NCBI RefSeq assembly: GCF_902652985.1
Contig: NC_047016.1
Coordinates: 39,308,001-39,372,000, forward strand
Direction of reading: 5' to 3'
Length of the DNA stretch: 64,000 nucleotides
Origin: Pecten maximus
Lineage: Eukaryota
A program made the position numbers and the translations under genes. This document shows, one piece after another, positions 1-64,000 of the stretch. How positions within the stretch are numbered: position 1 is the stretch's first letter; every line of letters starts with the position of its first letter. Under the pieces are notes generated by a model. The model did no database searches. It was not told the DNA's origin and saw nothing but the letters and a program-made list of their open reading frames with translations.

Positions 1-1538
1 CTGTAGACAGAGACATCAAACTGTAAATAGAGAGACATCAAACTGTAAATAGAGAGACATCAAACTGTAAATAGAGAGACATCAAACTGTAAACGGAGAG
101 ACATCAAACTGTAAATAGAACTGTAGATGGAGAGACATCAAACTGTAGAGAGAGACATCAAACTGTAGAGAGAGACATCAAACTGTAAATAGAGGACATC
201 AAAACGTAAATAGAGAGACATCAAACTGTAGAGAGAGACATCAAACTGTAGATGTAGAGACATCAAACTGTAAATAGAGAGACATCAAACTGTAAATAGA
301 GAGACATCAAACTGTAGAGAGAGACATCAAACTGTAAATAGAGAGACATCAAACTGTAGAGAGAGACATCAAACTGTAAATGGAGAGATATCAAACTGTA
401 AATGGAGAGACATCAAACTGTAAATAGAGAGACATCAAACTGTAGAGAGAGACATCAAACTGTAAATAGAGAGACATCAAACTGTAAATGGAGAGATATC
501 AAACTGTAGATGTAGAGACATCAAACTGTAAATAGAGAGACATCAAACTGTAGAGAGAGACATCAAACTGTAAATAGAGAGACATCAAACTGTAGAGAGA
601 GACATCAAACTGTAAATGGAGAGATATCAAACTGTAAATGGAGAGACATCAAACTGTAAATAGAGAGACATCAAACTGTAAATAGAGAGACATCAAACTG
701 TAAATAGAGAGACATCAAACTGTAGAGAGAGACATCAAACTGTAAATAGAGAGACATCAAACTGTAGAGAGAGACATCAAACTGTAGAGAGAGACATCAA
801 ACTGTAGAGAGAGACATCAAACTGTAGAGAGAGACATCAAACTGTAGAGAGAGACATCAAACTGTAAATAGAGAGACATCAAATTGTAAATTGAGAGACA
901 TCAAACTGTAAATAGAGAGACATCAAACTTTAAATAGAGAGACATATCAAAATGTAAAAGGAAAATATCAAACTGCAAATGGAGACACATCAAACTTTGA
1001 ATGGAGAGACATCAAAACGTAAATGGAGAGACATCAAACTGTAAATAGAGAGACATCAAATTGTAAATAGAGAGACATCAAACTGTAAATAGAGAGACAT
1101 CAGACTGTAAATAGAGAGACATCAAACTGTAAATAGAGAGACATCAGACTGTAAATAGAGAGACATCAAATTGTAAATAGAGAGACATCAAACTGTAAAT
1201 AGAGAGACATCAAACTGTAAATAGAGAGACATCAAACTGTAGAGAGAGACATCAAACTGTAGAGAGAGACATCAAACTGTAGAGAGAGACATCAAACTGT
1301 AGAGAGAGACATCAAACTGTAAATTGAGAGACATCAAACTGTAAATAGAGAGACATCAAACTGTAGAGAGAGACATCAAACTGTAAATAGAGAGACATCA
1401 AATTGTAAATAGAGAGACATCAAACTGTAAATAGAGAGACATCAAACTGTAAATAGAGAGACATCAAACTGTGAATAGAGAGACATCAAACTTTAAATGG
1501 AGAGACATCAAACATAAAGGGAGAGACACAAAACATAA
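1..1538. repeat. Minisatellite of mixed 22-bp (AGAGAGACATCAAACTGTAAAT) and 20-bp (AGAGAGAGACATCAAACTGT) units, cut by the window start
   Basis: Units read directly; degenerates after about 1490. Confidence 0.97.
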
Positions 1539-3575
1539 ATCCCCAGACAATAGAAAACATACAATTTTGGTCGTAACAAATATTAGGAAAAAATGCTAAA
1601 ACGACGGACAAGTACGCGTCCTAGTAGACAGACAGTTCATAAACAATATCAAAGGAAACCCTAAATCAATTACCACTTCATTGGTAAGTTAACATAGGTG
1701 AAAATATTCTACAGTCAGTACTCAGTAATATATATCAGAACACAAAGGCGAATTCTATATTGTTAAATATGTGTACATGCTAGAAGGCATTATAATGTAG
1801 TCTTTGATAAGACAACCGATGGAATGGATGCATTAAGAAATGAAATGCCGATCACATAGCAACATTCCGATCATTAGGCTATCGCAATCAGGTATGAAAC
1901 GATACTTTACTTAAAACGACCTCTACAATTAATCACTTATACAAATTAACGGAGAGCCACAACCAGAGATTAGGCATCCTTAGGACCGACATGGAGGTCC
2001 TTATCTGGGTCCGCCTCACCATTCCTGATATAACACCACGGCCGATACATTGTACTTTCCCCTGTCATACTTAAAGCTTTCTAGTACCAAATGGAAAAAG
2101 TACAAAATACCACGAGTATCTGTTTGATATGGACCATCTCGTTTTGCTTTCGAATTCAATTCAAGAACCGGAAGTGCATTACACACAATAATTTTCATAC
2201 ATAATTTTAGGTTCGTAACGATTGTTTTCTCAACACTTATCAAACAGCCAAGAATTAAGAACAAAATACAATTCAAATTAAATGTTTTGCTATACTGCTT
2301 AACGCCACACCTTACCTCCAAGGAAAAAGAAACAATTCATACACCATTTAACTTAATAAGATTCAGGACCTACTCATCCTTTGAACTTATCAAAATTTCA
2401 ACTGTCTCCAGATTCTTGGAAAAGGAAACTTTACTTTATCACGTGATACATAAAATGAATACTAAAATTGACTGTAACCAATATCCAGATCAGCGCCTGC
2501 ATGACGCATTTAAAAGATGCTCATGATTAATTTTTGGCATTGTGATAAATTGCTTGAAAATGTAATTTTAAAACTGATAAATTACAAGTATGTAGTATTG
2601 CAGTTGTATTACGGTAGTCGCAAAAATATGACGTTCTCTCTTATCTTCTGAAGGGTTCAGGAAAACGATATAGTTTATAACAGATTGTTTTTCACTTCAT
2701 TTGGAACAAAATGGCGAAACATGGATTCGAACGACAGACCATACCAGAGACTCAGGGGTTTCCGACGATGGGGAAATCTACCTTTTCTCTTTTAAAATAT
2801 AAAATTTGTGCGGTAAGTGCTGATAGTTTGGGTAAGGGTCGAGGTAAGGATCGATAATTATGCTGCTTGTGAAATCTTCTAATTATATAATCGACGCAAT
2901 TGCGATTAATTTTTATTTAGTTAATGAATAATTTATTTATTTAATGAATTTATTTATTCACTTATTCATTTCAAATAAGTTTTGGAGGGCACCGAAAATA
3001 CATTAACTGCATTCACAGAAATTATAGCCATTTGCACTGTGACCGATAACCAATAAAGCATTGTTTCTCGTATGATCACCCTCGACCTTCCTTTTTCTAT
3101 TTTTCATTCCTCTTCTATACACAAGTGTTTTGAATCTTCGTTGTGTTACCATGGTATTGCAGGTGTGACATTAGAATGACGTCATCATGGCATTTAAGTG
3201 GTATCAACTTCCTCGACAGATGCCGTCGTGTTACCTTAGCTATCGTGAAGACTTGCACATTCAACAGAAAAAAAACAAGATATAATATCCAGAATGAATC
3301 TAGATCAAAGGAACCTTGTTCCTGTAATTTACAAACGAAAAACATTTACAAAGGACATCAAGGCTATCGCAATCAACGGTGTGACTTCTCGAATCCACTC
3401 TGCATTCGCGAAGCACAACTTCCGGTCCTCATGCATGGTTTTCGCATTATTTTTGTGCTTAATTACAATGCTATTGATTTCGCTTTAATAAAAACTATGG
3501 AATCAAGGGTTTAGCATAGCTTGTTGGTAAATACATATAATCGTCATATATGATTCACGAAAGTTTTTTTCAGGG

Positions 3576-3708
3576 GTTTAACGTCCTCGCAACAGCCAAT
3601 GTCATATGAGGACGGATGTCAAGGAGACACCAACAGCCAAGGTCATGAAAAGACGGATGTCAAGGAGACACCAACAATGTCATATGAGGACGGGTGTCAA
3701 GGAAACAC
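3576..3708 (-). mobile_element. SINE 3'-tail fragment with a 41-bp unit repeated 3 times (3590-3708)
   Basis: GTTTAACGTCCTCGCAACAGCCAATGTCATATGAGGACGG matches the reverse complement of the SINE tail at 38913-38952. Units start at 3590, 3631 and 3672; the last is shortened. Confidence 0.75.
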
Positions 3709-3991
3709 ATAGAGTAAGAAATCAAAACACAGAGCAGTGAGGATAGAAAAGGAAAAGAAAAATTAAAATCTCAAGCGTTGCATTGTAGGCAGATATTTTA
3801 TTTCCCTATCATGGATCCATGACGGACAGTTCCTACCATTGATTTTCAACTTTCATGTTCGAGGAAAGATATTGACCAGTTTGCTTCACAAGCATGGTTG
3901 AGTAAATCAAATCTGTCTCCTGCAGCGTTAGTGGTTTTCTGTCCTTGTCTAACATCAAAACCTCCTTCCGATTTTCCTGATGTCCTTTCTG

Positions 3992-5157
3992 CACCGACGA
4001 GACCTAGAAGGACGAAACAGCTGTATTGTGTCCCAAGCATCACTGACGAGTCCTAGAAGGACGAAACAGTTGTATTGTGTCCCAAGCATCACTGACGAGT
4101 CCTCGAAGGACGACACAGTTGTATTGTGTCCCAAGCATCACTGACGAGTCCTAGAAGGACGACACAGTTGTATTGTTTCCCAAGCATCACTGAGAAGTCC
4201 TAGAAGGACGAAACAGTTGTATGGTGTGTCCCAAGCATCACTGACAAGTCCTAGATGGAGGAAACAGCTGTATTGTGTCCCTTACATCACTGACGAGTCC
4301 TAGAAGGACGAAACAGCTGTATGGTGTGTCCCAAGCATCACTGACGAGTCCTAGAAGGACGACACAGTTGTATTGTTTCCCAAGCATCACTGAGAAGTCC
4401 TAGAAGGACGAAACAGTTGTATGGTGTGTCCCAAGCATCACTGACAAGTCCTAGATGGAGGAAACAGCTGTATTGTGTCCCTTACATCACTGACGAGTCC
4501 TAGAAGGACGAAACAGCTGTATGGTGTGTCCCAAGCATCACTGACGAGTCCTAGAAGGACGAAACAGCTTTATGATGTCACTAACATCACTGACGAGTCC
4601 TAGAAGGACGAAACAGCTGTATGATGTCACTAACATCACTGACGAGTTCTATAAGGACGATGCAGCTTTATGATGTCCCTATCATCACTGACGAGTCCTA
4701 GGAAAATACAGCTGTATGATGTCACTAACATCACTGTCGAGTCCTAGAAGGACGAAACAGCTGTATGATGTCACCAACATCACTGACGAGTCCTAGAAGG
4801 ACGAAACAGCTTTATGATGTCACTAACATCACTGACGAGTCCTAGAAGGACGAAACAGCTGTATGATGTCACTAACATCACTGACGAGTCCTAGAAGGAC
4901 GAAACAGCTGTATGATGTCACTAACATCAATGACGAGTTCTATAAGGACGATGCAGCTTTATGATGTCACTAACATCACTGACGAGTCCTAGAAGGACGA
5001 AACAGCTTTATGATGTCACTAACATCACTGACGAGTCCTAGAAGGACGAAACAGCTTTATGATGTCACTAACATCACTGACGAGTCCTAGAAGGACGAAA
5101 CAGCTGTATGATGTCACTAACATCAATGACGAGTCCTAGAAGGACGGTACAGCTGTC
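3992..5157 (+). ncRNA. Tandem array of about 24 hammerhead ribozyme units (49-51 bp), array A
   Basis: Consensus CATCA-CTGACGA-GTCC-TAGAA-GGAC-GAAA-CAGCTG-TA-TGATG-TCACTAA contains the CUGANGA and GAAA cores, a 4-bp stem II, a GUA (NUH) triplet and complementary stem I arms. Consensus-intact units have the CTGACGA core at 4290, 4490, 4590, 4832, 4881 and 5077. Confidence 0.92.
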
Positions 5158-8100
5158 ACACCATACTGTAAAGACCAAGCTATATATGGTCAATGTAATG
5201 AATGTTCGTCATTGGTTTCCAATTACCGACATAACTCTTGTGTGGAAAAGTGTGTAAAAATTAAGCTTCATGAATGCAAGAATCAACCAGAATTTTTAAT
5301 TATATTATCTATATAACCTGTTGACTTTGTATATAACTTAGCCTACACTTTGACGGTACTTTTGTTTTTTCTGACGTTGTAATGAACACATTACTTTTCA
5401 TTATCCGTCACGTCAGCCCTAGTCAATATCAGCCACTGTGTAAAACATATATAAATGTGGCTGATAGTCACGCGCGCATGTCATTTAAACCCTAAATAGT
5501 GATACTCGTTAAAACCACTCTTAAAATAACAAATAGAAAATAAAAACACTTCAAAATTAAAAAGCCCTATTATCTATACTGCTTCTGTGTATGTTAAATG
5601 TAAAACAAATGGTTAATTTGAATACAGATTTGCTAAAATTTGATAAAATTTAACACGTTTTATGAGTTTCATATTGCCAATGCATATTCATGCCATCATT
5701 TCCAATCTTTATCAATTTCATAGTATAGCGATGTTTGACTTAACGCGTCATATGTGAACTTGGCAAGACTATTTGACAACATATCCATCTTACACAAACA
5801 AGCACCTGCGAGTATTGAGCCGTGTGTACTAATTGTACAGTAAACTGGTAGTGATACATTTGCCCTGTACTGATGGGGTCACCCGCGGGTTAATAAGTAC
5901 ACGATGGAGTAATGATCCAATCAAATAGGTCGTTTGTCACTCGAATTAGAGAAACAGTTTATTCGACATTGCTTATCAATACCGTAACTTCTTTTATCTC
6001 CGAAAGTAATTATTGTGTTGATATGACAATTCGTTATATGACCTCGGTTGTAAATAAATAAATAAATAAATGCGACCAGATTTCATTCTTCAAAACAAAC
6101 CAACAAACAAACAAGCGACAAACAGACAAAAAAGACAGACAAAGAAAGAAAGAATTGAGCGAACGAACGAACAAATGAACGAAGAACAGATTCAATTTAA
6201 AGCTCAATCAATTTTGTACTCATTTTAATTTTTGTGGTCATTTACTCCCGGAACCTATTCAATTTACACGCTCATTAGTTTATGTGTACTAAACAGTACA
6301 TGTATTCATACAATTTTTCAAAGGTCAAACTTCTGTAAATGAAGGTCAAATAAAGATGTAGGTCAAATAGAGGAAACAATAAGTTGAAATGAGGACGTTT
6401 CCCAATAATTAAACTAGTTTCTATTGTAACAATAAAACGTGATCGGCTGCACTCTATTACTTTACGCTCAAGGCCGCAAATGAGCGCAAAAACCGGAAGT
6501 CACGTGACAAACCGGAAATTTCCTCTTCAATAGCAGGAGAAAGATATGTTATCGAGTCAACTATGTACCCGCATATTTCTACATTTCCTAGAATTATTAG
6601 ATGCCGGAAATTATTTATTGTATGTTAGTGTATACCAGGACACTTGTGTACTCTAATTAAATCTTATCTGGTCCGGGTTACAGCACCTTTATCCATATTG
6701 TATTGTGAGCTTCGACTTTTATCAGATCTATGCTGGGGGTTCAGACAGACGGCGAGAAATGCTTTCCTCGCAATGAATTGAACAAATCATGTAATTGGGG
6801 CGACAATTAGAAATTAGTTCGTAGGGAACGCTGACTGTCTGCAGCCTGGAGCACTTTGTGACGCTTTGTTTTGTTTTTATTTGTGTTTATGTTTTTTCCT
6901 TTTCTGTTCCGGTTCCGGTTCCTGTTTTTTTCTGATTCCGAGTTCAGATTTCTTTCTATTGTATTAGCGCTATGGGGTGTTGTTTTTGTTTCAATCATAT
7001 ATATTTTCCCCCTGAATGCCGTTTGAACGTAACGCCCTGTATACATGACTGTCCGACCGTACATACCTAAAATCATTGGTAATACCACTCCAATGACAGA
7101 ACACATTCTCAAGGAAAGTCAAACCCAGGATACATACATGTCACAATGTGTCTTCCAACAAAGAAATGGAACTCAAAACTGTCAAAACACAAAGTAAACA
7201 AAAATAGGCTAAGTTAGAAGATAAGGTGTCCATTTTCAACAACAACCTTTTTAATTCCTCTCCGTTTTCCAAACATTGCAAGGGAAATCTTTTTGATACT
7301 GCTACTTGAAATTATTTTGGGAAAAACACAAAATCATTTATGATACTGAGATTTGGTAACACGCCATTAAATGAAGGGGACTTTACTAACAAGTTGTTAG
7401 ATGTCATGAATGGAAACGAATCTTTGTCTGTCTTTTTGAGGTCATCGTTTGGGCTCACAGCAAGGTCGTATTTGATATCAAAACCTTATCAATGTGTCCC
7501 CCATATCTATTGTCAGATATATCAATGGTGTGTTTTCTTGAGATGCCTAGAACGTCCACTTAAACTTGAAGTCAAAGTCTTCCACATTGTTTAATAGTGA
7601 ACTTTCACTTTCTTGAGAGAAGCATAAATGCTTTCCCCATCTGTGTTAAGCTTCGCAGGTGATCCCACAGATGAACGAGATTCCATTAAATAAGTTCAAC
7701 TGATGATCCGATTAATTCGTTTGGTTGATCTTGACGTTTACTTGCAAACGCTAGAGTCAGTTGTCCTCATCTTGAACACAGAGATATTTTTCTCCTTCCT
7801 ATACGAGGTAATATTTCAAAATATGTGTACATGTACATATTTCTTGTTCGCTTTTCTAAATCATCGATATCAAATATTTTAGCGTCATAGATTTACCTCC
7901 ACTAAAAGGAACGTAAGTGTCTATTTTTTTTATTCATTAATTTTTTTGTTTAGATTTATTGCCAAATAATTATCGTTCATGGCTTTCAGTTTCCGTTTGA
8001 TCTCGGCTACCATTAAAGTTGAAATCCCTACAGACTAACGTATAGGGAATGGGCTGACAAAATCGATTGTTGATAACGTGTTCTTAGATCATACCTTTTT

Positions 8101-8475
8101 ACAAACAGTGTCATAAACAATTAAAACCAATCTGCAATTTAAAGCTGTACTTATTGAGGAAACAATAGGAAGAGACAATGAGTATTGTATATCGATACTA
8201 TCATCTCCGTGGATTGATTGCTACTGAAACCCGAATAAGTTTTCTAAAACTTGTGCAGCTGATATATATCTCATTTTATTGGTTTGTGATAATATCTGTT
8301 TGTAAATTTCTGATTTATATACACGTGTATCTTCCTCGCGACCGTCTGTCGTGGTGTTATCTTCCACTTAGAGATATAAACCTCGTCCGTAACGACCTTT
8401 CAGTATGATAGCACTTTAATATGCTGCCATCATGTGAGCTTCTAACCACGTGACAAGGTATGCCTGAAATCAATC

Positions 8476-9200
8476 GCTAATTCATAAACAATATCGAAGT
8501 AACTTGCAACAAACCTAATGCAGCTTGCTAATTTATAAACAACCCTAACGTAAAATCGCAAACAAACCTTATGTAGCTTGCTAATTCACAAACAGCAATA
8601 ACGGTTAACCGCAATCAGTCCTAATGTAACTTGCTAATTTAAAAGCAATGCTAATTTAACGACTTTAAATAAATGAGATTAATTCACAAAATAAAAGCTA
8701 ATGTAGCTCGCTAATTCACAAACACCGCTAATGTAGCTATCTAATTCATAAACACCTCTAATGTAGCTATCTAATTCACAAACACCTCTAATGTAGCTCG
8801 CTGATTCACAAACACCGCTAATGTAGCTCGCTGATTCACAAACACCGCTAACGTAGCTCGCTAATTCACTAATGATGTTACTGTAGCTCACCCATTCACA
8901 AGCAGTGCTAATGTATATCGCTCATTTACAAACAATGCTAATTTAGCTCTCTAATTCACAAACACCGCTAATGTAGCTCGCTGATTCACAAACATTGCTA
9001 ATTTAGCTCTCTAATTCACAAACAATGCTAATTTAGCTCTCTAATTCACAAACAATGCTAATTCAGCTCTCTAATTCACAAACAATGCTAATTTAGCTCT
9101 CTAATTCACAAACAGTGCTAATGTAGCTCACTCATTCACAAGTAATGATAATAACTCGCTAATTCACAAACGTTGTTTATGTAACTTGCTTATTCATGAA
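8476..9200. repeat. 30-bp minisatellite (GCTAATGTAGCTCGCTAATTCACAAACACC)
   Basis: Regular 30-bp period over about 8697-9170 with degenerate flanks; explains ORF 8679-8891. Confidence 0.93.
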
Positions 9201-11272
9201 AAAAATCCTTAATTTAAGACACTTTAATACAAACAATCCGATAAAAGTTGACTATAATCAAGCAAAATAAAAATAAAGTGATAAAAACAAACGAAAAACA
9301 AAACTACTCAAGTGCAATAATCCATTTCTGCTTCCATTGATAAAAACAGTTACACAATAATAAAACGATTACTGCTGGCTGACCGACTCCCTCCGGATTA
9401 CCAAACAACTTTATCAATAACACTAAACACCGGTCACCAGCACGAGCTCACGCGCGGAATGCACAGGCATGTCATTCAAGCAGTGTTTTACTCAGTAAAT
9501 AACTGGACAGATATCTAAGACGAATTGTCGGTTTGGGAACAGAGAACCATTAAAGAGACATACTGTCGGGCTTAATTATTGATAGAGATATGAAGATCTT
9601 ACGGGCGAGATAAGACAAGTGATTGCATAACGTTTTGATTGGCTGATAGTAGAAGAGGATAATCATATAACTATGCAAGTGGCGCCCTCTGGGGACAAGT
9701 CCATCGGGAACGAGGCCATTTAGAATAATGGCTGCCGGAGTCGTTAGGGCATATAATTCATTACCGGGCTCCTTCGCCATAACACATGGCCAGATATGGA
9801 AGTCGAAGAAAGAATTAAATTATATGGAGTTGGCTTTGTTTTCTAAACAGGTTCAATGATCTGGTGATGGATTTCAGAACCCAAGGGATATATATAAATA
9901 TACGGTCGATAATCCTCTTAGTCAATGGTGTAGATTTCCCTCAAATGTAACCATGATACAGATTGGGTTTTTATCAGTTTTGATCATAATGGCATGTAAA
10001 CGTTGACATCATTGGCTCAAATCAGCTAAGACAATACCGGGCATAGTTAGATAAGAAAATATACACCATATAGAGAGGTTTTAGACTCTTTCGGATTGAA
10101 TAAAAACTTAAGAAGCGGCCAGGGACGTCATAATGTTCTTATTTGAGAATACTTATATTTAATGCTTTTAACAAAATCGAATTGACAAATATTATAGGTT
10201 ATACACATATCGCCTGTTCTTTATATGTTTTTCGCGTTGTATATTATACGAGGATTGGAAATGGAAATTTAATTCAGTAATAGAAAAATATGAAACGTGT
10301 TTGCAGTGTTGAATGAACTGAAATGCTCTTGGCATGTGACACTGACGTCATAAGACATTTATACTGAATCGTCAATGTCACATGACATTGTTGGCATATG
10401 AACTCGTTATCAAAACAGGTCATTGCCGTAATAAGATCACAATTGATGGTGGGACTCGTCTTCAAGTTGCACACTCGTTTGTGACGAGATGTGAATTGTT
10501 CTTCTGATACCGTTTGCGACTATTAGGAATTTGATGGCTGCACGCGAACGGCACAAAAAAATGTGCTACGCCATGTTTGAAACAATCCGTCTGATCCCAA
10601 TAGTATGGGTTAAACTGTTGTTCCAGTCATGAACAGTAACCTCGTTACTTACATATGATTCCGAGGTCTGGTATGTTTACAACCGTCTTTTTTTTTTGTT
10701 ATAACCCCTGTCGTTTTTTTTAATCGTTAAAAATTGGAAAGTAACATGGCCCTAGAGATATATTTTCTTACATGCGATCTCAATACATCACCCGATGACC
10801 ACCTTTTAGTATTTTTACCGCGTCACTAACTGAGGAATGCTTTGACAATAAAAAACGAAAACAGGCAATAAAGGAGTTGTGTTGGTGATAATTACAGAGC
10901 CTCGCCTCACACACTGAAATTTAACGGTGCCTTATTAGTAATTAGTCCCGTATATTACACCAACCCTCAACAGGGCGTATTCTCCGTTTGTAATACTCTC
11001 GTATCTCTTCCCATAGCACCTGCGCCAAGCTTAAGATGTTGTAATTCGCTATACTGCAGTATCCTCCCTCGGGTGTTGAATTAGCATTTAAAGTGGCTGT
11101 TTCATCGCCATGTTTATGTACAGTTACGTCGACTCCATACGTAATTATATCTACATTCATAAAAAAATGTTGTATGAGCTTCATATTCTTTTCTAAATCC
11201 CCGACCATGATAGCAAACTGCAGCACATGGACCGAGACCATAATTAGCTTCGCTATATGTTTCATTGTAACA

Positions 11273-11340
11273 TTAAAATTCATAATAAATTCCCAAAATC
11301 TCATATGCAACTTTCCATCTCACCTGGCTAAGACCAACAT
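11273..11340 (-). CDS. Putative terminal exon, (D)VGLSQVRWKVAYEILGIYYEF*
   Basis: Strong acceptor TTTTTTTCTTCTCAG immediately upstream on the minus strand (11341 and up); phase-compatible with the 32-nt exon at 13488-13519. No homology recognised. Confidence 0.35.
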
Positions 11341-11771
11341 CTGAGAAGAAAAAAATATGAAAGTTTCAACCCAGCATGTTGGGCATTTTCTGGAGATAGC
11401 TGTCAAAATGTGTCACCAACGTGGATTATATACATCCGGGTCAGGGGTAGAGGTCAAATCAAGACTCATCACACAGGGTCCTGGAGCACATAATAAATGA
11501 TCAATATTACTATTTTATATCAGAAAACCTAGATTGACATCTCTACTATAAATCCACATTAAATTCATCAACAAAAATCAAGTTCAAAGAGGCATTTGAT
11601 TTGTTTTCCTGAAATACATACATTTTTGAGGGAACTTCATTCGTGGGGCCTGAACCCGGAAGTACTTAATTGTGGTCTCGGTCCTATTATCATCGCAAAC
11701 AGGTCGTGTCCATATCAAGCAATAGCTTACCTACGCTACTCAAACAGTTTCTGTTTCGTCCGTAAATACAA

Positions 11772-11841
11772 CATCATCCTCATCCTCATCATCGTCGTCA
11801 TCGTCATCATCGTCGTCGTCGTTGTCGTTACGGTCGTCGTT
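11772..11841. repeat. (ATC/GTC)n microsatellite, possibly within a degraded non-autonomous element
   Basis: CATCATCCTCATCCTCATCATCGTCGTC... read directly. Confidence 0.85.
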
Positions 11842-13487
11842 ATTTATATTAACGGCGTACTGCCGTTATCGTATTGGCTTCCTGTTCACCCTGTCGGCCT
11901 ATTGAATGTTGTTAGCATCGCCTCTTTGACCCTTTGATTTAGAAATTATGAAAGAGTGCCAAGTCATTTGTTTACAAAATGGTCAAATTCATGCCAAGGT
12001 CAAATTTTGATCGGCTATTCTTTCATTCTCAATGAGTCTGACCATCCAAGATAATAGGTACAATTCCAGAACATCAAAAAACTTATCAGAACTAAATGGG
12101 ACGTGCTGGCATCAGAGGTAAAACTAGGACAGACCCTTGAAAGATGTGAGTTGATTTCACATCAAAAGATGTATATGATACAGTTGATGGTTCGCGAATC
12201 TGAACGTTCTGATCGCCATTTCCTACCATTGGGAGAGAGAACCCAGGAGCCAAACAAACTAAACGAGTGATGGGTGAGGCCGTTTGTGACGGCGACCATG
12301 GACAGCCAGCTGTAAACATTTGTCTTTGTAAGTTACAGGGAAATGTTAGATAAACAAACAACAATGCTCGGATACTCATTACTCATAGCGTTACATAGGA
12401 ACAACTACCAAGGCATAACTCTATTTTTGGTCCGGTAACATACAACGGTTTCATATTTAGTAAAGTATACAATATCCAGTACAACAAGGACTAAAGAAAC
12501 ACTGCTACTACGCAAAACTACAATAACTTAGGGACGATTTTATTCAAAACTGAAATCACCCACAATATCTCAAATATCATACATTTGTATTTAGTATAAT
12601 TTAACGCAGAGGGGGAAAAAACGTAAAAATATATTACAAAAATATGTCACATGAAACTGAGCAACTCTTTCATAAGAAACCAAGAATAACGATTACATTT
12701 TTTGTATGTCGCTTTAAGAAAGAAAAAATGACACTTTGTTTTCAAATTGTTTTGTCATGCCGGTGATTGGGTGGAGGGAATGAGCATAATCAGCATATCC
12801 ATATACTGTAGTTAGTTATCATTTATCACTTTATAATAACTTTGTCAAACTTTACCATAATAATTTTCATTTTAAAATAGTGACTCAGGTTAATTCCTCT
12901 ACTTGATAAAAAAAATGGGGTCATTTTATGAAAATCCTATTTGACCCGTAAACAATATGAAAATGAAATTAAAACGTTTCGTCATAAAATAATTGAAAAA
13001 AAGTTTTCAATTTCCCGTTGAGTATTAAAATAATTGCATAATGCTGGTAATCATCCATTTATGAATAAAGCATTTTTAGCGTAGCAGGCTATAATTGAGA
13101 ATGCTTTAAAATTCAATAAAATACATTTTAATATATTTTCGGAAATTTGATGTAAAAGAGAATACCTTTGAGGAATGTGTGCACCTGGGACATACCTACC
13201 TTATAAATGTGTTTATAACTCAATACAGTCGTCATTTTCACCTCGACAATCATTTTTGTGTTTAAATATGTACGAAGCTTACTCTACCGGATCAGGATGT
13301 TGTAAGGAAATATAGCTATGATTTATTACCGATAAATAATAGTTTATGTTTTTAATGTGTTCTATCATACCAGCAGTGCAGGAGACATTTAAAATTGAGA
13401 AACGTCATTACCATAACACCCGTTACACTTTGACATCAAACACATATACATGCTACAAATATATACTGTTAAGTCAGGTGTTCTTAC

Positions 13488-42900: not shown

Positions 42901-44644
42901 TGAATTCGTCGTTGTCCATCTACATTCATGCGTTTTCAGATCACAACAAAATTCTTTGGACATAATTGGTTGTGGTTTTGACTCACTATAAAATACCCAA
43001 ACCTCGAAACAAAGTTACGACCGGTTTGTCGACTGATACGGCAGACAGACACGTAGTCCTTGTAGAACCCGTATGTATAATAAAGTCCTCATTAACCCCG
43101 ATCGTGTGGAGCCTGACCTACCCGGCGGGATCGTAATCCCTTTATCACTGACGGCATCGATTTACGCACTTTGGTTCGAAGTACACGATGTCGGTGGTGG
43201 AGTATCGGAGTAGAACATGATAGTGTATTATGTAAATGAGCCGCGCGCAGTTTGATCTCGTCAATCAAAGCATCACCTCCAGTATCCATCACGTGATTCT
43301 AGTGGTGACAGAATCAAAGAGAATTGACAACCATTCATAAGCTTACATGTATCTTGCATGTTGGTTGTTTTTGGCCATGAATGAGATTATCAGAGGGATG
43401 GCATTATTCAGATTTTTTGTCCGTGACTGATGTTTCCAAAAGGCGTCAAGAGCGATATCATGTACTACGCTCTGGTTATATATATATATATATTACTATG
43501 CATAACATCCTTGACTGTAATGCATAGCTTTATTCAGCTGATCAGTTTTTCTGAAAGCTGAAAACGTTAGCTGAATAATGCGGTTTACTTATATGGAATA
43601 TATTTCTTTTGGAAAGAAAATTAATCAGATGAGTTTGTATAAACACTAGAAAAAAGAAAAAAAACAACAAAACAAGACAAAATCTTAATTAACAAAATGA
43701 CGTCACTTCCGGTTAACAGGCATGGATAAGATGAGACAAATGATCTTAATTGAATTGATGTGCAACTGGATTTGTCAGAAAGAGGCTGTCCTCTATTTCG
43801 TATTTTCTGTATGATTACATGAATAACAGAGGACGGAATTACTCTTTTTTCTTCTTCTCAACGTCTCAAGTAGACTTGTCTCGGTCAAGTGTATATCTTG
43901 GCCCGTCTTAGGGCAATAACCGTTGATGTTCTGAAGTGTATATCGAGTTTAACTTACATACAGATTGTCTCTATCAAAAGAATTATGTTGATTCGAAATG
44001 GTGACATGATGAACAATGGATAATTAATCAACTACGATATATAATACTTGACTTTTATTTATGTTATTTATCCAAGAACACAACACAGCAATTGACGCAA
44101 CGTTTACGTGACACTTTCCATAGAAGAAAGGTGTCGTACAAGTTTTTGAGCGCTCTCTCAAATGTATGAAACCCTTGCAATAACATTATGCTACAGCGGT
44201 GCGTTGGATATTATGTATTATCTATTAATACAATCTCTCACCTGTACCTTATCACCTGTACAAGGTACAGAGTATGATCAAAAGACCAATCAGGATTATT
44301 GATCACTTTGTCGCCACCAGCTAAATACCAAACACTTATATAATAACCAACTACAGTTAGCACACCTTAAATTTCCCAACGGTGTTTGTATCATATCTCA
44401 AAATACTGAAACGTATTACTGGAATGTGCATTCACGTGCATGTACACATACACGTGTGTCGCTTTTTTTAACGTTGTGTATAAAGAAATGTATTCAATTT
44501 GAGCGTATGTCAAGCTTGAACTATCGAGTGTCGACACGGAATAGTTTAATAATATTGTTATTGGAAAATATACTTGTACATTTGCACCGACATATACTGT
44601 CAAGTACCTATATTATTGAATATATATTCTTAAATAGAGTTTAA

Positions 44645-46228
44645 GGGGCAGCTTTACAGCAAATCCAGTCAAAACAGTGATATTTTACAAGTCTATAAAT
44701 TCCTACTATGGTGCAATTTAACAGAAGTAACTTGATGAACTATTAGTATGTATCAGTACAAACCGTGGGACTTACTGTTGACATGTAATTTGTCATACTG
44801 TTTGTTCAACAAAACATGCGAAAAATGCATGTTTTAGTAGGACATATTTGGCTCATTTGTATTGCATTTATTGCACAAAATATCCATTCCGTTTTGCTCA
44901 GAAGTGTCTAAATCACATAGTAGGAGCATTGGTTGGAGCAGATTTGACTTTATAATATGTATAAACACCGATATTATATTGACCTTGAAATAAAAATGGC
45001 GGTTGTGAATAATATCACAGAATTATGACATATAAGGAGGTATTTCAAACATCAAAAAAGTTCTTATTCGACTCTATTAAGAACTCTAGACATGGCAAGA
45101 AGACTGCTTTTGGGGAAAAAAGAGGATTCCACAGCGAGAAACTTATCACGAGCGCCAGGTAACCTCTAACTTCCCAAGGCGGTTTTCTAAGTTAGGATTT
45201 TGATTATATCAAACTTTACATTTAAATGATTAACGATGTCATGTTAATACATCTTTTTCATGATTCGATCATTAAATCCACAAAAATAGAAATCAAAGAG
45301 ACAAAATCACGAATATTTACATTTCCAGGCTTCAGTCCGGTAACAACTCGGATTGAAAATGGCGGTCCGGTATATACAAAAATGGAATATAAAGCAAAAA
45401 CAAACGAAAAACTATTTTCTTCGTACTTTGTTTTTGTTCCGCTTGGTACAAACATTCCTTATTTTTAACAACCGATGCCGCCATGTTCGAAATAGGTTAC
45501 TTGAAGCGGTGGAATGATGTAGCAAAGTATCTTGTGGCAAATTGCTATTAATTTGGTGCGAATTAGTGATTAGACTGTTTAAATGGGATGTATAATATCG
45601 AAACTGTATGTACACATAGTTGTCATCAAGTTTAGAGTTGTAAATACCGAAATTATGGTATCTTTCTTTCCGCCCGGAAATCAGGGCGGAACTTGTGCAG
45701 TGTCAAATAGGGTTCGGATGCTAAAGGTCGGATGGCGTCAGAACCAAAATATAGCCAGAGACCGTTAGCTACCTGAAGTACTTCTTACTAAAATTAGATG
45801 TATTTAAAGTATGATATAGGACCATTTTCATTGATTGAAATATCGCCCTTTATGCTTTATTTGTGTAATTTTATTCATAGCCGCCATTTACATTTCAAGG
45901 TCAAAATAATATAAATGTTTATACGTACATAAAGTCAAATCCGGTCAAACAAATGCTCCTACCCTGTGCTATTGACACTTGTGAGCAAACCAGCTTGTCT
46001 ATTTTTCAGGTTTGGTTATTTTTGCGACTTAGAATTATTCCATGCTACATCTTACCACAAAGTAACTATAGAAAAACACCGTTAGCATATTCAGCAAATT
46101 ATTCATAATCTTAAGAAATACGTGTCCAAACAAATAACTACAAGCCTATTTTTAGAGCAAATTTTTAGATATTTATTCGTATTTGAAATTCAATATGATT
46201 CAATATGATTCTCCTATATAGATGACCC
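44645..46228. mobile_element. Non-autonomous DNA transposon of about 1.6 kb flanked by TTAA (Kolobok-like)
   Basis: TTAA|GGGGCAGCTTTACAG ... CTATATAGATGACCC|TTAA imperfect TIRs, plus internal inverted repeats of about 170 bp (44891-45060 versus 45822-45992). No transposase ORF. Confidence 0.7.
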
Positions 46229-48638
46229 TTAAGAAACAAAATGATAGTTCTGTGGTAGACAGAGGGACCAGTCATGCCGAAAAATGACGTCAGTTATTCT
46301 AAAATGACGTCATTTTATGGTACGAATGGTATCACCAACATGGCGGTTTACGTCAAACCATTCCGTCCTGTTTCGGATATCTCTCCATTAAAATAACAAC
46401 TCTTTTTGTAGAGTTGAAGGGGTGCTCCATTGTTAATGCCCATCCATCAATACCGATATAGTAAGAAATATAATTATCGTTGATTTTTTTTCCTAAAAGG
46501 AGCCTAAATCTGAGTTTTACATACTATCAATGAAGAAATTGTTATAAATGTTTCGAAAATTTCTCGAAAGACGATTATATCAACTCGGTTTGAGACCTGA
46601 ACTTCCAGGTGAGGACTTCCATGATGTGATCGTATCGTTTTCCGGATCACTCACCTGTACAGGTAACCACAGGTAAGAAGCTGATCGTTTGATAAGGTAT
46701 TACGTTACAGTAATCATTAACAGCCGCCGACCTCGGGCACGGAACAACTGAAAACGGCATGAATACCTTTCAACGACGTTGCACCTATACACCAAATGAA
46801 TGTCTCGTGGGTCATTTAGGGGTTTCGAAAGGTAGTTTAACACCTGTGTTTTGAATAAAGATACACCTGTATATTACCTGAAGTCTTCGACTCAGAGCCG
46901 ACACGTCATAGCGATAACATCAATCATTTGACCTGCTTGATCTGTATATAACAACTATACACAATTTCACGTCATTACATACCTGATAATTCAATGCTAT
47001 TGTTACCAAGCCGCCTTTGTAGAATGATAACGGTAAAATAATCAGGCCCATCTCGAGAAGTCACTGTAATAACAAACGTCACTTCCGGTTTTGTCAGGAA
47101 TCGGAGTTCGGGTGGCACCCGAAGGAACGTAACAAAGGGAGACAGCCCGACCTATCGTGATACGAGATGAGGAACGCGATAATGACAGTGCGTTCATACA
47201 TGGATGAATTCCAGCTGTAATTACAAACACACAACTACACCGATTTGAAAACATCAAAATATACCGAAATTTATGTAATGTTTTTGAGTAATGGTCGTCA
47301 TACGATGCCAGAATCATGACCTTCGAGATACTCATACACTGTAACCGAGTGTCATGCATTGACATTCGTTGATATTAAAATTCTTCTATCGTCCATCATG
47401 ATTTTATAATGAATGTATTGCTGCGTTAGTGAACGAACACCCCCCCCCCCAAAAAAAATAATAATAAAAAATGTCTGTCTGAAAATGTACTATCACACAT
47501 GGGAAGTGTTGCTTTGGTGGTCGTCATTTTGACAAAAGGAAAATTTTGATATCTTACACGGCACATGAAAACGTAACCTGCAATCAATATCATACTATAT
47601 GATATGTCATCATCTAAAAAGAGTAAAACAAATTACTTATCAACAATCAATGTTTTCGAAGCGTAAAATAAATTAGTTTTTTAGGGAATTTCCTTGACTG
47701 TTTGGTCAATTTTCAAATTTTGTTTAGATGCAGTTCTCATATTTCTCGTTGTTTTGTATTTTCAAAAGATGAAATTCAACATCTTCTTATTATTATTGTT
47801 TCGTCTGGAGGAAAGACGAGATTTTCGAAAACGGATATACAGACCGATGAAGAGTTACAGACTAAAGAAATGTATGTAAGGTATAAAATGTATATAGTAT
47901 TAGACTGATTCACTTCGTCACTGTAACACTCGATACTTTTGGAACTGAATATAATCATAAAGACAAGGCCTACATTTAGACCGATATATGTATTACCTGA
48001 GCATGGCACCGTCTACCTGTACCATCTCCAGATTGGTGACAGTTTAGATTCTATATATAGGAAGATATGTCAATTGCATTTCCGATAATATGCATGCGTT
48101 CTTAATAAGACATTCCAATCAGATCGAAATCATTGACAATGGGATGTTATAAATCTTCATAATGACATAATCTGTGTATAGTTGACTGATTTTATGTCAA
48201 GTGGTGAATTGATGTGATTTACGCATTTTTTAAATAGCAGTTGTGTGATTAACAGAAGTCCTTAATTGATACAGGAGATTTTCAACTGTTAAACGCGGAT
48301 TACGTCACTGGCGGATAGCCACGTTATTGTTCCGTTTGATTATAAATGAAATCGTTATTCACGATAGATCAATAATGATTTATCAGTTATGTTACGTATA
48401 CAGTTTAAAGTATCGATCTTCAGGGCCTTATAGTGATAACATGTACATAGCATAAATCATAAAATATCGGAAGACAGATGTCAATGCATTGGTGATAAAT
48501 CAAATTCCGGAAGATTTTTGAAGATATGTGAAGATTTAACATACCAGTGGATATATATACATATGGCATGTGATGTGTGTGACCTTGTTAATGGAAGCCA
48601 TTAGAATGAGTAGGAAAAAATAATAATAAAGATTTGAC

Positions 48639-48640
<2 letters not shown>

Positions 48641-48674
<34 letters not shown>

Positions 48675-48709
48675 ACCCCCAACCCCAACCCCCACCCCAC
48701 CACCACCCC
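48641..48709. repeat. Poly-C / C-rich tract
   Basis: Read directly. Confidence 0.9.
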
Positions 48710-51700
48710 GCGCAAAAAAAAGGAAGTTTCGAAAGAAAATATATTCGTTTAACAGCATTTAAATGAACATGTGTTGGAGACCACCATATTTAGTTATGCT
48801 TAAATATTCATTATTACTAGCGTAATTCACAAAGTTGCTACATATGTTAAACTCATACTTAATGTTGAAAAAATAGTTCAAGGATGTACCACTCTCTTAC
48901 CGGTAAAATACGTCAAACAGAAACATCAGATCGGGTAGCGAACTTTGCCGGTATGACATTTTCGGGTCAATGAAGATAAGATATACATTGTACATGAGAG
49001 AAAAATATTTCAACTAGTGACGGTATTTCTTCACTACCTTTTGGTTTTTTTTCACATTTGAACCGTTCTAATTTAGAGTTATTTATAGCTATCAATTTCT
49101 TTCAAAAAAGTTATTGTATTTTAACTCAATTACAGAGTAAACGAAATCAGTTCGAAATCACTATTGTAGTTTTTAAGTAGAGTCAAATGAGTTTAAATCA
49201 AGCTTTTGAGAGAAACATTGTAATTGGGTTTAGGACTACCCATAATTCTACATCAAAGATTCGGAATGTGATAACATGTCATTTGATTTTTATCAACAGT
49301 GTAATTCGTTTCTTTTGTAGATTCTTTAAATACATATTTTTTGTTTTTATCTTAAAGGTTAGCCGTCACGGGGAATGTTTATTGTGTTTATTGATCTTAT
49401 TCAGCAGGACGTTTGATCAGAATCAGAGAGAGGCTTATCGATGAAGAATTGATTACATCCGTACAGGCCGACCGAAGGAATTAAATGTTGTTGTAAATTG
49501 ATAAAAATCTATTTGACGATAATTCGGTCGATATACACAGTCAAGACCACGCCCAAAACATGTCAACATACCGTTGTGTTTTGATTTAGATAAGTACAAA
49601 TTAGTTTAAATGGGTTAAAATCCGTGTCACGTATCATTACCCCAGAAAACAAGCATGTGTATTTGACTTTTTTTCCAACTAGTTAAGAATTCAGTTTGTT
49701 TATTTGCTTCGAAAGAACTAGTCGGAGATGTCTCCTTTTCACTTTAGACGTATTTAGATTAAAATACAGTTATACAAACAGTGAAAATTCTACTTTCTCC
49801 CGATACACACATACACACACACACACACACACGCACACACATGTACATGTGTGTGGACTTCCAATTTCCTAACACAGGGGCATGCAAATCAATCACAATA
49901 TGTTTGTTTCTGTGTTTGTTTCCTGTCACAATATCCAGGGTGTGTGCTCATTTCTATTTTTATGCAGACTAAACATTACAAGTGAATTGGAATCCTGGCC
50001 AAAATGTTTTTACAACAAGATGTTATTTTTGAATTGTTCGTCTTTTATTTATTCGTAGATTTCTTTTCTACCTAATTATCTCCTCATGGGGGAAAATAAA
50101 GATTGATGCTGATGATGATAGCTATCTCATTATAACGTTACCACGTGCAATTCTCATACGTACATTAATAGCACTTTTAACTTTTTTTTAGACTACACGA
50201 TTACCCCCTGAGTGCTAAAGTTAAAATTTAACCAAAATCTTCTTGTCCATGTTAATATTATCTACAGACTTATAGGGACTGCTGTTGGTTTGAATGGTAG
50301 GTCGTGATGTGGAAGACCATTAGACAACCATTAAGCCCACAATGGTCGGATCGTAGACCACAAACGCTTTCGTGTTCAATCATTGTATCGGACCCGGCTG
50401 TCATTGTAAAGGACGACTGCACTATCCACTGCGCCATCAGAAAATATATTGTGAATATTATGTCGTATTTCCGAGTCTTTGTCAATCTGTAAATCCATGA
50501 GTGTTTCTCTACAGTTTTGGCCTTGGCCTGTGCCCTGAATAAGTCGAGTTCTATTTCAGGCCTATACATTTCTCGAAAACGGCGTTTTTATTCGTTGGGC
50601 GTGTCACTACAAACCTATTGGTAACCCTAGCTATTACATCAAGGCAGCGCAATTTCAGCAATCATAAACACATCATCATTAGAGAAAACACTTAGCGATT
50701 TTCGAGAATTTGTTTATGCTTTTTTTTTTATTTTGTCTGATATACAAATATATTCAGAGTAACAAGAGACGCCAAGTAAATTGGAAATAGCTATAAATCA
50801 AACACAATGAATTATATATATGCTTTAATCGTCGTGACTAGAACATGTATCACAAACTGCACGGTCTTTATTTTTCTATTCGCCACTGTAAACTATACTC
50901 AATATTTCGATGAAGCGTACATAAGGGGACTGTGCGGATCAGTTTCTTTACGGTCCAAACGACACATTACCAGCGAGAGCTTTGTTGACGAGAACTCGCG
51001 AGATTTGGAATTATCGCCGAGTGTTTACGACAGTAGATTTTTGATTGTATTTCTGCTACAGAAAGTGTCTCTCACTTTTGAAGTTTCCCTTTGTTCCACC
51101 TACTCGCAGACAAACGCGATAAGGGAATCCTGCTGTCATACTACGATACAGGAACTGCGCCATAATTAATCTTTGGAATGTACAGACCAATCAGAGATCG
51201 TCATTGTTCAAGATAAAACCATTCTTTTCCATTCACACCAAACCATATGGTATTGTACGGAAGAGTAATAGGGGGTTTAGAATTTTTAGATATCAAGTCG
51301 AAATTCGAAATTCGTAAAAAAAATAATCCTTCATGGCCCTGACGGTTTTACCGTACATGTAACCATGACGATTTCAGTATTAATAGTATATTTAGGAGGG
51401 CTGATTGGCCCGTCTGGAAACCGCCAATAAACGCATAGGTGGATTTTTTTTAGTAAATATTTCATTTCATTTTCTTAAATCTACTACCTCAAAGTGTACC
51501 CTGAAGGGTTTTTGTTAGGATTGCTTATTGTCAGAGAAAAATGTAAAATGAAGTATTCCGATTTTGTTTTATTCATATATTTTTTTATATATACTGGAAA
51601 ATATTGTATCATTTTATATACATGAAAATAGTGTGTACTTGAAAATAGTGTGTCATTTCTAAGCGTTTAACATTACGTGTCTGACGAAGTGTGTGATGGA

Positions 51701-52152
51701 ATACCACCGTGTGATAAAGGTTGGTATCGCCGTATTATAATATTTCACTGCGATCTACATTTTATGAAAAAGTGTTTGATTGTTGGAACAATATTTCTAT
51801 ACGGAAGTGATGGATTGATGGTCGGAAAATATGTCATAGAGTCAGTCGTATTGTTTTCAGTAGTGTTGTTTCCAAATCAGAATGACAATTTGTTTAGATT
51901 TCAATATTTACGTGTACTTTGTTCTCTGAGACAGCAAGTGCCATTGTTATCATGGCATAAATCATAACGCGGAAAAAACCTTTGCAAATGACAACCATCA
52001 AAGCGGGGTCTTTTCGTTTTTTTCTGAATATCCCGAACGATGTTTGAAAGCAACCGACAAAACTTGGAACCGCAACTCAGAAAGAAAAAAACCCACCTAG
52101 ATCTGTTCTTGTTCTGTTTATTTAAACATAAGGATTGAAATGCACGATGCTA

Positions 52153-52343
52153 GTTTGTTTGTCTACTGGTTATATCCCCCCCCCCCCCCCCCCCCCCCCC
52201 CCCTGCGCAGTTCTAGCAGCTTAGAGGCGAGGGTTTATTGTAATATCTAATGGCTTCTTCATTGAACAACATACGGAAGTCCCGTCGCATGCTACCCAGA
52301 GCAATAGCAGTTAAGATGTCTTGCCTAAGGACACATCTACAAC
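52153..52343 (-). mobile_element. CORE-like SINE fragment, second copy, with an internal poly-C tract
   Basis: Reverse complement TGTGTCCTTAGGCAAGACATCTTAA...GCGACGGGACTTCCGTATGTTGTTCAATGAAG aligns by eye with 39761-39838, and ends in CAAACAAAC. Confidence 0.62.
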
Positions 52344-55300
52344 AGCACACGGCGATCTTGGTATCAATTTCCACCATACTAGTTATCATACAGATTCCCC
52401 AAAGGATATCTTTGATATGAAGCTGTCGGGTTGATTGGGGATGTACGGGGTCTGATGGTGTCCGATTACATAACACAACACTTTGTTTACACGATCACCA
52501 AGCTAACTGTATTTTTATTATTACCTTTACTTCCGGTTTCCGGTTACATTCAATTTACAGAATGTATCTTTTACGGAATGGATAACTTACGGAAATAACA
52601 TTGCAGAAGTTATCCATGCATTATTAGCCCATTTCCTTATGGTTAATTTGTGTTGTCATTTCTAAAAACAGAAGACAAGATAAGCGTCTGCAATTTTCAT
52701 GTTTCTGCCAATGGACGCCATCGTTAAATCATCGGTAACGTATATCATGGCACCTTGAATACATCAGTAATGGTCGACTGTAACGATGACACATTTCGAA
52801 TATTGTATCGCTGATTCTAATGATCATCTGTTTGTGAAATGATGTCAGCTTGTACGACATGTGGAATTCTCGTGTCCGTTAGTACAACATCGTAAATAGT
52901 TCTGACTCAGTCGTTGGACCACAAACCACAAAACCGTAATTAGGTCACCCATTCACTTCGAGGTGTCAACAGTAACTGGTACGCAATCCATCGAAAGCCA
53001 TGTCATTGACTCATAACTTGCTACTATTCATCGTTGTTAATATTTATTTCATAAAAATAAATAAATAAAAGTGTTTGCAATTTTGCTATCTCGACCCCTT
53101 CTATTACTAAATAATACATTTTTTGAAATAAGATAAATGATAACTATTAAGTCCCTATACAATACGGAACTGACCTGATATGTAAAGTGCGTTCGTGTAC
53201 ACATGTGATCTGAATTGTAGCACGGTGCGTTCGAATAGTAACCGTAATCAAAATGGCAGTGTTTACCTTAACACGTGGACTCTCGTTCCGAGAAAATCAA
53301 TTTCTTCGTATTAATGTCATGAATATGATTTCGTACAAGTGATTAAACAGGACAAATCCCTACTCGACGTACTTCTTAATTTTCATTGATTCAGATGGCT
53401 GAAACTCTTCGTGAATGTGAATACAGTAATATTGGATATTTTTCCATATCGGCCTCCTCTCTTCGATAATTAAAAACAAGTTCCCTAATTATTCATCTAA
53501 CACTTTCCTTTCGCTGTAACAATGACTGAGCGGTGATGAACACAAATGTCCGGCCGTAACATCAGTGGGAATTTGTTGTTCAGAAATTCCTACAATAGCA
53601 TGCCGGGAATATGTAAATATGGCGGATGTACCAATCAAATTAATATGCATAGTGTAACTGGACTTGTTCATTATACGAGTTTAAGGGGTGTTAGGTTGTG
53701 GACACAAGGCTTTCTTTTAAAGAAACACGTTTCAATGGTACATAAAGCAAATTTTAATCAAGTTATTGCTAAAATATGAAAATTATCGTCTTGTATTTAA
53801 TTGCGTATTTGATATTAGCCTATATGTAATAATGGATTTTATTTCTTTGAAACCCGGTAGACATATTTGTCAACATATTGTTCCGATGTATATTTGCTTA
53901 AGACACACACATACAAGAGCATGGAATGCTCACTTCCGTTTGACTTACAAATTAAATTATTTGAAGTGGAAAAATAGTGTTGTTTTGAGTTTCAATGTAA
54001 CAATCCTTTCTAAGAAGTTTGAAAGAGCAAGACTAATGTATAGAAATGATACAAAATCAATGGGAATTTATAACCGGAACCTTTGGAAGTCCAGAAAACG
54101 CTCTACGATAACACAATGCGGTATATCGTTGATTTATTTTCCCCGTTATATCTACGTTTTACGACATATAACGAGATTTTTTTAAATACCGTATTCGAGA
54201 TACAATAAGGTACATGTGTTTGTTTATAACTTATTCGAGATACATTGAGGTAAATGTAAATATCTACTATCCGCCTTAAAATACAGCGCCCTCTGTGTTT
54301 CTGAGTAAATATTGGATGCTGGACGGTTATTTCACCAGCTTCCTGTACAATGAGGCTAGGTAAACACACACTGAATGTAAATATACATTCTAATACGAAT
54401 GCCTCCTTTAAAACCCATCGCCGCATGGTTAATTCTGTTTACTTAATGATGAATGATATCATTAGCACAACACTCTATTTATTTCTTTGTACTTTCTGAA
54501 AAGAGGGAAACAAATAAAAATTACTATCACATATAACGATGTCACGCAAATGTTTGAGGTACGTTGCTGAAAATTATGATTTGGGCAACTCATATCATGC
54601 AGAGAAAATTAAAGCTTTCGTTCTAAATCAGTCATGAATGTGCAGTATGGCTTTGTCCAGACTGACCCCTAAGTCTAGGTAATTAAGTGGAGACCTGGTC
54701 CAGTTAATTGTTTGTGAGCAAAGAAGTGTCCTCCCGCGGGGAAATTTCGGACACGTGGTCATTTGTAGGAATGTAGTTATGGTCACCAAGGACCCATAAA
54801 TTGGGCGAAATTTATCTAGAATCAATAATTACTTGTAATGAACAAGTCAATTAAGGGCTTATAACGGATCTCAAGAATACGGTCCGATGGATGATAAAAC
54901 CTTTTTATTTATAATAATGGGCTAACATCACATGGTCCGGAATTCCGATTTCCGGTCATTGGTTCAGGGTTTAGAACACAAATAGATAAGTTTTATGGTC
55001 ATGTCTGTGCTTTACTAGAACGAGAAACAATGCTAATTTACAAATTGCGTTTTCTCTGCTGTAACCAAATCGTTAAAGTACCGAACACGGTTTAACTGTC
55101 TCTGAAATATTCGCGGTGATAGCGACTTTTCTATGGCAGCCATTAACGGAAATATCACCATACCGGAAGAGAAAACCACAACATTTTTTGGATTGCATAT
55201 TCATAAAAGATAACACAGCGATATATTCTGAATATATTTCTAAATACATTTTCTTTTGTCGTTGTTAAAATATATTACTTTTCCTTTGATTGACATCGAG

Positions 55301-56969
55301 AAAGCTTGATTTCCGACAAAGACGGTCATATAACATTATGACTGATTTCTGATTTACAATGTAGTCTTTGTAACAAAAAAAATATCTTATAGAAATCACG
55401 CCAAAAAGATGAATGTTGAAGAGTTGAATACAATGATATGATAAAATAGTTAAATATGAAATGAACTGCTCTTTTTTTCCACTACGCATTTATTTCAAAT
55501 CTTTCAAATTTTGAACTTGATTTATCAAAAAGTCTCGAACAAAATCAACCGTATTAACAAGGGAGGTCATTCTGATATAGACTTCAGGTAAAATATTTCG
55601 TAAAATTTACAAAGAAAGCATTGGAATGTCTGCAGCTATCTATTTGCTGGCGAGGGCTTCCGTACCGACGCCCTGATTTAAGTAGTACTTACTTGCTTTC
55701 CCTAAATCTTCCTTGTCGATAACCATTGAACGACGGCTCATAAACTTCGGCTACCTCCGCCAGGGTTCGGCCGAGGGGAGATAAACCCTGGCCTCATGCA
55801 GAGATAGGCCTTGTTTTCCGTGTCTATGGCCCACTGTTTATAGCCAATTAAGGCCAGTGCTTTGAAACAATTAACGGCGAAAACAACCTACATATTGATT
55901 AGGAAAATGTGAGACAAATTTCCCAGGCTATTGTCTTAAAACATTTACGTGAAACAAAGATAACAACGACAATTCGATCAGTTAAAAATTGTTGCACCTC
56001 TGTAAAGTTGAGTCATATGCTAGGCGTGGCTAACACGGGTTCCCACTGTAGTTTTGCAAGTTTCGTTATGCAAATATAATGTTACGTTATATTGAGAGCT
56101 GTTTTTTTCAAAATCAAAAAGCTTTTGGTCATAGATACAATTTTTAACATCAATGAGATAAAAAAACAAAAACAAAAAACAAAAAAAAACAAAAAAAAAC
56201 CAATAATGTGAAATAATTGATAACTGGAAGGTAATCTTTATTACACAGACTACCCTCCACACAATCGTCGTTAACATGCTCGACTTTTCACCTTTCCGAT
56301 CCTTTCCAGGACTCCTTATACCCAGATCAAATTGCCTAATTATTATATTTAATATTATATGTAAATTTTATGCTATTAATGACAAGGCGCAATTGGCATA
56401 GTCTGTGTTAGCTTTCGCTAGGCCCTTATGCAGTTCAACCAAGTTTGCGATACTTAACGAAAGCCTAATGAAACAATGGCAAACGTAATGTAAAGAGCAG
56501 CGACCAAAATATAGATATTAGAATTTCGGTTTTTCTCATTGTCATGGTAGAAGCCAGTATGACCCCTTTCTTGATTCTGAGGGACCCCATATGAGTCAAG
56601 CACGAACGACCTTAATTTGCTGATGTTTTTTTAGTTGTACTTTTTCAGTTTTACAACTTTCCTTTCATAAGCAGCGTACGCAGTGACACTATACCCAGAA
56701 ACATGTGCTTGTATGTCCTATTGAACTTGCTGTAACCATGCGTCGCATCATGTTAGCATCTTTTCTGTGTGTACCTGTAATTATATTTATAGATGTGAAG
56801 GTTTTCCTGTCTTCGCTATTTTAGTTTGCTAATTAACTTCCGTTTCCAAACTGACTTGTATCAATCAAATGACCTTATAACTAATCTTCACAGTACCCTA
56901 ATATTTTGACATTTCCTTAGACCTATTTCGAATCATTGTTCGCCACCTTTGATAAATTAAGACCTTCAG

Positions 56970-57354
56970 CATCACTGACGAGTCTTAGAAGGACAAAACA
57001 GCTGTATGATGTCTCTAACATCACTGACGAGTCTTAGAAGGACAAAACAGCTGTATGATGTCTCTAACATCACTGACGAGTCTTAGAAGGACAAAACAGC
57101 TGTATGATGTCTCTAACATCACTGACGAGTCTTAGAAGGACAAAACAGCTGTATGATGTCACTAACATCACTGACGAGTCTTAGAAGGACAAAACAGCTG
57201 TATGATGTCACTAACATCACTGACGAGTCTTAGAAGGACAAAACAGCTGTATGATGTCACTAACATCACTGACGAGTCTTAGAAGGACAAAACAGCTGTA
57301 TGATGTCTCTAACATCACTGACGAGTCTTAGAAGGACAAAACAGCTGTATGATG
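56970..57354 (+). ncRNA. Homogeneous array of 8 hammerhead-derived 49-bp units, array C, predicted inactive
   Basis: CTGACGA cores at 56975, 57024, 57073, 57122, 57171, 57220, 57269 and 57318. Every unit reads GTCT-TAGAA-GGAC-AAAA-CAGCTG-TA (GAAA changed to AAAA). Confidence 0.92.
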
Positions 57355-57740
57355 CAGTATAATTCATTTTGGCTCTACTACATCGAACTCACAATTTGTT
57401 TTGAAAGTTGATCAAATCTTGTATATCTTTTGTACAGTCCTAAGAGGCTATGTCAGCCTACATATATCACGGGTCTTTTCCCATTTGAGCATATTTGATA
57501 TACACAAGAAAAGCCTGAATGTTTCGAAACAAGGATTTCTTTAATTTTGCCAACGGCGATCTTAAGCTTACGTTTGACGTATATTAGTAGATACTACCTA
57601 CGTTGTCTTGTTATCTAAGTGGTTTATTGGCGAATGCATTCCCGGAGAGAATTTATTTCAGCCTTTTCTACATTGCTGCCTCTCTCACGGTAAAATGCTA
57701 TGATCTAATATTTAGTCAAATTTTGAATTTTACATTTCAG

Positions 57741-57986
57741 CAAACCTTGCGAGCTTTCGGGCCCTGTTTGTCCGCATGCCGCAGATGCACCTGTCTACGA
57801 TTCCTGCAAAAACTATACGGAACTCCTCAGTTGAAGCATGCGCAGAACACTGTGTTAGGGAGGTGGAATTCGAGTGTATGTCATTCGACTTGGATAATAC
57901 CATCGGAAGCTGTCGATTACAGAACCACACTCACGAAGAACCTTTCGTTACCCTTCAGGTGTCTACATTCGCCGACCATTATAGAA
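57741..57986 (+). CDS. Internal exon encoding a PAN/Apple domain
   Basis: TTTACATTTCAG acceptor, GTAAGT donor, 246 nt, phase 1-1. Translation NLASFRALFVRMPQMHLSTIPAKTIRNSSVEACAEHCVREVEFECMSFDLDNTIGSCRLQNHTHEEPFVTLQVSTFADHYR shows the PAN pattern CxxxC...C.SF...C.L...D.Y. Confidence 0.88.
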
Positions 57987-59055
57987 GTAAGTTACTATAC
58001 AGACGTACTGTAGATGTTTTTTTTCTATGGTAGTTCAAAAGTCGTTGTCTGTTTCAATTGCATTGCTCAACAAATGCTGTCGCAAAAATTGAAAAGATGA
58101 CATGCATGTGTGTCGAATTTATCTTAACAACCTATCTATAGGCCTCGCGTGATGTCATGTTGCTTGCATTCCTTCGCGAAGGCAAACGTTCATGTATTCG
58201 GATTGCTTGCGATGAAATCATCAACAAAAATCTATGTCTAATATGTTTTATTTTCCTTTCGAATAAATATTTATGGGACAACACCTCTAGAAATCAATAA
58301 AACATCATCTACATTACATCTACATTACATCTACAAGACAGATGACACAATGTGAAGCATCTAGAATAACCTTGTTTTGGAGAAGGCTTGTCTAAGTTAC
58401 GATGACTTATGCCCAATCCAATTTGTACGATTGAACAAATAAGATATGTTTAAATCATTCTAGAATAAGTTTGTAATACGGATGTAGTAGAGTATTCATT
58501 TACTTAAGGACAATTGCGACATCACCCTACTCTAGGCGACAACAATACTTTTTGCTGATTGTTAAGTTGGCTTTTTATTTCAATTCTAAGGCCTTTTGCA
58601 GGAAAAATGTACAACGACTTCAGTGGCTGTTACAAGAAGTGTTAAATGCAGACAAGCAAAAAGAAGTTTAGAAAATAAAAAACGTTCTACAAAAACCCCA
58701 AAGCATTGAAGGCGAAATGGATCGATATAGCCCATTATAAAGAACAAGTTAGGAACCGTCACTGTGACATAAACACATGTTACCTCCGGGCACACCACCG
58801 TGGCCCATGTCTGCTATCATCGTACGTTTATAACGATGCCCGTCATTTTTTAAATATAGATTGAGATAATTTGAGAAATGATTTTCACTCCTAATTAGGT
58901 ATTCTATATGATTGATTTATTTGTTTTTCAAATTATATTTCATCAATGAAATAACTTTGCTGATTGTGCCTTAGGAAAGTTAGAAGTATCATTAGAATCA
59001 TTCTGTTTACCCATGCAGTATGCGCAGAGCTCAATCCACTGATTATATGTCGGGT

Positions 59056-59145
59056 TTTCTTGTTTGACTTTATTTGGGAATAACTGTGACACCACTCGGT
59101 TTTCTTGTTTGACCTTGTTTGGGAATAGCTGTGACGCAACTCGTT
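59056..59145. repeat. 45-bp tandem duplication
   Basis: TTTCTTGTTTGACYTTRTTTGGGAATARCTGTGAC at 59056 and 59101. Confidence 0.85.
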
Positions 59146-60279
59146 TTTTTTTTTTAGTAAAAAACGATATACTGTTGATTAATTATTTTTCTCGAAAATT
59201 CAGTGAAACTCATGATAAGTTAATTCACTATTGGTATTGAAATCTGAATCTAAATTAGATACAATTTAAATGATATTTTACTTACAACCTTAAGCGATAT
59301 GCTACCAGCTTGTGATTAAAGGAAACATGTGTGTGACCAAGTGACCATGGCTTTACACTAAAATCGCAAAATAATTATCAAACAGAACATTCGACAATGG
59401 TTTTACAAAAAAAAAAAGAAATCGAGCAGAACATGCGACAATGGTTTTACAACAAAAACACAAAAAAGATTATCAAATAGAACATGCGACAATGCTTTTA
59501 AGTAAAATAGTCAATGAACATGAGCCCAGTGTCATTCATCTGTTTGGTATAACGTATTTTATTTATTATAAAGAACCAATGCTGCCTTAAGTATGACATA
59601 TACTTTATATTGTAACTTGCCTTCTTAATCAAGATCAATGTCATTCGGTCTTTTTTATGAATCTTTTTTCTAATATAACTACTAGATGTTTATTTTTCTT
59701 TTATATTCTGAATAAATGTCATTGTCATTTGATCTGTGTAATAGCGTTTTTAGCAAAGAATCATTAGAACATGCGCTTGATATATATCCAGCGAATATAA
59801 TCAGGTGCAATCTCAGTCTTAGCCATAATTTAACCTTGACATAAAACAGTTTAATGGTTAGTCTACCAAAACATCAACGGGAGGTGAGAAAACACTTTGT
59901 TATAAGACATTGCTTTACATATACCTCGTATATTATAATTAAGTTAATTGCCAATTAGAATAAAGTAAAAGCGGAAGGCGAGAGTTTGATTCAATATAAC
60001 CATGCAGTAGATATATTTCAAGTTACATTCAATGTGTTTGCCCACACCTTTCCCGCCTCAGATCTATCTGTGAAATAATTCCCCAAGTCGTCAGGTCAAG
60101 TCAGCTGACTTTCTCTCACGCCGGCTGCTGCTAAACAGTCAATGACGTCATAGAGGATTTTTTCAATCGATATTTAACACTTTATACAGAACTATAAAAA
60201 TCCCGAGCGATGAAATTGGCTTCACTGCCACGATGTGGGAGATCGTACTTAGTTGAGGATTACAATTATATACCTTACT

Positions 60280-60624
60280 TACTGTAAAAACTGTTCTTTT
60301 AGTGAGTTATTTTTTCGCTGTTTTCGAGGATACAATAAAACCACGAAGAATATATACAACGAAAAATAGAATTAACAGAGAAAACTATGGTCCGTTGTTT
60401 AATGATATATCCATTAAAGTAAAACCGCCAGATTTTATTTTGGACAATCGAAAAAGAGTGTCTATGACAGTTTCATCAGTCAGATATACATATATGAGTT
60501 TTCTTTCCAAAAAGTACTGTAATAAAATTGCAAACAAATAAAGTGATTTCAATATATTCCTCTAAAATTTAGTTTATTGCAAACCCACGAAAATTTGTAT
60601 CGTCGAAAAATACCATATACAGTA
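60280..60624. mobile_element. TA-flanked MITE-like element (TA|CTGTA...TACAG|TA)
   Basis: Short inverted termini with TA flanks and repeated CCACGAA/CGAAAAAT motifs near both ends; degraded. Confidence 0.5.
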
Positions 60625-63600
60625 TACAGGACAGTTTATATCAACCCGAGTAATGTGCTGTCTGTCCAAACAGTAACTGGAAAAAACGAAAACACATGTA
60701 AACAAGGAAATGAGGAGCTTATCTAGGGAATGTTTTCCGATGTCAGTAAAATTTTTCTTTTGGCGAAACCCACATCGAAATTTTTTTTTCGGATTATTGC
60801 ATTAACGGTAGTTACATTAGTTACATAACGATAAAACAAGTGTCTGTTAATGTTAGATTGATGTCAATTTTCGGCAGAAAAACATTTCCAGTGCCAGGAT
60901 TTTAAAATATTTAAAATTTGAAATAAATTTGTTTTTATCAACAGTATAGCTACATCTAGACGGATATTCCTAGGTACCTTAGCAATTTTGCAAGTATCAA
61001 ATGTCGACATATTCATAGGTCGCGTATTTGTCAATATAAACTCCAGAACTTAATTTAGAAATCTCCACACAACCTTCGTACATTCCTTTTAGACCCATTG
61101 CGCCAAATTGCAGCTTTAACACATTCACGATAACATGCAAACTACAACAAATATACAGCCTGCAACAACCCTTATCTCAACACATCCCGGTTGCGACACT
61201 CGTTACTTAGACAATCGGTGTCCCTCTTGTCTGGCCCACAGGGGTGTTCCTAAACGTCAGAGAACGGCTAGCAAGGTTTCTCCCTATCTTTTAGTGTCTC
61301 TCGAGATAATTACGTACTGACCAGCAAATGGCTTCTTTAAGATTAGATAATGACGTAAACACCAGGATGACCCAATTACACAAACTGTCTCTGACTTTGG
61401 AGTCAAGAAGCCGTTCATGGAAAAATGTGTTTGTCTACGACTACCTAAACCAAACTCATCATTATTTTTGATTTGATATCGAGTGTTAATGATCGCGGTA
61501 AATCCCTCTTCACCAGTGTGACGAGTTCAATACATCACAGTTGATAAATTCAGGTCATCGTAATCTAGGTTTTATGTATTTCTGGTAAGTAAGTGAGCGG
61601 GCGGAACATCCCATAATATCTTCTATGAGTCAGTGCTTCAAACATTGCTTATTTTTCACTAGGTCCTTTTATTGGCTATAGTGCTATATATGAATTTAGT
61701 GCGATAGTATTTTGGATGAACTAGTTTTATTTGAAGATAATCAGGAAATAACGAACGGTGCATGTTTAGAGATGTACAATAAGTTGCAAGACACAAACTA
61801 TGTGTTACTTGTATCTCAGAAAGATATGCAAAATGCACACAACAAAAAACCAAGATGAAATATATCATGGGGTTCTTAAAATTATCGAAAAAATACTTAA
61901 AACTATTACAGACAAAGAATTGGAACAACCGCCAAAACGTTATCTTTGACTTATTATATTCAGTTGCAACACTAAGCAATCATGCCTTTTTAGAAATGGT
62001 TATACTAAAAAGACACTACATGACGCTATATACAATTAAAGGGATTTCGACTAAGTAAATAATCACACATTTGTATGATAAGTTTGAATATATTTTATTT
62101 TCATAAATGATTCAAGTTAAACAATAGGTGTTTTGGCGTTAAATCAACAATATATAAACCCCGATCTTTAAAGTTTCATGACATTCAATGTAAGTAGATA
62201 TGCCCTTATCATTACATTAATTTGACAAGTGAACAATAGAAGAAAATGATGAGAGAAAGTACAAATAAAATTGAAGAAGCAGCGGAGTGAAAGTAATTAA
62301 TCTCATGATAAAAAATACTACCTGAAATTTATTTCTGGACTACAATGATTATCTCTAATATAGCAATGTAGCTGTCCGTGCTGCATGCGTGATATAGTTT
62401 TAAAAATATCAAAGGTAAAGTCAAAATAAAATTAAGGATATACAATCATTTCAACAGAATGGCAATAGCCTTAAAGGAATAAGCAAAATATATACAAATA
62501 CAAAATGGAATTTTAGTCCAAAGTTGATGCTACAAAGAACCCATGTTACTGCCAATTCAAACGATCATATCGGGATATCAGCAACTCTATACCACATGTG
62601 AGCTGTTAGGTACTTAACACGAGTTATTGACTACAATTGACTTAATGCTGACCAGGTTAGAGAATGGACGCCAACAAATCACATTTCTTTGGTTGTAAAT
62701 CAGCCAGATAATTGTAAATTGTCCGTGGAGAGATCTCGTCGCGGCACGTTCGGGGTGATTGCCAGCACGCGTGGCCCTCACTTAGTCAACATACACGTGT
62801 ATAGTCTTTCTCGCGACAGCTTTACGACTTTCACTGGTTATTTACATTATCTATATTGTCAATTTTTGAGTCTAAAATATTTCTATATAAACCATCATGA
62901 ATATACCAAGTATTTTCAGTTTTGTATATTTTATTTTGCAGTAGATAGGTACTCCTGAATGCATTTATTTTTCCTGTTGTATGACTACTCCGTTCTTTGT
63001 AAAACATGTTATAACTAGTTTATATTCATTCTATATATGAGGCATCTTAGTAGAACATTTTAACATACCAATCACCCAAAGACAGTTGGCACACCACGAA
63101 ACAAACATTTCTATAAGATGATATGAATATTTAAGGAATTGTTTTGTTGCCATGTTTATTTTTTACTATCTCAAAATGTTTCTATTTTGGCTTCTCGTCA
63201 AAATGGTTCTGTAAATGTCACAATACCATGTCTTTGTTAGAAATACTAGAACGTATCGCTTTAATATCAAATTAATCGAAATGTACTTATTACTCAAGCT
63301 ATTATTCATGCATGTTACACATCATAGCATACGTTGTGGCAGCAGTATTCCAGAACTGTTTGGCCTTGCTGTTAATTTTCTCTTTGATGTTCTCAAACAT
63401 TTTTTTGAATAATATCACGTTTCTAAATGATCTAGAAACACGAACATGATAATAAATTTGATAAGCTGTTTAATAACAAATACAACCGAAAACATTGAAT
63501 TATTCAGACCAATATCAGACTACACGGCAACAAAAGATACAAAAAATCTCGCCATTTATCATAACAATGATATTAGGATCACAACACACACACGTCTGTG

Positions 63601-64000
63601 CCATCTGGATGTATCGAGTAAAAACAATATTCCTCGGTGTATGGAGTTTCATATATAAACTTACATCCATGATAGCGTGTTGAGGGGGTATCTCTTCGTC
63701 TCTCGTATGGACATTGGATAGGATATTTGGACGGAATGTTCTTTCGTTCCCAAGGGATATATGTATTGCAAGTTTTTTTATGGTCAGACTTCAGTGGAAT
63801 TAAACTCCCTTGTGGAGGGTTTGGGTTCTCTATCGCTGTTCGTCACGCGTTTAGGTGTGAACAGGGAAAAGACGGCTCGTTTTTGTGCGTAATTCTACTT
63901 GTATGTGTAATAAATACTGTCCCACGTGACGCTGTATTGCTGTATCTCTGGATATATACTGTATCCATCTATGTAGTACATTGTATCTAATTCTGATGTT

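What the first reader, a model, noticed from the sequence alone, without database searches (positions are those of the whole stretch)
3992..5157. A satellite whose 49-bp unit is a complete hammerhead ribozyme: candidate ultra-minimal retrozyme
Seen: about 24 head-to-tail units of CATCA CTGACGA GTCC TAGAA GGAC GAAA CAGCTG TA TGATG TCACTAA. Every base maps to hammerhead core, stem or loop, with no cargo. Established: CUGANGA + GAAA + NUH is the hammerhead core; tandem hammerheads occur in newt satellite 2, schistosome Sm-alpha, Penelope-like elements and animal non-LTR retrozymes, whose monomers as I recall are well over 100 nt. Inference: a + strand transcript would self-cleave after each GUA into 49-nt monomers (UGAUGUCACUAACAUCACUGACGAGUCCUAGAAGGACGAAACAGCUGUA) with 5'-OH and 2',3'-cyclic phosphate ends. 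An RtcB-type ligase could circularise these, and a reverse transcriptase acting in trans could copy them into multimers. I cannot confirm novelty without a search.
Basis: partly seen in the sequence, partly recalled or inferred. Interest (0 to 1): 0.93.

Follow-up and report, generated by a model that had tools for sequence, protein, structure and literature searches.

The report
Hammerhead-ribozyme minisatellite in king scallop
A 1.2-kb stretch of the king scallop genome is made of about 24 head-to-tail copies of a 49-base self-cleaving "hammerhead" RNA motif; it grew by ordinary DNA duplication of the ribozyme part of an older ~390-base mobile element and shows no sign of being a new kind of self-replicating mini-element.

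Summary
Window 3992-5156 holds 23.7 units of 49 bp, and each unit is a type I hammerhead (Rfam RF00163). Six units pass the curated cut-off and about 11 keep an intact core. The genome is Pecten maximus; the assembly size matches the published one exactly.

The "ultra-minimal retrozyme" reading is only partly supported.
- The 49-bp unit equals positions ~208-257 of a ~340-bp dispersed element with more than 1,000 candidate copies. That element has a constant 3' end and variable 5' truncation, and some copies are head-to-tail with a unit of ~390 bp. It is the size of the mussel retrozyme.
- At most other loci the arrays sit inside this parent and run into its 3' tail.
- Arrays grow as DNA. A four-unit 200-bp block is duplicated at 100% identity, dead units included. 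Other arrays are uniform for inactivating changes (G12A; GUG at the cleavage site).
- A single unit is not predicted to fold as a hammerhead. Two adjacent units fold as the classic double hammerhead through the ACAGCUGU palindrome.

No data here show cleavage, 49-nt RNAs or circles. A 2026 preprint already lists retrozyme units down to 51 bp. The scan flagged this family 26 times in this genome. Verdict: a real new variant of a known kind, of moderate interest.

The parts
3992..5156 (+). The finding: 49-bp tandem array, 23.7 units, each a type I hammerhead plus a 5-nt linker. Degenerate unit remnants probably extend to ~3945 and ~5192.
   Evidence: TRF; unit dissection; Rfam; profile hits to parent positions 208-257 only.
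3992..4534 (+). Left variant block (linker CCCAA, helix I GCAUCA/UUGUGU or UGGUGU). Most cores are broken (GACA, CUGAGAA, CUGACAA).
   Evidence: within-block identity 0.855, between blocks 0.786.
4139..4534 (+). Perfect duplication of a 200-bp four-unit block (4139-4334 = 4339-4534, 100% identical), including catalytically dead units.
   Evidence: Offset analysis.
4535..5156 (+). Right variant block (linker CACUA, helix I ACAUCA/UGAUGU) with a five-unit (245-bp) higher-order periodicity at 97-98% identity. It holds most of the intact units.
4826..4923 (+). The only adjacent unit pair whose minimum-free-energy fold is a complete double hammerhead (28 of 28 pairs). Predicted cleavage sites lie after A4863 and A4912.
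   Evidence: MFE -29.1 kcal/mol, centroid identical, z = -3.04 against 200 dinucleotide shuffles.
16130..16303 (-). Second, older array of about 3 units in the opposite orientation.
   Evidence: TRF; Rfam 29.3 bits at 16235-16278; profile hits.
16068..16109 (-). Remnant of the parent element's 3' tail end, downstream of array 2.
   Evidence: Local alignment to the tail consensus, z = 5.7, 0 of 500 shuffles as good.
56903..56969 (+). 5'-truncated head of the parent element (profile positions from 143), continuous with the first unit of array 3.
   Evidence: nhmmer hit 143-257, E 1e-23.
56970..57354 (+). Third array: 8 units, 99% identical, all carrying GAAA->AAAA (G12A, the catalytic general base) and a U.G pair in helix II.
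   Evidence: TRF; Rfam only 22-25.5 bits.
57355..57441 (+). 3' tail of the parent element (profile positions 258-344), following the last unit of array 3.
   Evidence: nhmmer 208-344, E 3.4e-36; the tail is conserved at more than 130 candidate loci; alignment z = 26.

Best explanation
The array is a minisatellite born from a mobile element. The king scallop genome carries an old family of short, non-coding, hammerhead-bearing retroposons. The modelled element is ~340 bp and the head-to-tail unit is ~390 bp. It consists of a head, one type I hammerhead and a ~90-nt 3' tail, and it is the scallop counterpart of the mussel and coral non-LTR retrozymes.

In one lineage of this family the 49-bp segment that is the hammerhead domain (positions ~208-257, closed by helix I) became tandemly duplicated. 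Array-bearing copies were then spread over all chromosomes. The arrays have since expanded, contracted and homogenised as DNA, by unequal crossing-over or replication slippage in blocks of one to five units, whether or not the ribozyme still works. The finding's array is one such array that has lost its parent flanks or never had them.

If the + strand is transcribed, the few intact neighbouring units should pair through the 8-nt palindrome ACAGCUGU into a double hammerhead. That fold would cut after each GUA and release 49-nt pieces.

Shown: the hammerhead identity, the parent element and its anatomy, the DNA-level block duplications, the dead homogenised arrays and the predicted dimer fold.

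Inferred: retrotransposition of the parent, a single origin of the arrays, and any cleavage in vivo.
For: Hammerhead identity: Rfam RF00163 is above the cut-off. 86% of stem cells pair in 132 distinct array units, against 18-48% for slid controls, and most stem changes preserve wobble pairing.

Parent element: the tail is conserved at more than 130 loci. A whole-element query gives 1,029 first-look candidates at 73-84% identity. In the profile, solo copies end at positions 343-349 and start anywhere from 4 to 241. About 4 of 13 near-full-length copies have another tail end 27-49 nt upstream (L067 z = 20.7, L069 z = 13.6, L080 z = 3.6, and L030 by nhmmer).

Arrays inside the parent: every array repeats positions 207/208-257. 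The last unit runs into the tail in L001, L002, L008, L009, L011, L012, L016, L025 and window array 3. The heads are truncated at different points, from 103 to 196.

DNA-level growth: a 200-bp block is 100% identical and includes dead units, and there is a 245-bp higher-order repeat at 97-98%. Array 3 is 99% uniform for G12A. The L006 array is uniform for GUG. Mean identity is 0.81 within arrays and 0.77 between them, and reaches 0.96 in two arrays.

Neutral decay: only 50 of 156 array units and 12 of 51 solo units keep the core. 63 of 278 core substitutions are G->A at the two CpG sites.

Dimer requirement: the lone motif prefers a non-hammerhead fold (-11.9 versus -6.1 kcal/mol). The dimer's MFE and centroid are the double hammerhead (-29.1, z = -3.0).

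Literature: mussel retrozyme repeats are 350-390 bp (PMC7229834). The model of terminal PLE sequence followed by local tandem amplification through unequal crossover comes from bioRxiv 10.64898/2026.07.22.740005.
Against: The finding's own array has no detectable parent head or tail (z 0.2-0.3), so its origin from an array-bearing parent copy rests on analogy with other loci. At least three further arrays (L006, L007 and the L010 pair) also lack a tail. No target-site duplications were found around 30 solo copies, so retrotransposition rests only on the 5'-truncation pattern. No autonomous partner was identified: 30 Penelope-like endonuclease loci carry no such motif within 1.5 kb. The 493 perfectly conserved 32-mers, and the better preservation of hammerheads in arrays than in solo copies, could mean that something keeps array ribozymes intact. 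Contigs of RNA libraries contain the family, so an RNA-level life cycle is not excluded.
Confidence: 0.7

Rival explanations
1. The reader's model, an autonomous 'ultra-minimal retrozyme'. Array transcripts self-cleave into 49-nt monomers, a tRNA-type ligase circularises them, and a reverse transcriptase acting in trans rolls around the circle. The multimeric cDNA then integrates as a new flank-less array.
For: This array and a few others have no parent flanks. The array's 3' edge falls within 1 nt of the cleavage site, at the end of ACAGCTGT. 493 perfect core copies exist. The family is present in RNA-library contigs. A two-unit RNA is predicted to fold into an active double hammerhead. Larger animal retrozymes are known to form circles (PMC7229834).
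Against: Most arrays are joined to the parent tail at a fixed 3' end. The repeat junction (257->208) is 5 nt off the cleavage site. Growth is by 4- and 5-unit DNA blocks that include dead units. Arrays are uniform for G12A or GUG, and such arrays cannot have been made by cleavage-dependent copying. The array's 5' edge is degenerate and not in cleavage register. No solo copy starts at the cleavage site. A 49-nt circle is predicted to be weakly structured (-6.9 kcal/mol). No natural ribozyme circle this small appears in the papers read here, where animal retrozyme circles are ~170-400 nt.
Confidence: 0.08
2. Reverse-transcriptase slippage. Arrays are created and lengthened while the parent RNA is being copied. 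When the enzyme reaches the 5' side of helix I, it jumps across the base of the stem back to the 3' side and copies the hammerhead domain again. Array-bearing cDNAs then insert with the normal tail.
For: The repeated segment (208-257) is almost exactly the domain closed by helix I (216-258). Arrays carry the tail and variably truncated heads, as expected if the array was already in the template or in the cDNA. The L010 inverted arrays switch strand exactly at the ACAGCTGT palindrome, a site of inter-unit pairing.
Against: All arrays share the same derived junction (T44, a 1-nt deletion, and A1 instead of G1). This points to one founding event, not recurrent jumps. The perfect multi-unit block duplications inside an inserted array need a DNA-level process anyway. 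There is no direct test.
Confidence: 0.15
3. The array is a host-exploited element, for example a transcript-processing or small-RNA-producing locus kept by selection on the scallop.
For: The core and stems are well preserved in many units. The family appears in RNA libraries.
Against: Two thirds of units are dead. Arrays differ freely in length, orientation and place. There is no conserved position relative to any gene, and ten nearby ORFs had no Pfam match. The unique flanks are not covered by the RNA contigs.
Confidence: 0.04

Closest known systems
Animal non-LTR retrozymes (Cervera & de la Pena 2020, PMC7229834): tandem repeats with one canonical type I hammerhead per unit in coral, mussel and axolotl
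   Same: Head-to-tail repeats in an invertebrate genome. The hammerhead has the same 'canonical metazoan' architecture (helix I 6 bp, helix II 4 bp, helix III 2 bp capped by a palindromic tetraloop) and is expected to act as a dimer. The parent element found here (~390-bp unit, partial head-to-tail copies) matches the mussel repeat size of 350-390 bp.
   Different: The repeating unit is 49 bp, not 150-450 bp, and has no self-paired 'cargo'. The arrays are nested inside a larger element and grow by DNA block duplication. No linear or circular RNA has been shown.
Short retrozyme families in vertebrates (Li, Clavereau & Pollet 2026, bioRxiv 10.64898/2026.07.22.740005)
   Same: A computational survey reports non-LTR retrozyme family consensus lengths from 51 to 972 bp. 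It proposes an origin from terminal sequences of Penelope-like elements, followed by local amplification through unequal crossover. This is the model the present data fit.
   Different: That work covers vertebrates plus four invertebrates (three insects and a coral) and no mollusc. The 51-bp families are not described individually in the text I could read. No nested parent element or dead homogenised arrays are reported there.
Newt satellite 2 and the double-hammerhead mechanism (Epstein & Gall 1987; Forster et al. 1988, as cited in PMC4209133 and PMC7229834)
   Same: Satellite DNA whose transcripts carry a hammerhead with a weak helix III, which becomes active when two copies pair through an extended helix III.
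   Different: The newt unit is ~330 bp with one ribozyme. Here adjacent 49-nt units supply both halves, and the 5-nt linker closes helix I as a hairpin.
Minimal hammerheads in the terminal repeats of Penelope-like elements (Cervera & de la Pena 2014, PMC4209133)
   Same: Hammerheads tied to retroelements, massively dispersed, mostly decayed, dimer-acting, with a palindromic 15.2-16.2/loop 3.
   Different: Those motifs have a long helix II (6-8 bp), a short helix I (4-5 bp) and little or no helix III. Here the motif is the canonical type, and no Penelope-like copy examined carries it.
Sm-alpha of Schistosoma mansoni (SINE-like ~335-bp repeat with a type I hammerhead; Ferbeyre et al. 1998, cited in PMC4209133)
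   Same: A short non-coding dispersed element of similar size with one internal type I hammerhead, like the parent element here.
   Different: No internal amplification of the ribozyme module into 49-bp arrays is described for Sm-alpha. Whether the scallop parent has a pol III promoter was not tested.

Membership tests
Type I hammerhead ribozyme (Rfam RF00163) | Conserved core CUGANGA ... GAAA and a cleavable NUH triplet | tested here: met
   About 11 of 23 units in 3992-5156 have CUGANGA + GAAA + GUA/UUA. Genome-wide there are 493 exact copies of the 32-mer from the core to GUA.
Type I hammerhead ribozyme (Rfam RF00163) | Three helices around the core with helix I open, scored by the covariance model at or above the gathering score (34 bits) | tested here: met
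   Six units score 35.0-35.8 bits. 86% of stem cells are paired across 132 distinct array units, against 18-48% for slid controls.
Type I hammerhead ribozyme (Rfam RF00163) | Mg-dependent self-cleavage at the predicted site | not testable with these tools
   Only predicted folds are available. The monomer disfavours the active fold and the dimer favours it.
Animal non-LTR retrozyme | Head-to-tail genomic repeats, each unit carrying a type I hammerhead | tested here: met
   The same holds at many other loci.
Animal non-LTR retrozyme | Unit of about 150-450 bp whose non-ribozyme part forms a highly self-paired RNA | tested here: not met
   The unit is 49 bp with only a 5-nt linker. The parent element (~390-bp unit) would meet it.
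Animal non-LTR retrozyme | Expressed and processed into unit-length linear and circular RNAs | tested here: inconclusive
   Contigs from an RNA-Seq run (X8) and from two runs guessed to be RNA (X2, X3) contain family members, but contigs show neither ends nor circles. No raw reads were available.
Animal non-LTR retrozyme | Spread by a reverse transcriptase supplied in trans (a Penelope-like element is proposed) | tested here: inconclusive
   The parent shows a constant 3' end and variable 5' truncation, but no target-site duplications and no partner element. Further fetching was blocked.
Penelope-like element terminal repeat with a minimal hammerhead | Motif lies in the direct repeats flanking an RT plus GIY-YIG open reading frame | tested here: not met
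   No RT or endonuclease ORF is near any of the three window arrays, and the only ORFs of at least 150 aa lie in other tandem repeats. 30 genomic GIY-YIG loci (+-1.5 kb) carry no hammerhead, head or tail.
Penelope-like element terminal repeat with a minimal hammerhead | Minimal architecture: helix II 6-8 bp, helix I 4-5 bp, helix III absent or 1 bp | tested here: not met
   Here helix II is 4 bp, helix I is 6 bp and helix III is 2 bp plus a tetraloop. The description comes from PMC4209133.
Minisatellite / satellite DNA evolving by unequal exchange | Higher-order multi-unit periodicity and local homogenisation independent of any function of the unit | tested here: met
   A 200-bp block at 100% identity and a 245-bp periodicity at 97-98%. 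Arrays are uniform for dead variants. Identity is 0.81 within arrays and 0.77 between them.

The most novel reading that the evidence does not exclude
Intact stretches of these arrays are transcribed and cut themselves, through double hammerheads formed by neighbouring units, into 49-nt RNAs. These RNAs accumulate in scallop cells as linear molecules and perhaps as circles. That would make them the smallest natural ribozyme-derived RNAs known, about a quarter the size of the smallest retrozyme circles reported (~170 nt). It would also give a natural system in which a hammerhead with no cargo at all is the whole product. A further step, in which such circles are copied back into DNA, is much less likely.
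Probability: 0.15. Interest if true: 0.8.

Novelty: new variant of a known kind. Interest (0 to 1): 0.42.

Why it matters
Hammerhead-bearing repeats are widespread in animals, and how they arise and spread is still debated. This locus and its relatives show one route in detail. The ribozyme module alone, stripped of all other sequence, is amplified inside an older retrozyme-like element, and the arrays then behave as ordinary minisatellites whether or not they are catalytically alive. That supports the view that tandem hammerhead repeats can be satellite DNA born from mobile-element ends, and that they need not be products of a circular-RNA life cycle.

The locus also offers a compact natural test case for the double-hammerhead mechanism: adjacent 49-nt units, an 8-bp palindromic helix III, and natural G12A and GUG arrays as built-in negative controls. 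For annotation, the family (at least 493 perfect cores and more than 1,000 candidate parent copies) is probably counted under the 'unclassified' repeat class of the Pecten maximus genome, 16.7% of the assembly in that paper's Table 4 (PMC7191990). It will trigger ribozyme hits all over the assembly.

Tried and rejected
1. Parent head or tail beside the finding's array. A relaxed nhmmer search and local alignment against shuffles found nothing. My by-eye resemblance was not significant, so I dropped it.
2. Target-site duplications around 30 solo copies. The longest shared word averaged 5.0, against 5.1 in mismatched controls. The copies are ~25% diverged and the profile boundaries are imprecise, so the test is weak.
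3. Link to Penelope-like elements. 150 GIY-YIG hits exist, several in 700-930-aa open frames. The 30 loci held carry no hammerhead, head or tail.
4. RNA evidence. Only assembled contigs were on offer. They show the family in RNA libraries, but no ends, strand or circles.
5. Gene context. Ten ORFs of 95-140 aa had no Pfam match, so I could not confirm or refute that the arrays are intronic.
6. Array edges in cleavage-site register. The 3' edge fits within 1 nt, but the 5' edge dissolves into degenerate units, so no claim is made.
7. Literature searches for hammerhead with bivalve satellite DNA, Pecten, scallop, or satellitome with scallop found no prior description. Subscription-only papers are not covered.
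8. Rfam on solo parent copies gave no hit at E <= 0.01. They are too decayed, so the parent's hammerhead is inferred from the profile alignment.
Full report
WHAT IS THERE

Window 3992-5156 is a head-to-tail array of 23.7 units of 49 bp with 89% matches. Read unit by unit, each unit consists of the following parts:
- ACAUCA, the 5' strand of helix I
- CUGACGA
- GUCC-UAGAA-GGAC, helix II
- GAAA
- C-AGCU-G, helix III of 2 bp counting A15.1-U16.1, with a tetraloop
- UA, with cleavage expected after this A
- UGAUGU, the 3' strand of helix I
- a 5-nt linker, CACUA

Rfam's type I hammerhead model (RF00163) matches six units above its curated cut-off (35.0-35.8 bits against 34) and another eight or so just below it.

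It needs two qualifications. First, only about 11 of 23 units keep both core boxes. The rest carry GACA, GAUG or GGUA in place of GAAA, or CUGAGAA, CUGACAA, CUGUCGA or AUGACGA in place of CUGANGA. Second, the array is a composite of two variant blocks, 3992-4534 and 4535-5156. These are 86% alike within a block and 79% alike between blocks.

The window holds two more arrays of the same family. One is an old three-unit array on the minus strand (16130-16303). The other is an eight-unit array (56970-57354) that is 99% uniform, and every unit of it has AAAA instead of GAAA, that is G12A at the catalytic general base.

WHOSE GENOME

The assembly has 918,306,378 bp in 3,983 contigs. These are exactly the figures published for the king scallop Pecten maximus (PMC7191990). 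That paper mentions neither Penelope-like elements nor satellites nor hammerheads.

THE FAMILY IN THE GENOME

The Rfam model gave about 120,000 first-look candidates, and scored hits lie on many chromosomes. The exact 32-mer from CUGACGA to GUA occurs 493 times, against 0 for the reversed control, often at 49-bp spacing. Arrays of 3 to 26 units were seen at every locus fetched. The scan itself has flagged such arrays 26 times in this genome.

THE ARRAYS ARE NOT FREE-STANDING

The flanks of several arrays share sequence. The first ~87 bp downstream of array 3 recur at more than 130 candidate loci. At most of those loci the recurring sequence follows a single hammerhead, not an array.

Aligning full-length copies defined a parent element of about 340 bp. 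It has a head (profile positions 1-215), one type I hammerhead (216-258, cleavage after 252) and a 3' tail (259-348). A whole-element query gives 1,029 first-look candidates at 73-84% identity, so the family is old.

Across about 70 loci:
- Solo copies end at a constant position (343-349) but start anywhere from position 4 to 241. This is the pattern left by target-primed reverse transcription.
- Every array repeats the same segment, positions 207/208 to 257.
- In nine arrays the last unit continues into the tail.
- Where a head is present, it is truncated at a different point in each copy (103 to 196).

About 4 of 13 near-full-length copies are preceded, 27-49 nt upstream, by the 3' end of another tail (L067 z = 20.7, L069 z = 13.6, L080 z = 3.6, and L030 by nhmmer). 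These are 'more than one unit' head-to-tail copies of a unit of ~390 bp. That is the size of the mussel retrozyme repeats (350-390 bp; PMC7229834).

All arrays share the same derived junction: T at position 44, a one-base deletion in the linker, and A1 instead of the parent's G1, which turns G1-C44 into A1-U44. A single founding duplication, followed by dispersal of array-bearing copies, is therefore the economical reading.

HOW THE ARRAYS GROW

Inside the finding's array, 4139-4334 is 100% identical to 4339-4534. This is a four-unit block that includes units with broken cores. The right half has a five-unit (245-bp) periodicity at 97-98% identity.

Array 3 is uniform for G12A. The L006 array is uniform for GUG at the cleavage triplet, which a hammerhead cannot cut. 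Mean identity is 0.81 within arrays and 0.77 between them, and reaches 0.96 in two arrays.

Only 32% of array units and 24% of solo copies keep an intact core. Nearly a quarter of all core substitutions are G->A at the two CpG dinucleotides that happen to hold G8 and G12, which is the signature of unselected methyl-CpG decay.

All of this is ordinary minisatellite behaviour at the DNA level, and it does not depend on catalysis. In L010, two arrays in opposite orientation meet exactly at the ACAGCTGT palindrome.

HOW THE RNA WOULD WORK

The motif fits the published description of the canonical metazoan type I hammerhead: helix I of 6 bp, helix II of 4 bp, and helix III of 1-2 bp capped by a small palindromic loop. 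Such motifs are poor as monomers and active as dimers (PMC4209133).

Folding agrees with this. The lone 44-nt motif prefers a different fold (-11.9 kcal/mol, against -6.1 for the hammerhead fold). The two-unit RNA 4826-4923 has a double hammerhead as both its minimum-energy and its centroid structure (-29.1 kcal/mol, z = -3.04). In that structure:
- the two ACAGCUGU palindromes pair into an 8-bp helix III;
- UGAUGU of unit n and ACAUCA of unit n+1 form helix I as a hairpin closed by the 5-nt linker;
- the outer strands close the second helix I.

Only this unit pair gives all 28 pairs in the minimum-energy fold. Neighbouring pairs give 12-25. Stem pairing is well kept across the family (86% of cells, against 18-48% for slid controls), mostly through wobble-preserving transitions.

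So if the + strand is transcribed, a handful of sites in this array could cut and release 49-nt pieces. Nothing here shows that they do.

RNA DATA

All runs on offer were assembled contigs. X8 is a recorded RNA-Seq run, and X2 and X3 are guessed to be RNA. Their contigs contain array units and solo head-hammerhead-tail copies, while the unique flanks of this locus are uncovered. The family is therefore represented in RNA libraries, possibly only inside longer host transcripts. Contigs cannot show ends, strand or circles.

The finding's own array has no detectable parent head or tail (z 0.2-0.3, where the positive control gives 26). Its 3' edge lies within 1 nt of the cleavage site. At least three further arrays (L006, L007 and the L010 pair) also lack a tail. 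Arrays preserve hammerheads better than solo copies do.

Against it:
- most arrays have a tail;
- the repeat junction is 5 nt off the cleavage site;
- growth is in DNA blocks;
- dead arrays are uniform;
- the 5' edge of this array is degenerate;
- no copy starts at the cleavage site.

I put the full circle-and-reverse-transcription cycle at under 10%. The weaker claim that 49-nt RNAs accumulate in vivo I put at about 15%.

COMPARISON WITH WHAT IS KNOWN

Peer-reviewed work places animal retrozyme units at 150-450 bp (PMC7229834). A 2026 preprint that surveyed vertebrates reports family consensus lengths from 51 to 972 bp. It argues that retrozymes derive from the ends of Penelope-like elements and then amplify locally by unequal crossover. 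The scallop family fits that model and adds detail for a mollusc:
- a cargo-free unit;
- its nesting inside a recognisable ~390-bp parent;
- natural dead arrays.

It is not the minimal hammerhead of Penelope-like terminal repeats, because the helix lengths differ and no Penelope-like copy examined carries it. No paper in the searchable library describes hammerheads in scallops or bivalve satellites.

VERDICT

The feature is real and correctly described. It is best filed as a new variant of a known kind: a hammerhead-only minisatellite derived from a retrozyme-like retroposon. Interest is moderate. It is a neat natural system for the double hammerhead and for the birth of satellites from mobile elements, but it is not a new class of element on present evidence.

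LIMITS

- No autonomous partner was found, and further genome fetching was blocked.
- No target-site duplications were detected.
- Genome-wide proportions rest on about 70 sampled loci.
- There are no raw RNA reads.

Noticed in passing
window 9-1532; 8680-9196; 26796-27884; 30952-31641; 38401-38654: The window is unusually rich in other, unrelated minisatellites: 22 bp x 70, 30 bp x 17, 31 bp x 35 (which creates a spurious 379-aa ORF), 32/65 bp x 10-16, and 42 bp x 6 at 96% identity.
   Followed up: no
L010:890-1610: Two hammerhead arrays in opposite orientation abut, and the strand switch falls exactly on the ACAGCTGT palindrome of helix III. This suggests fold-back or template switching at that site.
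   Followed up: partly
L006 (minus strand, ~1249-1565): An eight-unit array in which every unit has GUG instead of GUA at the cleavage triplet (uncleavable) while the rest of the core is intact. It is a second example of an array homogenised for a dead variant.
   Followed up: partly
G000, about 150 places (e.g. L037, L047): The genome holds many Penelope-like elements: GIY-YIG hits, several in open frames of 700-930 aa. None of the 30 loci held has a hammerhead within 1.5 kb, which fits the hammerhead-less Naiad type said to dominate bivalves (PMC8557442).
   Followed up: partly
window 4709-4763 and 4018-4072: Rfam's type III hammerhead model also scores (38 and 34 bits, below its cut-off of 48.5) across unit junctions. 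This is a consequence of the circular permutation that a tandem array allows.
   Followed up: no
L017:2324-2405: A hairpin scores as mir-33-like on both strands (34-37 bits, below the cut-off of 50). It is probably just a palindrome.
   Followed up: no
window 48640-48709; 52176-52203: Long poly-C tracts (69 and 28 bases).
   Followed up: no

Follow-up and report, generated by a model that had tools for sequence, protein, structure and literature searches.

A dispersed 49-bp hammerhead repeat of the king scallop in which adjacent units are predicted to fold as one type III ribozyme

Hammerhead arrays and their flanks in the window

The window analyzed here is a stretch of 64,000 nucleotides from the genome of the king scallop, Pecten maximus (contig NC_047016.1, positions 39,308,001 to 39,372,000). 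Close to its start lies a 49-bp tandem repeat, for which Tandem Repeats Finder reports 23.7 copies with 89% matches at 3992-5156. Splitting the repeat at the predicted cleavage site resolves it into 24 units (array 1, Table 1), all of them 49 bp long except for four of 51 bp and one of 46 bp. The consensus unit, written as RNA, is UGAUGU-CACUA-ACAUCA / CUGACGA / GUCC-UAGAA-GGAC / GAA / ACAGCUGU / A, such that a helix I hairpin is followed by CUGACGA, a helix II hairpin, GAAA, the palindrome ACAGCUGU, and an A. This arrangement contains the conserved hammerhead core (CUGACGA and GAAA) and an NUH cleavage site, the triplet GUA. Six units in the window score 35.0-35.8 bits against the type I hammerhead model RF00163 and thereby pass its gathering score of 34, and the 32-nt catalytic segment has 30 matches in the window at three or fewer mismatches, compared with none in shuffled sequences. 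A previous sequence-only reading of this locus had described ACAGCTGT as a perfect 8-nt palindrome and TGATGT-CACTA-ACATCA as a 6-bp hairpin spanning the unit boundary, and direct reading confirms both. It had also placed the repeat at 4541-5125; the repeat is present there, but the array continues outside this interval, to 3977-5157. Array 1 begins and finishes near the cleavage site.

Table 1. Hammerhead units, junctions, and flanking arms in the window (positions counted from the first letter of the window)
Feature	Position	Strand	Basis or description
Array 1, 24 tandem hammerhead units	3977..5157	+	Tandem Repeats Finder, unit table, RF00163 matches
Left-half subfamily of array 1	up to 4572	+	helix I UGGUGU/GCAUCA or UUGUGU; frequently ACAGUUGU; 200-bp higher-order repeat
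Right-half subfamily of array 1, the one described in the sequence-only reading	4573-5157	+	
Second usable junction	4757..4813	+	core and GUA site intact; one mismatch, at the distal helix III pair 15.7/16.7
Perfect junction	4855..4911	+	helix III 5' strand ACAGCUGU, A17, helix I hairpin, CUGACGA, helix II hairpin, GAAA, helix III 3' strand ACAGCUGU
Example of the single-unit type I reading	4875..4918	+	RF00163 35.8 bits vs gathering score 34; helix III of 2 bp with AGCU loop
Degenerate palindrome ACAGCTTT (G16.2 to U)	4564..4571; also 4806, 5002, 5051	+	unit table, junction check
Degenerate palindrome variant GCAGCTTT	4662, 4953	+	unit table, junction check
Array 2, three decayed units	16140..16303	-	Tandem Repeats Finder, segment matches
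Conserved left arm, ~75 nt, approximate boundary	56895..56969	+	TTTTGACATTTC..GACCTATTTCGA..TTAAGACC; precedes arrays
Array 3, 8 units, 99% identical	56970..57354	+	all G12 to A (GGACAAAAC); GUCU helix II with G-U pair
Conserved right arm, ~87-92 nt	57355..57441	+	genome matches, alignments; follows many arrays and solo hammerheads

Within the left half of array 1, 4173-4572 forms a higher-order repeat of 200 bp, in which 4173-4372 and 4373-4572 are near-exact duplicates, each composed of units of 49, 51, 49, and 51 bp. At the other end of the array, CACACCATAC directly follows the last palindrome (5148-5170). Given that CACACCATAC is the reverse complement of GTATGGTGTG, the start of a left-subfamily unit, array 1 appears to end with a short inverted piece for which the palindrome acts as the hinge. 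Unrelated tandem arrays also crowd the window (9-1532, 26796-27884, 30952-31641, 38401-38654, and 8680-9196, with periods of 22, 31, 32/65, 42, and 30 bp), and two ORFs of 379 and 284 aa that lie inside two such unrelated arrays are probably artefacts. The window holds no ORF of at least 150 aa outside simple repeats and no Penelope-like gene adjoining the array.

The window contains two further arrays of the repeat. To judge from its sequence, array 3 is inactive in its core yet recently amplified, and it is bordered by conserved arms that recur elsewhere. For the right arm, at least 40 genome matches were scored; almost all of them end at or before about query position 92, and most end between 85 and 93. 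Many arrays start at one unit position (position 13, immediately before CATCACTGACGAG) after a left flank of ~75 nt and stop at another (position 5, between GTATGATG and CAG) before a right flank of ~90 nt. These shared arms and fixed end phases are found at 56895-57441 of the window and at loci L009, L017, L021, L025, L037, and L041, and they suggest a short mobile carrier element with an internal hammerhead repeat; the hammerhead segment looks like a variable-number repeat inside such a short, non-autonomous carrier. In array 1 the conserved arms are not clearly visible. At L041 (G000 C10:37052043; ~1450-1500, minus strand) a solo hammerhead lies between the conserved arms, and its palindrome has been changed at two positions to ATAGCTAT, which is still perfectly self-complementary and is the only compensated helix III variant that we have seen. 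The L041 locus matches an 878-nt contig from an RNA library.

Predicted folding of single units and of junctions

Taken by itself, a unit forms the minimal type I hammerhead that the sequence-only reading had described, with a stem III of only two pairs, A15.1-U16.1 and C15.2-G16.2, closed by an AGCU loop. The active fold is predicted to make up 2e-4 of the ensemble of the 44-nt type I unit, 1e-3 of that of a linear 49-mer, and 3e-4 of that of a 49-nt circle. In the MFE structures of all three, the CUG of the core is paired with the CAG of the palindrome; the active monomer fold is predicted to sit 4.9 kcal/mol above the MFE, and the predicted 49-nt circle contains just two hairpins. A lone unit should therefore seldom fold actively, since helix III lacks the strength and the CUG of the core is occupied by the CAG of the palindrome. 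Pairing the palindromes of two free 49-mers is predicted to gain about 7.9 kcal/mol, from which it follows that association in trans should require a high concentration.

The junction between two units behaves differently in the same predictions. The 57-nt string quoted in the sequence-only reading corresponds exactly to 4855-4911, and its type III fold, with predicted cleavage following 4863 (A17), is both the MFE and the centroid structure at -19.6 kcal/mol (shuffles -10.3 +/- 2.4; z -3.9). In a two-unit RNA the type III fold is likewise the predicted MFE and centroid structure (z about -3.9). In this predicted structure helix III is open and helices I and II are capped by loops, which is the type III topology. 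The earlier proposal that the palindromes of adjacent units pair into an 8-bp stem III, with stems I and II looped, thus agrees with the predicted MFE and centroid of the consensus junction. When the core is forced to be single-stranded and the three helices are enforced, the active fold accounts for 0.41 of the predicted ensemble of this junction. Set against the 2e-4 to 1e-3 for the monomer or the 49-nt circle, this value supports, in silico, the proposed dependence on multimers.

The isolated junction 4856-4910 aligns end to end with the type III model RF00008 (model positions 1-54) at 44.9 bits and an E value of 1.4e-9, a score that lies below the gathering score of 48.5 and above the 35.8 bits obtained for a unit read as type I with RF00163. 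Junctions in another array (L002) match RF00008 at 30-35 bits, also under the threshold. For an RNA of five units, the local hairpin of helix I is predicted at a probability of ~0.95, the long-range helix I of a type I arrangement has a probability of 0, and internal palindromes pair with either neighbor at 0.45-0.5. As a prediction for the consensus junction, the type III fold in cis has computational support.

Where the sequence-only reading went too far is in its claim that each junction folds a full hammerhead. In every junction of array 1 we examined the cleavage triplet, the core, both hairpin helices (I and II), and the helix III formed between units, and among the 12 junctions in or touching 4541-5125 only one is perfect and one nearly so (Table 1), such that the claim is true of the consensus and not of the locus. 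Five of the 12 carry ACAGCUUU, which produces a C15.2-U16.2 mismatch adjoining the core, and five have inactivating core changes, namely A6U, C3A (in two junctions), GAU for GAA, and a 3-nt deletion that takes out part of helix II and G12. Palindromes are perfect in only 6 of 12 within this interval.

The repeat family across the scallop genome

In the Pecten maximus assembly (918,306,378 bp in 3,983 scaffolds; PMC7191990), a query of three units gives 266 matches dispersed over many chromosomes, and the intact 32-nt catalytic segment has 546 exact copies, compared with none for a reversed control. RF00163 scores reach 42.1 bits in other arrays of the genome. The family shows genomic traits like those of retrozymes, in that it consists of dispersed tandem repeats of low GC content, each unit of which carries a type I hammerhead. 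The loci retrieved provided 458 units, which belong to 26 arrays. In about 20 of these 26 sampled arrays the most frequent palindrome is ACAGCTGT, which gives a 2-bp helix III (A-U and C-G) capped by the palindromic loop AGCU. By simple criteria for the core and the cleavage site, about 153 of the 458 units are intact (a sum of per-array counts), and 60 of the 328 adjacent junctions in the sample possess all of the sequence features that the fold requires.

Across 396 units the palindrome is the most conserved segment (mean major-allele frequency 0.956), in a setting of fairly even conservation in which core, loop, and stem positions all fall between 0.86 and 0.96. We found no compensatory double changes in stem pairs among these 396 units, and adjacent palindromes are no more complementary to each other than are those of units randomly re-paired within the same array (P = 0.16). 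Transitions that retain a G-U wobble are the most frequent stem variants; they stand at 7.4 against 4.3 array occurrences per site in stems and at 4.8 against 5.4 at unpaired positions, such that an excess is present in stems, on the ribozyme strand only, and absent at unpaired positions. This modest excess is no more than suggestive, because the arrays are not independent.

The commonest loss in the core is a change of G12 to A, found in 21% of the 396 units. It lies in a CpG (noted for unit positions 37-38 and 22-23), a setting that fits decay of the DNA copies through methylation. In each of several arrays, array 3 included, one of G12A, C3A, or C3U is fixed throughout, and the units are nevertheless highly homogeneous, which argues that present-day expansion at the DNA level does not need an active ribozyme. 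In locus L010 (G000 C5:37225490-37226067), two arrays on opposite strands abut head to head, such that the plus-strand units run straight into reverse-complement units; L002 and L015 contain units on both strands.

Pieces of the repeat of 74-105 nt, with 90-99% identity, are numerous in contigs of two RNA-seq and two probable RNA libraries, and most of them have the CCCUA loop 1 variant that occurs genome-wide. These matches speak for presence only, given that assembled contigs carry no information on ends, strand, or level, and DNA carry-over is possible. An RNA-library contig with unique flanks, considered as a candidate for a larger retrozyme, turned out to represent a solo copy of the hammerhead located on C10. 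Among the papers searched, none connects hammerhead ribozymes to satellites of scallops or bivalves.

Several candidate origins were considered and set aside. GIY-YIG (Penelope-like) genes have at least 150 matches in the genome; an origin from Penelope elements found no support, in that no hammerhead core lies within 1.5 kb of 30 GIY-YIG loci, a small sample that is possibly of the Naiad type. Hammerhead-less GIY-YIG loci fit the report that Penelope-like elements of bivalves belong mostly to the Naiad clade and are without hammerheads (PMC8557442). A classical retrozyme with cargo was represented by a hypothetical unit of 206 nt, made up of the right arm of array 3, the left arm, and one ribozyme, and this unit is no more structured than shuffled sequences in either linear or circular form (z +0.3 to +0.5). 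Array ends as the ends of cleaved RNA were rejected as well: the recurrent ends fall at unit positions 13 and 5, inside helix I and beside the conserved arms, and ends that lie away from the cleavage site cannot serve as general evidence for the insertion of self-cleaved RNA.

Interpretation and relation to known hammerheads

We propose, with a probability of roughly 0.65, that the repeat is a compact double hammerhead, that is, a dispersed 49-bp family in which adjacent units would fold as one type III ribozyme and activity would depend on multimers. The interval 4541-5125 is the right half of a 24-unit array in a dispersed king scallop repeat family, and the unit is a canonical animal hammerhead in which helix I has 6 bp and helix II 4-5 bp, and the 2 bp of helix III together with the self-complementary AGCU loop make up the 8-nt palindrome ACAGCUGU. 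The palindromes of units n and n+1 would pair into a helix III of 8 bp and helices I and II would be hairpins, giving the type III topology. Successive ribozymes are parted by nothing but the 5-nt loop closing helix I, and with this loop as the sole separator the two-copy hammerhead would collapse into a 57-nt fold within one strand. A lone unit would seldom fold actively, and a junction or multimer would do so. Array 3 and arrays elsewhere appear to reside in a short mobile element with conserved arms; most DNA copies are decayed, and array growth is independent of catalytic integrity. We infer cleavage, multimer dependence in vivo, and any circular product.

We also infer, from the sequence of the units, that the classical double hammerhead contains the type III fold as its inner half. 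When two contiguous 49-nt units are written out, the exchanged helix I of the inner ribozyme is the UGAUGU-CACUA-ACAUCA hairpin, and the outer ribozyme would require a long-range helix I to which the model assigns a probability of zero. An active concatemer alongside a stable monomeric circle is the textbook inference for viroid and newt hammerheads and is not new. The mechanism is already known. The compact single-strand arrangement, together with its higher score as type III than as type I, neatly illustrates how tandem duplication can permute an RNA, a route that has been raised as a possibility for ribozymes in work on natural RNA permutations (PMC10085705). It is conceivable, although we think it unlikely, that head-to-tail duplication with no spacer turns a type I into a type III hammerhead in such a way that intact arrays yield 49-nt RNAs, which, if ligated, would be the smallest known ribozyme-bearing circular RNAs and could seed new arrays.

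The strongest competitor to a working double hammerhead, clearly less probable but deserving of serious weight, is a neutral DNA satellite, in which the hammerhead was inherited from a short mobile element with one copy, slippage or unequal crossing-over then multiplied the 49-bp segment, and the folded RNA is now idle at this locus and at most loci. Such a satellite is compatible with the potential to fold and denies merely its use. It accounts well for the 99% homogeneity of arrays fixed for inactivating core changes, for losses concentrated at CpG sites (G12 included, with 21% A), for uniform conservation over core and loops, and for the 200-bp higher-order repeat, and it sits comfortably with the arms and end phase (start at 13, end at 5) that many arrays share away from the cleavage site and with solo hammerhead copies bearing the same arms. 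It is harder to reconcile with the persistence of 546 exact intact catalytic segments, with the enrichment of wobble-preserving transitions in stems on the ribozyme strand only, and with the palindrome being the most conserved block.

The other readings grant the ribozyme a use but fare worse. An ultra-minimal retrozyme, in which a self-cleaved 49-nt RNA would be circularized by a host ligase, reverse transcribed by rolling circle (e.g., by a Penelope-like enzyme), and inserted in tandem, seems to us improbable. Tandem arrays on many chromosomes, the presence of the repeat in RNA libraries, the abundance of GIY-YIG genes (at least 150 matches), the description in a 2026 preprint (10.64898/2026.07.22.740005) of retrozyme families whose consensus is as short as 51 bp, and an array 1 that spans about one cleavage site to another would all suit it. 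However, many arrays lie between the same arms at a fixed phase off the cleavage site, which points to expansion inside a carrier and not to independent insertions of rolling-circle cDNA; furthermore, the 30 GIY-YIG loci have no hammerhead within 1.5 kb, and the hypothetical unit assembled from the arms and one ribozyme lacks a rod-like fold (z +0.3 to +0.5). That each unit acts alone as a type I hammerhead, with the palindrome as a mere mini-helix closed by a tetraloop, is the least credible of these explanations and to us highly improbable: single units do pass the Rfam type I threshold, and cleavage by the monomer has been reported for many type I hammerheads of invertebrates (PMC7761336), but helix III has just 2 bp, the active monomer fold is predicted to occupy 2e-4 of the ensemble at 4.9 kcal/mol above the MFE, and the type I helix I has a predicted probability of 0 in multimers.

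The compact double hammerhead that we favor resembles several known systems and departs from each. Animal hammerheads are described with helices I, II, and III of 6, 4, and 1-2 bp, the last capped by a palindromic loop of 2-4 nt; a single copy is inactive and a dimer within a tandem repeat is active, a multimer/circle logic that is credited to earlier work on viroids (PMC4209133, PMC7761336, PMC6765202). The double hammerhead itself goes back to Forster et al. 1988 on newt satellite 2 and avocado sunblotch viroid, as related in PMC4209133 and PMC6765202. In such a structure the helix III segments of two copies pair with each other, the core of each copy is completed by the cleavage site of its partner, and the copies also swap helix I. 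The scallop repeat shares with newt satellite 2 and avocado sunblotch viroid the helix III of 1-2 bp and the short palindromic loop, through which two copies form one long helix, and multimers are active and monomers inactive there as they are predicted to be in the scallop array. The ribozymes of newt satellite 2 are ~330 nt apart. Whereas the newt and viroid ribozymes are thus separated by a whole repeat, those of the scallop are contiguous, such that the inner helix I is a hairpin with a 5-nt loop and the whole becomes a 57-nt type III fold in cis.

The type I motif with its 6-bp helix I, 4-bp helix II, and weak palindromic helix III is also that of non-LTR retrozymes (PMC7229834, PMC7761336, 10.64898/2026.07.22.740005), which likewise form dispersed low-GC tandem repeats in animal genomes that also hold Penelope-like elements. 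Non-LTR retrozymes have a cargo and a self-paired circular RNA, whereas the scallop unit is the ribozyme alone (49 bp) and lies in many arrays between arms. Published animal hammerhead repeat units measure about 150-450 bp (PMC7229834), and retrozyme consensus lengths extend from 51 to 972 bp in the 2026 bioRxiv preprint (10.64898/2026.07.22.740005); the 49-bp ribozyme-only unit is at the lower limit of reported repeat lengths. For the hammerheads of Penelope-like elements, published accounts describe reliance on a palindromic 15.2-16.2/loop 3 segment and a second copy nearby (PMC4209133; Lunse et al. 2017 via PMC6765202), as in the scallop. The Penelope-like hammerheads lie in pseudo-LTRs beside an RT/GIY-YIG gene and combine a long helix II (6-8 bp) with a short helix I and one bulged base, whereas the scallop hammerhead has a helix II of 4-5 bp, a helix I of 6 bp, and no adjoining Penelope gene. 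Penelope-element hammerheads cleave poorly in vitro, dimers included (PMC4209133).

With the type III hammerheads of RF00008 (viroids, plant virus satellite RNAs, and plant retrozymes), the scallop junction has in common the predicted topology, the core, and a GUH site. It differs in its score of 44.9 bits, below 48.5, and in a helix III that is built from two copies of one palindrome, as a result of which each palindrome can serve either neighbor. A metagenome scan for the same core and helix II gave at least 131 matches in at least 120 contigs; among the matches listed, most have a long helix III, the multi-hit spacings are 241-3452 nt, and a 49-nt spacing does not occur.

If intact arrays are transcribed and cut, the 57-nt construct would be the most compact natural multimer-dependent hammerhead, in which one could dissect, free of spacer sequence, how cleavage and ligation proceed and what the helix III palindrome does, and the family would be a living illustration of a duplication route between the type I and type III topologies. 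Understanding of the hammerhead mechanism would be unchanged, given that the principle has been known since 1988, and we regard the interest of the system as moderate to low unless processed or circular 49-nt RNAs are demonstrated. With the scallop repeat, the hammerhead-bearing repeats gain a mollusc family that stands at their lower size limit. Genome annotation benefits as well, in that a dispersed 49-bp satellite with 546 exact copies of the catalytic segment is explained and tied to a short carrier element. The Schistosoma elements Sm-alpha and Sj-alpha are short, non-coding, dispersed, SINE-like elements that carry a type I hammerhead. The putative scallop carrier resembles these elements, to which PMC6765202 refers, as a short, dispersed, non-coding carrier of a type I hammerhead; it differs in that its hammerhead segment alone has grown, within the carrier, to arrays of as many as ~45 units.
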